Part shown: positions 1 through 64,000 of the stretch, piece by piece
How positions within the stretch are numbered: the stretch's first letter is position 1
Layout of the letters: each line of letters starts with the position of its first letter
Assembly (NCBI GenBank): GCA_947598395.1
Contig: CANQFG010000003.1
Span: 4,178 to 68,177 of the forward strand
Reading direction: 5' to 3'
DNA: 64,000 bases
From: an uncultured Bacilli bacterium
Lineage (GTDB): Bacteria > Bacillota_I > Bacilli_A > RF39 > UBA660
The notes under the pieces: model-generated
Told to the model about the DNA's origin: nothing
Databases searched by the model: none
What the model saw: the letters and a program-made list of their open reading frames with translations, nothing else
Translations under genes and position numbers: made by a program

Positions 1-21
1 CTAGAGCATCAACTTATATTT

Positions 22-1632
22 TTAAAATATTTTGACGATTTCGATGATATCGGCATCATTTTCATAGTGTCCAATCGTCACTTTATCGCCACTCGTTAAG
101 AAGGCAAGCGCATCGCCCAGTTTAATCGAAGCCACATATTTTTTATTATTAGTACCCGTAATATAGAAATAAGTATTTCCATCTTTAGTTGCCGCTTTGA
201 TACTACTGATCGTAATTTCCTCTTTGGCCAAGAGTTCATCACTTATCTCCTCGGCATAACTACTTAGATATTTTTCAGCTGCCGCCTTGATACCAGCCGT
301 CGAATCAGTGACGACGACCTTTTGATAATCGGCGACATCGACAAAGCCATACATTTTTACGAGACCAGCTGCATCTTTTAAGCTAACCATATACGTCGCT
401 TTGCCATTTAAATTGATCAACAATGGGAACGTCGATTCATAACTCATTTGTTGAACTTGGCCTTCAGCCGAAGCCATGGCACTATATTCTTCGGCGCCCG
501 CAATGCTATAGAATGTCGTAGCACCCGTGCGCAAATTGGAAAGGATAAAACCTAAATTGGATTCATCCGCCAAAACCGAAGTAATACCCGTATACAAATA
601 GATATCATCATTCATAGCTAAATAGTTATAGCCCGACGTCGTATTGACGACATTCTTTTGACCAAAGACACTATTTAAAAATCCGCCATTATAATTGCCC
701 CAGTCATCGACTTGTTCGATAATTAAATCGGGATTGTAGGCATTGTCGACCCATGTTGGAACATCGGCAATATCATACTTGTGAGAATCCCCCGTTACGG
801 GATTGAGAATAACCACACCCGTTACCTTCGTCTTTAAATTGACAGCCGTATAACCATAAGTAGGAACGATCCAATAAGGTTTACCTTCGTTATCAATTTC
901 AAATTTAGCATTGCCAAAAATCGTCGTCGGATAAGTAAAACGCAACTTCCGATAGAGATTTTCATTAAAGAAGGCACTTGGCATATATTTCATGCCCTTA
1001 TCTAAGCGTATTAACTTAGCTTCACCACTTACCGAATTAACAGTAATATAGCCTTTAACTCCCGTCTTGCGATTGGCAAACCATTTGATTAAATCCGCAT
1101 ATTCAAGGGGCGTAACCCGCAAGATATCATTATTATAATTTATCTGCGTATATTGATTAGATACATAGTATTGACTAACCAAATCATTCATTTGACCCAT
1201 GACGCGATCTCCAAGTTTTTCACTGGAATCCCGATCGATTAAGGGCAATGTTTGAAAATCCACTTCTTCGATATCTTCATTAAAATTACCCGTTTCATCG
1301 ATAACGATACGATGAGCATAACTAGCAGCATTGAATAAGGGACTAGAAGCAATATCGAGTACGATTATACCACCAATGATAATAAGGGCTAGGATAATTG
1401 GAATAGTCAAAGAAATTGGCATCGTATCCCTTTTCCGTCTACTAAAAATAAGTGTCTTTTCCGTCAAAGTTAAAACGGCAATCGTCAACGTAACGATAGC
1501 TAAAATAACTAATACGAAGAACCAAAACGCGAATGACGTAATATTGATAGGTGGCAAGATAAAATAATAATAAATACCTATAAATACTACATCAAAGATA
1601 ATTCCACATAATATTTTTAATCCTCTTTGCAT
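22..1632 (-). CDS. Membrane protein with N-terminal TM helices and a large extracytoplasmic domain; function unknown
   Basis: From ORF 22..1665. Start trimmed to the ATG at 1632 (MQRGLK...), which follows an AGAGGTGAAAG RBS. Hydrophobic segments lie in the first ~110 aa. I recognise no family motif. Confidence 0.6.
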   Translation of the reverse strand: MQRGLKILCGIIFDVVFIGIYYYFILPPINITSFAFWFFVLVILAIVTLTIAVLTLTEKTLIFSRRKRDTMPISLTIPIILALIIIGGIIVLDIASSPLFNAASYAHRIVIDETGNFNEDIEEVDFQTLPLIDRDSSEKLGDRVMGQMNDLVSQYYVSNQYTQINYNNDILRVTPLEYADLIKWFANRKTGVKGYITVNSVSGEAKLIRLDKGMKYMPSAFFNENLYRKLRFTYPTTIFGNAKFEIDNEGKPYWIVPTYGYTAVNLKTKVTGVVILNPVTGDSHKYDIADVPTWVDNAYNPDLIIEQVDDWGNYNGGFLNSVFGQKNVVNTTSGYNYLAMNDDIYLYTGITSVLADESNLGFILSNLRTGATTFYSIAGAEEYSAMASAEGQVQQMSYESTFPLLINLNGKATYMVSLKDAAGLVKMYGFVDVADYQKVVVTDSTAGIKAAAEKYLSSYAEEISDELLAKEEITISSIKAATKDGNTYFYITGTNNKKYVASIKLGDALAFLTSGDKVTIGHYENDADIIEIVKIF

Positions 1633-1752
1633 AATACTTTCACCTCTTAAGCTAATTATACACATTTAGATAACTAAATAGCAACTATTATAACTTAAAT
1701 AACTACTTAAATTAATATTTATATGATATGATATTAACCGAGGAAAAAAATT

Positions 1753-2676
1753 ATGTTTAAAAACACTTTAGATAATAAAAGATATTATACCCTAAACTAT
1801 TTTTATCGGAAGACTTTTCATTCCAAAGTCTTTAAAGTCAGTTTAAATGGCGGTTTTAGTTGCCCCAATATCGATGGTACTGTAGGATATGGTGGCTGTA
1901 TATTCTGTCATAATGGCAGTGGGGTCTCCACGGAAAATTCTAATCTCATCGAACAATTCAATGAAGTCAAAGATACTTTACATAAAAAATGGCCCGAAGC
2001 TAAATATATCGGTTATTTTCAAGTAAATACCAATACTTATGATCGCGTCGATAGATTAAGGGAACGCTACGAAAGAATCTTAAAACTCGATAATGTCATC
2101 GGCTTAAATATTGCTACCCGCAGTGATGCCATAAGTGATGAAGTATTAGAGTACTTAAAGGATCTCAATAAAAGGACTTTTTTAACGATTGAACTCGGTC
2201 TTCAATCGATGCATGATACGACATTAAAATTGATCAATCGCGGCCATGATTTAAAGAATTTTGAAGAATGCGTTCAAAAACTCAAAGCGGCCAATATCAA
2301 CGTCGTCGTCCATATTATCAATGGTCTTCCCTATGAAACCGAAGAAATGATGCTTGAAACTGCCAAATATTTAAATAAACTCCACATCGATGGCATCAAA
2401 ATTCACATGTTGCATATCATAAAAAATACGCCCTTAGCAGCCATGTATGAAAGGGAAAAATTTCATATTTTGACCAAAGAAGAATATATCGATATCGTCA
2501 TCAAACAACTCGAATATTTAAATGAAGATATCGTCATTCATCGCATTACGGGCGATCCAATCAAAGAGGAACTCGTTGCTCCGACATGGTTGCTAAAAAA
2601 ATTTTGTGTCCTAAATGATATCGATAAAGAGATGGTTCGCCGCGATACTTATCAAGGAAAAAAGATACCTAATTAG
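1753..2676 (+). CDS. Radical SAM protein, TIGR01212-like (YtqA-type)
   Basis: N-terminal cysteine cluster CPNIDGTVGYGGCIFC. Length (307 aa) and overall pattern are typical of the TIGR01212 family. GAGGA RBS lies 8 nt upstream of the ATG. Confidence 0.8.
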   Translation: MFKNTLDNKRYYTLNYFYRKTFHSKVFKVSLNGGFSCPNIDGTVGYGGCIFCHNGSGVSTENSNLIEQFNEVKDTLHKKWPEAKYIGYFQVNTNTYDRVDRLRERYERILKLDNVIGLNIATRSDAISDEVLEYLKDLNKRTFLTIELGLQSMHDTTLKLINRGHDLKNFEECVQKLKAANINVVVHIINGLPYETEEMMLETAKYLNKLHIDGIKIHMLHIIKNTPLAAMYEREKFHILTKEEYIDIVIKQLEYLNEDIVIHRITGDPIKEELVAPTWLLKKFCVLNDIDKEMVRRDTYQGKKIPN

Positions 2677-2684
2677 ATATCTTT

Positions 2685-3611
2685 TTAAATTTGATTAGGA
2701 TCAATACCCTCTTTTTTGAGCATTTCGGCAAAGCGTACTTTAAAGTCAGCTATGGCCTTTTCCTTAGCATCATCATAGATGGCATTCGTATTCTTCATAG
2801 CTAAATAGATGTGCTTCAAAGTCACCTGTGTACCATTTTCAAATACGGCATAACTAAAAGCCGATGATATAATGGTCAAACATATATCGGGATAACGATT
2901 TTGTACTTCATAAATACGCTTATATTCACTCGTATATTCCACTAACCAGGTAAATATCCGTTCCAATTGAAATTCCGTATATTCAAGTTTAACGCCCATT
3001 TGTTTTTCAAATTTGGGGATCGTTCCTATGAGAATCTTGACGACATCTTCCCCTTGCGATTCTGCGACATCAATTTTGATAAATCTTCGCACAAAAGCCC
3101 GATCGCGCAAAATATATTGTTCGTATTCTTCCGTCGTCGTGGCCCCAATCATCAAGATTCGGCCCCGATCGAGATAAGGCTTTAACATATTCGCAAAATC
3201 AAATTCGACATTGGCTTGATTTTTAGCAACTAATAGATGTACTTCATCGATAAAGAGAATCGTCTTTTCGATATTATCTATTTCATTAATCAATAATTGC
3301 AATTTCGATACTTCAACTCCACCGACATTGATCTTACCCAATAAGGCCGGTAAATTGATTTTAATTATCCGCCATCCTTGAAGCGCATTTGGCACTTGAT
3401 TTAAACGAATACGATAGGCAAGGCCTTCGACTAAGGCCGTTTTACCTATTCCCGGTTTTCCAACCAATAAAGCACTTTTATCCGGAGTAATAAGCGTTAA
3501 AATAATTTTATTGATCTCTTCATCGCGAGCAATAGCTGGATTAGTAATATATTCCTTATCCGTCAATATCTCGCCATACATAGTAATTATACTTGGAGTT
3601 TCCGTATTCAT
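2685..3611 (-). CDS. Stand-alone AAA+ ATPase resembling Clp/Hsp100 nucleotide-binding domain 1 only
   Basis: Walker A is LVGKPGIGKTALVEGLAYRI and Walker B is ILFIDEVHLL. LKPYLDRGRILMIGATTTEEYEQYILRDRAFVRRF matches the ClpA/B/C D1 sensor region. Start trimmed to the ATG at 3611, because the GTG at 3620 sits inside the AGGTGA RBS. Confidence 0.75.
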   Translation of the reverse strand: MNTETPSIITMYGEILTDKEYITNPAIARDEEINKIILTLITPDKSALLVGKPGIGKTALVEGLAYRIRLNQVPNALQGWRIIKINLPALLGKINVGGVEVSKLQLLINEIDNIEKTILFIDEVHLLVAKNQANVEFDFANMLKPYLDRGRILMIGATTTEEYEQYILRDRAFVRRFIKIDVAESQGEDVVKILIGTIPKFEKQMGVKLEYTEFQLERIFTWLVEYTSEYKRIYEVQNRYPDICLTIISSAFSYAVFENGTQVTLKHIYLAMKNTNAIYDDAKEKAIADFKVRFAEMLKKEGIDPNQI

Positions 3612-3711
3612 TAATCTCACCTTTTAATATTATATCACGTATATTTTTTTTATTAAACAACTAGAACACTATTCTTAAAATTATGCTCTTTCATATATTT
3701 ATATAGGTGAT

Positions 3712-4209
3712 ATGATGCTTATTCTCTTCGGAATGATTTTTACTTTAGTAGTTGGTATTATCGGGCATTTTCTCTATGATTTTACAAATAAGAATAAACT
3801 TATTGGCTTTTTCTTTGCCAAAGATGAATCCGTTTGGTCCCATCTTAAACTGGGAATTACGCCGACAATTATATGGAGTATTGTCGAAAAAATCAAACTT
3901 ATCGACAATGCCAATGTTTGGGCCATCACGGGCATTTCCCTCTTCGTCTTTTCTATTATAATTATTATTTTCTATTATTTAGAAAAAGTAATCATAAAAA
4001 AGGATATTGCTATTTACAATATCTCCCTCTTTATCGTCGCCGTCATAGCAGAATATATAACTAGTTTTTTATTGTTTAACATGATATCTTTATCATTAAT
4101 TATCAAAATACTCGGTTATTTAAATTTAGTAATTATTTTCTTACTCTATCTTTATAGTGAAATTTTTAAACCCAATTTTACGATCTTTAAAAGATTTAGA
4201 TTGATATAA
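3712..4209 (+). CDS. Small polytopic membrane protein, unknown function
   Basis: 165-aa ORF with about 5 hydrophobic helices. AGGTGA lies upstream. No recognisable motif. Confidence 0.5.
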   Translation: MMLILFGMIFTLVVGIIGHFLYDFTNKNKLIGFFFAKDESVWSHLKLGITPTIIWSIVEKIKLIDNANVWAITGISLFVFSIIIIIFYYLEKVIIKKDIAIYNISLFIVAVIAEYITSFLLFNMISLSLIIKILGYLNLVIIFLLYLYSEIFKPNFTIFKRFRLI

Positions 4210-5089
4210 GACTATTAGTATTACCACCAACGACCGTATAGCAATCATTGGAAATGAGCTCGCCCTTTTTATCGATAGTTATAAGTTCATGTTTTAAATC
4301 ATAAAACCGATCACTTGGTACGACACACATGATTACTTTGCGCTTGAATATGCCAATGCCATTTGTCGATTCGATAAGGGTATAGCCAACTTCCAAGTCA
4401 TTAGTTAAGTATTCTTCAATTAAATTTATATGATTGGTCTTAATAAAACATATTTTACTATCTGACATTCCCAAAATTGTTCGATCAGTCATGAAATTTT
4501 GCACTTTTAAATAGACGATGGCATATAGAGTATTTTCGACGCCAAATATGGCAGCTCCGAGCAAAATGATAATCGTATTGACGATATTAGAAATATAGGC
4601 CGTGGGAAAGGGAAAATATTCTTGGGCAATGGAAACGATGGAGTCCGACCCTCCTGTATTAAATCCCGTTCGATATACTAAGCCAAAACCAATTCCTTGA
4701 ATAGCACCATATATGATAACGGATAAAAGATAACTATCTCCCGTAAAGGAAAAATACTTGGCAATGGGCTCCGTCAAAGTAATCATGAGGGCATAAAAGC
4801 CATAGCCAATGACGGCATAACTCGTCTTCTTAGCTCCTATTAAAAAGTATGATATGACAATCAATAATAATGTCGAAAAGGTAATAAAAGTCGTAGCTTT
4901 TATGGCGAATATCTTTTGAGCAACGATGGCAAGACCAGTCATACCACCATAAACGAGATTATTAGGCTCGACAAAGGCATTATAAATTAAGCCCGCAATA
5001 AAGGAACCAATTGCCAAATAGATCAATCGATTGACACGATTATTGGTACGAACCCGTTCCAAAAGATTTTCATAATAGGCATTCTTCAT
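4196..5089 (-). CDS. YitT-family membrane protein (DUF161 repeats plus C-terminal DUF2179-like domain)
   Basis: Motifs GGMTGLAIV and NTGGSD, multiple TM helices and a soluble C-terminal ~80 aa. Start trimmed to the ATG at 5089 (MKNAYY...) after an AGGTGAGG RBS. Confidence 0.75.
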   Translation of the reverse strand: MKNAYYENLLERVRTNNRVNRLIYLAIGSFIAGLIYNAFVEPNNLVYGGMTGLAIVAQKIFAIKATTFITFSTLLLIVISYFLIGAKKTSYAVIGYGFYALMITLTEPIAKYFSFTGDSYLLSVIIYGAIQGIGFGLVYRTGFNTGGSDSIVSIAQEYFPFPTAYISNIVNTIIILLGAAIFGVENTLYAIVYLKVQNFMTDRTILGMSDSKICFIKTNHINLIEEYLTNDLEVGYTLIESTNGIGIFKRKVIMCVVPSDRFYDLKHELITIDKKGELISNDCYTVVGGNTNSLISI

Positions 5090-5147
5090 AGCCTCACCTA
5101 TTATTATTGTAATAGTTTTATTTTTTATTGTCAAAATAAAGTTATAG

Positions 5148-6599
5148 TTACTTAGCTGGAGCTAAGACAAGACGCGAACCACCACCCTCATACACTTTAC
5201 CAGTCCATTCAGCAAAGGCGAACTGCCCCAAAAGGACTCCATATCCGGAAAGGCCACCACGAAGGAACCAAGGGCTTGTAGAATGAATAAAATTAGACCA
5301 GTCAGCATACCAACTATTGTGGTAGCGATAAGTATTATCAGTATCTTCAAAAGATTTAAATGGCCCCATCTCTCCTGTGGCATCTCCAAGGATCATGTAC
5401 TGATAAGTAGTTACTGTACTGGATGCATTATAGGAGTCGTAATATTTACTATCATATTGATCTTCAAGTGTTGCTTTATTAAAGGTACTTCCGCCATAAG
5501 TTCCAGATCGATATGCGGCCATATATTCCCAGGTACATCCGCTCATGTCATAAACACCGGTGATATTTCCCGTGGTACTTGCTCGATACCCATTCTCCGT
5601 ATTCCATAGGGTATTATAATTTGTTCCTTCTCCGTATACGCCAGGAAAAACACTTTGATAATGATCAGCAAGCGCGCTATATCCTGTTTTATATGTACTA
5701 TTATTGTTGATGTTTATTTCTCTATCAATTCCATATTGTGAATGACTTAAATAGGCAACTGCTCCCCACTCCGTATTTTTCATCATATGTGAATCTAAAT
5801 CACGTTCATAATTGTATGCTGCTTCAAACATATTTCTTACTGTGCTATTTCGCCATAAATAAACATCCGGTTTTACTATTAATTTACTAGAATCATTAAC
5901 ATTATAGTTACTCGTGGTACCATTATAGCCAGTTACAAATTTACCTACCCAAAAGCCATCTACTCCAAATGAGATAAATGCAGGATGTGTCATATATTCC
6001 CCATTTGAACATGAACCAATCTCTCCACTTTTCATCGGTGTTTCACATGATTCGCCGGAAATATCGGTTGTATTGGTTGTATCAAAGATAATGTTGATTG
6101 AATGAGCTTGTTTTAATGCTCCAACACTATTTAGTCCATTTACTTTGACATTCCATAATTGATATTGATATTTTGGTATCCAGACAAAATAACTTTCAAT
6201 ATCAGCATCATTTATTTCGGAACCAACTTGATATTTTTGAGCATCGGCCGAATCACTTAGAATTACCGCATTGGCCCATTTCTTCTCACAATAATCGTAC
6301 CAACTTGGATCATTTTCACTTACTACTGTCGCTTTTCCATCATCAGATAAAATAATGGGAATAAGTTTTTCACCAGTTCCTAAATTAGGCTTTGCAACAT
6401 TATTACATGAATCATAAGTATTACTTCCTTTGTTTTTATATAAATCATTTAAAGCATCTTCTACCGTATCGACATCCCATGTTGTATCTTTAGAAGTATA
6501 TTCGATATCTTTCGCATTACATAAACTTATAGCTACCACACTTATCGTACTTAAAGATAGTCCTAATATAAAAGCTAATATTACTTTCTTCATGTTCAT
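5148..6599 (-). CDS. Secreted or membrane-anchored protein with a C-terminal FGE/SUMF1-like (DUF323) domain
   Basis: N-terminal signal/anchor MKKVILAFILGLSLSTISVVAISLC. GVYDMSGCTWEYM resembles the GxYDMxGNVWEW motif of formylglycine-generating-enzyme-like domains. NTEWGAVAY and WFLRGG also fit that domain. Confidence 0.6.
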   Translation of the reverse strand: MNMKKVILAFILGLSLSTISVVAISLCNAKDIEYTSKDTTWDVDTVEDALNDLYKNKGSNTYDSCNNVAKPNLGTGEKLIPIILSDDGKATVVSENDPSWYDYCEKKWANAVILSDSADAQKYQVGSEINDADIESYFVWIPKYQYQLWNVKVNGLNSVGALKQAHSINIIFDTTNTTDISGESCETPMKSGEIGSCSNGEYMTHPAFISFGVDGFWVGKFVTGYNGTTSNYNVNDSSKLIVKPDVYLWRNSTVRNMFEAAYNYERDLDSHMMKNTEWGAVAYLSHSQYGIDREININNNSTYKTGYSALADHYQSVFPGVYGEGTNYNTLWNTENGYRASTTGNITGVYDMSGCTWEYMAAYRSGTYGGSTFNKATLEDQYDSKYYDSYNASSTVTTYQYMILGDATGEMGPFKSFEDTDNTYRYHNSWYADWSNFIHSTSPWFLRGGLSGYGVLLGQFAFAEWTGKVYEGGGSRLVLAPAK

Positions 6600-6636
6600 T
6601 TTGCTCCTATTTTTTCTCTATCTTCAATGTATCGCA

Positions 6637-6645
6637 CCCCCCCCC
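6637..6645 (-). repeat. Homopolymer tract, C9 on the plus strand (G9 in the sense of the downstream gene)
   Basis: Direct count of 9 consecutive C, 38-46 nt upstream of the ATG at 6599. A run this long of G/C is conspicuous in this AT-rich sequence. Confidence 0.9.
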
Positions 6646-6669
6646 AGTTGCAGCTTTTTCAACAAAAAT

Positions 6670-6693
6670 AAAAACCCACCGAAGTGAGTTTTT
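6670..6693 (-). terminator. Rho-independent terminator downstream of tuf
   Basis: Minus strand reads AAAAACTCAC-TTCG-GTGGGTTTTT followed by a T-rich run. Confidence 0.7.
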
Positions 6694-6713
6694 ATAAGGT
6701 ATATATTTCTTAA

Positions 6714-7883
6714 TTATTCAATAATTTCAGAAACAACACCAGAACCAACTGTTCTACCACCTTCACGGATAGAGAACTTAGTTCCTTGTTCAATAGCAAC
6801 TGTAGCAATTAAGTCAACAGTAATATCTACGTTATCACCAGGCATAACCATTTCAACTCCAGCAGGTAATTCGATAACACCTGTAACATCAGTAGTTCTA
6901 AAGTAGAATTGAGGTCTGTAGTTTGTGAAGAATGGAGTATGACGTCCACCTTCTTCTTTAGTTAGAACGTAAACTGCAGCTTTGAATTTATGATGAGGTG
7001 TAACTGAACCTGGTTTAGCTAATACTTGACCACGTTCTACGTCTTCACGAGCAATACCACGAAGTAATACACCAGCATTATCTCCTGATTCAGCATAATC
7101 AAGTGATTTTCTGAACATTTCGATACCAGTAACTACTGTCTTTCTCGTATCCTTTAATCCGACGATTTCAACTTCATCATTAAGATTTAATCTACCACGT
7201 TCTACACGTCCAGTAACAACTGTACCACGTCCAGAAATAGTAAATACGTCTTCAATACTCATTAAGAATGGTTTGTCAGTATCTCTTTCAGGTGTATCGA
7301 TATAGTTATCAACAGCATCCATTAAGTCGTGGATAGATTTAACAGCTTCAGGATCACCTTCAAGAGCCTTCAATGCAGATCCTCTAATAACTGGACAATC
7401 TGAATCGAATCCATATTCTCCTAATAATTCTCTGATTTCCATTTCTACTAAATCAAGAATTTCAGGATCGTCTACCATATCGCATTTATTCATATAAACA
7501 ACGATCTTAGGTACACCAACTTGTCTTGATAGTAAGATATGTTCTCTTGTTTGTGGCATAGCACCATCAGCAGCAGATACAACTAGAATAGCACCATCCA
7601 TTTGTGCAGCACCAGTAATCATGTTCTTAACATAGTCAGCATGTCCTGGGCAGTCTACGTGAGCATAATGTCTCTTAGCCGTTTCATACTCAACGTGAGC
7701 AGTATTGATAGTAATACCACGTTCTCTTTCTTCTGGAGCGCTATCGATTGCAGCATAATCCATGAAGACTTTAGAGAATTCTTTAGAAATTGCAGCTGTT
7801 AATGTCGTTTTACCATGGTCGACATGTCCAATAGTACCAATATTAACATGTGGTTTACTACGATCAAATTTTTCTCTTGTCAT
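6714..7883 (-). CDS. tuf: Elongation factor Tu
   Basis: [18 protein letters not shown] and NKCD GTPase motifs, with full-length similarity to EF-Tu. AGGAGGAAG RBS. Confidence 0.98.
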
Positions 7884-7959
7884 AATTTCTTCCTCCTAAT
7901 TTCTTTTTATAACAAAAATATTGTATCTAATTCTTGATATTAAATCAAGTAATTATTCA

Positions 7960-10032
7960 TTAATTTACGCTGTTTTTCTTAATTATTTCTTCAGCAATAG
8001 ATTTTGGAACTTCTTCATAATGGTCTTTCTCCATTTGGAAGTTTCCACGACCTTGGGTATTACTTCTCAAGTCCGTAGCATATCCAAACATTTCGGATAA
8101 TGGAACCATAGCTGTAATTCGCAAAATCGTTCCAATTGATTCTTGTCCAAGCGGACGTCCGCGACGACTAGTTAAGTCGCCCATGACATTACCCATATAT
8201 TCTTCAGGTACATCGACAACGACCTTCATTATTGGCTCAAGTAAAACCGCCTTACATTTATTCTTAGCTTCCTTTAAAGCAAGAGAAGCAGCAATTTTAA
8301 AGGCCATTTCTGATGAGTCGACATCGTGATATGATCCATCGAATAAGGTTGCTTTGACATCAACAACTGGATAACCAGCCAAGATACCACCTTGCATAGC
8401 TTCTTGTAAGCCCTTATCCGTTACTGGAATATATTCGCGGGGAACGATACCACCGACAATGCCATCGACAAATTCATAACCCTTGCCCGGATTTGGTTCA
8501 AAGCGAACCCAAACATGACCATATTGACCACGTCCACCGGATTGCTTAATATACTTACCTTCGCATTCGCCAGCGCAAGTAATCGTCTCACGATAGGCAA
8601 CTTGTGGTTTACCTTTATTGCATTCGACATTGAATTCGCGCTTCATCCGATCGACGATGATATCCAAGTGTAATTCACCCATACCGGATAATACGGTTTG
8701 ACCCGTTTCAGCATCGGTCTTAACACGTAAAGTTGGATCCTCTTCGACGAGTTTTTGAAGGGCTAAAGCCATCTTATCTTGATCATTTTTACTCTTTGGT
8801 TCAATGGCAATATCGATAACTGGTTCTGGGAATTCCATACCCTTCATGATACATGGATTCTTTTCATCACATAAGGTATCAGCGGTCGTCGTATTTTTTA
8901 AGCCAACAGCCGCAGCAATTTCACCAGCATAAACTTCGTTAATTTCCTTACGTTGATTGGCATGCATTTGTAAGATCCTACCAATTCTTTCTTTCTCGTT
9001 CTTCGTCGAGTTCAAGACATATGAACCACTAGTAAGAACACCCGAATAGACCCGGAAGAAAGAAAGTCTTCCAACAAATGGATCAGTCATAATTTTGAAA
9101 GCTAAGGCCGTAAATGGTTCCGAATCACTTGGATGACGCAAGACATCATTGCCATTTCTATCGACACATTCAATAGCTTGAACATCAGTTGGAGCTGGCA
9201 AATAGTCGACAACGGCATCAAGTAATGGTTTAATACCTTGATTACTTAGGGCATCGGCACAGACAACTGGGAAGAATTTAACAGATAATGTCGCTTTACG
9301 AATCGCACTCTTTAATTCTTCAGCACCAATTTCCTCACCATCTAAATATTTGATCATCAAATCTTCATCAAAATCGGCAACAGCTTCGATCAACTTATTG
9401 CGGTATTCCTTAGCCTTTTCGACTAAATCATCCGGAATCGGAATTTCCGTCGCATTTTCATGCTCAGTTCCATCGAATTCACAAGCCGTCATCGTAACAA
9501 GATTGACGACGCCATGGAATTCTGATTCTGCACCAATAGGCAATTCAATAGGAGCAGCATTGGCCCCTAAACGGTCTTTAATCGTCTTTAAACTATAGTA
9601 ATAGTCAGCACCAATTTTTCCCATCTTATTAGCACAGATAATTCTCGGTACATTATATTCATTAGCTTGGCGCCAAACGGTTTCCGTTTGGGGTTCAACA
9701 CCAGCTTGGGCATCTAGTAAAGCAACCGCACCATCTAAAACTCGCAAACTTCTTTGAACTTCGATCGTGAAGTCGACATGGCCCGGAGTATCGATAATAT
9801 TTAAACGATACCCTTTCCAATGGCAAGTCGTAGCAGCACTGGTAATCGTGATACCCCGTTCCTTCTCTTGATCCATCCAGTCCATTTGGGATTCGCCATC
9901 ATGCGTCTCACCAATCTTATGAGTAATACCCGTATGGAATAAGATTCTTTCCGTTGTAGTTGTCTTTCCGGCATCGATATGAGCCATGATACCAATATTT
10001 CTTATTTTATCAATTGTAACATCTCTTGCCAT
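7960..10032 (-). CDS. fusA: Elongation factor G
   Basis: [20 protein letters not shown] and NKMD motifs. 690 aa. Sits in the rpsL-rpsG-fusA-tuf order. Confidence 0.98.
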
Positions 10033-10039
10033 ACTTTAC

Positions 10040-10507
10040 CTACCATCTATAATGTGCAAATGCTTTATTAGCTTCGGCCATTCTGTGAGTATCTTCACGT
10101 TTCTTGACCGCTCCGCCAACCCCGTTTGCAGCATCCATTATTTCATTGGCTAAATTAGTAGCCATACCATTGCCATTTCTCAATCTGGCATAATTAACCA
10201 ACCACCGTAACGCCAATGTTTGGGCACGATCATCGCTAACTTCGATTGGTACTTGAATATTTGATCCACCAACCCGACGCGATTTTACTTCTAAAGCTGG
10301 TTTAATATTTTCAAGCGCTTTGTTATATACTTCGATAGGATCTTGTCCCGTTTTTTCTCGAATTATTTCAAAAGCCCCATATAAAATCTTTTCAGCCGTA
10401 CCTTTTTTACCATCTTTCATGATAGCATTGATTAATTTAGTAACGATCTTCGATTTATAAATAGGGTCTGGTAAAACATCACGCTTAACAGCACGTCTTT
10501 TACGCAT
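10040..10507 (-). CDS. rpsG: 30S ribosomal protein S7
   Basis: [14 protein letters not shown]... and the C-terminal AFAHYRW are typical of S7. Position is in the str operon. Confidence 0.97.
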
Positions 10508-10529
10508 TTTATTTCCTCCTTATTTTATT

Positions 10530-10943
10530 TTATTTCTTTGGTTTTTTCGTTCCGTATTTACTTCTACCTTTTTTACGTTCATTAACACCTTGTGTATCTA
10601 ATGCTCCACGAATAATATGATAACGAACACCGATTAAGTCTTTAACACGTCCACCACGAATAAGTACAACACTATGCTCTTGTAAGTTATGTCCTTCACC
10701 TGGAATATATGTATCGACTTCACGGCCATTAGATAGTCTAACACGCGCATATTTACGCAATGCTGAGTTTGGTTTCTTTGGAGTCTTAGTACCAACCCGT
10801 GTACAAACCCCACGCATTTGTGGATGATTCGTATTAGTGGCTTTTCTCTCCATAGAATTGAAACCAAAATTTAGCACTGGGCTCTTTTGCTTTCTAACTT
10901 TCTTAGATCTACCTTTTCTTACTAATTGGTTAATAGTAGTCAT
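10530..10943 (-). CDS. rpsL: 30S ribosomal protein S12
   Basis: [12 protein letters not shown]... and [10 protein letters not shown] motifs. Start trimmed to the ATG at 10943 after an AGGGAGA RBS. Confidence 0.97.
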
Positions 10944-11039
10944 ATAATCTCCCTTTCTACGTACACACATCCTGGTGTATCGTTTTCCCCTTAAAACTAG
11001 GTTCCACCTAAGGTAGAACCTAAAATTAAATGCTAATAT

Positions 11040-11068
11040 AATATATCAAATTGTTCCTTAATCGTCAA
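11040..11068 (-). promoter_or_regulatory. Sigma-A-type promoter candidate for the rpsL operon
   Basis: Minus strand reads TTGACG, a 17-nt spacer, then TATATT. It lies ~100 nt upstream of rpsL. A hairpin (AGGTTC...GAACCT, 11000-11021) lies in the leader. Confidence 0.55.
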
Positions 11069-11137
11069 TACTTTTTTGATTATTTTTAAACGATTATTTC
11101 TCTTTATAATATATGCCCAAAGAATAAAAACTTTCCT

Positions 11138-11485
11138 TTAATCTTCATAATCAACCGTCGTATAATTTTTACAGCTAATAAAACTTTTATATTTCGTATC
11201 GCCAAGGACTCGCTTCACTAACACATATCCCCGACACTCATCATCATTTACTTTATTGCCATTCATAAATTCCTTTTCCACTAACATATCTAAATCAAGT
11301 TTTATCGATTCATTGACATCTAAGGCAATATTATTCTTTTCGATATAAAAGTTAGCCGCTTCCAACATATCATTTTCAAACGCCTTATAGTCCTTAATAC
11401 TTTCATTAAATTTTAAGCCAATGAAGGTCAGCGTCCCCACTAAAATAACGGCAACGATGCCCCAAATTATCATCAACTTTTTCAT
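11138..11485 (-). CDS. Small N-terminally membrane-anchored protein, unknown function
   Basis: Begins MKKLMIIWGIVAVILVGTLTFIGL (one TM helix) followed by a ~90-aa soluble part. Start at the ATG at 11485 after GGGGAG. Confidence 0.55.
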   Translation of the reverse strand: MKKLMIIWGIVAVILVGTLTFIGLKFNESIKDYKAFENDMLEAANFYIEKNNIALDVNESIKLDLDMLVEKEFMNGNKVNDDECRGYVLVKRVLGDTKYKSFISCKNYTTVDYED

Positions 11486-11604
11486 TTGAATACTCCCCAA
11501 TCATACATACGATAAATATAGTAGACCGCAACTAATCCAAAAAAGATCAGTATTCCCATCAAAATAAGCATTGTCCGCAAGCCCCAACCATTTTTCTTCT
11601 TCAT
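11482..11604 (-). CDS. Candidate 40-aa single-TM micro-protein (below the ORF-track cutoff)
   Basis: Hand translation gives MKKKNGWGLRTMLILMGILIFFGLVAVYYIYRMYDWGVFK. GGTGAG RBS lies upstream. Its TGA overlaps the ATG of the next gene (ATGA). Confidence 0.4.
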   Translation of the reverse strand: MKKKNGWGLRTMLILMGILIFFGLVAVYYIYRMYDWGVFK

Positions 11605-11743
11605 AATCTCACCACTTTACTTATCAATCATTACTTATATTATATCGTATATTTTAATTTTTTTTATCGTAAATTGTTAATATTTACAAAGGCTCATATT
11701 TTCTGTTAAATTTAAATTAGGAATTTATGATAGGAGGTTAAAC

Positions 11744-12670
11744 ATGAATCCGAATGATACTGGCGATAAAAAAGAAATCGTCATCAATAAAAACCATCTT
11801 GGCGTGCGCGATAGTTATACGACTTTAAATATTGAGGCGTATGCTATGCCGAGCAGTACTTATGTTCCCGATGATTCCCATGCCTTTGTCGTAACTGAAG
11901 ATCGAAGCAATTGCTGGGCCAACTATGGACGATGCTGGAATGATAAGGGCGATCGGGTATTAGTCGCCAAACAAAGGGCCTATAAGGAGTGGTTTTTAGA
12001 ATTTTGCCCACCCAATAATTACGCTCAAGTGGGAATCAATTTTGGCGTCAATGGGGTGTGTCATACCGTTGCCAACCGCCAACTTTTAATCGGAGAAGAT
12101 GACGTCAACGTGAGCCAAGCTCCCAAAAATTTTGTTACGGTTTCCGTCTTTGGCAAATATGGCTTTGGCTTAAAGATCTTAAAGCAATTGATTACCGATT
12201 CCTATAATCGGGCCCTTCTAAAAGTCGATATGCCCGATACTTTCTTAAATGAAGTTTTAGCTCGCATCGACAATACGATGGATGAGGAAACCGAAGCTTG
12301 GATCCAATTAATTGAAGAATATATTGCCTTACCAATAAGCTCAATAGTAACCCAACATACCGATGCTTTAGATCGACTTCATGAGATGATTGCCACCCTC
12401 CTTAATAATCGGGAGATGGCCTATGAAGAACTCATTAAAGATTTATCTAAGCAAGCGGACTTTGAAAAAAATATCTATATCTTACTTACGACTAATCTAA
12501 AAAATTATATCGAATTCTTATTTGCTAACGCCTATATCTCTGATCAAAATAGACAAATGGCCCTCAATAATCTTACGAACTTCTTTAATCAACTATTTAA
12601 AATCATCGATGGTCAAATGGAAGCTGTTCATGATACCGGCAAACTCGATATGGAACTAGCCAAAAAATAA
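11744..12670 (+). CDS. Hypothetical cytoplasmic protein: Cys/His-containing N-terminal domain plus helical C-terminal half
   Basis: 308-aa ORF with AGGAGG RBS and no signal peptide. Motifs SNCWANYG and GVCHTVANRQ were noted. No family recognised. Confidence 0.6.
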   Translation: MNPNDTGDKKEIVINKNHLGVRDSYTTLNIEAYAMPSSTYVPDDSHAFVVTEDRSNCWANYGRCWNDKGDRVLVAKQRAYKEWFLEFCPPNNYAQVGINFGVNGVCHTVANRQLLIGEDDVNVSQAPKNFVTVSVFGKYGFGLKILKQLITDSYNRALLKVDMPDTFLNEVLARIDNTMDEETEAWIQLIEEYIALPISSIVTQHTDALDRLHEMIATLLNNREMAYEELIKDLSKQADFEKNIYILLTTNLKNYIEFLFANAYISDQNRQMALNNLTNFFNQLFKIIDGQMEAVHDTGKLDMELAKK

Positions 12671-12703
12671 GGACTATAAAGCATAATAATTAATCAAATA
12701 ACT

Positions 12704-12730
12704 AACCACGTCTAAAAGGCGTGGTTTTCA
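12704..12730 (+). terminator. Rho-independent terminator after the 308-aa gene
   Basis: AACCACG-(9 nt loop)-CGTGGTT followed by TTTT. Confidence 0.6.
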
Positions 12731-12807
12731 CATGGCCTATAAGGCCCTAATATCTACCAGCCCGCATATGGAGGCTGGCTTTCTCTAGTTCAAGCCCAGT
12801 GTAATGA

Positions 12808-13263
12808 CTACTTTAGCAAACCTTTAAAAGGGTTTATATATTCTTTCTTACTTAATTTGTCTTCCATCATATCTTCTTTTTCTTGTTCTCTTATATATTT
12901 CCTTATTGTTGCTTCATTTAATCCTACTGTACTTACATAGTAGCCCGTTGCCCAAAAATTTCGATTCCCAAACTTATACTTCAAATTTGGATTCTTTTCA
13001 AAGATCATCAAACTACTTTTTCCTTTCAAATACCCCATGAAACTTGATACACTCATTCTTGGTGGGATTTCTACTAACAAATGCACATGGTCTGGCATCA
13101 TATGTCCTTCTAGGATTTCTACTCCCTTCCACTTACATAAATCCTTTATATACTTTTGGATTTCTTTTCTTAATTTATTGTATATGGTTTTTCTTCTATA
13201 TTTTGGTATAAATACAATATGGTACTTGCACATATACTTGGTATGTGCTAAACTTTTAGCCAT
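12808..13263 (-). CDS. tnpA: IS200/IS605-family transposase TnpA (Y1 HUH transposase)
   Basis: CKYHIVFIPKYRRK and MPDHVHLLVEIPP (HUH motif), with a Tyr-containing GYYVSTVG region. 151 aa. Confidence 0.93.
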   Translation of the reverse strand: MAKSLAHTKYMCKYHIVFIPKYRRKTIYNKLRKEIQKYIKDLCKWKGVEILEGHMMPDHVHLLVEIPPRMSVSSFMGYLKGKSSLMIFEKNPNLKYKFGNRNFWATGYYVSTVGLNEATIRKYIREQEKEDMMEDKLSKKEYINPFKGLLK

Positions 13264-13330
13264 GACATCTCTCCTTTCGTGCTTTTAATATGGGCTTGAA
13301 CGCACCATATTATAGCACGCGAGATGTCAT
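13262..13330 (-). promoter_or_regulatory. Long 5'-UTR stem-loop occluding the tnpA RBS and start codon
   Basis: In the mRNA sense, AUGACAUCUC pairs with GAGAUGUCAU, which covers the end of the AGGAGA RBS, the spacer and the AU of the AUG. Inner helices are CGUGCU/AGCACG and AAUAUGG/CCAUAUU, giving about 23 bp in total. Confidence 0.55.
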
Positions 13331-13463
13331 ATTACTATAAGTCTTTTAATTCCACTAGCTTAGCTAGTGGTTTTTTGATGGCTTGCCCTTTGCAAGCCAC
13401 ACCCTGAAAGGTTAATCAAAAATGCGGACAAATACTTAAGCTATTTGTCCTTTATAATTATAT

Positions 13464-13484
13464 AAAAAAGAAGCCTTGAGCTTC
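13464..13484 (-). terminator. Rho-independent terminator downstream of rplL
   Basis: Minus strand reads GAAGC-tcaag-GCTTC followed by TTTTTT. Confidence 0.65.
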
Positions 13485-13492
13485 CTTCTTAA

Positions 13493-13858
13493 CTAAGCTA
13501 ATTCGACAGTAGCGCCAGCTTCTTCAAGTTTAGCTTTAATTTCGTTTGCCTCATCGACAGAAATATTTTCTTTAATATTTCCACCATTATCAGCAACACC
13601 CTTAGCTTCAACTAATCCTAAGCCAGTGATTTCTCTTATAACTTTGATAACTTGAATCTTAGAAGCACCAGCATCCTTTAAGACAACGGTCTTCGTACTA
13701 GATCCTTCTTCTTCTTGAGCTACTGGAGCAGCTGCTACAGCAACAGCACTTGGATCAACTCCAAAAGTTTCCTTCATAGCGTCAACTAATTCTTTGACTT
13801 CTAAAATTTTCATTTCTTTAATTGCGTCAATAATTTCACTTGTCGATAATTTTGCCAT
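13493..13858 (-). CDS. rplL: 50S ribosomal protein L7/L12
   Basis: N-terminal dimerisation region, Ala-rich hinge ([14 protein letters not shown]) and C-terminal [15 protein letters not shown] motif. Confidence 0.97.
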
Positions 13859-13875
13859 TTAAATCATTCCTCCCT

Positions 13876-14373
13876 TTAATTTTTTTCACCTAATTGTTCG
13901 GCATATAAATTAAGTGCAATAGATAGATTTTTTACGTGTTCCATCAATCCACCAGCAAACATAGTAAGTAAACCTTCCATAGATGGTATAGCTGCATAAT
14001 CTTTGATCGTATCTAATGATACAACTTCGCCATCGACGAGTCCCGTAAGAATTTCGACATTCTTATGTTTCTTAGCAAATTCATCAAAGGCTTTGATAGG
14101 TTCAAGAAGTTCTTTGCCAAACACGATTGCATTTGGTCCTTCTAAGAAGCTACTCAAATCAATGTTCATATCATCTAAAGCTCTTTTGACAAGAGTATTC
14201 TTATAGACTTTTACTTCACTATCGATTTTCTTTAATTCTCTCCGTAATTCTTGCATATCAGAAACAGAACTTTGAGCATATCTAAATAGTAATACACTCT
14301 TCGAATTCTTTAATTTATCCGTTATCTCTTGTACTGTCTCTTTTTTCGAATTAAGAATTTTCTCGCTTGCCAT
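13876..14373 (-). CDS. rplJ: 50S ribosomal protein L10
   Basis: 165 aa, located immediately upstream of rplL. Typical L10 pattern (LRRELKK..., KNTLVKRAL). Confidence 0.95.
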   Translation of the reverse strand: MASEKILNSKKETVQEITDKLKNSKSVLLFRYAQSSVSDMQELRRELKKIDSEVKVYKNTLVKRALDDMNIDLSSFLEGPNAIVFGKELLEPIKAFDEFAKKHKNVEILTGLVDGEVVSLDTIKDYAAIPSMEGLLTMFAGGLMEHVKNLSIALNLYAEQLGEKN

Positions 14374-14530
14374 ATATGTCCTCCTTTTATATTTATAAAA
14401 AAACTTTCCACGACGGGAAAGTATTATATTATTTAATATAGGACTTCCCTCGGTAGGATTATTAAGACGTATCCCCTACTGTCTTCGGTAAAAAGTTTTT
14501 TCATCGATTTTTAATTTAACATATTTATTA
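14374..14530 (-). promoter_or_regulatory. Probable L10 (rplJ) leader with an attenuator hairpin
   Basis: 157-nt untranslated gap between rplA and rplJ. The minus strand contains CTTTCC-cgtcgt-GGAAAG followed by TTTTTTT just before the rplJ RBS. This position and architecture match the ribosomal-protein L10 leader of low-GC Gram-positives. Confidence 0.55.
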
Positions 14531-15232
14531 TTATATGTCAAATGAATTTATATCGACATGGATACCAGGCCCCATGGTCGAACAAATTGAAATATTTTGC
14601 ATGTACTTACCTTTAACGGTTGCTGGTTTAGCCTTAGCTATAGTAGCAACGACATAGGCAATGTTTTCCGATAAAGCTTTCTCGTCAAACGATACTTTAC
14701 CAACTAAGCAGTGAATATTGCCAAATTGATCAGCACGATATTCAATCATACCTTTCTTGACATCGGCTACGGCCTTATCTGGCGTTACAGTAACCGTTCC
14801 CGTCTTAGGATTTGGCATTAGACCTTTAGGTCCTAAAACCTTACCAATTTTTCCTAAAGCTGGCATCATTTCGGGAGTTGCGATAATTACGTCAAAATCA
14901 AACCAATTTTCTTGGGCAATTTTATCGATTAACTCAACTTCACCAACATAGTCAGCACCGGCATTTTTGGCTGCTTCGGCTTGAGCACCTTTGGCTAAAA
15001 CTAAGATTTTCTTCGTCTTACCATTGCCATTAGGTAAAACTAATGATCCTCTCAATTGTTGATCAGCTTTTTTGGTATCGATATTAAGCTTGACTGCTAA
15101 TTCAACGGAACTATCGAATTTCGTCGTACTAGTCTCTTTGACAAGCTTAACAGCTTCTTCTAAAGTATAGCTTTTATTCTTTTCAACTTTCTTTGAAGCT
15201 TCCACATACTTCTTTCCTGATTTTCTCATCAT
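14531..15232 (-). CDS. rplA: 50S ribosomal protein L1
   Basis: KKYVEA..., LGPKGLMPNPKTGTVT motif. 233 aa. Follows rplK. Confidence 0.96.
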   Translation of the reverse strand: MMRKSGKKYVEASKKVEKNKSYTLEEAVKLVKETSTTKFDSSVELAVKLNIDTKKADQQLRGSLVLPNGNGKTKKILVLAKGAQAEAAKNAGADYVGEVELIDKIAQENWFDFDVIIATPEMMPALGKIGKVLGPKGLMPNPKTGTVTVTPDKAVADVKKGMIEYRADQFGNIHCLVGKVSFDEKALSENIAYVVATIAKAKPATVKGKYMQNISICSTMGPGIHVDINSFDI

Positions 15233-15274
15233 TATACCTCCAATCGTGGTTTATTAGCGGATATATTTCATCTA

Positions 15275-15871
15275 TTAATTATCAGCATTTTCAGTTTCTG
15301 ATTCTTCTTTTTCAGTTATAACTTCGACATCGACATTAGAATTACTTGCTGATTCTTCCATTGCCTCGAGTTCAGCTTCCCGTTTTTGGGCTTCTCTTTC
15401 AGCAGCTTCGGCTTCAAGAGCTTGTTCGGCAAGTTCGGCATCATTGACACCCTTGACGGCAACACCCATATTGCGAGCAGTACCTTCGACAATCTTCATT
15501 GCTTCCTCAACCGTGTAGGCATTTAAATCCGGTAACTTTATCTCAGCAATAGCTTTGGCATCTTCCTTAGTAATCGTTGCGACTACTTCGTTGGCACCCT
15601 TTTTACTACCCGATTTAATCTTGGCATACTTCTTGATCAATTCAGCAGCTGGTGGAGTCTTAAGTACAAAGTCAAATGAACGATCATCATAGACAGAGAT
15701 TAAAACTGGGATGACATCACCCATTTTATCGCGCGTCGCATCATTATACTTCGTACAGAACTCTTGTAAATTAATTCCTGCTGGTCCTAAAACCGTACCA
15801 ACTGGTGGAGCTGGCGTTGCTTTTCCAGCCGGAATTTGTAATTTAATCTTCTTTACGACTTCTTTTGCCAC
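15275..15871 (-). CDS. rplK: 50S ribosomal protein L11 with a ~55-aa acidic C-terminal extension
   Basis: [25 protein letters not shown] and [10 protein letters not shown] motifs. Start set to the GTG at 15871 (M-AKEVVKK), 10 nt after AAAGGA. The canonical L11 part ends near ...NMGVAVKG, and the ORF continues for ~55 Glu/Ala/Asp-rich residues. Confidence 0.93.
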
Positions 15872-16039
15872 GTAAAACACATCCTTTCGTATTTTCGCTA
15901 GTGGTTATGGGCTAATCCGCAATTTCCCTCCCACTTACTAAAAATAATATTTAGCACTTAAGATACTAACACATAAACGACAAAAAAACAACCATAAATT
16001 TATTTTTATTTATTTTATGCTTGTTTTTTTAATTTATAT

Positions 16040-16579
16040 CTATTTAACAACGGTTACTTGGAATAATTCGACTTCGACTGGCGTCTCTTGACCAAATAAG
16101 TCGATTAAAACGGTGAGGCGCGAATTTTCCGTATCGATATTATCGATCGTACCGGACATGCCAGTAAATGGACCATCGACGATGGAAACTTTGGTACCGA
16201 CTGCTAATTCGGCATCGACATCGACGCGACTCATACCCATATTTATCAAAATGCGATCGATTTCTTGTGGCAATAATGGCGTCGGTTTGGCACCCTTACC
16301 AGAAGAACCAATAAATCCCGTAACTCCTGGCGTATTACGAACGATGTACCAAGCATCATCGGTCATGATCATCTCGACTAAAATATAGCCCGGAAACATC
16401 TTATGTTTCTTTTCCTTCTTCGTACCATCTTTTAACGTTTCGATGACCGTCTCTTCGGGAATGATAATGCGGAAGATATAATCGGTAAATCCCATGGATT
16501 CGGCCCGCATCTCCAACTTTTCTTTTACTTTACTTTCGTGTCCACTATAAGTGTTGACAACATACCATTGTTTTTCCAT
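16040..16579 (-). CDS. nusG: Transcription termination/antitermination factor NusG
   Basis: WYVVNTYSGHE, FPGYILVEM and a KOW region (GTKVSIVDGPFTGMSG). Follows secE. Confidence 0.96.
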   Translation of the reverse strand: MEKQWYVVNTYSGHESKVKEKLEMRAESMGFTDYIFRIIIPEETVIETLKDGTKKEKKHKMFPGYILVEMIMTDDAWYIVRNTPGVTGFIGSSGKGAKPTPLLPQEIDRILINMGMSRVDVDAELAVGTKVSIVDGPFTGMSGTIDNIDTENSRLTVLIDLFGQETPVEVELFQVTVVK

Positions 16580-17001
16580 TAATCCATCAAATCCTTTACT
16601 AGAGCAAATAATGCATCAATTCCAAAAAAGAATAAAGCAAATATCGCCACAAAGATAAATGATGCTATGGAATATTTGATGACTTCCTCTTTTTTTGGCC
16701 ATCTAACTAATTTCATCTCTTCTAAGACATCGGATAGATAGGAATCCCTTTTGCCAATCTTATTCCTTTGATGTTTGACATTTTTGATTTTTTGATTGAT
16801 CTCTTTCTTTTCAACCTTGGATTTAACGCTCTTCTTTTCCTTAGATAAATCCTTGATTTCCTTATCTAATTTCTTCTTTTCATTGAGCATCGCTTCTTTT
16901 TCAATTTTCTTAGCTTTTTTTAAATTTTGTTTGCGTTTTTTTAAGTCTTCTTGTCTTTGCTTTTTGTTTTCTACTGGTTCTTTCGTTTCCTTTTTTGCCA
17001 C
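16579..17001 (-). CDS. secE: Preprotein translocase subunit SecE with a long Lys-rich N-terminal extension
   Basis: The C-terminal ~55 aa (EEMKLVRWPKKEEVIKYSIASFIFVAIFALFFFGID) match the SecE core. The N-terminal ~85 aa are K/E-rich. Start set to the GTG at 17001 after AAGAGGTGA. Confidence 0.8.
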   Translation of the reverse strand: MAKKETKEPVENKKQRQEDLKKRKQNLKKAKKIEKEAMLNEKKKLDKEIKDLSKEKKSVKSKVEKKEINQKIKNVKHQRNKIGKRDSYLSDVLEEMKLVRWPKKEEVIKYSIASFIFVAIFALFFFGIDALFALVKDLMD

Positions 17002-17096
17002 TTTGATCACCTCTTAATTTTATTGTATTAAAAAAGACACTTTCGTGTACGCCATTAATATAGCACACCCAAAGGTATCTTGCAAGTAAAAGATTC

Positions 17097-17696
17097 CTAC
17101 TTTTTAAGTAAATCTTTTATTTTCGTCCTTATTCTCTGCATCGTATTATCAATTTGTTTGGGGTTTTTATTTAAAATCGAGGCAATTTCATGATAATTAA
17201 AACTATTGAGCATCAATTTATAGACTTCATATTCCAAGGGACTTAACAGGTCTTTGATCTTCGATTTTAAATTGCGGATGTTTTCTTCGGCTTCGACCGT
17301 TATCGATGGATCCGATAGAGGCGAACTGATAAAGTTTAATAACGAGACATTTTCATCGTATTCGGCCTCTAAAGAGTAAGCTTCGCGGCGCGCTTTATCC
17401 TTATCCGTCGATGATTTACGAATAAATTTGGTGACGCGGCGTTCGACGCAGATCGTAATGAAGGTCGGAAGTGTCGTATCCCGATCATCGGCATAGTTAA
17501 CTAAGGCATCGGAAAAACCTACCATGGCCTCTTGTTCGAGTTCTTTAAAATCGATATCCAAAACATAGGCCGCTTTCTTATATTTATTGCAGATAATATC
17601 GATTATATAGTGATATTTTTCATAGACATAATCGCGGGCATCTTCGCTATTTTCACTTATCATATTGATTAATTCATTATCCGGATATTCATTCAT
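17097..17696 (-). CDS. sigH: Sigma-70-family sigma factor, SigH-like by sequence and synteny
   Basis: Region 2-like LEQEAMVGFSDALVNY... and a region 4 HTH (YHEIASILNKNPKQIDNTMQRIRTKI). Located between rlmB and secE, as sigH is in Bacillus subtilis. Confidence 0.75.
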   Translation of the reverse strand: MNEYPDNELINMISENSEDARDYVYEKYHYIIDIICNKYKKAAYVLDIDFKELEQEAMVGFSDALVNYADDRDTTLPTFITICVERRVTKFIRKSSTDKDKARREAYSLEAEYDENVSLLNFISSPLSDPSITVEAEENIRNLKSKIKDLLSPLEYEVYKLMLNSFNYHEIASILNKNPKQIDNTMQRIRTKIKDLLKK

Positions 17697-17720
17697 ATAA
17701 CTTATCCTTTCCCTAAGGGA

Positions 17721-18389
17721 CTACTCAATTCCATAAATTAAAATGGCGGCCGCAACCGAAGCATTGAGACTATTGACTTTCCCATACATCGGAATGCTGA
17801 TTATTTCATCGGAGTTTTCCCTTACTAATCGCGATATGCCATGGCCTTCACTGCCAATTACCAAGACTTTCTTATCGGCATAGTCGACATCACGATAATC
17901 ACATCCATCCGCTTCGGCACTATAGACAAAATAGCCTTTTTTCTTTAAGTCATTTAGAGCCACAACTAAGTTGGTGACCATAATAATATTGACGTGATTT
18001 AAGGCACCCGCCGATGTCTTCATAACCGTATCATTGACGGTGACACTGCGGTCTTTGGGAATGATAATACTCTTAATGCCCCGCGCTTCACACGTCCGAA
18101 TGATGGCTCCAAAATTATGGGGATCTTCGATATGATCGAGAACGACGATAAAGTCTTCGGCCCCAATATCCTCCAACTTGCCATATTCAAAATCCGATAT
18201 TTCGATAATTATTCCTTGATTATGCGGCATGATATGATCCAAAGTTTTACTATCACTCATCACATATTTCAATTTATGATTTTTAATTTTATCCAATATT
18301 TCTTGATCTTTAAAGTTATCGGCCAAATAAATTTTTTTAATCGCCTTATAATCAATCTCATTAAAGACATTTTTACCACATACGCGCAT
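17721..18389 (-). CDS. rlmB: SpoU/TrmH-family 23S rRNA 2'-O-methyltransferase (RlmB/YacO-like)
   Basis: DHIEDPHNFGAIIRT, VIGSEGHGIS and SLNASVAAAILIY motifs. Start at the ATG at 18389 after AGGTGA. Confidence 0.85.
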   Translation of the reverse strand: MRVCGKNVFNEIDYKAIKKIYLADNFKDQEILDKIKNHKLKYVMSDSKTLDHIMPHNQGIIIEISDFEYGKLEDIGAEDFIVVLDHIEDPHNFGAIIRTCEARGIKSIIIPKDRSVTVNDTVMKTSAGALNHVNIIMVTNLVVALNDLKKKGYFVYSAEADGCDYRDVDYADKKVLVIGSEGHGISRLVRENSDEIISIPMYGKVNSLNASVAAAILIYGIE

Positions 18390-18810
18390 CTTTTTCACCT
18401 AATATATGATGCATGAGAGCATCACATCTTTCTCTATCATTTTGATATAAATAACCAATAAGACATTCCAAACCCGTCGCTTTTTTATAGGTAATGATAT
18501 CCGTCGTCTTACTAGCATGACTCGAGGCATTACGACCCCGTTTGACGATTGTAAGTTCCTCTTCGCTTAAGATATTATCATCGATGAGATCCTCTAAAAT
18601 CCGACATTGACTAGCAGCACTGACATAGGAAATACTAGCACGTTGCAAATCTTTGACATTGGCAATTCCCATATTTAGCAAGTGTTCGCGAACATATAAT
18701 TCATAGACGGCATCGCCTAAATAAGCTAATACTAAGTTATTCATCTCTTCACCGCCTAAATAATAACATAAATCTTCTTTTAAATACAAGTTGGCATTTA
18801 TTTTCGACAT
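18373..18810 (-). CDS. mrnC: Mini-ribonuclease III
   Basis: LAYLGDAVYELYVREHLL and the RNase III-like signature. Size and position upstream of rlmB match B. subtilis. The start is uncertain; an internal ATG at MNNLVLAYLGD is possible. Confidence 0.85.
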   Translation of the reverse strand: MSKINANLYLKEDLCYYLGGEEMNNLVLAYLGDAVYELYVREHLLNMGIANVKDLQRASISYVSAASQCRILEDLIDDNILSEEELTIVKRGRNASSHASKTTDIITYKKATGLECLIGYLYQNDRERCDALMHHILGEKDARMW

Positions 18811-18849
18811 AATTTGAACCTAAAAACACCAAAAAAAGAGATATCTGAC

Positions 18850-19926
18850 TTATAATTGTTCAAATATCTCTTTATTCTTTTGTAATCGTTCGTCGTCTGG
18901 TGCATATTCTAAAGCTTTATTGATATGATAGATGGCTAAATCTTTAATACCTAAATTGTAATAACTTATCGATAGTAAATCATCAATGGTTGAATCCCAG
19001 CAAAATGGTTCATTAATATAAATCATGGCATTTTTTAATATTGTTTTTGCTTTTAGACAATTTACTATTACTTCAAAATAGTTTTTATTTTCTAACTCGA
19101 GCATCGCTAGTTCGACATAGGCTTCCCGCGTATGCGGACAAGTCTCGATGGCCCTTTGATACCAATATTTGGCTTCTTCAAAGCGTTTTAAGTGCATATA
19201 ACTACGAGCAATAAAGCGCATAGAAGCACTTTTTTCGACATCCCACGTAGCACTTTTTAAGTTGATGTGTTTTAGTAGAGTATCGATACATTCATTAAAG
19301 CGCCCATAATACATGTATTCGCGACCCAAATAATGGACATTGCGATCGTTTAATGGATCTTCTTTAACCGATAACTCGAGCAAAGGCAAATACGATGAAC
19401 GCGATTTCGTATGATCGGGATAGTGGTTTAAGACGATATCCGCATTAGTAGCCACATTCTCTTCTTTTAAAGAACACTCTAATATTTCATGGACGGGATG
19501 AATCCATTTATAATGTTTCCGATCATGAATTTTTTCATAGAAAAAGGTCACGACGGGACGATTTTGCTCATCGAGCGCCCAATTATATTTGTAGCGAACG
19601 CGATTAGTATGCGGATTCCACGTATCTTCCAATTTTTGGCGCCAACCCGGTTCGAGAACTTCATCTAAATCCGTACAGACACAGATATCCGTATCTAAGG
19701 GTACGAGATCTAAACTGCGATTGCGCGCCGTATCGAAGCGCCAGGGATCGACTTTTTCTTCATATGTTTGGATGCCATGACTTTTTAGTTTTGCCACGGT
19801 ATCATCTGTCGAACCCGTATCTAAGACATAAATAGCATCGGCTTCCTTCATCGATTCATACCAACGATCGACAAATTGACTCTCATTTTTGGAAATCGCA
19901 TAGACGACTATTTTATATTTATTCAT
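18850..19926 (-). CDS. Glycosyltransferase (GT2-like N-terminal domain) fused to TPR repeats
   Basis: N-terminal IVVYAISKNESQFVDRWYESM...VLDTGSTDDT resembles a GT-A fold with a DxD-like TDLDE. The C-terminal half has TPR-like A/Y/L periodicity. It lies 19 nt downstream of the collagen-like gene. Confidence 0.7.
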   Translation of the reverse strand: MNKYKIVVYAISKNESQFVDRWYESMKEADAIYVLDTGSTDDTVAKLKSHGIQTYEEKVDPWRFDTARNRSLDLVPLDTDICVCTDLDEVLEPGWRQKLEDTWNPHTNRVRYKYNWALDEQNRPVVTFFYEKIHDRKHYKWIHPVHEILECSLKEENVATNADIVLNHYPDHTKSRSSYLPLLELSVKEDPLNDRNVHYLGREYMYYGRFNECIDTLLKHINLKSATWDVEKSASMRFIARSYMHLKRFEEAKYWYQRAIETCPHTREAYVELAMLELENKNYFEVIVNCLKAKTILKNAMIYINEPFCWDSTIDDLLSISYYNLGIKDLAIYHINKALEYAPDDERLQKNKEIFEQL

Positions 19927-19945
19927 CTTTTTTCACTCATCAATT

Positions 19946-20518
19946 TTAAGCAGCAGCTCCGGCAGGACCAGTTGGACCTTGTGGAATCGTCAAATCGAGG
20001 ACAAAATTTGGCGCTGTACCCGAAATCGTAGCAGTAGCAGTTCCTCCTGGCGTTCCCGTCGTAACTGTTCCAATTGTCAAAACAGGCGTAGCTCCCGTTG
20101 GGCCGGTTTCACCCGTGGCTCCCGTTGGACCTTGTGGACCGATTGGACCAGCAACACCAGTTTCTCCAGTAGCACCCGTGGCTCCAGTAGCGCCAGTAGC
20201 TCCGGTTGGACCTGTAGCTCCAGTAGCACCAGTGGCTCCGGTAGCACCTACCGCGCCGGCAATTCCTTGTGGACCAGCAACTCCTTGAGGACCAGTTGGC
20301 CCTTGAGATCCTTGAGCACCATTAGTACCAGCAGGTCCTTGAGGTCCTTGTAAACCTTGAACCCCTTGTGGTCCCGTTGGCCCCATGATTCCTGGAACGC
20401 CTTGTAAGCCTTGAACTCCTTGAGGTCCGGTTGGTCCTTGAGGGCCAGTAGCTCCGGTTGGACCGACATTAGCTGGCGGCGTTGGCCGGAAGCCATTACA
20501 TTGGTAACTATTATTCAT
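19946..20518 (-). CDS. Collagen-like triple-helix repeat protein (BclA-like architecture)
   Basis: 42 uninterrupted Gly-X-Y triplets (aa 19-144), then a short beta-rich tail [37 protein letters not shown]. No signal peptide. AAAGGAAAG RBS. Confidence 0.9.
20087..20464 (-). repeat. Coding GXY triplet repeat array (GGN-NNN-NNN x42), including two runs of (GAT)4
   Basis: Direct reading shows 9-bp periodic GGAGCNACN units. The region is locally GC-rich relative to its surroundings. Confidence 0.9.
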
Positions 20519-20540
20519 TTAATCACTTTCCTTTCTAATA

Positions 20541-20568
20541 TAATCTATGTGAAAAGCGATAAAAAAGT
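20541..20568 (-). promoter_or_regulatory. Candidate mother-cell sigma (sigma-K/E-like) promoter for the collagen-like gene
   Basis: Minus strand reads AC, 17 nt, then CATAgatTA, ending 22 nt before the ATG. This matches the B. subtilis sigma-K consensus AC-(16-17)-CATAnnnTA. Confidence 0.4.
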
Positions 20569-20641
20569 ATCAACTTTTGCCTTACAAAAACGATGTCTAT
20601 TGCATCCTTTTAAAACTATTTTTAGGCAAAATACAGTCCAT

Positions 20642-20664
20642 AAAAAAGGCACCATCTGGTGCTT
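20642..20664 (-). terminator. Rho-independent terminator after the 78-aa gene
   Basis: Minus strand reads GCACC-agat-GGTGC followed by CTTTTTT. Confidence 0.65.
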
Positions 20665-20901
20665 TTACATATGAACCTTTATCGGTTCAGCAGTTTGACT
20701 GTTAACATTGACTAAGATACGATCCAATAAGGCATTCCAATAATCATAGGTCGCATTTTGAACGTCGGCATCTAACCTTTCGATTTGGCTATCGGCGAAT
20801 ATTCTCTTGCCAACGGCCAGCATCGTCGCCCATTCTTTATGCGCTTTCGTGTCGAGACTTTTTTCTAATATGGCTAACTTATCTTGTATAGTTTCTCGCA
20901 T
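20665..20901 (-). CDS. Small helical hypothetical protein (78 aa)
   Basis: ORF with a GGAGAG RBS and its own terminator. No motif recognised. Confidence 0.5.
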   Translation of the reverse strand: MRETIQDKLAILEKSLDTKAHKEWATMLAVGKRIFADSQIERLDADVQNATYDYWNALLDRILVNVNSQTAEPIKVHM

Positions 20902-20957
20902 TTCGTACTCTCCTTATAACAAGTTTAACAAATTAATATAATCCTAACAAGCAATTT

Positions 20958-21773
20958 TTAAAATCTTATTGGTCCAACATTAGACGTATCATTATATAAA
21001 TCTTCAAATTTGCCTTTGCGACTTAAGAACATCAACATTCCAAGGCCAACCACGATCATACAGACTGAAACAATTTGAGCAATTTTGAAGCCACCGAGCA
21101 TTAAGGCATCGGTACGACTCATCTCGATAAAGAAGCGAATGACACCATAGATGACCAAATAAGAAGCCGTCATCGTTCCCACTTTGGTATATTTACCGCG
21201 GCGAACAAATAACAAGACGATAAAGGCAATAAGACAGGCAAGGGACTCATAGAGAAAAGTTGGACTATAGACGACGCCATCGATTGTCATGCCCTTAATT
21301 ATAAAATCGGGTACGAATAAACTTTGCAATTTAGCAACCGTCGTCGCCGCACCATGAGCCTCTTGATTGAAGAAATTTCCCCAGCGGCCGATCGCTTGAC
21401 CAAGGAGCAAGGGCACGACGATAAAATCGACAATTCTTATGGTTCGAACTTTATATTTTTTCGTATAGAGAATTACGACGATCAAGCCAAAAATTAAACC
21501 ACCATGAATCGCGAGCCCGCCATTCCATACCTTTAATATATCGATAGGATTTTCCATAAATAGTGGCAAATTAAACAATACATAATATAATCGGGCCCCA
21601 ATTATGCCAAAGATGAGCGCCCAAAATAGAAGATTAAAGATAAAATCACGACTGATATTAAAGCGCATAGCTTCGCGCGTAACAAAATAAAATACGAAAA
21701 AAGCCGCTACTAATATCAATACGGAATACCAGCGAATTTCAAAGTTACCAATACTTATAAGTACAGGATTCAT
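20958..21773 (-). CDS. lgt: Prolipoprotein diacylglyceryl transferase
   Basis: WNGGLAIHGGLIFG and GRWGNFFNQEAHG motifs. Polytopic, 271 aa. Confidence 0.93.
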   Translation of the reverse strand: MNPVLISIGNFEIRWYSVLILVAAFFVFYFVTREAMRFNISRDFIFNLLFWALIFGIIGARLYYVLFNLPLFMENPIDILKVWNGGLAIHGGLIFGLIVVILYTKKYKVRTIRIVDFIVVPLLLGQAIGRWGNFFNQEAHGAATTVAKLQSLFVPDFIIKGMTIDGVVYSPTFLYESLACLIAFIVLLFVRRGKYTKVGTMTASYLVIYGVIRFFIEMSRTDALMLGGFKIAQIVSVCMIVVGLGMLMFLSRKGKFEDLYNDTSNVGPIRF

Positions 21774-21849
21774 ATTATCACTCTCCTATTTAATTATAAA
21801 TTATCAAGTTATATATTGCAATTAATAACAAAAAAATGTTGAAAAGATT

Positions 21850-24666
21850 TTACTTATCAACATTCAATATTCTCTTTAAGTATTGGCCCGTATATGATTC
21901 ATTGACTTTGGCAACACTTTCGGGAGTACCCGTTGCCACAACCGTTCCGCCGCCATCGCCACCATCAGGTCCCAAATCGATGATATAATCGGCAACTTTG
22001 ATGACATCTAAATTGTGTTCGATGACGATTACCGTATCGCCATTGTCGACGATGCGTTCGAGAATTACCAATAATTTTTTGATATCATCAGTATGCAACC
22101 CCGTCGTCGGTTCATCGAGAATAAATACGGATTTACCAGTCGGCTTCTTTTGCAATTCTTTCGCCAACTTGACGCGACCGGCCTCGCCGCCCGAGAGAGT
22201 TGGAGCACTTTGGCCAAGCGTGACATAGGAAAGCCCTACGTCCATTAATACTTGTAATTTGCTATATACTTTGGGGACATTTTCAAAGAATTTGATAGCT
22301 TCCTCGACACGCATATCCAATATTTCGGCAATATTCTTACCCTTGAACTTAACTTCAAGAGTTTCGCTATTGTAGCGTTTTCCCTTACAGACATCACAGG
22401 GAACATAGACATCCGGCAAGAAGTGCATTTCGATTTTTTTAACGCCATCCCCCCAGCAGGCTTCACACCGTCCACCTTTGACATTAAATGAGAAGCGGCC
22501 CTTATTATATCCGCGAATTTTCGATTCCTTCATCTCGGCAAAGACATCGCGAATATCGTCGAATACGCCCGTGTATGTCGCAGGATTGCTTCGAGGAGTA
22601 CGACCAATGGGATCTTGGGTAATTTGTACGACTTTATCGACATATTCTAATCCCTTGACGCCCTTGCATTTGCCCACTTCAACTTTACTGTTATAGATCG
22701 ATAATTGAAGGGCTTTGCATAAAATTTCATTGACTAACGACGATTTACCACTACCGGAAACACCGGTGACACATATTAAGGTACCAAGTGGAAACTTGAC
22801 ATTGATATTCTTCAAATTATTCTCCCGGGCTCCCATGACCGTCAAGAATTTGCCATTGCCCTTGCGCCGCTTCTTAGGAATTTCGATTTTTTCCTTGCCA
22901 CTTAAGTATAGGCCCGTAAGCGAATTTTCATTTTTCATGACTTCTTCGGGCGTTCCAGCTGCAACGACATAGCCCCCGTGTTCGCCAGCAACAGGCCCAA
23001 TATCGACGAGATAATCGGCGGCACGCATCGTGTCTTCATCATGTTCGACGACAATTAAGGTATTGCCCAAATCGCGCATCCTCTTTAAACTTTGAATAAG
23101 GCGATCGTTGTCCTTTTGATGTAAGCCAATACTCGGTTCATCTAAAACATAAAGGACGCCACTTAGTTGACTGCCAATTTGGGTCGCTAACCGAATGCGT
23201 TGGGCTTCCCCACCCGATAAAGTTCCCGCATTGCGCGATAAAGTTAAATAAGATAACCCAACATTATCGAGAAAATTTAATCGTGACTTGATCTCTTTGA
23301 CGATTAAATCACTGATTTCCAACTCCGTCTTCGTAAGTTTTAAATTGTTAAAGAATAAAATTAAATCTTTTATCGATAAATTTGTTACTTCCCATATATT
23401 CTTTTTACCGACTTTAATATTCAAAATATCGTTTTTTAGACGCGAACCCTTACATAGCGGACACGTGTTTTCGATCATATAACCTTCAATCCAATCGCGG
23501 ATCCAGGCACTGTTGGTTTCGATATAGCGCCGTTCCAAATTGACGATGATGCCCTCATAACTTTCCGTCGTATATCTTTTATTGCCATTTTTGGACGTAT
23601 ATTCAAAATCAAATTGTTCATCCGTACCATAGAGGATGACCTTTAAAGCGGCAGCATCCATATCTTTAATAGGCGTATTTAAATCGATCTTTAAGGCTTT
23701 AGCAATGGTAAAAAGGCGTGTCATATCGATATTATCATCGATCGTCAAAGTTCTTATGGCCCCTTCCAAAATCGATTTATTGCGATCCGGAATTAATAAA
23801 TCCTCCGAGATATGTTTAGTAACACCCAACCCTTTGCACAAAGGACAGGCGCCATACGGTGCATTGAAGGAAAATATCCTGGGTTCGAGTTCCGGCAAGG
23901 AAAAATCACAGTCGGGACAAGCATAATTTTCGCTCATCAAGATTTCCCGATCGCCGATGATGTTGACGACGACTTTGCCATTGGCCATCTTGGTAGCCGT
24001 TTCGATCGCTTCAAATAAGCGGCCCCGTTCGGTATCCTTTAAAACAATGCGATCGATGACGACGTCGATATTGTCCTTTTTATTTTTTTCAAGGACGATC
24101 TCGCCGGCAAGATCTTGGACAGTTCCATTGACGCGAACGCGGGTAAACCCCTCTTTACGCAATTTATCAAAGGTATCTTTATGCGTTCCCTTTTCGCCAT
24201 GAACGATGGGTGCTAAAACTTCGAGTTTCGTACCTGCCTCGTAATTCATGATGCGATTGGTCATTTCTTCAACACTTTGCGAGCTAATGGGAACCCCATG
24301 ATTGGGACAATATGGAATGCCAATTCGGGCAAATAAGAGTCGAAGATAATCGTAGATTTCGGTAACCGTTCCGACCGTACTTCGCGGGTTATTATTCGTC
24401 GATTTTTGGTCGATCGAAATACTGGGACTTAACCCCTCGATGGAATCGACGTCGGGCTTTTCCGAACCTCCTAAAAATTGGCGGGCATACGCCGATAGCG
24501 ACTCAACGTAACGTCTTTGACCTTCGGCATAAATCGTATCAAAAGCCAAACTGCTCTTGCCACTGCCCGAAACACCCGTCATGACGACGAGTTTATTTTT
24601 GGGAATCTCAATATTTATATTTTTTAAATTATTTTCGCGCGCCCCTTTTACGATAATTTTATCCAT
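21850..24666 (-). CDS. uvrA: Excinuclease ABC subunit A
   Basis: Two ABC modules (GVSGSGKSSL twice, LSGGEAQR / LSGGEAGR) and zinc-finger cysteines. 938 aa. Confidence 0.98.
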   Translation of the reverse strand: MDKIIVKGARENNLKNINIEIPKNKLVVMTGVSGSGKSSLAFDTIYAEGQRRYVESLSAYARQFLGGSEKPDVDSIEGLSPSISIDQKSTNNNPRSTVGTVTEIYDYLRLLFARIGIPYCPNHGVPISSQSVEEMTNRIMNYEAGTKLEVLAPIVHGEKGTHKDTFDKLRKEGFTRVRVNGTVQDLAGEIVLEKNKKDNIDVVIDRIVLKDTERGRLFEAIETATKMANGKVVVNIIGDREILMSENYACPDCDFSLPELEPRIFSFNAPYGACPLCKGLGVTKHISEDLLIPDRNKSILEGAIRTLTIDDNIDMTRLFTIAKALKIDLNTPIKDMDAAALKVILYGTDEQFDFEYTSKNGNKRYTTESYEGIIVNLERRYIETNSAWIRDWIEGYMIENTCPLCKGSRLKNDILNIKVGKKNIWEVTNLSIKDLILFFNNLKLTKTELEISDLIVKEIKSRLNFLDNVGLSYLTLSRNAGTLSGGEAQRIRLATQIGSQLSGVLYVLDEPSIGLHQKDNDRLIQSLKRMRDLGNTLIVVEHDEDTMRAADYLVDIGPVAGEHGGYVVAAGTPEEVMKNENSLTGLYLSGKEKIEIPKKRRKGNGKFLTVMGARENNLKNINVKFPLGTLICVTGVSGSGKSSLVNEILCKALQLSIYNSKVEVGKCKGVKGLEYVDKVVQITQDPIGRTPRSNPATYTGVFDDIRDVFAEMKESKIRGYNKGRFSFNVKGGRCEACWGDGVKKIEMHFLPDVYVPCDVCKGKRYNSETLEVKFKGKNIAEILDMRVEEAIKFFENVPKVYSKLQVLMDVGLSYVTLGQSAPTLSGGEAGRVKLAKELQKKPTGKSVFILDEPTTGLHTDDIKKLLVILERIVDNGDTVIVIEHNLDVIKVADYIIDLGPDGGDGGGTVVATGTPESVAKVNESYTGQYLKRILNVDK

Positions 24667-24744
24667 AATATCACCAAATTTCTTTACTATTTTACCACAA
24701 TTTTATAATTTTAAAAGTAGAATTAAATATAACGAAAATTTATA

Positions 24745-24773
24745 AAAACTATCTTCTTTATAAAGATAGTTTT
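24745..24773 (-). terminator. Hairpin terminator between dus and uvrA
   Basis: AAAACTATCTT...AAGATAGTTTT inverted repeat flanked by A/T runs. Confidence 0.6.
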
Positions 24774-24779
24774 GGCATT

Positions 24780-25766
24780 TTATTTCAAATCCTTTAACGA
24801 ATTAAGATAATCTTCAAAGATGCTAAATAATTCATTACTTTGATTACAGGAGCATATGCGATTTTTGATGACGGCGGAATTGGGAAGACCTTTTAAATAC
24901 CATAGGGCATGATTGCGAATTTCCAGCAACGCCACGCGCTCCGGTTTATATTTTAATAGGAGCGTAAAGTGTTTCTTTAGCATGGCTATTTTTTCTTCAT
25001 AAGTAATAATTTTAGGCTCTTTCCCTTCCTTTAAATAATCAACACATTCCCGAATGAGCCACGGATTTCCGAGATTTCCCCGCCCAATCATGACCGCATC
25101 GCAGCCCGTTTCATCCATCATCTTCTTGGCCAAAAAGCAACTGGTTACATCGCCATTGCCAATGACGGGAATGTGGACATTTTCCTTGACCATTTTAATA
25201 ATTTGCCAATCGGCTTTGCCACTATATCCTTGGGATCGCGTCCGCGCGTGAACAGTTACGGCCTTTGCTCCGGCCGCCTCAATTTTCTTCGCCACTTCTA
25301 AGGCATTGATATGCTCTTCATCCCAACCGCTGCGGATCTTTACCGTTATCGGCACATCGACATTATCGACCATCGCTTTGACTAATTCATAAATTTTATC
25401 GGGATTTTTAAGCAAGGCACTGCCCGCTTGACTGCGGATGGCCACCTTGGGAACGGGACAGCCCATATTAATATCGATTAATTTAATGTGATACTCATCG
25501 ACTAAAATCTTGGCGGCAGCGACCATCGTTTCGACATTGGCCCCAAAGATTTGCACGCCGACGGGAACATGAACATCATCGAGTCCCACGAGCATTTCCA
25601 AGGTCCGGCGATTGCGTCGCACGATAGCTTCGGCACTTATCAACTCCGTAAAGCAAAGACCGACGCCCATCTTTTCGACGATTTGCATATAGGCAGGATC
25701 GGATATGCCCGCCATGGGCGCCAAGACGATGGGATTCTTTATTTCTATATTACCGATTTTCATCAT
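24780..25766 (-). CDS. dus: tRNA-dihydrouridine synthase
   Basis: LAPMAGISD, DINMGCP and TVHARTR motifs of the Dus family. 328 aa. Confidence 0.9.
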   Translation of the reverse strand: MMKIGNIEIKNPIVLAPMAGISDPAYMQIVEKMGVGLCFTELISAEAIVRRNRRTLEMLVGLDDVHVPVGVQIFGANVETMVAAAKILVDEYHIKLIDINMGCPVPKVAIRSQAGSALLKNPDKIYELVKAMVDNVDVPITVKIRSGWDEEHINALEVAKKIEAAGAKAVTVHARTRSQGYSGKADWQIIKMVKENVHIPVIGNGDVTSCFLAKKMMDETGCDAVMIGRGNLGNPWLIRECVDYLKEGKEPKIITYEEKIAMLKKHFTLLLKYKPERVALLEIRNHALWYLKGLPNSAVIKNRICSCNQSNELFSIFEDYLNSLKDLK

Positions 25767-26319
25767 ACTCTAATTCTAATATATCTCCTGTTTGAAGATT
25801 ATACGTTTTGGCCTCGTCGGTGTCAATGTGTAATTCAAAGAAGGCGGGATCACCCACTTTTATATAGGCATCAAATAAAGGCACGTTATCCCTTTTTATA
25901 ACAACGGCATCATTCATTTTAAGATGGAGCTTTCGAGCCATTTCGGGATTCATATGGACATGACGCAACGCGAGAATGACACCGCCTGAAATTCTGACAC
26001 TTCCTTTGGGACCGATAAGGGTAATGGGTAAAGTATTCTGTAAATCGCCACTTTGCCGCCTTGGTGGATTGAGGCCAAGCATTTGGGCATCGGTTTGTGA
26101 TAATTCCACTTGATCATAAGCTCTTAAAGGCCCAACGACGCGAACATGGCTAACCTTATGTGAACCATTTTGCAAATCAACCGTAACCGTACTGGCAAAT
26201 TGCCCCGGTTGATTTAAGGCATTGCGGCATTCTAACACGGCCTCTTCGCCAAAGAGTTTTTTAAAAGTATTTTCAGTCAAATGTACATGATGATTGCTGA
26301 CACCGACACCAATTTTCAT
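25750..26319 (-). CDS. pduL: Phosphate acyltransferase of the PduL type
   Basis: Duplicated motifs VSNHHVHLTENTFKKLFG and RHVHMNPEMARKL are typical of PduL. Start at the ATG at 26319 after GGTGA. Overlaps the dus start by 17 nt. Confidence 0.85.
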   Translation of the reverse strand: MKIGVGVSNHHVHLTENTFKKLFGEEAVLECRNALNQPGQFASTVTVDLQNGSHKVSHVRVVGPLRAYDQVELSQTDAQMLGLNPPRRQSGDLQNTLPITLIGPKGSVRISGGVILALRHVHMNPEMARKLHLKMNDAVVIKRDNVPLFDAYIKVGDPAFFELHIDTDEAKTYNLQTGDILELEYDENR

Positions 26320-26369
26320 ATTCTTCACCATCTAAATTTTAGCATACTTTAAATAAAAAAGCATTCTCT

Positions 26370-26801
26370 TTATAGAAAATGCTTCATCTCTTTAATCGCC
26401 TTATTTTGAAAAGAAATTAAATCTTCGGCTATCGCCTTTTCTTCCTTGGTAATGCGTTCCTTATTCTTCTTTAATTCCCGAGTTACCTCCAAGACACCCA
26501 TCGTAAAACCTTGAATGAGCATATCGGCAATTTTGGCGTCGCTATTGTCGCGCATCAATTCCATATGAACCCCCATAAAGCTGCCCGCTTTCGCCATCAA
26601 ACTGCCACCACCATAGGTAATGTTGTTTTCCTTTAAGATATGTTCGACGCGATCCTTTAAGACGATATATTGATTTTCATAATCGATTAAGTTCTTCGTA
26701 ATCTTATTTTCCTTATTGCTAATTATGCCAATAACATCTTTAATTGATGTACTGCCCATTTCACAAGCTTTATATAGATTTAATAAAAATTCTTTATTCA
26801 T
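26370..26801 (-). CDS. Helical hypothetical protein (143 aa)
   Basis: ORF trimmed to MNKEF... after GGTGA. Predicted all-helical. No named motif. Confidence 0.5.
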   Translation of the reverse strand: MNKEFLLNLYKACEMGSTSIKDVIGIISNKENKITKNLIDYENQYIVLKDRVEHILKENNITYGGGSLMAKAGSFMGVHMELMRDNSDAKIADMLIQGFTMGVLEVTRELKKNKERITKEEKAIAEDLISFQNKAIKEMKHFL

Positions 26802-26845
26802 CGATATCACCATTATTAATATGGCTGATTTTATCAATTTTATTA

Positions 26846-28759
26846 CTAATTATTATCTTTTAATAAACTTACGATATTCATCTTATCGATATGATGAAGG
26901 GGAATATAGGAACCGATCATACTTAGTATTAGGCTAATAGCTAAGACGAGGCCAAAAATGCCAAATTTTAAAGTCAAGACATCTTCAAAGCCGATATAAT
27001 GTGATAATAATAAATTTAGGGGAATCGTTAGAATAACGGCAGCCAAGGTGGCCATTATACTGCTCACGATGGCAATGAGTTGATTTTCCAAAAGAAAGAT
27101 AAATTTAACTTCGCGATAGCTGATACCTAAAGATTTAAAGAGGCCAATATCATGGCGATGTTCATTGATACCCAAATAGGAAATGAGCCCCATGAGCATC
27201 GTCGCCACGATCAGTGAAATACCGGCAAAAGAAATGAGGACGATTCGGACGGCATCGAAGATGGTCGTAAAGGCACTTTTAAAGGTATCGGTATAATCCG
27301 TATAAGTAAAATTGGCATCATATTTATGAATTTTGGCAATGATATTTTCTTTATGAAAATAATCTTGTGGAAATAGATAGATCTCCTCCGGCAGTTCATT
27401 GGAAAAGTTATCGATCTTATAGATGATAGCCGAGGTATTGAAAAAATAGGAATCATCTAAACCCCTGACAACTCCCGTAATTTTATAAGTGATATTGTTA
27501 AATACATATTCATAATTGATTAATTCTTCAGCCGTATATTCCGCGGATTCCAGGCCAATAAGATGGGCCAAAGTGGCATTTAAACGATTATGGCAATCGA
27601 GAAGCAACATGACTTCATCGCGCTTAGAGGAAAACTTGCCAGCCAAGATTTCTAACGTATCATAAAACTGCTCTTCATCGCTTTTGGGAGTCGTAAAGAT
27701 GATATTATCGTCAATTAAATACGTATATACTTGATAATTGGTATCACTTTTTAATTCGCGAACAAAGGACATAAACCGGCGATCGATATTGTTGACATGG
27801 GCGTCCTTTTCAACGTAGACGCGCGCCGAATCGAAATCGTCATCGCTAGCAAAATCCTCAAAACTTTCGGTCATGTTACTACTCGTCAAGGAAAGATATA
27901 GAGGATAATATTTAGCATAATCATATTCATATCTTTGCAAACTATCTTTAAAACCTTGGGCTAAAGCGAGGGCCAGAAAGAGGGCCAGAAGCCCAACACT
28001 TAAGGCTATACTCGTCATGATATTTCGCTTAAAATTACTATGGTAGTTGGCCAAGACGATTTTTAGTAGTTTTTGCAAGGACATGGATTTATATTTGGGA
28101 AGTTTAAGAATGTTCCCCGTCTTAGTCTTATGGCGCGAACTTTTAATCGTTCCATCGACCATATGAAGGATTTCATCGCCATATTTTTGAGCTAAAGCTT
28201 CATTATGCGTGACGACGAGGACGAGTTTAGTTCGCGATATGCTCTTAAATAGACCCATTATCGCATCACTAGTAGCCGAATCCAGAGCTCCCGTTGGTTC
28301 ATCAGCCAAGATTATTTCGTGACGACTGGCCAAGGACCGGGCAATCGCGATCCGTTGGGCTTCCCCACCCGAAAGCGTAGCAACTTTCTGTTCGGGTAAA
28401 ACTTTTAAGTTCAAAAGATCCCAAATATTTGGATCGAGTTTTTGATAATTTAAGAGATTTATATTGTCTAAAACCGTCATCTTTGGCAAAAGATTATATT
28501 GTTGAAAGATGAAGCTAACATAATATCGGCGATAACATTCGAGCTCTCTTTTTGACAAATTATGTAACTTTAAACCTTGAACATTGATCGTCCCATTCGT
28601 CGGATGTTCTAAACCACCAAGCAAATTAAGTAGTGTCGTCTTGCCACTGCCACTGACGCCAATAATAAATATCAACCCTTTTTTAGGCAATACTAAATTA
28701 ATATTTTTTAAAACTGCTTTATCATGATAATATTTCGATACATTTTTTAATTCGATCAT
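26846..28759 (-). CDS. Fused ABC transporter: ATP-binding domain plus FtsX/MacB-type permease
   Basis: Walker A GVSGSGKTTL, signature LSGGEAQR and Walker B ILADEPTGALD. The C-terminal part has TM helices with a large extracytoplasmic loop, as in MacB/FtsX. Confidence 0.85.
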   Translation of the reverse strand: MIELKNVSKYYHDKAVLKNINLVLPKKGLIFIIGVSGSGKTTLLNLLGGLEHPTNGTINVQGLKLHNLSKRELECYRRYYVSFIFQQYNLLPKMTVLDNINLLNYQKLDPNIWDLLNLKVLPEQKVATLSGGEAQRIAIARSLASRHEIILADEPTGALDSATSDAIMGLFKSISRTKLVLVVTHNEALAQKYGDEILHMVDGTIKSSRHKTKTGNILKLPKYKSMSLQKLLKIVLANYHSNFKRNIMTSIALSVGLLALFLALALAQGFKDSLQRYEYDYAKYYPLYLSLTSSNMTESFEDFASDDDFDSARVYVEKDAHVNNIDRRFMSFVRELKSDTNYQVYTYLIDDNIIFTTPKSDEEQFYDTLEILAGKFSSKRDEVMLLLDCHNRLNATLAHLIGLESAEYTAEELINYEYVFNNITYKITGVVRGLDDSYFFNTSAIIYKIDNFSNELPEEIYLFPQDYFHKENIIAKIHKYDANFTYTDYTDTFKSAFTTIFDAVRIVLISFAGISLIVATMLMGLISYLGINEHRHDIGLFKSLGISYREVKFIFLLENQLIAIVSSIMATLAAVILTIPLNLLLSHYIGFEDVLTLKFGIFGLVLAISLILSMIGSYIPLHHIDKMNIVSLLKDNN

Positions 28760-28837
28760 AAGGATTCACGCCTTTTTAATTAAGCATCTATTATAATTAG
28801 ATAAAATAAAAAAATTAGGGTATTTTGTCTCCTAACT

Positions 28838-29410
28838 TTATTTTTTTAAATTTAAAGGACTTATCTTAAATCCCTTTACCTTATAGGCCTTCTCGGCTAA
28901 TGTTAAAATTGGTAAATCACTCATCGAATCGCTGTAGGCTTCCAAGACTTCAATCTCGGGATACTTGGCCTTTAAGCGTCGAACCTTTTCTCCGCCATGA
29001 CAATTGGGCATTTGGAAGTGCCCCGTCTTCTTATCGACGATACTGGCGATTAGATCGCGAATATTAAAGCTATCGGCAATTGGTCTTAAAAGAAATTCGG
29101 GTGATGCGGAGATGATAATGTCTTGAGCATGATCCTTATTTAGAAAAAACTCCTTAATTTTACTGCGATGTTTCAACCAAAAGCGCCTGACGAGATCATC
29201 GATATTATCAAAGTATTTTAAATAACTAAATATGGTCTCCTTCATGGCCGTCTTATCGATTATATGCAAACGATATTTTATAAAACTGCTGCCCATCTTC
29301 GGAAGCAAAAAGAGCATCTTGGGCTTCTTACGAAGGCAAAAGAGAAAAAAATCAACCGATGAATCACCATGATATATCGTATTATCAAAGTCATATAGAT
29401 TAACTTTCAT
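28838..29410 (-). CDS. HAD-superfamily (IB-like) phosphatase
   Basis: Motif I LYDFDNTIY and distal SDSMSDLP. Start set to the ATG at 29410, overlapping the upstream gene by 11 nt. Confidence 0.75.
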   Translation of the reverse strand: MKVNLYDFDNTIYHGDSSVDFFLFCLRKKPKMLFLLPKMGSSFIKYRLHIIDKTAMKETIFSYLKYFDNIDDLVRRFWLKHRSKIKEFFLNKDHAQDIIISASPEFLLRPIADSFNIRDLIASIVDKKTGHFQMPNCHGGEKVRRLKAKYPEIEVLEAYSDSMSDLPILTLAEKAYKVKGFKISPLNLKK

Positions 29411-30473
29411 CTTTTCGTCTTTTCTCCTTCTTGGGCCGATGATGTTCAAATAAGATGTCCGTTCGGAATACGAGCGTAAAGATGACAACTAAGAGTACGA
29501 GGTATATCAGCATGCTTATCTTCTTATCGCCAAGCGTATAAAATATGGATACACAGGCAAATAAGATATTGATAAAATACATGATTATTACCGCTTTGGC
29601 CGTCGATTTAGTCGATTTTAAAATTTGATGATGAAAATGTTCCTTATCGGCCGTTCCAATACTTTCGCCCTTAATAATGCGCCGACACATCGCTAAAATG
29701 GTATCTAATATCGGAATAAACAAAACTAAAAGAGGAATGATCAAAGAGGTAATCGTTGCCGTTTTAAATCCGAGCAGGGCGATGACGGAAATGATAAAAC
29801 CTAAAAACATACTTCCCGTATCCCCGATAAAAATACTGGCTGGAGCAAAATTATAAACTAAAAAGCCAAGACATGAACCAATCATAATAAGGCATAAGAT
29901 AACGTCCAAACCACCTAATTTATTCATGATGTAACCGATAGTGGCAATCGTTATGAAATAAATCGTCGAAGTTCCCGATGATAAGCCATCTAGGCCATCG
30001 GTAAAATTAATGGCATTGATGATGGCGACGATGAAGAAGACCGCCAAGGGATATGATAGATAGTTAAAATTAAAGTGAATGCCAAAGATTTGCATCTTAT
30101 CAAAGGTAATATTGCCATAGAAGACGACGATGAGAGCGGCAACAATTTGCCAAATTAATTTATATTTGACCCCAAGGGGATTGATATCATCGAGAATTCC
30201 AACGAGGACAATGACAAATCCGCCAATTAAGACCGCGAGCATCTGCGTCGTCTTAGGCGCGAATAGCATATACCCGATCAAAAAGGAAAAGAAAACGGCC
30301 AAACCTCCCATGCGCGGGATATTATGATTATGGACTTTGCGTTTATAATCAGGTCGATCGATGGCTCCAACATGGAAAGCCATCTTTTTGACGATTGGCG
30401 TTAGGATAACGGACGATAAAAAGGTTATCAAAACGATTAAAAAGACATTATAGCCATTGATATATAGGTTCAC
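29400..30473 (-). CDS. Polyprenyl-phosphate N-acetylhexosamine-1-phosphate transferase (GT4 MraY/WecA/TagO family)
   Basis: IDRPDYKRKVHNHNIPRMGG, NFTDGLDGL and GDTGSMFLG motifs, with about 10 TM helices. GTG start after AAGGTGA. Confidence 0.85.
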   Translation of the reverse strand: MNLYINGYNVFLIVLITFLSSVILTPIVKKMAFHVGAIDRPDYKRKVHNHNIPRMGGLAVFFSFLIGYMLFAPKTTQMLAVLIGGFVIVLVGILDDINPLGVKYKLIWQIVAALIVVFYGNITFDKMQIFGIHFNFNYLSYPLAVFFIVAIINAINFTDGLDGLSSGTSTIYFITIATIGYIMNKLGGLDVILCLIMIGSCLGFLVYNFAPASIFIGDTGSMFLGFIISVIALLGFKTATITSLIIPLLVLFIPILDTILAMCRRIIKGESIGTADKEHFHHQILKSTKSTAKAVIIMYFINILFACVSIFYTLGDKKISMLIYLVLLVVIFTLVFRTDILFEHHRPKKEKRRKDES

Positions 30474-30593
30474 TCTATCACCTTCTTATAAAAATTATAC
30501 ACCATCTACTTTTATTTTACAAAATATAACAAAATAAATGCTCTAAATTGAATATATTAGCTTTACAAAAGGCGAATATTGATGAGAATAAAA

Positions 30594-30620
30594 TAAAAAA
30601 ACTCGTTAGAACGAGATTTT
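30594..30620 (-). terminator. Rho-independent terminator after tRNA-Glu
   Basis: Minus strand reads CTCGT-tcta-ACGAG followed by TTTTTTT. Confidence 0.6.
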
Positions 30621-30633
30621 AAATAACTAAAAA

Positions 30634-30710
30634 TGGTGACCTGTATGGGATTCGGACCCATGTATGTAACCTTGAGAGGGTTATGTGTTCAACCACTTCA
30701 CCAACAGGCC
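30634..30710 (-). tRNA. tRNA-Glu (anticodon CUC), CCA-encoded, with an atypical T-loop (UCCGAAU)
   Basis: Hand-folded cloverleaf. Acceptor stem GGCCTGT/ACAGGTC with the G2-U71 pair also seen in the B. subtilis tRNA-Glu sequence as I recall it. D stem GTG/CAC with a GG in the loop. Anticodon stem TAACC/GGTTA with loop CTCTCAA. T stem ATGGG/CCCAT. Discriminator A plus CCA. Confidence 0.85.
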
Positions 30711-30730
30711 AATGTCAAATGACATTTAAA

Positions 30731-30759
30731 ATTTTAGCATATGTTTAACATATTTACAA
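30731..30759 (-). promoter_or_regulatory. Sigma-A-type promoter candidate for tRNA-Glu
   Basis: Minus strand reads TTGTAA, 17 nt, then TAAAAT, ending ~20 nt before the tRNA 5' end. Confidence 0.5.
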
Positions 30760-30783
30760 CCAGTTTTTAGCATATTGCCAATT

Positions 30784-32316
30784 TTATAAATCATTAAAAG
30801 TATTAACTTCTTTATTGGCAAGAGGTGCCTCATTTATTATTAAACTCGTCGTCGTAAGCAACATTCCCGCAATCGAGATGGCGTTTAAAAAGGCCGATTC
30901 TTGAACCTTTAAGGAATCGATTACCATGGTATCATCGACTTTTTCATAACAATTATTTTGAATATTATAAAGCTTTTTAAAGTTTGCTTTTTCCATTTCG
31001 GCAACAATATCCCGATAATCGAGGCCCGCATTAATCATAATTTGCTTTAGAGGTTCTTTTAAGGCATGGGTAATTACAGTCTTGCCGATAGAATCGTCCT
31101 CCATTTTTAAGGCAATATCATAAAAACTTATTCCACCACCAGGCATAACGCCTTCACGAGATGAAGAAAGAGCACATAGAGCATCATCAAAGCGCATCTT
31201 CATCTCCCGACGTTCCGTCTTCGTCTTAGCACCGACTTCGATGGTAATGATGCCCGTTGAAAGTCCGGCAATGCGCCGGCCTAATTGCTCATCTTCTTCA
31301 AAATCTTTATCCAAGTTTTCCTTTAAAGAGGCCACATAAGAGGTTATCTTTGAATTTTCATTAAACTGAAGTTCGGTAACATCATTTTTAATAAGGCATT
31401 TTTCGACATGACCGATGCTAAGCGCCATATCAAGTTCCGTCATATCGCCAATCACGGATAAATCGCTGATAAAAGATAATTTTTCTTTGCTATAGCCCGG
31501 CAAAGATAAGGGAATTACCGGAATATCATCGCTTAAATACCACGATAGAAGCTGATTGATAACCGCCTCATCAAAGCCATCGGCGAATATTATAAAGGGT
31601 TTTCTTTGCTCCAACAGCTCATTTAATAAACTGGCAATATTTTCTAAACCAGATAAATAATTTTTATAAATAATTACGGCAGGATTTGATAATTCAATAC
31701 TATTTTTTCCCTTAAAAAAGTAATTTGATGGCATAATTGTATCGAAGACATAGCCCTTTTGATAGATGACATTTGTCTTTTCGATATCCTTATCGACGAC
31801 ATTTATCGCAGCAGAAGAAGCGACTTTTAGATAGGCTGAACTAACGATGGACCCAATTTCTTCCGATGATGCAGCAATCGTCGCGATCTTTTTTAGTTCG
31901 CGTTCCCTCGGTTTAAAGGCGTATTTTTTTACCATTTCGACAACTTTGGGTGCGACTGATTCGAGTTCCTGTTTGATGGTTATGGGATTTATTCCCTTGT
32001 TCACAAATTCCAAGCCATAGTTATATAAACCTTGCAACAATACCAGAGTCGTCGTCGTTCCATCGCCCACAATCATTTGGGTACTAATAGAAGCTTCTTT
32101 AGCCAATTCGAGAATCGTATTGATAACCGGATCATCGCTCACGATATTTTCGGCAATCGTCACACCATCATTTGTAATATAGGGCGTTAAAAGCGAGTGA
32201 TCGATTATAACATTACTTCCCTTGGGTCCAAGCGTCGTCTTCACAGTATCGCAAAGCAGATTGATGGCCTCGACCATCTTTGCTTGAAGCTCTTCTCCTT
32301 TGACAATTTTTTTCAT
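30784..32316 (-). CDS. Divergent Cpn60/GroEL-family chaperonin paralog (no adjacent groES, no GGM tail)
   Basis: TLGPKGSNVI, ITNDGVTIAENI, VGDGTTTTLVL, RFDDAL and EGVMPGGG align with the GroEL equatorial ATP-site motifs. 510 aa. The ATG overlaps the upstream stop codon (ATGA). Confidence 0.85.
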   Translation of the reverse strand: MKKIVKGEELQAKMVEAINLLCDTVKTTLGPKGSNVIIDHSLLTPYITNDGVTIAENIVSDDPVINTILELAKEASISTQMIVGDGTTTTLVLLQGLYNYGLEFVNKGINPITIKQELESVAPKVVEMVKKYAFKPRERELKKIATIAASSEEIGSIVSSAYLKVASSAAINVVDKDIEKTNVIYQKGYVFDTIMPSNYFFKGKNSIELSNPAVIIYKNYLSGLENIASLLNELLEQRKPFIIFADGFDEAVINQLLSWYLSDDIPVIPLSLPGYSKEKLSFISDLSVIGDMTELDMALSIGHVEKCLIKNDVTELQFNENSKITSYVASLKENLDKDFEEDEQLGRRIAGLSTGIITIEVGAKTKTERREMKMRFDDALCALSSSREGVMPGGGISFYDIALKMEDDSIGKTVITHALKEPLKQIMINAGLDYRDIVAEMEKANFKKLYNIQNNCYEKVDDTMVIDSLKVQESAFLNAISIAGMLLTTTSLIINEAPLANKEVNTFNDL

Positions 32317-33065
32317 AGTTCATCCTTCACCTCCAAAATGTATTGCCAATACTTCTTAGGCATAAAATTACGTCGACAACGGCTATTGGCCCGTTCCTTG
32401 ATGCCAATCGTTTGATAAAATCTTAACCACAACTTTTGATAATCGCGTTCTTCCAGGCTCTCATTAAGGGGAAAAAGATCAAAACTATCGGCATTGACAA
32501 TATAAAAATTCTTTTTATCATATACACTTATTATTTGCCGTTTGGTATCTTTTATAATCCAAAATTCTTGACTTAACCGGCGCTTAAAATGCTTGGATAA
32601 CAAACCAATAATGTTATTGACGGGAGCCATTTCGGCATATAAGACATGATTTTCCAATTCTTTAAAGCGCAGAAAGCCCTTTAATTTATGATTTTCCCGA
32701 CTGACATATTGACTAATTTTTAAAACTTCATGGACACTAGTTAAATTGCGCATGACATAGATATCATGTCCATATGTGAGGTAATGGGCAAGGAAATAAT
32801 AGATTAGCAATTCCTTATATTCATGTTCCGATAAAAAACAATAATATATCGTCGTAAAGACCTGTTTGCCGAAGACCTTTATCATCTGTTGCATCGTCGC
32901 ATCGAGGTTCTTAACCTCGAGTAATACCGTCTCATCGAAGAGATCAAAATCCGCCGTATCCGGCTTGATGTTTTGGGGAACAATATGATTTTTTAATAGC
33001 ATATCGATAAGTCCCAATAAGGGTAAAAATTCGCCATTATATAAATAGGTATATCTTTTCTTCAT
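32313..33065 (-). CDS. DUF4130 / TIGR03915-like putative DNA-metabolism protein (partner of the radical SAM protein)
   Basis: 250 aa. The C-terminal WLRFYQTIGIKERANSRCRRNFMPKKYW pattern and the obligatory pairing with the upstream radical SAM gene fit TIGR03915. Assignment is from memory of the family, not a search. Confidence 0.7.
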   Translation of the reverse strand: MKKRYTYLYNGEFLPLLGLIDMLLKNHIVPQNIKPDTADFDLFDETVLLEVKNLDATMQQMIKVFGKQVFTTIYYCFLSEHEYKELLIYYFLAHYLTYGHDIYVMRNLTSVHEVLKISQYVSRENHKLKGFLRFKELENHVLYAEMAPVNNIIGLLSKHFKRRLSQEFWIIKDTKRQIISVYDKKNFYIVNADSFDLFPLNESLEERDYQKLWLRFYQTIGIKERANSRCRRNFMPKKYWQYILEVKDEL

Positions 33066-33066
33066 C

Positions 33067-34275
33067 TTAAAATAACGACAACTGTTCCCGCTTTTCCTCG
33101 AAAGTGACAGTATCCTCCAATATCAAATTTTGCTCGATAAAATGGGACGTAAAATGCATCATATCCGTAAAATATTTATGATCACATGTAATAAAATATT
33201 TGGCTCTCTTGAGGACGACGCCCATCTTCTTTAAATCCGACATTTGTAGCGTAAATTTTTTTCGTGCAGCCATTATCCGCTTCGCCGATGTGACACCAAT
33301 GCCCGGAATTCTTAAAAGTTCGCGATAAGAGCAGGTATTTATCTCCTTTGGAAACTCATGCAAATTGCGCAAGGCCCATTCCGCTTTGGGATCGATCAAT
33401 AAGTTAAAATTAGGCCGATCGGGATTTAAGATTTCTCGAACATTAAAATGATAATACCGCATGAGCCAATCGGCTTGATAGAGGCGATTTTCCCGCTTTA
33501 AGGGCGGAACTTTGATGCTCGGCAAGAGCTTGTCCTGATTAACGGGAATATATGCCGAATAGAAAACGCGCTTCAATTTATAGTTGTCATACATGTTCGC
33601 ACTGCGATTTAAAATATCCCAATCACTTTCATTGGTCGCACCGACGATCATTTGGGTACTTTGCCCCGCAGGCACATACTTACGACTGCGATTATCCTTG
33701 ACATATTGCATGATCTTTGTGACATTTTGACTCTCTTTATTGGGCGCAAGGAGCTTCAAGCCTCCTTCCGTCGGCAACTCGATATTCGCACTCATGCGAT
33801 CGGCCAATCCGCCAAGGCGTTTTAATAAACTCTCGCTCGCTCCGGGAATCGCCTTGACGTGAATGTATCCGCCAAAGTGATATTTATGGCGCAGAAGTTC
33901 AAGCGTTTCAATCAGTAGATTCATCGTATAATCCGGACTCTTAATTATTCCCGAACTTAAAAATAATCCCTCGATGTAATTGCGTCGATAGAAATTAAGC
34001 GTAATCTCGGCTACTTCCTCTGGCGTAAAAAGGGCCCGTTTGACATCGTTACTGCGGCGATTCAAACAGTATTTGCAATCATAAATACAGCAGTTGGTCA
34101 TGAGGATTTTTAATAAGGATATACAGCGTCCATCGCTGGCAAAAGAATGACAAATTCCCGAAAAAGAAGTATTTCCAATCGTCCCCTTCCCGACACCCGT
34201 ACTTCCACTCGATGAACACGAGGCATCGTACTTGGCACTATCGGCTAAGATTGTAAGTTTTTCCATGAGTTCCAT
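33067..34275 (-). CDS. Putative DNA modification/repair radical SAM protein (TIGR03916-like) with C-terminal helix-hairpin-helix
   Basis: N-terminal AKYDASCSSSGS, radical SAM CxxxCxxC (CIYDCKYC) and HhH LLRIPGIGVTSAKRI. Start set to the ATG at 34275 after AGGTGA. Confidence 0.85.
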   Translation of the reverse strand: MELMEKLTILADSAKYDASCSSSGSTGVGKGTIGNTSFSGICHSFASDGRCISLLKILMTNCCIYDCKYCLNRRSNDVKRALFTPEEVAEITLNFYRRNYIEGLFLSSGIIKSPDYTMNLLIETLELLRHKYHFGGYIHVKAIPGASESLLKRLGGLADRMSANIELPTEGGLKLLAPNKESQNVTKIMQYVKDNRSRKYVPAGQSTQMIVGATNESDWDILNRSANMYDNYKLKRVFYSAYIPVNQDKLLPSIKVPPLKRENRLYQADWLMRYYHFNVREILNPDRPNFNLLIDPKAEWALRNLHEFPKEINTCSYRELLRIPGIGVTSAKRIMAARKKFTLQMSDLKKMGVVLKRAKYFITCDHKYFTDMMHFTSHFIEQNLILEDTVTFEEKREQLSLF

Positions 34276-34356
34276 TCGCATCACCTAAATCAATTATAGC
34301 GCATCTCAAAGAAAAAGTAAACATTTGTTCGATATAAAGGTGTAAAAAAACATCGC

Positions 34357-35580
34357 CTATGATTGACGACGTCTTTTCTTAACTTTATGCTTTTTCAAGA
34401 TGATTCTCATAATGATTAAAAGGATAACGATGCCAATAATGAATGGTCCCTTATAATAAAGAAAGAGTTTTGGGACAGATACTTTAAAATCGCGATCCAA
34501 GATGACATCGGTCGTATAAATTTCAGTATCGTCATGATAAAAATGAATTTTGCCAATTACGTCGCCCCGATGATCGAAAAAGCTCAATTGTTCGCGACCA
34601 ACATATTCCATATGATAACGACTTTTATCATAATCTACCGGCAAATAATCCGTTATATCTTCGGGTACTACCACTTCATATGCCGTTTCATGCGAGTTGA
34701 TGATGGGAATGTTTATAACTGGTGAATTTTTAGCAAAAATCGTGACATTTTGATAATTATTATCCATAAACTTTGTCAAATTAATGGCATCGATCAAATT
34801 ATAATATTGCGAATTTTGAGCCGCTGGAGCATTTAAAGTAATGATGATTATCTCGTGATTATTGCTAGTAATCAAGGAGGCCATACATAACCCCGCATCA
34901 TCCGTAAATCCCGTCTTCGAACCGAGGATACGACTGACATCGAGATGCATATTGCGGTTATATAAATTCAAAGTCGAACGCACGGTCAAGCCATTGGTTA
35001 AAGTATATTCCTTAGTCGTAAATACTTGGCGAAATGTCGGATTCTTTAAGGCATATTTTAATAATTTCAATAAATCGTCAGCTGTACTATAATGATTTGG
35101 AATATCTAGGCCCGTCGTATTGACGAAATGCGAATTCTCCATACCAATTTCGGACGCTAAAGAATTCATCTTGGCGACAAAATTGGCAATTCCCCCACTC
35201 GTCTCATAAGCAAGCGCTTGCGTAGCATCCGCACCCGATGGCAAAATCGAAGCATAGAGTAAGTCACCCGTCGTTACGATATCCCCCACTTTAAGTCCTG
35301 CCCGCGAGGCATCCCACACGATATTGGCAAGCATCTCATCCGTAATCGTCACTTTTTTAGTCAAAGATTCGAGATTATTAATGGCCGTAATCGTCGTCAT
35401 TATCTTCGTAAGACTCGCAATATTCGTCTTCGCATCGGCACCCTTGGCAAATAACACTTCCTCATCTGTCAAATCATAAATTAACACCTTTGAAGAATAC
35501 GTCGTTGGCAATTCTAAAGAATATACCATCAAAGGCATAAAAAGAACTATACATAGTAAAACATATCTTAAATATTTCAT
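34357..35580 (-). CDS. D-alanyl-D-alanine carboxypeptidase (S11, PBP5/DacA-like) with a C-terminal membrane anchor
   Basis: Signal peptide, SxxK (ASLTKIM), SxN-like LPSGAD and KTG (GSKTGFT). C-terminal TM helix followed by a basic tail. Confidence 0.88.
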   Translation of the reverse strand: MKYLRYVLLCIVLFMPLMVYSLELPTTYSSKVLIYDLTDEEVLFAKGADAKTNIASLTKIMTTITAINNLESLTKKVTITDEMLANIVWDASRAGLKVGDIVTTGDLLYASILPSGADATQALAYETSGGIANFVAKMNSLASEIGMENSHFVNTTGLDIPNHYSTADDLLKLLKYALKNPTFRQVFTTKEYTLTNGLTVRSTLNLYNRNMHLDVSRILGSKTGFTDDAGLCMASLITSNNHEIIIITLNAPAAQNSQYYNLIDAINLTKFMDNNYQNVTIFAKNSPVINIPIINSHETAYEVVVPEDITDYLPVDYDKSRYHMEYVGREQLSFFDHRGDVIGKIHFYHDDTEIYTTDVILDRDFKVSVPKLFLYYKGPFIIGIVILLIIMRIILKKHKVKKRRRQS

Positions 35581-35598
35581 TTAATACTTCCTCAAATT

Positions 35599-35895
35599 TT
35601 AAAGTCCTAAGATAATCAAATCCTCAAGAGAATCGCGAACAATATTGACAAATATCCGCGGTTCTATTTGATCGACAAAGGAGGCAATATTTTCCTTAGA
35701 CGTAATAATCAAATCCGGTCTTTGCCGAATAATATTGGCAATTTCTTCACGTAATCCCAAAGAATTATAATAGTTTAAAACCTCTCTAATCTTAACTTCA
35801 TATAACCCCATGAGTTCGATATATTCCATCTTAAGTTCATGCATCAAATTGGCATAATCGGCATCCGTTACGCCATATTCTTTAATATATTCAAT
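35599..35895 (-). CDS. Small helical-repeat protein (98 aa), third gene of an unknown operon
   Basis: Start MIEYIK... at 35895 overlaps the upstream stop (ATGATTGA). Contains LGLREEIANIIRQRPDLIITSKENIASFVDQI, an mTERF-like repeat pattern. Confidence 0.55.
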   Translation of the reverse strand: MEYIKEYGVTDADYANLMHELKMEYIELMGLYEVKIREVLNYYNSLGLREEIANIIRQRPDLIITSKENIASFVDQIEPRIFVNIVRDSLEDLIILGL

Positions 35896-37270
35896 CATTG
35901 ATATCACCCCAAATAGGCCGTTCCAATTTAGCATTTTGATAAATGACGCCAATAAGCAATTTAGTATAATCGATATAATCTTGGTCCTTAGACATCTTTT
36001 TGATAAGCGGCAATTTTTCATTTAAATGCACGCATTTTAACAAGGCATAATTTTGCACAATATCTTCAAAATAAAGGCCAACATCGACGCCATTTTCCCT
36101 TAAGACATCGATATTATCGATCAATAATTCGGGATTTAAAAGTAAGGATTTATAGCATTTATTGACGATTTGAACTTTATTGGCACCATACATCTCGAGA
36201 TAATGAAGCGTATAATTGATGATATCACTATTGGAGATGAGGAAAAGGGGATTTTTCTTGATGAGGGAACGATAATTAACTTTGAGTTTTTTAAGTAAAG
36301 ATATATTGGTAATATAATCTTTAAATTTTGGATGAAAATAGCCATTTTCTTTTTCGAGAATACATGTTCCAACATTGTTAAGAAGCATCTTTAGACTCGG
36401 AATATCGACGGCCCCATTTGAAAGCCGCAGACTATCGACGACACCCCTAATCGAATCCGGCGTTGCATATAATAGAATAGCGATTTTAAAGAGATAATTT
36501 TCGCGATTGATCAAATGCAAGATGCCATAATCTTCCGCTTTATTGCGCCGTATTAAATCATAGAGATTTGTAATTCCTTCGACATTAGCTTTGCGCAATT
36601 CCGTAATAATATAACTCGGTAATTCGCGATAATTAACATTGAACTTATCGATAATTTCGCGTATCCGTTTATTGACCGTTTGCCGATGCGTATAACTTAT
36701 CTCGATATCTTCCTCACTGTTTTGATTAGCTACCCGTAAAATAAAGATATTATGATCATTGATATATTGCATGATCTTGAGCATATTAATATCAAATTCT
36801 TGGGGATTATAATCGCGAACAATTTTTTCGATATACGAAAATTCCGTAATAACTTCCGAAGTCATAATCTTATGATACAATTTTTGACAATTATAATATT
36901 CGCTTTCGACATCGACTAAATCGGGATTTGTAGCATCGAGCATATCTTTAAAAATTGTTAAAAAGTTTTTAACGATATTAGCAAATTTGTTCGATAATTT
37001 GACATTCAAATGATATTGTTTTTTGCCGATAAATAAGTCGCGAATATGCTTAATATCCTCTTCTTTGATTCTTTGTTTTAAATCATAACTGAGAATATAA
37101 TTAATTAAAGCATCGGAAAAAGAAGCTAGTTCATCATAGGAATTTAGCAGTTTATTATAGAGTACAACTAAATTGATATCGTCGAAATAAAGTGCCTTTT
37201 TATCAAGATTATCGAGATAGTGCAACTTGGCATCGATTATTTCGATAAATAATTCTTTCCCCTCATTCAT
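35891..37270 (-). CDS. All-helical repeat protein (459 aa), mTERF-like repeats in the C-terminal half; function unknown
   Basis: ORF with a GGAG RBS. Repeats include IKKNPLFLISNSDIINYTLHYLEMYG and NKCYKSLLLNPELLIDNIDVLRENGVD. Confidence 0.6.
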   Translation of the reverse strand: MNEGKELFIEIIDAKLHYLDNLDKKALYFDDINLVVLYNKLLNSYDELASFSDALINYILSYDLKQRIKEEDIKHIRDLFIGKKQYHLNVKLSNKFANIVKNFLTIFKDMLDATNPDLVDVESEYYNCQKLYHKIMTSEVITEFSYIEKIVRDYNPQEFDINMLKIMQYINDHNIFILRVANQNSEEDIEISYTHRQTVNKRIREIIDKFNVNYRELPSYIITELRKANVEGITNLYDLIRRNKAEDYGILHLINRENYLFKIAILLYATPDSIRGVVDSLRLSNGAVDIPSLKMLLNNVGTCILEKENGYFHPKFKDYITNISLLKKLKVNYRSLIKKNPLFLISNSDIINYTLHYLEMYGANKVQIVNKCYKSLLLNPELLIDNIDVLRENGVDVGLYFEDIVQNYALLKCVHLNEKLPLIKKMSKDQDYIDYTKLLIGVIYQNAKLERPIWGDIND

Positions 37271-37298
37271 TCTTTTTCAACTCCATTTATCGTCGTCT

Positions 37299-38489
37299 TT
37301 AATATTCTTTACTATTCTCCCGTTTGGCCATCAAATTATCATAGGCCGTCAAAAGTTCGGATATGATCTCACTCGAAAGTTTATAATCTTCGGAAAAGGA
37401 ACTTAAACTATCGGCCTTCTTAAGGGAATCCATAAGCGTCTTTAAAATGGGCAGACTCTTCAAATCGATAGCTTCATCCAAACTCGTTCCTTCGCTCATA
37501 ATTTCTTTAAGAGATAGGTCCAAATAATCATAGATATCGCGCGTTAAACCGGCTAAACTATTATCGAAGAAAGCTTGTTTTTCGCGAATTAGTTGCTCGG
37601 CCTTCTTTAATGTTTCGTTGTGAATGGGTACTAAACTCTTGAGAAGATAGTCGATATTTTCCCTATCGGGATTTTTCTTTTCCTTTAAATCATTTAAAAC
37701 GATGGAAACTAAAGTATCATAGACGAGATCATATTCCAAGCTAAAGTTAGCAGCAAAATCACAAGCTATAAAGTCAAGATGTTCGATATCGATGGGATTT
37801 TTTTTGACATATTCTTTAAGGACTTCCAATACGGGATTTTCCGGAACGAGATATTTATTCGTCTCATGATTAATTTGAAAATACATATCGATTTCCGTAC
37901 TTGGCATCTTCATATTTTCGACATTTTGATGGGCCAAATAGGCAAGAATTTGCCATTGATCTTCCTTAGAAATACCCAAAGATGATAGCAATTTATTCAA
38001 TTCGGAAAAATCTTCAAACAACGAGTTATCCTTATGTGAAAATAAGTCGATATATTTTTGATATAATCTTTGATTCTTCTCTTGCGCCAAAGCTGCGGTC
38101 GTCGTATAGTTTTCATAATCTTGGCGGTAATCTTTTAACGTATCTAACAAGCGATGAAAGAAATCTTGGACCGTCCGAACATCTTCGAGGCCCTTAGCAA
38201 CTTGGGATTTAATGACATGACGTTCATAATCGGCAAGATAATCATCTAAGGCATCTTGTTGAAAACCGATAAGCTTTAATATCCGCGCTAAATCCTTGCT
38301 ATCAAAATTCGTGACATCTTCAATTGTCAAATCCTTGATATCCTTACCTAAAGATTTCCTAATAATATCGGCAACTTGCTCATAATTGGCAGTTGCTTCG
38401 CGAGGTGGCATCGTAATATTTAAAATTTCCATACGTTTATTTAATTCATCGAGTAAATTATTAATAGATTCATTAAATCTATTGGCCAT
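37299..38489 (-). CDS. All-helical protein (396 aa), first gene of the unknown operon
   Basis: ORF with a GGGAGG RBS. Recurrent L..LG.s.ed motifs (LARILKLIGFQQDAL, LNKLLSSLGISKEDQ). No signal peptide or TM helix. Confidence 0.6.
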   Translation of the reverse strand: MANRFNESINNLLDELNKRMEILNITMPPREATANYEQVADIIRKSLGKDIKDLTIEDVTNFDSKDLARILKLIGFQQDALDDYLADYERHVIKSQVAKGLEDVRTVQDFFHRLLDTLKDYRQDYENYTTTAALAQEKNQRLYQKYIDLFSHKDNSLFEDFSELNKLLSSLGISKEDQWQILAYLAHQNVENMKMPSTEIDMYFQINHETNKYLVPENPVLEVLKEYVKKNPIDIEHLDFIACDFAANFSLEYDLVYDTLVSIVLNDLKEKKNPDRENIDYLLKSLVPIHNETLKKAEQLIREKQAFFDNSLAGLTRDIYDYLDLSLKEIMSEGTSLDEAIDLKSLPILKTLMDSLKKADSLSSFSEDYKLSSEIISELLTAYDNLMAKRENSKEY

Positions 38490-38513
38490 ATTACTACCTC
38501 CCTATCATAATTA

Positions 38514-38542
38514 ATAATAGCATATAATAGGTTGTTAGTCAA
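38514..38542 (-). promoter_or_regulatory. Strong sigma-A-type promoter candidate for the helical-repeat operon
   Basis: Minus strand reads TTGACT, 17 nt, then TATTAT, ~25 nt upstream of the ATG at 38489. Confidence 0.55.
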
Positions 38543-38649
38543 AAAATTCCGTCGTCTTGGGCAATGTTTTTTCGGACTTTTTTGCCCTTAGAAGAGTTGT
38601 AATCATCTTTAATTTATGTTAAGATGAATAATAGCAAAGGAGCATAATT

Positions 38650-39030
38650 ATGGACAAGACCGTTAAATTATTCGATGCCAATAATAAATTAGTGAGCGAT
38701 TTTGATGAACAAATTGACGATATTTTAAAAAGTGTCCATGGGGATGCTTACTATGATGTCGATGAACCCCTCGTCGATACGCGACTAATCAAAGTTCCCG
38801 ACAATGCCTTGGATTATGATAAAGAGGAACTCGAAAGGACTATCGATATGGTCGATGCCATGGTGGGCAAGAATGCTCCCAAGATACATATAAAGGCCAA
38901 CGATCAAAAAGAGCATATTCATTTTAAAGATTTTTTCCCCGTTCTCTTCTTTATATGCGTATTTGCCATCATCGTCGTCGCCGGTTATTACTTTTTAAAT
39001 ACCGTTGATTTATTGAGTTTTCTAAGGTAA
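38650..39030 (+). CDS. Hypothetical protein with an acidic N-terminal part and a C-terminal TM helix
   Basis: 126-aa ORF with AAAGGAG RBS. TM segment FFPVLFFICVFAIIVVAGYYFL. An upstream TTGTAA-17-TAAGAT promoter-like element is present. Confidence 0.5.
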   Translation: MDKTVKLFDANNKLVSDFDEQIDDILKSVHGDAYYDVDEPLVDTRLIKVPDNALDYDKEELERTIDMVDAMVGKNAPKIHIKANDQKEHIHFKDFFPVLFFICVFAIIVVAGYYFLNTVDLLSFLR

Positions 39031-39071
39031 GATAAGCTTATCTTTTTTAATTTTAAAGGAAGCGTGACTTT

Positions 39072-39323
39072 ATGGATGAATTAAAGAACTTTGAAGTCAA
39101 TCCCGATTATACGATGGCAAAAAAAATAAATGGACATCTCTATTTATCGGAAGAACAATTGGAAATTTTAAATAAATACGGCATCAATTTTCAAAAATGT
39201 CGGACGATTAACGACCTAATTTTTAATATTGAACTATCTTTTCCGGCAAATGTTCCCGATGATTTAGAAAATCTTTTAGATATATTAACCGAAAGGGATT
39301 ATTACGAGAACTTCGACAAATAA
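39072..39323 (+). CDS. Small hypothetical protein (83 aa)
   Basis: ORF with an AAGGAAG RBS. No motif recognised. Confidence 0.45.
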   Translation: MDELKNFEVNPDYTMAKKINGHLYLSEEQLEILNKYGINFQKCRTINDLIFNIELSFPANVPDDLENLLDILTERDYYENFDK

Positions 39324-39326
39324 TTG

Positions 39327-39354
39327 TTGATTATCAATAAAAATATGCTATAAT
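39327..39354 (+). promoter_or_regulatory. Sigma-A-type promoter candidate for the XRE regulator gene
   Basis: TTGATT, 16 nt, then TATAAT. A near-palindrome CTAGATATTCTAG (39371-39383) lies between the promoter and the start codon. Confidence 0.55.
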
Positions 39355-39392
39355 TAAGTAAAGAAAGGCTAGATATTCTAGAGTGTGTTTTG

Positions 39393-39617
39393 ATGGGCAT
39401 AGTTGTTAGATTAGATCGTTTAATGGTCGAAAGAAAAGTCAAATTAGGTGAGCTTGCCGAGAACATCGGGATTACCAATGCAAATTTATCCAATCTCAAG
39501 ACGGGAAAAGCTAAAGCCATAAGATTTTCAACTTTGGAATCCCTTTGTAAAACTTTAAAATGCCAACCGGGCGATATATTGGAATATGTCGAAGACGATA
39601 TCGACCAATTGTTATGA
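39393..39617 (+). CDS. Small XRE/Cro-family helix-turn-helix regulator (YozG-like)
   Basis: LDRLMVERKVKLGELAENIGITNANLSNLKTGKAKAIRFSTLESLCKTLKCQPGDIL is the typical COG3655-type HTH protein. Confidence 0.8.
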   Translation: MGIVVRLDRLMVERKVKLGELAENIGITNANLSNLKTGKAKAIRFSTLESLCKTLKCQPGDILEYVEDDIDQLL

Positions 39618-39620
39618 AGA

Positions 39621-39645
39621 GAGCTAACGAGCTCCTTTTTATTTT
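39621..39645 (+). terminator. Rho-independent terminator after the XRE gene
   Basis: GAGCT-aacg-AGCTC followed by CTTTTTATTTT. Confidence 0.55.
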
Positions 39646-40294
39646 AAAATATCTTAAATTCTTTGGGTATGGAAGCCGTGAAGGTCATGCTCTTTCCGTT
39701 AGACAAATCGGCAATCGTCAACGTATGGGCATGGAGACATAAACGGCGAAGCGGGTTTTTAGTAGCACCATATTTTTTATCGCCGATAATTGGGTGTCCA
39801 ATGGCCTGCATGGCAACTCTTATTTGATTGCGCCGCCCCGTAGCAATTTTAATATTTAAAATCGAGTAACTCTTCGTACGCTTGATGACCTCGTATGTCG
39901 TTATAGCTTCTTTGCCATGTTTTTTATCCGTAGGAATCGTCATTAAAGTCTTCGTCTCCGTCAAATATTGGACGATTTTTTGCCGCAGTGGTTCGACATA
40001 ACCTTCGACGATGGCATAATATTCGCGCGAAGCGACCTTATTCCAATTTTGTTGAAGATATTCCTTTACTTTAAAGTTTTTGGCCAATAAAATAACCCCT
40101 GATGTATCCTTATCAAGGCGATGAACGATAAATATTTTATTACTCTTATGTTGCTTTTTGACATAAGACGATACTTGGTTATATAAAGTCTTATGCGATT
40201 CATTGGCATCACTTATAGTTAAAAGATGAGACGGCTTATTAAGAACGATGATATTTTTATCTTCATAGATAATATCTAATTTCTCTTTGCGCAT
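39644..40294 (-). CDS. RluA-family pseudouridine synthase
   Basis: HRLDKDTSGVILLAK catalytic motif and the GRRNQIRV motif. 216 aa, with no S4 domain. Confidence 0.9.
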   Translation of the reverse strand: MRKEKLDIIYEDKNIIVLNKPSHLLTISDANESHKTLYNQVSSYVKKQHKSNKIFIVHRLDKDTSGVILLAKNFKVKEYLQQNWNKVASREYYAIVEGYVEPLRQKIVQYLTETKTLMTIPTDKKHGKEAITTYEVIKRTKSYSILNIKIATGRRNQIRVAMQAIGHPIIGDKKYGATKNPLRRLCLHAHTLTIADLSNGKSMTFTASIPKEFKIF

Positions 40295-40951
40295 TTATAT
40301 ACCTACTTTTCTAATTTTAAAGGATAGTAATAAAAGAATGATCAAGGCATTTAAAAATATCAAATAATAAAGTTTATGGGTATCGTATTTTTTAATATCT
40401 TCCGTTTGGGAAGCATTGGTTATGGGGTTATCGCTGTGGATATCGAGACCACTTTGACAGTATGCTTCTTCGATATCGGGGTAATTCCATATTCCTAATT
40501 TATTTATGATCGAAGTCCTTTGAATAGAACATAAATGATCTAAATTGGCATATTCTCCCTGAATAAAATTAACTTGGCCATAGCCCCGAGCTAACAATAA
40601 CTCTTGCAACGTTACATCATCGACATAGAGCCATACTAAATCGCGATTATATTTATCCTTTTTGGAACTGGCGCGATCATATTGAATCTCCAATTTTTGG
40701 GCATTTTTTACCGTCGAACAGACATATTCTTCGATTTCGCGATTGAGCTCGCCATCTTCCGTATCGATAGCTAAAAGGCGGAGGCGAAACTTCTTTGAAT
40801 CATTTTCGACATAAAGGGAAGTCGACGATAGACAATTCACGAATTTAACGGGCATGCGCGCATATTCATCGTCGGCGTTATCCACGGCCAAAACAGAACT
40901 TAAGGGTATGAGCAAAAGGACTAAGAGAAATAATTTTTTCATATCGTTCAC
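40295..40951 (-). CDS. Staphylococcal-nuclease (thermonuclease)-like protein with a signal peptide and a C-terminal TM anchor
   Basis: RLRLLAIDTED and KYNRDLVWLYVDDVTLQELLLARGYGQV resemble SNase motifs. The stop codon directly abuts the start codon of the RluA-family pseudouridine synthase gene. Confidence 0.7.
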   Translation of the reverse strand: MNDMKKLFLLVLLLIPLSSVLAVDNADDEYARMPVKFVNCLSSTSLYVENDSKKFRLRLLAIDTEDGELNREIEEYVCSTVKNAQKLEIQYDRASSKKDKYNRDLVWLYVDDVTLQELLLARGYGQVNFIQGEYANLDHLCSIQRTSIINKLGIWNYPDIEEAYCQSGLDIHSDNPITNASQTEDIKKYDTHKLYYLIFLNALIILLLLSFKIRKVGI

Positions 40952-41130
40952 CTACAAGAAAAATTCTAACAAATAGTTAAGAAAAAGTAAATGTACAGCC
41001 TGCATAAATGGGCATATTTTAAAGGCTTTTTTGTCGATTTATGGCAAATAAACTAAAAATAGACAAGTTTATAAAATCTTACATTTACTAATTTAAAATC
41101 CATGATATAATTACGTTAGAGGTGAATGAT

Positions 41131-41790
41131 ATGGCAGAGAATAATGAGGTAAAAACGAAAAAAAACCAAGCGACAAATAATAAGAAGTCGACAAATGCGA
41201 AAGGAACAACGAAAAAAAATACGGCCCAAGTAGCTAAGAAAGCTAACGAAAAGAAAAAGGTCGAAACGACACAAGGGTCAAAAGCACAAGGTTCCCAAAA
41301 TAAGAACACGCCAAAAAAGACCAACAATAAAAATAATGGCAATAAAAAAGCCCCTGTAGCCAAAAAGAATACTAAAAAGGCGACGGAGCATAAACCACTA
41401 GACCAAGAAAAAGCAATGCCAAAAGAACTCGATCAAGAAAAAAGCGAAGTTCAAAAAGAGAAAATTGAAACGCCAAAGAAAGGCGAAGTAGCTGAACCAC
41501 CACTCGTCGAAGTCAATTTTAAAGAATTGGCAGACATGCGCGAGGAAGAGGAAACGTTGGCCGCTCATAAATTATCCGATGGTGAGAGATTGCTCAAGCG
41601 CAAAGACAAACTCGTCGATATCGGTATTTTGGTCGTCATCGTCGGTCTATTTGTCCTCGTACTTACGACTTATTTGACGGGATCTTTGGATCTATCCTAT
41701 GAATTGACGAATACATTAGTCATTCTTTCCTTAGTAATCGAAGCAATCGGTATTTGTATAATTGTGGCGAATTCTTTTAATCGAAAGTAA
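41131..41790 (+). CDS. Lys-rich low-complexity protein with two C-terminal TM helices
   Basis: ATG at 41131 after AGAGGTGA. The N-terminal ~110 aa are K/N/T-rich. The C-terminus contains IGILVVIVGLFVLVLTTYL and LVILSLVIEAIGICIIV. Confidence 0.55.
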   Translation: MAENNEVKTKKNQATNNKKSTNAKGTTKKNTAQVAKKANEKKKVETTQGSKAQGSQNKNTPKKTNNKNNGNKKAPVAKKNTKKATEHKPLDQEKAMPKELDQEKSEVQKEKIETPKKGEVAEPPLVEVNFKELADMREEEETLAAHKLSDGERLLKRKDKLVDIGILVVIVGLFVLVLTTYLTGSLDLSYELTNTLVILSLVIEAIGICIIVANSFNRK

Positions 41791-41815
41791 TATAATTTAA
41801 AAGAAGGATTTGTTT

Positions 41816-42817
41816 ATGTGTGAGGCAAACAGTATTACAAAATTTATTTCGATTAGTTATATTGTCTTTTGTTTCGTCGTACCATTAATCTATCTATTTA
41901 TCTATCGCTTAGTCGTCAAAAAGCGGCGCCGGGATTATCATCGGGCGGCCGCCATTGCCATCATTATCGGTGGAATTTTGCTCAGCGTAAAATTAGTGGC
42001 CTATCTCTTAGGCGACAACTGTTTTAACTGCTACCTCAATAACGAATGCTTTAAAGAGGTGGATAATACGACGTCTAAAGAAGTGACAAAAAGTGAAAAG
42101 ACGAGTACGACGGAGAAGATAACGATGACGACGACGACCAAAAACACGACGGAGAAAACGTATAAAAAAGTGACCGAACCAGCGGGTGTAAAAAAAGAAG
42201 TTGGGAAGACGAGTAAGGGCTACACCATCGAAACAATCGATGATGTATACTACGTCGATGGTTATCTAATCGTCAACAAGAGTTACCCCGTTCCCAAAGA
42301 TTATGAACCAATCGATGCCTATGCGACGACAAATACTCCGGAAAAGAGTTGTCAAAATTGCATCAACAAATTGGCATATTCCGCATTTAACGAAATGAAA
42401 GCCGATGCGGCAGCCGTTGGTATCAACCTTTGGATTCAAAGTGGATATCGATCATATCAATTGCAAAATACGCTCTATAACCGCTACGTAAGTGCCGATG
42501 GCAAGGCGGCAGCCGATACTTATTCGGCTCGTCCGGGATTTTCCGAACATCAAACGGGATTATGTTTTGATCTCAACGATGCAGGAAGAAAATTCAATGG
42601 CACGACGGCGGCCAAATGGGTAGCCCAAAATGCCCAAAAGTATGGCTTTATCATCCGCTATCCCGAAGGTAAAACCGATGAGACCGGCTATATGTGGGAA
42701 TCATGGCATCTACGGTATGTCGGCAGTGAGTTAGCTTCAAAGCTATATAATAACGGCGACTGGATTACCCTAGAAGATTACTTCGGATTGACGAGCAAAT
42801 ATGCAAGCGATAATTAG
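41816..42817 (+). CDS. VanY/M15B-family D-alanyl-D-alanine carboxypeptidase, membrane anchored with a Thr-rich linker
   Basis: SGYRSYQLQ, SEHQTGLCFDL and WESWHLRYVG zinc-peptidase motifs. N-terminal TM helices. Confidence 0.85.
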   Translation: MCEANSITKFISISYIVFCFVVPLIYLFIYRLVVKKRRRDYHRAAAIAIIIGGILLSVKLVAYLLGDNCFNCYLNNECFKEVDNTTSKEVTKSEKTSTTEKITMTTTTKNTTEKTYKKVTEPAGVKKEVGKTSKGYTIETIDDVYYVDGYLIVNKSYPVPKDYEPIDAYATTNTPEKSCQNCINKLAYSAFNEMKADAAAVGINLWIQSGYRSYQLQNTLYNRYVSADGKAAADTYSARPGFSEHQTGLCFDLNDAGRKFNGTTAAKWVAQNAQKYGFIIRYPEGKTDETGYMWESWHLRYVGSELASKLYNNGDWITLEDYFGLTSKYASDN

Positions 42818-42943
42818 AGTGAGGATTCCTCATTCTTTTTTTTGCTTTAACATTTATAAACACCTCATAAAATGGTATAATTTAAGTGACGAAGTTTTGG
42901 ATTTTTCAAGACTCTAACGAGACGAAAGGCATAAGTGATCAAC

Positions 42944-45352
42944 ATGGACTTTTTAACGACAATAAAGGATAATTCAATTCTCATAATTCCCAATAACATA
43001 AAGGAAAAAGTCTTAAACTATATCGATGACAATAATCTATTATTAAATATAAAAATTATGAATTTTAACGATTTAAAGAAGGGCCTACTCTTTGATTATA
43101 CTAATGAAGCCATCAATTTCCTTATGGAAAAATATCAAATAAACTATGATGTCGCCCAAAGTTATATTCGCGATCTATATTACGTCGAAGAGAAAAATTA
43201 TGATGCGGAAAAATGGCAATATTTGAGAAGAATGAAAAGCGACCTAGAGGATAATCATCTGCTCATTTACGATGATCTCTTCATCAATCTCTTAAAGACA
43301 AAAAAGCATATTTATGTCTATGGATTTGACTATATAACTAAATTTAATAAATATTTATTACAAAAAGTTGAAAAATATATACCCATCATCGAGATAAAAA
43401 AGACCAATAAGTGGCACGCAAAAGAGGTCTTAGGGTTTGAAACGATGGACGAAGAAATGGCCTTTGTGGCCGAGAGCATTTTGAATTTAGTCAATCAAGG
43501 AGTCGATCTAAATAACATCTATATTGCCAATTATGACGACGAATATTACTTTTCCATGCGGCGCATATTTACGGCCTATCATATTCCCTATTATATCAAG
43601 GCGGAGACGACCCTTTACAAGACGGCCATGGGCCAATTCTTTTTAGATAATCTGACGAATAAGCGCGATGCCCTCCTATATAAAATCCGCAAACATTTCG
43701 ATACGGATAACAATGCCGTAAATGAACGCGTCTATAATAAAATTTCGAGTATTCTAAATACGTATTATTGGTGTCCCGATATAAAAAAAATCAAAGGACT
43801 TATCGAAGAGGAAATGAAAGTTACCACGGTTCAAAGCGATCACTTCGATAAAGAAGTCCGCATGGTCAATTACCTAAATAATGTCTTTACGGATCAAGAA
43901 TACGTCTTCTTGATTGGCTTTAATCTCGGCAGTGTTCCGAAAAGTAAGCGCGATGAAGACTATTTGAGCGATAATATCAAACCGGATTATCTCGAGACGA
44001 CGCTCGAATACAATAAAATGATGAAAGAGGCCACAATAAAAGCCCTTGGCAATATTCCCAATTTGACGATTACTTATAAAAATATCAGCGCTTTTAACTC
44101 CTACTATCCAAGCTTCCTAATCGATAATGAAAACTTTATCGCCCGCATGGAGACGTTTGCTTATTCACATTATGCAAATAGCATAAACGAACTATTATTG
44201 GCAAATAATCTCGATAATTATCATAAATTTGGCGAAGTAAACCCCAATTTAGAAGTTTTAAATAATAGCTATACTATTCCCTATCGAACTTATAAAAATA
44301 CGTTTACTGGTCTTAATAACCAAACATTGAGAAATACCATCAACGATACGTTCGTCTTTTCATACTCGAACATATCCGAATTTTACGAATGTCCCTTTAA
44401 ATTCTTCATAAGCGAAATTTTACATATTAATATCTTTGAAGAAACCATCGATCAATTTATCGGCAACATATTTCATAAATGCCTCGAAAAGGGTCTCGAT
44501 GACGAGGCAGTGGATATCGACGAGATCTATGATGATTATATCCTCCAATATAAAAGCGATAAGCCCCTAACTAATAAAGAGCACTTTTTTATCGAACGGT
44601 TACGCGAGGAGTTAAAGTTTATCATCAAGATACTCCGGGAACAAAAGAAGCATGCTCAACCCGTTAAAACTTTAAAAGAGACGAAAATTCTCATCGATAT
44701 TATGCGCCAAGATATCAACGTCAAACTCAAAGGTTTTGTCGATAAAATCCTCGTCTTTGATAATGATGCTCTCGTCATCGACTATAAAACGGGCAATTCT
44801 CAAAATATCAATTTGGATTATTTGGAATTTGGCGTATCGCTTCAATTGCCAATTTATTTGTATCTTTTAAAACATAGTAAGGATTATTTTGATTTCAATG
44901 TCCTAGGTTTATATATTCAACATATCTTAAATTTTAAAATCGAACAAAATGCCAATAAAGATTATGAACAGAGCAAAGCCGATACCCTTAAGCTTATCGG
45001 CGTCACCTTCGCCGATGCCAAGCGCCTAAAAAATTTTGACGATTCATGGGAGAGTTCGAAAATAATCTATGACTTAAAAGCTGATAAAAATGGCGACATC
45101 AAGCTCAACAATCATGTCCTCGAAAGTGCCAAACGCGAGGAAATACTTGCGAGTGTCGAAAAGCTCATATTCGACTGCATCGATCAAGTCATTGCTGGAT
45201 CGTTTACTATTGCCCCATTAAAAATCGCCAACAAAGTCGATGGTTGCAAGTATTGTGATTATAAAGATATCTGCTATCGAACCGATAAAGATTTTAATTT
45301 TCAACAAGTTATAAAAAAAGGAAGTGAAAATGATGAGTATGTTGACGCCTGA
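42944..45352 (+). CDS. addB: Helicase-nuclease AddAB/RexAB subunit B (short form, no Walker A, Fe-S nuclease domain)
   Basis: C-terminal PD-(D/E)XK region (VIDYKTG) with Cys ligands ECPF...DGCKYCDYKDIC. Lies directly upstream of, and overlapping, addA. The start is uncertain (GTG at 42935 or ATG at 42944). Confidence 0.85.
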   Translation: MDFLTTIKDNSILIIPNNIKEKVLNYIDDNNLLLNIKIMNFNDLKKGLLFDYTNEAINFLMEKYQINYDVAQSYIRDLYYVEEKNYDAEKWQYLRRMKSDLEDNHLLIYDDLFINLLKTKKHIYVYGFDYITKFNKYLLQKVEKYIPIIEIKKTNKWHAKEVLGFETMDEEMAFVAESILNLVNQGVDLNNIYIANYDDEYYFSMRRIFTAYHIPYYIKAETTLYKTAMGQFFLDNLTNKRDALLYKIRKHFDTDNNAVNERVYNKISSILNTYYWCPDIKKIKGLIEEEMKVTTVQSDHFDKEVRMVNYLNNVFTDQEYVFLIGFNLGSVPKSKRDEDYLSDNIKPDYLETTLEYNKMMKEATIKALGNIPNLTITYKNISAFNSYYPSFLIDNENFIARMETFAYSHYANSINELLLANNLDNYHKFGEVNPNLEVLNNSYTIPYRTYKNTFTGLNNQTLRNTINDTFVFSYSNISEFYECPFKFFISEILHINIFEETIDQFIGNIFHKCLEKGLDDEAVDIDEIYDDYILQYKSDKPLTNKEHFFIERLREELKFIIKILREQKKHAQPVKTLKETKILIDIMRQDINVKLKGFVDKILVFDNDALVIDYKTGNSQNINLDYLEFGVSLQLPIYLYLLKHSKDYFDFNVLGLYIQHILNFKIEQNANKDYEQSKADTLKLIGVTFADAKRLKNFDDSWESSKIIYDLKADKNGDIKLNNHVLESAKREEILASVEKLIFDCIDQVIAGSFTIAPLKIANKVDGCKYCDYKDICYRTDKDFNFQQVIKKGSENDEYVDA

Positions 45353-48300
45353 ACAACAATTAGCCGTCGATAAGAGCGACACCAATATCATCGTTTCGGC
45401 CGGAGCCGGTTCGGGAAAGACGACTGTCTTAAAAAATCGCGTCATTCGCGAACTCAATAGTGGCATCGATGTCAACAAATTGATCATTTTGACATTTACA
45501 AAAAATGCCGCCGCCGAAATGAAGGAGCGCATCCGCAAGGCTATTTTAAATACGCCGGCCGTCAAAGAACAAAGTGAATACCTCGATGCCGCCTATATTA
45601 CGACCTTTGATTCCTTTGCACAAAGCCTCGTAAAAAAGTATAATTACTTATTAAATATCAGCAAAAATTTTACAATTGTCGATGAGACCATCGTCGATAC
45701 CCAAATAAATAAAATTCTCGATGACCTATTTGAAGGATATTATGCGAGCGAAGAAAATACCCCATTTAAAAAGATGATCTTGGATTTAACCCTTAAAGAT
45801 GATCGCGATTTAAAGAAAAGCATCATTCGCTTTTATCATAATATAACCAATATTATCGATCGCGAGACGTTTCTCAATTCGTATATCGATAAATTCTTTA
45901 GCGACACTTACCTTGCGGATTTATTTGCAAATTATGAAAAATTAATCTTGGAAAAGCGCGATGAGGTCATCGCTTTATTAGATGAACTCGACAGTGAGAC
46001 AGAAGATGCCAACACCGTTACGAAGAACAATATGGCTACCGCCCCCTTGCGCGAAGCAACTTCCTTCGAAGAAATAACGGAGGCCATCGACTTTACCCTC
46101 GAACGCAAAAGCAGCAAGATTCCAAACTACAGTGAGGAAGGGCTCGAAATAAAAAAGGCCATTGCCGATAAGAAAAAGGAATTAAAGGGCTTACTGGCAA
46201 AGGATCGTAAGACTTTAATATCCGATTATTTGAAGACCAAAGAATATATCGAAGTAATCATCGCCATCATCCAAGACTTAGATCGCGAGATATCCCTTTT
46301 CAAGAAGCAACACAACGCATACGAATTTAATGATATTGCCCTAAAGGCCATCGATCTTGTCAAAAACTACCCTTCTGTTCGTCAAGAAATAAAGGATAAT
46401 ACTTTTGAAATAATGATCGATGAATACCAAGATACCAATGATATCCAAGAGACCTTCATCTCCTATATTGAAAACAATAATGTCTATATGGTCGGTGATA
46501 TCAAACAATCCATCTATCGATTCCGCAAAGCTAATCCCTATATCTTTAAAAATAAATATGATAATTTTAAAGAAAATATCCATGGTTTTAAAATCGATTT
46601 AAATAAGAATTTTCGATCGCGTAACGAAGTTATCGCCAATATAAATTTGATCTTTAATGAAATAATGTCGGATAGCATCGGAGGGGCCAATTATAAAGAA
46701 AGCCATAATATGCTTTTTGGCAATAAAGAGTATTTGACGACTAAAGGACAACAAAATTACAATATGGATATCTTGAGTTATAATCTTGCAGATACCCATA
46801 TGCCCATCGATGAAATCGAGGCCCATATTTTAGCCAAAGATATTTTAAAACGGATTGATAACCGCGAACAAGTGACATATTTAAAAAATGACGTAATGCA
46901 TTCGCGCGATATAACCTATAAGGATATCGTCATCTTAATCGATAAGAGCAAATATTTTGAAACAATCAAGAAAATTTTGGAAGGATATGGCATTCCCGTT
47001 CAAATCGATAAAGATGTCTCAATTAAAGAAGATGACGAAATATATATTCTCAAAAATATCATCAATCTCATCTGCCTTATTAAAAAGGGGAAAATTCATA
47101 GTAACGAATTTAAACATTATTTTGCTTCCATTGCCCGTTCTTATGTGGCACGCATGAGTGACGATGAACTATTTAATATCTTTGTAAACGATACCTTTAT
47201 GGATACGGAGATATATCACAAATGTTTAAAAATTACGGATTTAGTCGATGCCTTATCCAATCGCGACCTTTTGATGACCATCATCGAAGAATTTGCCATA
47301 ACGAATAAGACCATTTTAATTGGCGATGTCAAAAATCGTCTAACTAAATTAGAATATTTTGTCAATAAAGCGACATCTTTAAACAATTTCGGTTTAGATA
47401 TCTATGATATGAATGCCTATTTTGACGAAATTCTCAATTCGGACGATTTTGATATCAAAATGCCTAGTAATGTCATTGCCGCCAATGCCGTAACTCTCAT
47501 GACAATCCATGGCTCAAAGGGCCTCGAATATAACTATGTCTATATGCCGTTTTTAAATAGCAATTTCTATAAGTCAAATAGCAATAGTTCGTATTATTTC
47601 AGCGAACGTTGGGGCTTTATCGTTCCCCTATTCGATCAGGGATACTGCCAAACATTCGTCAAAAACTTGTATCTTCAAGAGGAGCGAAGAGAGACCTTAT
47701 CGGAAAAAATACGCCTCTTTTATGTCGCTTTAACGCGGGCCAAAGAAAAAATTATCTTGATCAATTCCTTCAACGAAAAGATAAAACCCGTAGCATCATT
47801 AGATTTCCAAGCATTAAATAAGGCGGCATCATATCGCGATATTCTTTCCCTTTTAAAGTTAAAACTTGCCCCCTTTATAACGACCGTTGATATAAGTGAC
47901 ATACAAGCCCATACGCTTAGTTCCACCAATCAAGCATTGCCCAAGAAGACCACACAGACAATTAATATTATCGATAAGAGGATCGATGCTCATATATGTT
48001 TAAAGAGACATTTTTCAAAGGCCTTAAATAAAGTTATCGATGAAAATTTAAAAAAGACTTTAGATTTTGGTACTTATATGCATTATGTCTTTGAAGTGTT
48101 TGATTTTAAAAATAATAATATCGCAGAATTAAATATCGCTGAGGATGCCAAAAACTGCCTAACGAACTTTTTAAAGCACTCCGAACTCGGCAATATAAAT
48201 AAAGCCAACATCTATAAAGAACACGAAATTATGTTTATGAAAGATGGGGCCAATTATCATGGCTTTATCGATTTACTCTTAGAGTATCCCGATCACTTCG

Positions 48301-48449
48301 ATATTATCGATTATAAATTATCCCATATTAACAAACCCGAATATGTAACACAGTTGTCGGGATACCGCGATTATATTGCCAATAAATATCATAAACCGGT
48401 TAATATTTATCTTTATTCAATAAAAAAAGACATCTTAAAGAAGATTTAA
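45330..48449 (+). CDS. addA: ATP-dependent helicase/nuclease AddA/RexA
   Basis: UvrD-type motifs [24 protein letters not shown] and HGSKGLEY, plus a C-terminal RecB-like nuclease region (GFIDLL...IIDYK). ATG at 45330 after AAAGGAAG. Confidence 0.92.
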   Translation: MMSMLTPEQQLAVDKSDTNIIVSAGAGSGKTTVLKNRVIRELNSGIDVNKLIILTFTKNAAAEMKERIRKAILNTPAVKEQSEYLDAAYITTFDSFAQSLVKKYNYLLNISKNFTIVDETIVDTQINKILDDLFEGYYASEENTPFKKMILDLTLKDDRDLKKSIIRFYHNITNIIDRETFLNSYIDKFFSDTYLADLFANYEKLILEKRDEVIALLDELDSETEDANTVTKNNMATAPLREATSFEEITEAIDFTLERKSSKIPNYSEEGLEIKKAIADKKKELKGLLAKDRKTLISDYLKTKEYIEVIIAIIQDLDREISLFKKQHNAYEFNDIALKAIDLVKNYPSVRQEIKDNTFEIMIDEYQDTNDIQETFISYIENNNVYMVGDIKQSIYRFRKANPYIFKNKYDNFKENIHGFKIDLNKNFRSRNEVIANINLIFNEIMSDSIGGANYKESHNMLFGNKEYLTTKGQQNYNMDILSYNLADTHMPIDEIEAHILAKDILKRIDNREQVTYLKNDVMHSRDITYKDIVILIDKSKYFETIKKILEGYGIPVQIDKDVSIKEDDEIYILKNIINLICLIKKGKIHSNEFKHYFASIARSYVARMSDDELFNIFVNDTFMDTEIYHKCLKITDLVDALSNRDLLMTIIEEFAITNKTILIGDVKNRLTKLEYFVNKATSLNNFGLDIYDMNAYFDEILNSDDFDIKMPSNVIAANAVTLMTIHGSKGLEYNYVYMPFLNSNFYKSNSNSSYYFSERWGFIVPLFDQGYCQTFVKNLYLQEERRETLSEKIRLFYVALTRAKEKIILINSFNEKIKPVASLDFQALNKAASYRDILSLLKLKLAPFITTVDISDIQAHTLSSTNQALPKKTTQTINIIDKRIDAHICLKRHFSKALNKVIDENLKKTLDFGTYMHYVFEVFDFKNNNIAELNIAEDAKNCLTNFLKHSELGNINKANIYKEHEIMFMKDGANYHGFIDLLLEYPDHFDIIDYKLSHINKPEYVTQLSGYRDYIANKYHKPVNIYLYSIKKDILKKI

Positions 48450-48499
48450 AGGAAATCTTCTTTTTTTGGCTATATATATTATTGAAAGGATAAATTAAT

Positions 48500-49876
48500 A
48501 TGCAATATGATGATAGTCAAATACGAGCTATTAAAGAAGAAAATAACTGCCTCCTTATCGCCGGCGCTGGTTCGGGAAAAACGGCCACCATTATTGGCAA
48601 AGTCCGCTATCTAATTGAGGAGAAAAAAATCGATAAAGGAAAAATTCTCCTCCTATCATTTACCAATGAAGCCGTCAATTCCTTAAAAGAAAAATTAGCA
48701 ACCTACGACTGCGTAGTCGATACTCTGACATTTCACAAATTGAGTATGCGCATTTTAAACAATGGCCATGCGCAAATTATCGATGATGATTATTTAGAAT
48801 ATATTATTGATGAATATTTTAAAAGTTATATATTTTATGATTCGAAAAGACGAAAAGAATGGGCCAATTACTTGTATAAAATTAATATAAATGATGCAAT
48901 TTTTAAATCGAAAATCTATTTAGAGACCAAAAAGACTATCTATACCTTTATAAAATTGGCCAAGGGCAAAAATTTATCCTATCGCGAGCTATATGCCTTT
49001 TATAAGAAAAGTTTCTTTCGCGATTATACTTTACTCAAATATATCTTGGATATCTTTTTGATATATAAAAATGAACTTGAATCATTTAATGGCGTGGATT
49101 TCGACGATTTGATCATCGAGGCAACTAAGGAAGTTACTGATGGTACTCTACCCTACAAATATGTAATAATTGATGAATTTCAAGATACTTCAAAAATACG
49201 CCTCGATTTAATCTTAAAGATTTTAAAAGTCAATCGAGCTCGGGGATTTTTTGTTGGCGATGATTGGCAAAGCATCTATCGTTTTAGTGGGTGCAATATC
49301 AACATCTTCTTAAATATTGCCGGCTATATACCCGATATAAAAATTTTAAAATTACAATATACATACCGCAATAGTCAGGAACTATGCGATATATGCGAGA
49401 GATTTATCTTAAAGAATAAATATCAATTAAAAAAAGATATTAAGAGCACCAAACATATCGATAAGCCCATATATATAATGATCAATTACTCATTGCCGGA
49501 TCTTTTAAGGCAAATAGATAACGAAGATCTTATGATAATTGGACGAACAAATGAAGATATTGCCCATATCGATTTTCCCCATAAATTGACAATTCACCGG
49601 GCGAAAGGCTTAGAAGCTAAAAATGTCATATTAGTAAATTCCCAAAACATTCCGCATAAATGTTCCAATAATCGAATTTTTCGCTTTTTAGAAGATAATA
49701 AAAGGCACATTATCGACGATGAAGAACGGCGCCTTTTTTATGTCGCTTTAACAAGATGCCAAGAGCATATATACATCATGACAACGGAACCCCTTAGCCC
49801 CTTTTTAAAGGAAATCATTCGCGATGGTCGCCAAAGAATTGCAATAAAAAAGTACCATCGTGGTACTTCTTCCTAA
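48500..49876 (+). CDS. Short UvrD/Rep/HelD-like SF1 helicase (458 aa)
   Basis: [42 protein letters not shown] and [11 protein letters not shown] motifs. Confidence 0.85.
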
Positions 49877-50412
49877 TAATTTTCCGCTTTAATTTCAAAG
49901 TAAGCTTGAGGATGAGCACATACTGGGCAAACAGCTGGAGCCTTTGGTCCGACGACGATATGGCCACAATTGCGGCACTTCCAAATGCGATCGCCATCCT
50001 TAGAGAATACTAAACCATTCTCGAGATTAGCAATTAATTTGCGATATCTTTCCTCATGTTCCTTTTCGATGGCTCCAACACTTTCAAAGAGGAAAGCCAA
50101 GCGATCGAATCCCTCTTCTTTGGCCGTCTTAGCAAATTCATCATACATATCCGTCCACTCATAATTTTCACCATCAGCAGCCGCCTTTAAATTATCGAGA
50201 GTTCCTGGTATTTCCCCACCATTTAACTCCTTAAACCACATTTTAGCATGTTCTTTTTCATTGGCAGCCGTCTCTTCAAAAATAGCGGCAATTTGTTCAT
50301 AACCATCCTTGCGAGCCTTACTAGCAAAGTACGTATATTTATTGCGTGCTTGACTTTCACCAGCGAAAGCTGTCATTAAATTTTGTTCCGTTTTACTTCC
50401 TTTTAATTCCAT
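49873..50412 (-). CDS. rbr: Rubrerythrin
   Basis: Ferritin-like diiron ExxH motifs (EKEHAKM, EKEHEER) and a C-terminal rubredoxin CxxC...CxxC (CRNCGH...CPVCAH). Confidence 0.93.
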
Positions 50413-50517
50413 AAATATTTCCTTTCATTTATCTAAAACTATTATATAACTTTTTTGCGCAAAGAAAAAGGAAAAATAACATGATGGGTATATATATATT
50501 TATAGGAGATGATAAAA

Positions 50518-50799
50518 ATGACGATCGCCGAATGGCACAATATCGATAATTATATTTGTGAGTATTATGAAAAATATCTATTTCCAGCTTTCGTAGCCGA
50601 AATACTTTCCTATATCTACCAATTGGGATACCCGACGTTTAAGAATTTTGATGAATGCATCATGACATTGAAGGCCTATTTTAGTATGCCTTTAAAAGGA
50701 GATATCTTTGATATCGTAAATAATATTTTAATGACTGACTATCATTTAAAAATCATCAGCAAGACGCCTCTTAAAATAAAAAGGAGCCAGAATGGCTAA
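50518..50799 (+). CDS. Small hypothetical protein (93 aa)
   Basis: ORF with an AGGAG RBS 9 nt upstream of the second ATG. No motif recognised. Confidence 0.4.
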   Translation: MTIAEWHNIDNYICEYYEKYLFPAFVAEILSYIYQLGYPTFKNFDECIMTLKAYFSMPLKGDIFDIVNNILMTDYHLKIISKTPLKIKRSQNG

Positions 50800-51434
50800 C
50801 CTTTAAATGAAGCATCGACATAATATATGGGCCTTTTCTCTTCATAATATTTCTTTTCAAAATCCGTCATGATATTCGGAATACGGCGTTCGTCGTGATG
50901 AAGATCAAAACTGACGCACTCAAAGGTATACCAATATTGACTCAATGACTCGAGAGAATAGGCAAAGAAGCCCTTATTATCCGTCTTTAAAATAATATGC
51001 TTATCTCTCTTAAAAATTTTATCATATAGGCGAAGATAACTTTCATGCGTAAACCGCCGCCGTTCATCTTGCTTTTTGGGCCATGGTTCGGAAAACGTCA
51101 AGTAAATCGTCGCAATTTCTTTGCCAAAGAATTTATCGATATCATGAGCATCGGCATTTATAAGTTTCAAATTGGCAAGCTCTAATTTGGCCAATTTATT
51201 GACGGCCATAACCATTTGGGAATCATTGAGTTCAAGGCCAATAAAATTGATGTCGGGATAAGTCATGGCCATATTAATGATAAAATCTCCTCTTCCCATT
51301 CCGAGTTCTAAAGCAATCGGATTATCATTGCCAAAAAGTTGATGCCAACTATTCTTATAATCGGTCGGGGTATTGACGACATATGGGGAACGATTGACGA
51401 TGTTATTGGCATTCTTAATAACGTTATAGCGCAT
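50796..51434 (-). CDS. trmB: tRNA (guanine-N7)-methyltransferase
   Basis: LELGMGRGDF SAM-binding motif and FSEPWPKKQDERRR motif. Start at the ATG at 51434 after AGGAAGTGA. Confidence 0.9.
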   Translation of the reverse strand: MRYNVIKNANNIVNRSPYVVNTPTDYKNSWHQLFGNDNPIALELGMGRGDFIINMAMTYPDINFIGLELNDSQMVMAVNKLAKLELANLKLINADAHDIDKFFGKEIATIYLTFSEPWPKKQDERRRFTHESYLRLYDKIFKRDKHIILKTDNKGFFAYSLESLSQYWYTFECVSFDLHHDERRIPNIMTDFEKKYYEEKRPIYYVDASFKG

Positions 51435-51637
51435 AATTTCACTTCCTGCCAATATATTATAATATTTTAATCGTTATCGTCAACTTCAAATATGGCAATT
51501 AATGTGGTTGAGATTAATTACTCATTTTTTTAGACTTTCAGCCATTTAAGGAAAATTATCCATACCGAAAAAAGATGACCACATATAATAAATTGAGGAT
51601 AGAAAAAGATAATATCAAAAACAAAGGAGGAACGAAA

Positions 51638-52129
51638 GTGAAAAGAAGAAAAAATATTATCTTGATTCTTCTCTTGCTCGTTATTTCCATAATGACTGTC
51701 GGCTATTCAACTTTTTCAAGTCAATTGGAAATTAATGGCACAGCTACGATAACGGGTATCTGGGACATCGAAATTACCAATATCAAGGCAACCAATGTAT
51801 GTACTGACTGTGATGCGGGAACACCTTCATTTAGCAAGACCGATGCAGCTTTCGATGCCAAACTCAAAAAACCTGGCGATACAATAACCTATGAAGTAAC
51901 CATTGAAAATCGGGGAACAATTGATGCCGTACTCGAAAAAATCGATCTCATTAATGTCGGAAATGTCAACGAAGATATTATTTTTACCAATACTAATCCC
52001 GCTCGTGAATTAGGTGAAGGTGAGACGACAACGATGCAAATTACGATAACTTATAATCCCGATAAAGATGAAAATCCTAGTATAACGACCAAAGAAGTTT
52101 TAGGCAAAATAATATATACGCAAAAATAG
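51638..52129 (+). CDS. Small secreted beta-rich protein with a SipW-cognate-like signal peptide
   Basis: GTG start after AAAGGAGGA. N-terminus is KRRKNIILILLLLVISIMTVGYSTFSSQLEINGTATITG. The basic-hydrophobic-(A/S)xF(S/T) pattern resembles TasA/camelysin-type signals. It lies directly upstream of a SipW-type peptidase. Confidence 0.6.
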   Translation: MKRRKNIILILLLLVISIMTVGYSTFSSQLEINGTATITGIWDIEITNIKATNVCTDCDAGTPSFSKTDAAFDAKLKKPGDTITYEVTIENRGTIDAVLEKIDLINVGNVNEDIIFTNTNPARELGEGETTTMQITITYNPDKDENPSITTKEVLGKIIYTQK

Positions 52130-52150
52130 AATATATCACGGATTAAGCAA

Positions 52151-53263
52151 ATGAAACTAAATCATAAATATTTAATACTCATTTTAATAATTTACTCCCT
52201 ATTCTCGATATACTTAAATATTCAATATTATGCCTTCTATACTAAAATTTTAAATCCCCTATTTTGGACAATAATGATATTTTACTTATTGATTAACCAT
52301 ATGCATCTTTACCGATATAATCACCATCAAAAAGATAGCCTTCTAATAAGCCTTTTTAGTATTGTTTTATACTTTTCTCTCGGGTGGCTTTTTTCCTTCA
52401 ATATCAGTCCCTTTAAACATGATTTAGTAATTATATTAAGAAATTTTTTCATCTATATTTGGCCATATCTAGGAATTGAATTAGTACGATTTTACATTAT
52501 CACAACCAATGGGAATCATAAATACATTATTTTATATATTACCCTTTTAACCATATCTCTTGCTCTTAACTATCATACTATATCGATTATCAAAAGTGAT
52601 AAAGAAGCTCTTTTCCAATATGGATTATCCACTGTTTTAATAATTATTAGCAACTATACCCTATTGAGTTATCTTGCCAAGCATGGCATATCGACCATTA
52701 TTCCCGTATTAATGGCCAAAATGGCGTACTTCATGATGCCAATACTCCCCAACTTAGATTGGTTTACCCTAGGAGCATTGGGGCTCTTTATCCCTATCAT
52801 AATTTATGTATTATTTAGCTATAAGTTTCCAAAAGAAAGATCATTTAAACAAAAAGAAAAAATGAATATTAATTCGCTGGTAATTCTATCATTTGCCTTT
52901 ATCATCGTTTGTTTCATGCTTGGTTTATTTAAATATAAAGCTATTTCTATCCTCTCCAATAGTATGACTCCCCTTTTTAGTCGAGGCGATGTCGTCATCT
53001 ATCAAAAGCAAAATGACGAAGATTACCAAAATCTATCCCCTGGCGATATCATCGCCTTTCGCGTCAGTAACAAATATATCGTTCATCGTATCGATGAGGT
53101 GCTAACGAGTGGCGACTTGCCATGTTTTGTCACCAAGGGCGATGACAATAATGTCGTCGATGCCCATATAGTTACACCCGAAGAGATTATCGGTGTATAT
53201 CAATTTCATATCAAATATTGGGGCTATCCAAGTATTTGGCTATATGAATATCTTCATAGTTAG
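52151..53263 (+). CDS. Polytopic membrane domain (~250 aa) fused to a SipW/archaeal-type signal peptidase I (S26B)
   Basis: The C-terminal part has SNSMTPLFSRGDVV (catalytic Ser box), IVHRI (His box) and TKGDDNN. The N-terminal part has about 7-8 TM helices. Confidence 0.75.
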   Translation: MKLNHKYLILILIIYSLFSIYLNIQYYAFYTKILNPLFWTIMIFYLLINHMHLYRYNHHQKDSLLISLFSIVLYFSLGWLFSFNISPFKHDLVIILRNFFIYIWPYLGIELVRFYIITTNGNHKYIILYITLLTISLALNYHTISIIKSDKEALFQYGLSTVLIIISNYTLLSYLAKHGISTIIPVLMAKMAYFMMPILPNLDWFTLGALGLFIPIIIYVLFSYKFPKERSFKQKEKMNINSLVILSFAFIIVCFMLGLFKYKAISILSNSMTPLFSRGDVVIYQKQNDEDYQNLSPGDIIAFRVSNKYIVHRIDEVLTSGDLPCFVTKGDDNNVVDAHIVTPEEIIGVYQFHIKYWGYPSIWLYEYLHS

Positions 53264-53272
53264 GAAGGAATT

Positions 53273-54235
53273 ATGAAAAGAAAAATATTAAAAATAATTA
53301 TCAGTTTTCTATCTATCGGTGCCGGTATTTTGGGCCTTTCCATCATTATTAAAGGACTATATGATGATTATTTAGAAGAGAATGCGAATAAAGCGATAGT
53401 TACTAAAGATTATGATTATCAAGTATTATTTGAACCAAATGATTTTTATTCCCATATCGATTCCCAAGAGGAAAACTACTTCCCATCCAAGTTGGTCGAA
53501 GCCATCGATATCGATCTCTATTATAAAAATGCGGATCTTATTCCCCAAAAGTATGATTATCAAATTTCCATGACTTTAGTCGGAGAGATCCCCGATGCCA
53601 ATGGCATCTTACGAACCATTTGGCAAAAAAAATTCGATTTTGAAAAAGGAGAAGGCCTTATCCCCGATCCTGAAAGTTGGGAAATAAATAAACGCCTAAC
53701 CGTCGACTACAAAGATTATGAAGCCATCGTCAAAGCATATAAAATGACCTGTAATTTAAAAATAAATACTACCTTAAAGATAAATTTAGACATTATCGGT
53801 TATACGGATACTAATGATTTTAAAGATACCATTCAGCTATCCATTCCCATTGATGAAAATATTACGACAATAGATGCGGATTTTGATAAGACGAACACTA
53901 TTTACTATGCAAAGGCTAAAAAGCATAACATCAGTTATTACCTATGTGGTCTTATATTATTGATTATTTCTGGTTCTTATATTATCGTCATGGCGAAGAG
54001 AAGCAATAGAGATAAAGACCAATTAAAACCGCTATTAAGGGAATATCGAGGGCTCATCATTCCCATCAAAGATAACTTAAATATTGAAAAAATTCCATTT
54101 ATTGATGTTAAAACCAGCGATGATATAATCGATATTGCCTTAGAAAATAGGACAAATATTCTTTACTATGATGCCCATATAGAAAGTTACTTTTACGTCA
54201 TAACCGAATATGTCATCTATCGCTTTATAGCATAA
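53273..54235 (+). CDS. DUF5305-like bitopic membrane protein
   Basis: N-terminal TM helix, a ~190-aa extracytoplasmic region, a second TM helix (YYLCGLILLIISGSYIIVMA) and a cytoplasmic C-terminal domain. Architecture and position next to a SipW-type peptidase fit DUF5305; the assignment is from memory. Confidence 0.55.
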   Translation: MKRKILKIIISFLSIGAGILGLSIIIKGLYDDYLEENANKAIVTKDYDYQVLFEPNDFYSHIDSQEENYFPSKLVEAIDIDLYYKNADLIPQKYDYQISMTLVGEIPDANGILRTIWQKKFDFEKGEGLIPDPESWEINKRLTVDYKDYEAIVKAYKMTCNLKINTTLKINLDIIGYTDTNDFKDTIQLSIPIDENITTIDADFDKTNTIYYAKAKKHNISYYLCGLILLIISGSYIIVMAKRSNRDKDQLKPLLREYRGLIIPIKDNLNIEKIPFIDVKTSDDIIDIALENRTNILYYDAHIESYFYVITEYVIYRFIA

Positions 54236-54236
54236 T

Positions 54237-54269
54237 AAAAGGTAGACAACCAACGTTGCCTACTTTTTT
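54237..54269. terminator. Bidirectional hairpin terminator between convergent genes
   Basis: AAAA-GGTAGACAAC-caac-GTTGCCTAC-TTTTTT, an imperfect 8-bp stem. Confidence 0.5.
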
Positions 54270-54270
54270 A

Positions 54271-54750
54271 TTAATCGATGGATTTTAACGTATCCAATAT
54301 TTTGCCACTAGTAGCATCAATAAAGTATTCATATTCGTATCGATCATAATCAAAAGTTACTTCATAGACTTGCTTTTGAAAACGAGTTTTATATTCTAAT
54401 TCGACATCGATATCATAAACTTGGGTTTTGCTTACCTTCATATCTTTTAAAGCAATATCCAAAGCCTTATCGCGCGATATCGTCTTGGCCGTGGTCGTCT
54501 TTTTCGTCGTCTTATTATCTTGACTTTCGGTGACATCATTATCATCTAGTTGATCAGATGTACCATAATCATCATCGTCATAAGGGGTTTCATAGCGATC
54601 TTCATACTTGTGTTCCAATTGTTCATATTTCACGGCAACAAAACCCATTCCGGCAATTAAAATAACAATGATACTTATCAATAAAATGATGATGATATTT
54701 CTTTCTTTATTAGATTCTTTAACATTACCTTTTTTATTAGTCATATTCAT
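54271..54750 (-). CDS. Membrane-anchored PepSY-domain protein
   Basis: One TM helix, an acidic linker and a C-terminal ISRDKALDIALKD...YEVTFDYDRYEYEYFIDATSGKIL, typical of PepSY. Confidence 0.7.
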   Translation of the reverse strand: MNMTNKKGNVKESNKERNIIIILLISIIVILIAGMGFVAVKYEQLEHKYEDRYETPYDDDDYGTSDQLDDNDVTESQDNKTTKKTTTAKTISRDKALDIALKDMKVSKTQVYDIDVELEYKTRFQKQVYEVTFDYDRYEYEYFIDATSGKILDTLKSID

Positions 54751-54925
54751 TCCTCTTTCTATTAAGATAATTGTACCAAATTTCTGACGAAAAGTCTTTA
54801 GCTTTGTACAATCAATTTATACCAAATTTTTCGTTTACTCTAAATTTAGTATAAATTGCTAAACATTATACTATAAAATTATTAAAAAACAAAAAAAACC
54901 TAAATATCGGTTTACTAACAGATAT

Positions 54926-55966
54926 TTAGGAAGGCAAATTCAATTTTTTAACAGTTGTTTCTTCTTTTAATTGGGCAAGAATATGTTCTTCAAGCGATTG
55001 AATATTAGCACTCGTAAGTTCCGAAATATCGGGATATAATTCGCGAATTTCATCTTGAATATTCATCTCTTCGACATCATCGACGATATAAGGATCTTGA
55101 TCATCCAAAGATACGATGCATTTTTCCTCATGGGCATAACCATTTAACTCTTCTTTAACTTCCGTCTCGGTGCGCAAAGCGCGATAGGGATTGGTAAGCG
55201 AATAGTAATAATGCCATCTCTTTTGACTTTCGGGATTCTTCACATCGTCAGATAATAGCAATTGAAATACTTCACTTCGATCGACGATAAAACCCGTATC
55301 GCCAACCCGCACAAAGGAAAGATTTTCCGGTTTATAAGTCTTTTCCTCAAACCAATTGGGAAGATTGAGCGGATAATTATTCATATATTCCTCGATTTCT
55401 AATAACTCTTCCTTGGAAAAATATGACCGCTCACAATATTTTTTCGGGAATGTAAAATTATCGAGGTTATTGATGACATACGTTGCGATATCATTATCGG
55501 GAATCCAGCCAATAAATTTATCGTCACCACTCTTTTGAATACTATAAATATTTCTAAACGATGGATATTCGGCAAATTTTTCCGTATCTTCATAGGAAAA
55601 TTCGCGATTGGCGTACTTTAATGAAGGATCCGTAACCGATTGTAATGATGTTGCTTTAACATTGATGTCGTCGATAACAAAGGCTTCGACCGTTTGTTCT
55701 TTGACGAAGTGATAAGTCAAATTCCCCTTGCCATCATTAGAAATAAGGGCCTTGATATCCTTTTTATAATATCGATTGGCAACTGTTGGCACGGCAAAAA
55801 CTTCATTTAAGGCATCATATTCATCTCGCAACTTTTCATAATCTTCATTCAATTCTTCATATTGCTTTTCCAATTGATGATATTCATAATTAGCACAGCC
55901 ACTCATCGTAAGGGAGGTTGCCAATCCTAACAACGCCGTCGTCGCCTTAATATTCTTTTTTTTCAT
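54926..55966 (-). CDS. Lipoprotein, paralog B of a tandem pair
   Basis: Lipobox LTMSGC. Shares blocks (VRVGDTGFIVD, YYYSLTNPYRAL) with the upstream gene. Confidence 0.7.
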   Translation of the reverse strand: MKKKNIKATTALLGLATSLTMSGCANYEYHQLEKQYEELNEDYEKLRDEYDALNEVFAVPTVANRYYKKDIKALISNDGKGNLTYHFVKEQTVEAFVIDDINVKATSLQSVTDPSLKYANREFSYEDTEKFAEYPSFRNIYSIQKSGDDKFIGWIPDNDIATYVINNLDNFTFPKKYCERSYFSKEELLEIEEYMNNYPLNLPNWFEEKTYKPENLSFVRVGDTGFIVDRSEVFQLLLSDDVKNPESQKRWHYYYSLTNPYRALRTETEVKEELNGYAHEEKCIVSLDDQDPYIVDDVEEMNIQDEIRELYPDISELTSANIQSLEEHILAQLKEETTVKKLNLPS

Positions 55967-55980
55967 CGCTCATAACCTCC

Positions 55981-57018
55981 TTATTTTGTTAACTTCTTAT
56001 TTGAATCGAGCTTTAAAGAAGTAATGATAGCCTCCTCTAAAGCCGAGACTTCATCATAAGTGAGTTTCGTTTTTCCCTTAAACATTTCATCGAGATAAGG
56101 GGCAATTTCAATACCCTTCCAATCCTTACCGAGAATGACATCATCCTTATCTAAAGACGTAATTTCCAAGGACAGTGATTCAATCTTTTTACCTTGAATA
56201 TTATAGTTATCATACTCTTCTGTAGACAAATCCGAAATAATTTTCAAGCCGCGAACGGGATTAGTTATAGCATAGAAATATTGAATATATTTAACGCTTT
56301 CTTGGTGATTGGGATCATCCGAATTTTTTAATTCAAGATAATTGTGCATATCGATCATAAAGCCTGTATCGCCAACTTTAACGAATGCCAATTTAGTAAC
56401 ATCATAAGTAGAATCTTGCCATTTATCTGTGGCATATTGGAGATCATTTAAATAATCTTCCAAGTGCGTTACTTCTTCTAAACTATATGTTTCCTTATCC
56501 TTATATTCATCGGGCAAAGGTAGATCGAAATAATTGACGACATATAAAGGTGCATGATAATCGGGAATAAAACCCAAAAAGCCATTTTCATGCGTCCGAT
56601 AAACTTGGCTGACGCTTTCATATGAATAGCCATTGCCATAATGAAATATTTGGTTGACAAAATACTTTGGCGGTTCCGTTATCGATAGATATAGTTCATC
56701 CCTTCGAGATAAAGTATCAAATTCATTAAAATTGGCTAAGCGCTTAGTAACCAAATGATATTCAAGAGAACCATCATCACTGACCGTAACAATACAGTAT
56801 AGTTGATTGGTGGAAAAATCCGTATTTACATCATTGACGAATTTATCCTTTAACCGCGCATATTCACGTTTTAAATCGTGATATTCCGTTACCAATTTGT
56901 GATAATCTTCGCTTAGTAAAGCAACGTCATCGGCCGTCTTCGAAACACAGCCCATCATATTTAAGGAAGTCGATAAACCGACAACAGCTGCTAAATTTTT
57001 AAAAGTTCGTTTTTGCAT
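55981..57018 (-). CDS. Lipoprotein, paralog A of a tandem pair
   Basis: Lipobox LNMMGC. Shares blocks (VKVGDTGFMID, YFYAITNPVRGL). Start at the ATG at 57018 after GAAGGGG. Confidence 0.7.
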   Translation of the reverse strand: MQKRTFKNLAAVVGLSTSLNMMGCVSKTADDVALLSEDYHKLVTEYHDLKREYARLKDKFVNDVNTDFSTNQLYCIVTVSDDGSLEYHLVTKRLANFNEFDTLSRRDELYLSITEPPKYFVNQIFHYGNGYSYESVSQVYRTHENGFLGFIPDYHAPLYVVNYFDLPLPDEYKDKETYSLEEVTHLEDYLNDLQYATDKWQDSTYDVTKLAFVKVGDTGFMIDMHNYLELKNSDDPNHQESVKYIQYFYAITNPVRGLKIISDLSTEEYDNYNIQGKKIESLSLEITSLDKDDVILGKDWKGIEIAPYLDEMFKGKTKLTYDEVSALEEAIITSLKLDSNKKLTK

Positions 57019-57092
57019 AAGCATCCCCTTCTACAGACAATCTATTATATTAACGATTATCGAAGTATTTGTCAATGAAAAAAAGAGAACGG

Positions 57093-57317
57093 TTATTCGT
57101 CCTCTTCGATAACTTCAAAATCTAACTCTTTAAGAGCCGCAATGATTCGAGCTTTAAGATCACTAGGAGCCGAAGCGTTGACGGAAACTAGAACTTGGCC
57201 CGTCTTATGATTGGCGCTTACCTTCTCCACGTATTCCATATTGGATATGGCCTTACTAATTCGCTTTTCACAACCAGTACAAACCATACCTTTTACATTA
57301 AATATCATTTCATTCAT
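57093..57317 (-). CDS. copZ: Heavy-metal-associated (HMA) domain metallochaperone
   Basis: GMVCTGC metal-binding motif. 74 aa with a ferredoxin-like pattern. Confidence 0.85.
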   Translation of the reverse strand: MNEMIFNVKGMVCTGCEKRISKAISNMEYVEKVSANHKTGQVLVSVNASAPSDLKARIIAALKELDFEVIEEDE

Positions 57318-57336
57318 ATATCTGTTCCTCTCTTCA

Positions 57337-59145
57337 TTATTTACGATTCAAACGATAACGTTCATTAGGGTCTAAAATAGCTTTGCGCAAGCGAATATCA
57401 TCGGGCGTAATTTCGACATATTCGTCATCTTCAATGAATTCCAAGGCCTCTTCCAAGTTGAAGGTACGAGGACGGACTAATTGAATAGCATCATCAGAGC
57501 CACTGGCCCGCGTATTAGTAAGTTGTTTATTCTTACAAGGATTGACATTCAAATCATTATCGCGATTATGGATGCCGACGATCATTCCGACATAAACATC
57601 GGTAGCCGGACCGACGATTAATTGACCCCGATCTTGTAAATTAAATAGGGAATATCCAAGCGTTTTTCCCGTTTCCATTGAGACTAAAACGCCATTTTTA
57701 CGCGTCATCAACTCGCCAGCATAGGGCTTATAGCTATCAAATGAGCGAACCATTATTCCCTCGCCCTTCGTGTTGGTAATAAATGCCGAACGATAGCCAA
57801 TTAAACCGCGTGTTGGGGCCGAAAAAGTAAGATGCGTATAGTTATCATCACTAGTCGTCATACTCGTAAGAATCCCCTTGCGCTCTTGTAAGTCATTGAT
57901 AACCGTCGAAGCATAATCGCTTGGAGTATTGATAATTACTGTTTCAAAAGGTTCACACTTGACGCCATCGATTTCTTTAAATAAAACTTGAGGTTTCGAT
58001 ACCGATAACTCATATCCTTCCCGGCGCATATTTTCCAGTAAGATCGATAGATGTAGTTCGCCGCGACCCGAAACTTTAAAGCCATCGGAATCGGGAAGTT
58101 CACTGACTTCGAGTCCAACATTCGTTTCGAGTTCCTTTTCGAGACGTTCCTTAATATGCCGATTAGTTAAAAATTTACCACTGCGCCCTGCGAATGGCGA
58201 ATTATTGACGAGAAAATTCATCGAAAGCGTCGGCTTTTCAATTTGAATAGGTGGCAATGGATTAGGTTTTCCAAGCTCACAGATCGTATCGCCAATCGAT
58301 ATTTGGCTACAGCCAGCAATCGTGACGATATCGCCATAATAGGCAATATCTTTTTCGACTTTTTTTAAGCCCTCGTTGACAAATAACTTCGTAACGCGAA
58401 ATGAAGTCTCATGACCATCATTGGCAACGATGGTAACCGTCTCCCCAGCTTTAATCTTACCCTTACTGATGCGCCCAATTCCCAAGCGACCAATATAATC
58501 ATCATAGGCCAAAGAGGAAATTTGCAATTGTAAATCGTCATCGACACTGCCTTCATAAGGTTTAACTTGCTTCAATATCGTCTCCAATAAAGGCTTGATA
58601 TTTTTTTCACCTAGATCATCCTTATCGAGAGTGGCAATGCCTTCGCGGGCAATACCATAGACGATGGGAAAATCCAGTTGTTCATCCGTAGCATTTAAAT
58701 CGACAAATAAATCAAAGGTCATATTGACGACATCATCGATGCGCGCATCCTTCTTATCGATCTTATTGATGAATAAAATAGGACGCAAATGTTGCTCTAA
58801 CGCTTTCTTCAAGACAAAGCGCGTTTGGGGCATAACCCCTTCGGCCGAATCGACCAAAAGAATAACGGTATCGACCGTCTTAATAACCCGTTCAACTTCG
58901 CTAGAAAAATCCGCATGGCCCGGAGTATCGACGATATTGATCTTATAATCCTTATATCTAATAGCACAATTCTTAGAATAAATCGTTATACCTCTTTCGC
59001 GTTCGATATCATTGCTATCCATTACACAATCAACTACTTGTTCATGTTCGGAAAATACGCCATTTTGTTGCAATAGAGCATCGACTAGAGTCGACTTTCC
59101 AGCATCGACATGGGCAACGACAGCAATATTAATTATCTTATCCAT
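57337..59145 (-). CDS. typA: Translational GTPase TypA/BipA
   Basis: AHVDAGKSTL, DTPGHADF and NKIDK motifs. 602 aa with an EF-G-like domain order and the BipA C-terminal region. Confidence 0.96.
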   Translation of the reverse strand: MDKIINIAVVAHVDAGKSTLVDALLQQNGVFSEHEQVVDCVMDSNDIERERGITIYSKNCAIRYKDYKINIVDTPGHADFSSEVERVIKTVDTVILLVDSAEGVMPQTRFVLKKALEQHLRPILFINKIDKKDARIDDVVNMTFDLFVDLNATDEQLDFPIVYGIAREGIATLDKDDLGEKNIKPLLETILKQVKPYEGSVDDDLQLQISSLAYDDYIGRLGIGRISKGKIKAGETVTIVANDGHETSFRVTKLFVNEGLKKVEKDIAYYGDIVTIAGCSQISIGDTICELGKPNPLPPIQIEKPTLSMNFLVNNSPFAGRSGKFLTNRHIKERLEKELETNVGLEVSELPDSDGFKVSGRGELHLSILLENMRREGYELSVSKPQVLFKEIDGVKCEPFETVIINTPSDYASTVINDLQERKGILTSMTTSDDNYTHLTFSAPTRGLIGYRSAFITNTKGEGIMVRSFDSYKPYAGELMTRKNGVLVSMETGKTLGYSLFNLQDRGQLIVGPATDVYVGMIVGIHNRDNDLNVNPCKNKQLTNTRASGSDDAIQLVRPRTFNLEEALEFIEDDEYVEITPDDIRLRKAILDPNERYRLNRK

Positions 59146-59270
59146 AACAACACGTCCTTTTTTGTAACTACTAAATATTACACCAAATGCGTCATTTTTG
59201 CAAGTACTTATAAAAATTAACTCTTCTTTATTATCGATAAATTAGATATAATAGGACTAGGTGGTAAATA

Positions 59271-61913
59271 ATGAAGTCAATTAAAGATTGGTTAAGAAAG
59301 TTTTTTAAGGAAAATCAACTCTATTTTTATGCTTTTTTTATCGGGATTATCATTATCAGCGTCGTATTTAAGTTAAACAATGTCGCTCCTTTTGGGGGAA
59401 ATTCCCTTTTATGTGTTGACTTCTATCATCAATATGGACCCATGTTGGCCGAATTATACGATCGCATTCATCAGGGCGAAAATTTAATATATTCCTTTAA
59501 TATGGCGATGGGATTGCCCTTTTTTCGCAATTTTCTCAATTATCTATCGAGTCCCTTTAATATAATTATGTTTTTATTTAATCATAAAAATTTGATCATG
59601 TCATACTCCGTTATCATTGGTTTGAAAGCCGTAATGGCCGATACGACGATGGTCTATTACTTGAGCAAAAAGTTTAAGACCAAAAAACTATATCTTTTGC
59701 CTTTAGGTATCATCTATGCCTTTAGTGCCTATTTTCAAGCTTATTATTGGAATATTATGTGGCTCGATGGCATGGTCTTTGTCCCTTTAATAACCTTGGG
59801 AATTGAATATATTGTCAACGAACATAAGTGGCGGTTTTATACTTTTTATCTCGCCATTATGTTGATTGCTAATTACTTTATTGGTTACATGATCTGCCTA
59901 TATGCCGTCGTCTATTTCTTACTTTATCTCGTCTATAAGACGAAATTTCATCTTAAAACATGGAAAAAAGATCTAACAATATTTATAAAAAAAGGCTTGA
60001 TGTTTGGGTTTGCCTCATTGATGGCGGGCTGCCTTACGGCCTTCTTGTTATTGCCAATGTTTAAAGCCCTTGCTTCGATAAGTGCTACGGGTGGGGAAAT
60101 TCCGACGAGTCAATACTACGATTTCTTACCTATCGATTATATAAAGGCCCATTTGACAGGGGTATCAACGACCGTATTTGCCAGTGATGCCATTACCAAA
60201 CCCAATATCTCTTGTGGGATTTTATCGGTCGCATTGCTCCTTGCCTATCTCATAAATATCGATATTCCCTTCAAAAATAAGATATGCTATCTTCTCCTCC
60301 TCGGCTTCTTTATCTTCGCCTTCTTTAATCCCGTTCTCGACTATATTTTTCATGCCTTCCACGTTCCCAATGATCTACCTTACCGCTATTCCTTCCTCTA
60401 CAGTTTCGTCCTCGTTCTCATTGGCGCCTATGCCCTAATGAATATCAAAAAAATTAAATTTCCCCTCATCGTCATAGGATATCTATTGATCATGGCATTG
60501 CTCATCATCGTCTCGATGGAGGAATGGGCAGGTATTACTCAAAATATGGCCTATATCAATATGATCCTCTTGACTCTATACTTTATATTTTATGCCGGAC
60601 TTTATTTTACGGGCCGCTTACAGACACTTTTTTATATCGCCCTAACCGTTGTCGCCTGTATCGACGTCGGTGTATCCATTAATTACAATTGGAATATTAC
60701 CCAAGTATTAAGTGTCTTTTATGAAGATTATGATGAGACCAAAGAACTTCTTGCGGATGTCAAAGCCTATGATGATGAATTATTTTATCGCATCGAAAAC
60801 ACGAATATGATGACCTTAAATGATGGCTCGTGGTACGATTATTATGGCCAAACGACCTTCTCTTCGATGGCCTATGAAAATATGGCCATTCTCCAACATA
60901 ATTTGGGAATTCCCGGCAATGTCATCAATAGTTATTATTACGTTCAATCGACGCCGATATATGACTTAATGTTCGATATAAAATACTTTATCGGCATGCG
61001 CAACGATTATAATCGTTATAAAGAAATCGTTACAAATATGGAAACCGCCAATGAATTTGAATATAATGTTGGCTTGATGTTTGGAACGAATAAAGACCTA
61101 CTCGAGTGGACGGGACAAAGTGATAATCCCTTTGCCAATCAAAATCAATTCATGCGCCTCTCCTCTGGTGTCGATGAAATTTTAACACCCGCAACCCTCA
61201 TTAATACCGAAGAATTATACCAAGATGATACCGTGACGATATTAAAATATGAATACGAGAATACTTTTGATAATTTCTATTATTATTCCGATGACTTTGC
61301 CATCGATTTCATGATCGTCGGCGATACCCTTTATTATAATAATGATAACTATCAAACATTGACGTCCTATAGTGACGAATTAAATTACACCTATATCGAA
61401 GATTATGACGAGGAAAAGATCATCAATATTCTATCGAGTGAGGAAAATATTACTTTATATGTTGCCTATAATGTCTATTATTCCGGGGCCTTTGATCTTT
61501 ATACCATCGATCATGATCGCTTTGTCGAAGCTTATACGCGTTTGGATAATAATAAAGTGCATATGACTTCCTTCAGCGAAAATAAGATGAAGGGCAATAT
61601 TTCCCTAGATGATGATATGTTAATATATACATCCATTCCCTATGATGAGGGGTGGCAAGTATATATCGATGGCAAGCGAGTCGAGACAGAATCTTTAGCC
61701 GATGCCCTTTTGGTCTTCGAATGTCCAAAGGGAACTCACGAAATATTTCTCATCTATCATGCACCATTGATGTTGACAGGAACGATCATTACTTCCCTTA
61801 CGGGTATCCCCTTCTTCCTTACATATCTCTATCCCGAGACCTGGGCCAAGTATGAAAAGAAAGGGTTAGATTTTCTTAAAAGGAAGATGAGCAAGCGCAG
61901 ATTGGCGCGATAG
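59271..61913 (+). CDS. YfhO-family polytopic membrane protein (putative glycosyltransferase)
   Basis: 880 aa. N-terminal CVDFYHQYGPM motif, about 13 TM helices and a large C-terminal extracytoplasmic domain with a final TM helix. Confidence 0.85.
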   Translation: MKSIKDWLRKFFKENQLYFYAFFIGIIIISVVFKLNNVAPFGGNSLLCVDFYHQYGPMLAELYDRIHQGENLIYSFNMAMGLPFFRNFLNYLSSPFNIIMFLFNHKNLIMSYSVIIGLKAVMADTTMVYYLSKKFKTKKLYLLPLGIIYAFSAYFQAYYWNIMWLDGMVFVPLITLGIEYIVNEHKWRFYTFYLAIMLIANYFIGYMICLYAVVYFLLYLVYKTKFHLKTWKKDLTIFIKKGLMFGFASLMAGCLTAFLLLPMFKALASISATGGEIPTSQYYDFLPIDYIKAHLTGVSTTVFASDAITKPNISCGILSVALLLAYLINIDIPFKNKICYLLLLGFFIFAFFNPVLDYIFHAFHVPNDLPYRYSFLYSFVLVLIGAYALMNIKKIKFPLIVIGYLLIMALLIIVSMEEWAGITQNMAYINMILLTLYFIFYAGLYFTGRLQTLFYIALTVVACIDVGVSINYNWNITQVLSVFYEDYDETKELLADVKAYDDELFYRIENTNMMTLNDGSWYDYYGQTTFSSMAYENMAILQHNLGIPGNVINSYYYVQSTPIYDLMFDIKYFIGMRNDYNRYKEIVTNMETANEFEYNVGLMFGTNKDLLEWTGQSDNPFANQNQFMRLSSGVDEILTPATLINTEELYQDDTVTILKYEYENTFDNFYYYSDDFAIDFMIVGDTLYYNNDNYQTLTSYSDELNYTYIEDYDEEKIINILSSEENITLYVAYNVYYSGAFDLYTIDHDRFVEAYTRLDNNKVHMTSFSENKMKGNISLDDDMLIYTSIPYDEGWQVYIDGKRVETESLADALLVFECPKGTHEIFLIYHAPLMLTGTIITSLTGIPFFLTYLYPETWAKYEKKGLDFLKRKMSKRRLAR

Positions 61914-61946
61914 AAAATAACTTAATAAAGGGTCTTTATCGCCAAA

Positions 61947-61997
61947 ATAAAAACTGATAGCAAGAAGTAATTGTAATTTCTTTATCAGTTTTTTTAT
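61947..61997. terminator. Bidirectional terminator between yfhO-family gene and dagK
   Basis: CTGATA(gc)AAGAA...TTCTTTATCAG stem (~11 bp), flanked by AAAATAAAAA on one side and TTTTTTT on the other. Confidence 0.65.
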
Positions 61998-62917
61998 CAA
62001 TTCTTTAAGAATAGTTTACTTATATTTTTATTTGGCAGCAATATTTGGACATCATGTTCATTATGAATTTCATAATTCTTACTGCGTATTTCCAATTTTT
62101 CGCCATCGACACACCAGGCATTTTTTGGATGTTTGGCAAAGCTAACTTTTAGTTTATTCGTCCGGAAAAATTCAAAGCCGGCAATATGCGAGGCATCCGT
62201 GGCAACTAACATGCCGATGGTCCGGATGATATCCAAACGGCGCGTATACGTACAGAGCAATACTTCAAATTGATCATCGTCCAACTTAATATCCTTATAA
62301 AAATTGTTAAAACCGGCAATGCGATTAGCCGAGCTTATCAACATGAAGGAATATAGGCCATGTTTTTCTTCGCCATTGACTTCATAAGTAATATCATAGA
62401 TATTCGTTCCACTGAATAAATCGCGAAGGCCACTAAATAAATAGGCAAGATGACCATACTTTTTCTTTAAAGTTCGCGGCGTATCATAGGGAATCGTCAT
62501 GAATTTGCCAAAACCAGCCACGTAGACGAAAGGCCGATTATTGATTAAGGCCACATCGATGCCCTTGACCGTTCCCGATAGACACATGCGCAAATTCTTT
62601 TCCAAGTCCTTTCCATAGCCAAACATGACACCGATATCGTTCGTCGTACCAACGGGAATATGAGCTAAGACGAGCCGCTTTTTGCGTTGTAAGTTGCCAA
62701 AGACGATCTCATTAAAAGTTCCATCGCCACCCATCGAGACGACCAAGTCGACATAACCGATATGACTCACGATTTCCTTGGCATGACCATGATATTCAGT
62801 AGCAATGAATGTCGGATTATAATCGTACTCTTCAAAGATCTTTTTATATTGGTGGATAGTCCGCTTTTTTAGTGGTTTACCACTATTAGGATTATAGATA
62901 ACAGCACAAGTTTTCAA
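61997..62917 (-). CDS. dagK: Diacylglycerol/lipid kinase (DagK/YegS family)
   Basis: NPNSGK and GGDGTFNE motifs. 306 aa. Confidence 0.88.
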   Translation of the reverse strand: MKTCAVIYNPNSGKPLKKRTIHQYKKIFEEYDYNPTFIATEYHGHAKEIVSHIGYVDLVVSMGGDGTFNEIVFGNLQRKKRLVLAHIPVGTTNDIGVMFGYGKDLEKNLRMCLSGTVKGIDVALINNRPFVYVAGFGKFMTIPYDTPRTLKKKYGHLAYLFSGLRDLFSGTNIYDITYEVNGEEKHGLYSFMLISSANRIAGFNNFYKDIKLDDDQFEVLLCTYTRRLDIIRTIGMLVATDASHIAGFEFFRTNKLKVSFAKHPKNAWCVDGEKLEIRSKNYEIHNEHDVQILLPNKNISKLFLKN

Positions 62918-63028
62918 ATAAAATCCCTCATTTCATTTTGAATTATAAGGCCAAGTATTTTTTTTGTCAATTTTTACTATTAATGCGCCCTTAAATATTT
63001 TATAATTATACTAAGGGGAGTAAAGTTT

Positions 63029-64000
63029 ATGGAATATCAAGAACGCGTAATTAATTTATTTAAGAATGATCCGGCATTATTAAAGGGATACAAAAAATCC
63101 AAATTAGCCGTTACTTTAGTTGAAGCAATCGAAAAAGAAATTATTGAATTTGACTATACTAAAAAATTAAATTGGCAATATTTATTTGATATATTTAACC
63201 AATTACCAGATTTAATGAAAGGCAATATTACCTTACAACTAGAACTCAACGATAAATTGACGTATATGCACAATATGCTCCGGAATCTAATTCATTCCAA
63301 ACCGAGCAATTTACCCGATGAAGATAATTATAATCTCCTCAAGCAATTAATCGAGAAGATGGAAAACTGTCTCTTGCGGATTTATTATGATAGTCCAGCG
63401 GATTATAATCCCGATAAGGAAGAATTTATCGAACATATCGTCTTTACCGCCAAATCCCTTACGTGCTTAAAGGTCGCTTGTTCAAAATATCCGTATATCA
63501 TCAATTCCTTTGATGAATTGGGTATTCCCTTAGTAGAAAGAGTATTAGATGCCTATTTGATGGCACTCAATAATTACCTTTCCAAAGTTAATTTAGGTCC
63601 TTTAGATGACTTATTATATTATGATGAAGTGATGAAAGTTATCTTTGCCGGCAAGATAAAAATCGATAGTTATAGTCGCGAGCGGTTGCTTACCAAAATT
63701 AAAGATTTCGTCTTAAGGCAAAATATCTTATCACCGCGCCATAAGGAAAAATTATCGTTTTTTGCCAATAACATCATCAATACGATTATGGAAACATATC
63801 AAGAACAAACCATCGATTACTTGAGTTATAAATGTGAAATACATACCAAGTTTAAAGAGGCCCATATGCTCGAAGCTAATCGAATATATATGACGAATAA
63901 AAATATCGGACCCGCATCTTCGATGCGCCATATAATTAGTTTTGATTGCGAAAATGCCAAAGAGATCGATGACTGCCTTTCCATAAGTTTAAGTGATGGC
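63029..64000 (+). CDS. Partial CDS (runs off the window): RNB-domain (RNase II/R-family)-like protein with an atypical helical N-terminal region
   Basis: Hand-translated open frame of 324 codons starting at an ATG after GGGGAG. It ends with IISFDCENAKEIDDCLSI, resembling the RNB motif I (IDxxxAxDxDDAxS). Absent from the ORF track because there is no stop codon in the window. Confidence 0.6.
   Translation, partial: MEYQERVINLFKNDPALLKGYKKSKLAVTLVEAIEKEIIEFDYTKKLNWQYLFDIFNQLPDLMKGNITLQLELNDKLTYMHNMLRNLIHSKPSNLPDEDNYNLLKQLIEKMENCLLRIYYDSPADYNPDKEEFIEHIVFTAKSLTCLKVACSKYPYIINSFDELGIPLVERVLDAYLMALNNYLSKVNLGPLDDLLYYDEVMKVIFAGKIKIDSYSRERLLTKIKDFVLRQNILSPRHKEKLSFFANNIINTIMETYQEQTIDYLSYKCEIHTKFKEAHMLEANRIYMTNKNIGPASSMRHIISFDCENAKEIDDCLSISLSDG

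Follow-up and report, generated by a model that had tools for sequence, protein, structure and literature searches.

Why does a GroEL-like gene lie directly behind a radical SAM (rSAM) gene and a DUF4130 gene in an uncultured Bacilli bacterium, and what might a chaperonin do there? The window analyzed here is the whole 64-kb stretch of this genome, in which the three genes are tightly packed on the minus strand (Table 1). The TAA stop codon of the rSAM gene (33069-33067) is followed by a single base (33066) and then by the DUF4130 ATG at 33065, and the DUF4130 stop codon overlaps the Cpn60 start codon in an ATGA (32316-32313). The sequence-only reading had listed this 1-nt gap, the ATGA overlap, an RBS embedded in the DUF4130 gene, and a set of protein motifs, and all of them, coordinates included, were present when the sequence was read directly; the translations contain CIYDCKYC, LLRIPGIGVTSAKRI, VGDGTTTT, ITNDGVTIA, FDDAL, and PGGG. 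At the other loci carrying this trio, the DUF4130/Cpn60 junctions likewise overlap or abut, with a 24-nt gap in Breznakia.

Table 1 Features of the trio locus in the 64-kb window
Feature	Position	Strand	Size or remark
rSAM ORF	33067..34284	-	405 aa
DUF4130 ORF	32313..33065	-	250 aa
Cpn60 ORF	30784..32316	-	510 aa
Shine-Dalgarno-like GGAGGTGAAGGA of the Cpn60 gene	32323..32334	-	within the DUF4130 3' end; read directly
Operator-like palindrome TCGAACAAATGTTTAC	34317..34332	-	like the Firmicute LexA (Cheo) box CGAAC-N4-GTTYC; overlaps the -35
Promoter-like TTTACT-17 nt-TATAAT	34293..34321	-	directly upstream of rSAM; consensus match only (10/12)
tRNA-Glu (anticodon CTC)	30634..30710	-	ARAGORN; 74 nt beyond the Cpn60 stop codon
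Intrinsic-terminator-like hairpin CTCGTTCTAACGAG, then TTTTTTT	30602..30615	-	terminator scan

The first two genes had been taken for the TIGR03916/TIGR03915 pair, and HMM searches placed both products over the respective cutoffs (611.6 bits against 343.5 for rSAM and 204.1 bits against 112.25 for the DUF4130 protein). The rSAM protein has its CxxxCxxC motif as CIYDCKYC and a helix-hairpin-helix at the C terminus; among the Pfam models, it matches Radical_SAM with 40.1 bits and HHH_3 with 33.2 bits. Because its TIGR03916 alignment begins at residue 6 and AGGTGA stands just before an ATG near 34275, this ATG is probably the true start, a few codons past the annotated GTG at 34284. The DUF4130 protein is a standalone protein without a UDG domain (PF13566, 147.7 bits). 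The pair has no sequence-detectable relative with a solved structure; a confident DUF4130-rSAM heterodimer has been predicted by AF3 (bioRxiv 10.64898/2026.08.19.745780), and the literature links DUF4130 together with a SplB-like rSAM to SOS contexts (PMC3765255). The two genes form a widespread, uncharacterized system with a putative role in DNA repair or modification. Its ordinary form, as in Acinetobacter baumannii and Pusillibacter faecalis, encodes both proteins in this order, also tightly spaced, and its rSAM orthologs are 50-55% identical to that of the window (50% for Acinetobacter). It shares with the trio the predicted heterodimer and the SOS/DNA-repair associations reported from gene neighborhoods. 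However, the ordinary system lacks a third conserved gene, whereas the clade of the window always has Cpn60 as a third cistron. In other phyla, a UDG-family (UdgX-like) domain is linked to DUF4130 or fused with it, whereas at the trio loci UDG is neither fused nor consistently adjacent.

The product of the third gene, which the sequence-only reading had called a clear but highly divergent GroEL homolog, is a complete group I chaperonin of strongly diverged sequence whose ATP site is intact. It matches PF00118 (Cpn60_TCP1) with 154.6 bits and the GroEL equivalog TIGR02348 with 300 bits, for which the cutoff is 582.1 and canonical GroELs reach 815-873, and it scores far under the Chlamydia GroEL2 and GroEL3 exception models. 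Its AF2 model (pLDDT 85) gives TM scores of 0.86-0.89 to GroES-bound GroEL/Hsp60 subunits. The three-domain architecture is kept, as are the glycines of the hinge (G192/G375/G410) and the catalytic ATP/Mg residues. In 53 representatives, each ATP-site residue is either unchanged or replaced conservatively (T/S). In addition, the missing GGM tail and the shorter chain (38 aa shorter than E. coli GroEL) that had been noted earlier were borne out. No subgroup, not even the least derived, retains the inter-ring contacts, R197, or the GGM tail, and the more derived subgroups have also lost E386, the partner of R197 in an allosteric salt bridge.

A chance arrangement can be set aside, as the linkage of the trio is not chance. 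All ~20 loci of the Cpn60 clade, including cultured Breznakia, have the gene directly after the rSAM-DUF4130 pair, and none has groES; the named trio loci are the window, L001, L004, L005, L007-L009, L087-L090, L092, L173 (Breznakia sp. PF5-3), and L175. Among canonical GroEL loci taken as a control, groES lies upstream in 75/78 and the rSAM-DUF4130 pair is found in 0/78. Seen from the rSAM side, Cpn60 is present in 6/6 usable loci with an rSAM of ≥60% identity and in none of the 59 loci with an rSAM of ≤59% identity, each of which had at least 1.5 kb of downstream sequence. Conservation of the adjacency had been set beforehand as a test that could refute the idea, and it was seen at all ~20 loci examined, among unrelated flanking genes and between Cpn60s that have diverged within the clade to as little as ~29% identity; the trio is strictly conserved while its flanks differ between loci, and the coupling of its junctions is kept despite the rearrangement of everything around it. 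The trio is restricted to one clade, comprising Erysipelotrichales such as Breznakia and related low-GC "Bacilli" MAGs, and the loci are very AT-rich (23-31% GC). No prior description of the Cpn60-rSAM-DUF4130 association was found in the literature searched, in line with the earlier reading, which knew of none.

The upstream region of the trio contains a palindrome that resembles a LexA-box-like operator. It occurs as (C/A)RAAC-AWWT-GTTYG in 13 of 18 trio loci, 45-51 nt upstream of the rSAM start (29 nt in L004); in the remaining five, the palindrome is of another kind or missing. With the window's own site kept out of its training, a PWM ranked this palindrome first in the 64-kb window (16.2 vs 10.0 for the next best) and revealed no second SOS-type site there. 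Given this lack of a second site, the regulator could be a dedicated repressor. In Breznakia, a gene for an HTH_3+Peptidase_S24 (LexA/CI-type) repressor lies divergently upstream of the trio. The hairpin downstream is likely the end of the transcription unit, and the terminator scan gave no comparable terminator between the three genes. The tRNA-Glu gene sits upstream of this sole clean terminator and may be cotranscribed with the trio; it has a promoter-like site of its own (30759-30731, consensus scan) and lies outside the conserved module at other loci.

We postulate, with a probability of roughly 50%, that the trio is a clade-specific operon in which the Cpn60 paralog serves the rSAM-DUF4130 complex as a client-dedicated chaperonin under SOS-type regulation. 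In an ancestor of Erysipelotrichales-related Bacilli, a duplicated group I chaperonin gene would have joined the two-gene system as its third cistron. DNA damage would induce the operon, and Cpn60, probably assembled as a single ring or in another noncanonical form, would use ATP to chaperone this system alone, folding, assembling, or stabilizing the aggregation-prone Fe-S rSAM enzyme and/or the DUF4130 complex upon induction. Translational coupling would deliver Cpn60 in a fixed ratio, and general folding would be left to a canonical groESL elsewhere in the genome. A likeness is found in E. coli, where GroE binds and stabilizes the SOS polymerase subunit UmuC (PMC6590174), that is, where a chaperonin is needed to stabilize a DNA-damage-induced, aggregation-prone DNA-transaction protein; however, the Pol V helper is the housekeeping, heat-shock-regulated GroESL, whereas the trio has a separate Cpn60 inside a damage-type operon. 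A simple conserved client site is argued against by the fact that rSAM is well conserved among the trio loci (59-73% identity), yet Cpn60 is least conserved in its apical domain, where clients usually bind (4 highly conserved columns vs 44 in the equatorial domain).

Instead of helping in folding, Cpn60 might be built into a three-part machine for processing DNA damage as its ATPase subunit, for example, as a remodeler that loads or releases rSAM-DUF4130 on its substrate, or as an unfolder of DNA-bound or cross-linked protein. We find this doubtful, although it would suit the strict 1:1:1 translationally coupled gene order, the loss of double-ring, allosteric, and tail features together with the gain of a conserved C-terminal tail specific to the clade, the UDG-family DNA-binding domains linked to DUF4130 elsewhere, and the DinG/XPD-type helicase, an ATP-driven DNA-repair motor, that follows the pair in some Clostridia. 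However, no nucleic-acid-binding feature was detected in Cpn60, and proteins of the chaperonin fold are not known to serve as subunits in DNA repair. Moreover, the GroES/substrate-binding groove is nearly intact in the least-derived members (Y199, Y203, M204, L237, L259, V263, and L264), which fits a chaperonin origin and action better.

It is improbable that Cpn60 is the lineage's only groEL, relocated and fast evolving but still a general chaperonin, with groES elsewhere or lost and the operon link merely a convenient stress coregulation. Some Mollicutes-like lineages have lost groESL, and the GC content of the trio loci hints at reduced genomes. Neither groES, whose absence beside the gene had been noted before, nor a second Cpn60 was found anywhere in the 64-kb window, and canonical groESL was not found within 10-20 kb around each trio. 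The Breznakia-type proteins are named "chaperonin GroEL" or "molecular chaperone GroEL" at NCBI, and MAG annotations read "hypothetical protein" because the clade falls under every NCBIfam GroEL cutoff. Profile-score bimodality and an NJ tree delimit one Cpn60 clade, which grades smoothly into cellular Firmicute GroEL, with TIGR02348 scores of 568 (Breznakia), 448, 428, and 300 bits (window), all under the equivalog cutoff. Even the least-derived form, that of Breznakia, is just 44% identical to Bacillus GroEL (29% for the window protein), vs 62% between the GroELs of E. coli and Bacillus. The absence of canonical features from all subgroups, a dN/dS ~4-5x that of the neighboring rSAM, and the absence of a CIRCE heat-shock operator from the window also speak against a general chaperonin. 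The organism is not extremely reduced, since cell-wall genes, uvrA, and other ordinary genes are present. Finally, a survey of 4,861 complete genomes found single-copy groEL next to groES without exception, with stand-alone copies seen in multicopy genomes (PMC5406781). From the divergence, the canonical features that even the least-derived members lack, and this survey, we infer that Cpn60 is a GroEL paralog.

A paralog could also be a decaying, redundant copy that landed behind the pair by chance and is held by operon inertia while drifting towards loss, which we consider very improbable. Cpn60 is the fastest evolving of the three genes, its length varies from 482 to 547 aa with deletions in some lineages (e.g., L097), and its apical domain is strongly relaxed. 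However, the ORFs are intact in ~20 loci and >50 representative clusters, dN/dS values of 0.087-0.18 in informative pairs reveal purifying selection, the ATP site is preserved, the translational coupling survives rearranged surroundings, and no loss of Cpn60 was found at any locus among close rSAM relatives.

A phage or mobile-element origin of the chaperonin or the whole module, or a role in anti-phage defense, is unlikely and to our minds the least credible reading: GroES-independent phage GroEL-like chaperonins exist (PDB 6TMT) and L175 and L176 carry a DarT/Macro (DarTG-like) pair immediately after the trio, but phage chaperonins are ≤31.7% identical and no closer than cellular GroELs, a scan of IMG/VR with a paralog-specific pattern found no paralog-type gene (maximum 33%), none of the three proteins has a meaningful PADLOC match, housekeeping genes flank the trio, and the clade grades into cellular GroEL. 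Pseudomonas phage EL gp146 (PDB 6TMT) and the group II/III chaperonins are likewise Cpn60-fold ATPases that may act without GroES, outside the canonical 14-mer cycle; the window protein scores 68 bits with 6TMT and 72-77 bits with thermosome models (equatorial domain only) vs 210-235 bits with cellular GroELs and, unlike the phage proteins, has no viral context.

The proposed dedicated chaperonin has parallels among specialized stand-alone GroEL paralogs, such as Myxococcus xanthus GroEL2, which serves myxovirescin synthesis and predation, Mycobacterium GroEL1/Cpn60.1, the rhizobial GroELs, and Chlamydia GroEL2/3. These are also duplicated group I chaperonins without adjacent groES; they are presumed to be specialized for clients and have diverged mainly in their apical and C-terminal regions (PMC5406781, PMC3578752, PMC5904260). 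However, their genes are not tied by translational coupling to those of a particular enzyme pair in one operon, and most of these paralogs are much closer to GroEL, whereas identity in the trio clade falls to ~29%. The trio may offer a natural example of an enzyme system served by its own dedicated chaperonin, and this branch of gut and insect-gut Firmicutes has permanently gained a GroEL-like ATPase of its own, apparently under a DNA-damage-type operator.

Three minus-strand genes lie packed together in the window, encoding a radical SAM protein (rSAM), a DUF4130 protein and a divergent Cpn60 (hereafter, the trio, with the first two as the pair). The sequence-only reading had placed these three ORFs, a 1-nt gap between rSAM and DUF4130, an ATGA overlap between DUF4130 and Cpn60, and a putative ribosome-binding site, GGAGGTGAAGGA, and direct reading of the sequence located all of them exactly there. 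The family assignments were borne out as well. The first protein matched TIGR03916 over its full length (611.6 bits; cutoff, 343.5), with an invariant C66-x3-C70-x2-C73 cluster motif of the CxxxCxxC type and a C-terminal helix-hairpin-helix (HHH_3, 33.2 bits; cutoff, 27). The second matched TIGR03915 (204.1 bits; cutoff, 112.25) and PF13566, DUF4130 (147.7 bits; cutoff, 27), and the third matched PF00118, Cpn60_TCP1 (154.6 bits; gathering cutoff, 34.3). The window DUF4130 is a standalone protein of 250 aa. In public annotation of this organism (L177/L178, 315-1004), its start is placed 21 codons later (229 aa); since the TIGR03915 alignment already begins at residue 7 of the longer protein, the 250-aa call, which leaves a 1-nt gap after rSAM, is preferable.

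Features of the trio operon in the window, and loci used for comparison
Feature	Location	Strand	Remark
rSAM ORF, 405 aa	33067-34284	-	sequence read
DUF4130 ORF, 250 aa	32313-33065	-	sequence read
Cpn60 ORF, 510 aa	30784-32316	-	sequence read
rSAM stop TAA, one base, then DUF4130 ATG at 33065	33069-33067	-	sequence read
ATGA, DUF4130 stop/Cpn60 start overlap	32316-32313	-	sequence read
GGAGGTGAAGGA	32334-32323	-	sequence read
Sigma-70-like promoter TTTACT-17-TATAAT	34321-34293	-	scan
Palindrome CGAACAAATGTTTA, over the -35 element	upstream of rSAM, 34317-34332	-	
tRNA-Glu(CTC), rarer anticodon	30634-30710	-	between Cpn60 stop and the only terminator
Terminator, past tRNA-Glu	30615-30602	-	scan; only clean one
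Trio loci L001 (Cpn60 P0075), L004 (P0002), L005 (P0083)			pair directly upstream of Cpn60
Trio loci L007-L009			GTDB MAGs; pair directly upstream of Cpn60
Trio loci L087 (P0175), L088 (P0172), L089 (P0146), L090 (P0279), L092 (P0186)			less derived
Trio loci L173 (Breznakia sp. PF5-3), L175			pair directly upstream of Cpn60
Helicase loci L122 (7216 onward), L144, L117, L121, L123, L126, L133, L155	40-385 nt past DUF4130	same strand	

The trio is flanked in the window by unrelated housekeeping genes, with a PBP5-type carboxypeptidase upstream, the tRNA-Glu(CTC) and then a GT4 glycosyltransferase downstream, and HAD and ABC transporter ORFs also present. As had been remarked from the sequence, no groES adjoins Cpn60; the 64-kb window contains neither a groES nor a second Cpn60. 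Just upstream of the PBP5 gene are three consecutive ORFs of 140, 459, and 396 aa (35599-38489, minus strand) without a Pfam family, the sole match being a weak, sub-threshold one to mTERF for the first. Elsewhere on the minus strand, an ORF at 19946-20518 has a collagen-like Gly-X-Y repeat region, and a 151-aa ORF at 12808-13263 (N-terminus MAKSLAHTKYMCKYHIVFIPKYRRK...), situated within the ribosomal-protein/translation-factor region, resembles by eye an IS200/IS605-family Y1 transposase.

Unnamed relatives of the window Cpn60 form a large family with 42-48% identity, and an exhaustive search yielded about 57 full-length representatives (50% clustering). The pair was found directly upstream of every Cpn60 of this clade whose context was readable, with differing flanking genes and a DUF4130/Cpn60 junction that usually overlaps or abuts; the arrangement seen in the window recurs at all clade loci read. 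None of these trio loci has a groES. As controls, we used 77 canonical GroEL loci from a GTDB scan plus one further locus; among the matches listed, groES was upstream in 75 of these 78 loci and the rSAM pair in none. A reverse test began from rSAM and covered 80 metagenome loci. Where rSAM was 60% or more identical to the window protein and downstream sequence was available, Cpn60 came right after DUF4130 in all six loci (L093-L098; GC, 23-30%); where rSAM identity was 59% or lower, it did so in 0 of the 59 loci that had 1.5 kb or more of downstream sequence. The more distant rSAM loci encode a standalone DUF4130 of ~250-290 aa that is followed by no constant gene, and annotated examples from Acinetobacter and Pusillibacter agree in having the pair without a constant downstream gene. 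Given this linkage and the sharp identity boundary, the trio is a clade-specific, strongly conserved innovation upon a widespread two-gene system.

Some individual loci show variations. In L092 (3034-4242; MAG GCA_964492595.1), rSAM is split into 289 and 94 aa beside an intact DUF4130 and Cpn60, which is either a frameshift/pseudogene or else an assembly error. Immediately 3' of the trio in one Coprobacillaceae-type MAG are a Macro-domain gene and a DarT gene (L175, 9902-11580; L176, 3869-5733) that resemble DarTG, a toxin-antitoxin pair whose DarT component is an ADP-ribosyltransferase acting on DNA. Four candidate DUF4130-Cpn60 fusions (P0284, P0288, P0308, and P0212) were rejected as canonical GroELs with internal assembly duplications. 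Two complete but different Cpn60 units are joined in tandem in each of two high-GC-type proteins, P0183 (1078 aa) and P0188 (1081 aa); because their halves differ, they are not assembly duplicates, and they could be natural covalent chaperonin dimers.

With regard to the pair itself, rSAM and DUF4130 are confidently predicted by an AF3 study to form a heterodimer that has a narrow channel for nucleic acid (bioRxiv 10.64898/2026.08.19.745780). A sequence search of the PDB found no meaningful relatives of solved structure for either protein, and a single-sequence structure model of rSAM (pLDDT 41.7) was unusable. In the rSAM-DUF4130-UDG (UdgX-like) system, the UDG domain is fused or adjacent, whereas the window DUF4130 is free of such a fusion and its flanks are without UDG. 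Indeed, UDG is absent from the window and from the trio loci other than L001 and L004, and the two UDG genes near those loci are mutually unrelated and not conserved, so UDG was discarded as a fourth member of the module.

The third protein had been described as a clear but highly divergent GroEL homolog, and our data support both parts of that description. The window Cpn60 aligned end to end with GroEL models, yet its score on TIGR02348, the GroEL equivalog, was just 300 bits, short of the cutoff (582.1), and it fell below all five GroEL subfamily cutoffs; canonical GroELs score 815-873 bits on TIGR02348. The AlphaFold2 model built from the family alignment (mean pLDDT, 85.3) shows a whole group I subunit with its three domains, which superimposes on GroES-bound GroEL/Hsp60 subunits with a TM score of 0.86-0.89 and an rmsd of 3.0-3.5 Å. 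The best PDB sequence matches were bacterial GroELs (210-235 bits), with far weaker matches to the chaperonin of phage EL and to those of group II. Within the clade, TIGR02348 scores descend from 542-569 bits in the Breznakia-type proteins, which are the least derived, through 448 (P0175) and 428 (P0279) to the 300 bits of the window protein. The Breznakia type shares 44% identity with Bacillus GroEL, as against 62% between the E. coli and Bacillus GroELs. Scoring of the representatives with paralog and canonical profiles was bimodal with few intermediates, and an NJ tree placed all rSAM-linked Cpn60s in one clade, with the canonical GroELs in a separate tight cluster.

Residue anatomy was assessed in E. 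coli numbering, using an E. coli GroEL sequence validated by its 853 bits on TIGR02348. Across 53 clade representatives and the window protein, the ATP site, reported from the sequence as retained, is invariant or nearly so (T30, D52, D87, T89-T91, D398, G414, G416, and D495), as are the hinge glycines G192, G375, and G410. The same 53 representatives are variable or charged at the inter-ring positions A109, R452, E461, S463, and V464, lack the E434 loop in 51 cases, and have lost the R197-E386 allosteric salt bridge, with R197 replaced by T/S/I/N and E386 by K/T. The inter-ring and salt-bridge changes are already found in Breznakia-type members, except that E386 is kept. Their apical groove is nearly intact, with only L234 changed; that of derived members is eroded, with L234 and V264 mostly polar, and F44 is lost in these as well. 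The GGM tail noted as missing from the window protein, which ends in ...INEAPLANKEVNTFNDL, is absent throughout the clade, the Bacillus and E. coli GroEL C-termini being GGMGGMGGM(M). Breznakia-type proteins and neighboring subgroups share a conserved tail instead, ...ESIIKKDLNDQLIxDSxxGLY; derived members have a shorter form of it.

Highly conserved columns in the paralogs numbered 44 in the equatorial, 7 in the intermediate, and 4 in the apical domain, versus 91, 34, and 63, respectively, in canonical GroELs. The Cpn60 gene is under purifying selection, with a dN/dS of 0.167 at a dS of 0.19 (L009 versus L096) and of 0.087 (L001 versus L007); values for DUF4130 were similar (0.12-0.25), and rSAM is held more tightly (0.036). 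Taken together, the residue anatomy and the selection lead us to predict that this Cpn60 retains the body of a chaperonin and functions as an ATPase, with the features that mark the canonical double-ring GroEL cycle having been lost.

The palindrome CGAACAAATGTTTA resembles the LexA operator of Firmicutes, the Cheo box (CGAAC-N4-GTTYC). Related palindromes with the consensus (C/A)RAAC-AWWT-GTTYG occur in 13 of 18 trio loci, 45-51 nt 5' of the rSAM start (29 nt in L004), and a stricter scan for the Cheo consensus (at least 8 of 10) found sites in 9 of the 18, the background being 0.12 sites per kb. In addition, a PWM trained without the window site ranked CGAACAAATGTTTA at the top of the whole window (16.2; runner-up, 10.0). 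In L173 from Breznakia sp. PF5-3 and the related L098, the AAAC-N4-GTTT box is replaced by a perfect palindrome, GTACGTAAACGTAC, 5' of rSAM, and L173 also carries, upstream of the trio, a divergent gene (3249-3863, minus strand) for an HTH_3+Peptidase_S24 repressor of the LexA/CI-like, self-cleaving type. An SOS-like candidate operator fits the neighborhood-based ties of DUF4130 and SplB-like rSAM enzymes to the SOS response (PMC3765255). Heat-shock (HrcA/CIRCE) control of the trio was also considered and rejected, the window being free of the CIRCE operator. At the other end of the operon, the tRNA-Glu(CTC) has its own promoter-like site, so transcription may reach it from the operon as well as start independently.

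We favor, with a probability of about 0.5, the reading that this Cpn60 is a client-dedicated chaperonin for the Fe-S rSAM complex, co-induced in an SOS-type manner and freed from the double-ring cycle. Transcription in one unit and translational coupling would tie it to an Fe-S radical-SAM enzyme complex prone to aggregation, the putative SOS-type operator would induce it together with the rSAM-DUF4130 complex, and it would no longer be bound to the canonical double-ring cycle. There is precedent for this logic in the E. coli GroE system, which is needed for the stability of the SOS polymerase subunit UmuC (PMC6590174), and specialized stand-alone GroEL paralogs are well known (PMC5406781, PMC5904260).

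In the main rival reading, which we consider unlikely, Cpn60 would itself be a working part of a damage-induced machine of three components for nucleic-acid repair or modification, serving as a stoichiometric ATPase subunit independent of GroES; the clade-specific tail and the fast-evolving apical domain would dock on DUF4130. Such a role would accord with what follows the pair in about nine Clostridia-type metagenome loci, namely, a DinG/XPD-type Fe-S helicase (DEAD_2 + Helicase_C_2; ~790-813 aa, with an N-terminal extension). As this helicase stands in the place of Cpn60, an ATP-driven third partner may be a recurring need of the rSAM-DUF4130 system. That Cpn60 is instead the sole, relocated housekeeping GroEL is less likely still: the clade as a whole is extremely divergent, Breznakia has already lost canonical features, the window has no CIRCE, and, as published, a single-copy groEL always adjoins groES (PMC5406781). 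A decaying redundant copy is poorly supported, as is a phage, mobile-element or defense origin, the PADLOC defense models giving only a marginal 14.9 bits for Cpn60 and nothing for rSAM and DUF4130.

Divergent stand-alone GroEL paralogs are a kind already known. What appears to be new is a strict, translationally coupled GroEL paralog in a TIGR03916/TIGR03915 operon, an association for which the literature searched gave no prior description, along with the SOS-like candidate operator, the depth of divergence, and the evolutionary series. The finding also bears on annotation. No GroEL model recognizes the derived members, which are labeled "hypothetical protein [Bacilli bacterium]," and the least-derived ones carry labels such as "chaperonin GroEL [Breznakia sp. 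PF5-3]," "molecular chaperone GroEL [Breznakia pachnodae]" (WP_307409216.1), and "MAG: chaperonin GroEL [Coprobacillaceae bacterium]." Both kinds of label mislead, and they affect cpn60-based barcoding as well as marker and copy-number inference in these lineages.

Members of many phyla carry the TIGR03916/TIGR03915 pair, whose sole annotation is "putative DNA modification/repair" and for which there is no solved structure. The SOS-like operator and a likely need for a chaperonin, the latter useful for expressing the enzyme, offer new handles on it, and the cultured hosts Breznakia pachnodae and Breznakia sp. PF5-3, members of the Erysipelotrichaceae, provide another that makes the trio experimentally tractable. 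If Cpn60 were a stoichiometric ATPase subunit, it would mark the first time that the chaperonin fold has been drawn into a DNA-transaction system as one of its functional components. As for a dedicated chaperonin, our preferred reading, the trio is a natural, genetically hard-wired candidate for one devoted to a single client system, and the long-standing question of client specificity in GroEL paralogs becomes directly testable with this clade. Moreover, the clade is a ready-made series from GroEL-like to very derived forms, and it shows which canonical features, including second-ring contacts, the allosteric salt bridge, and the GGM tail, are dispensable.
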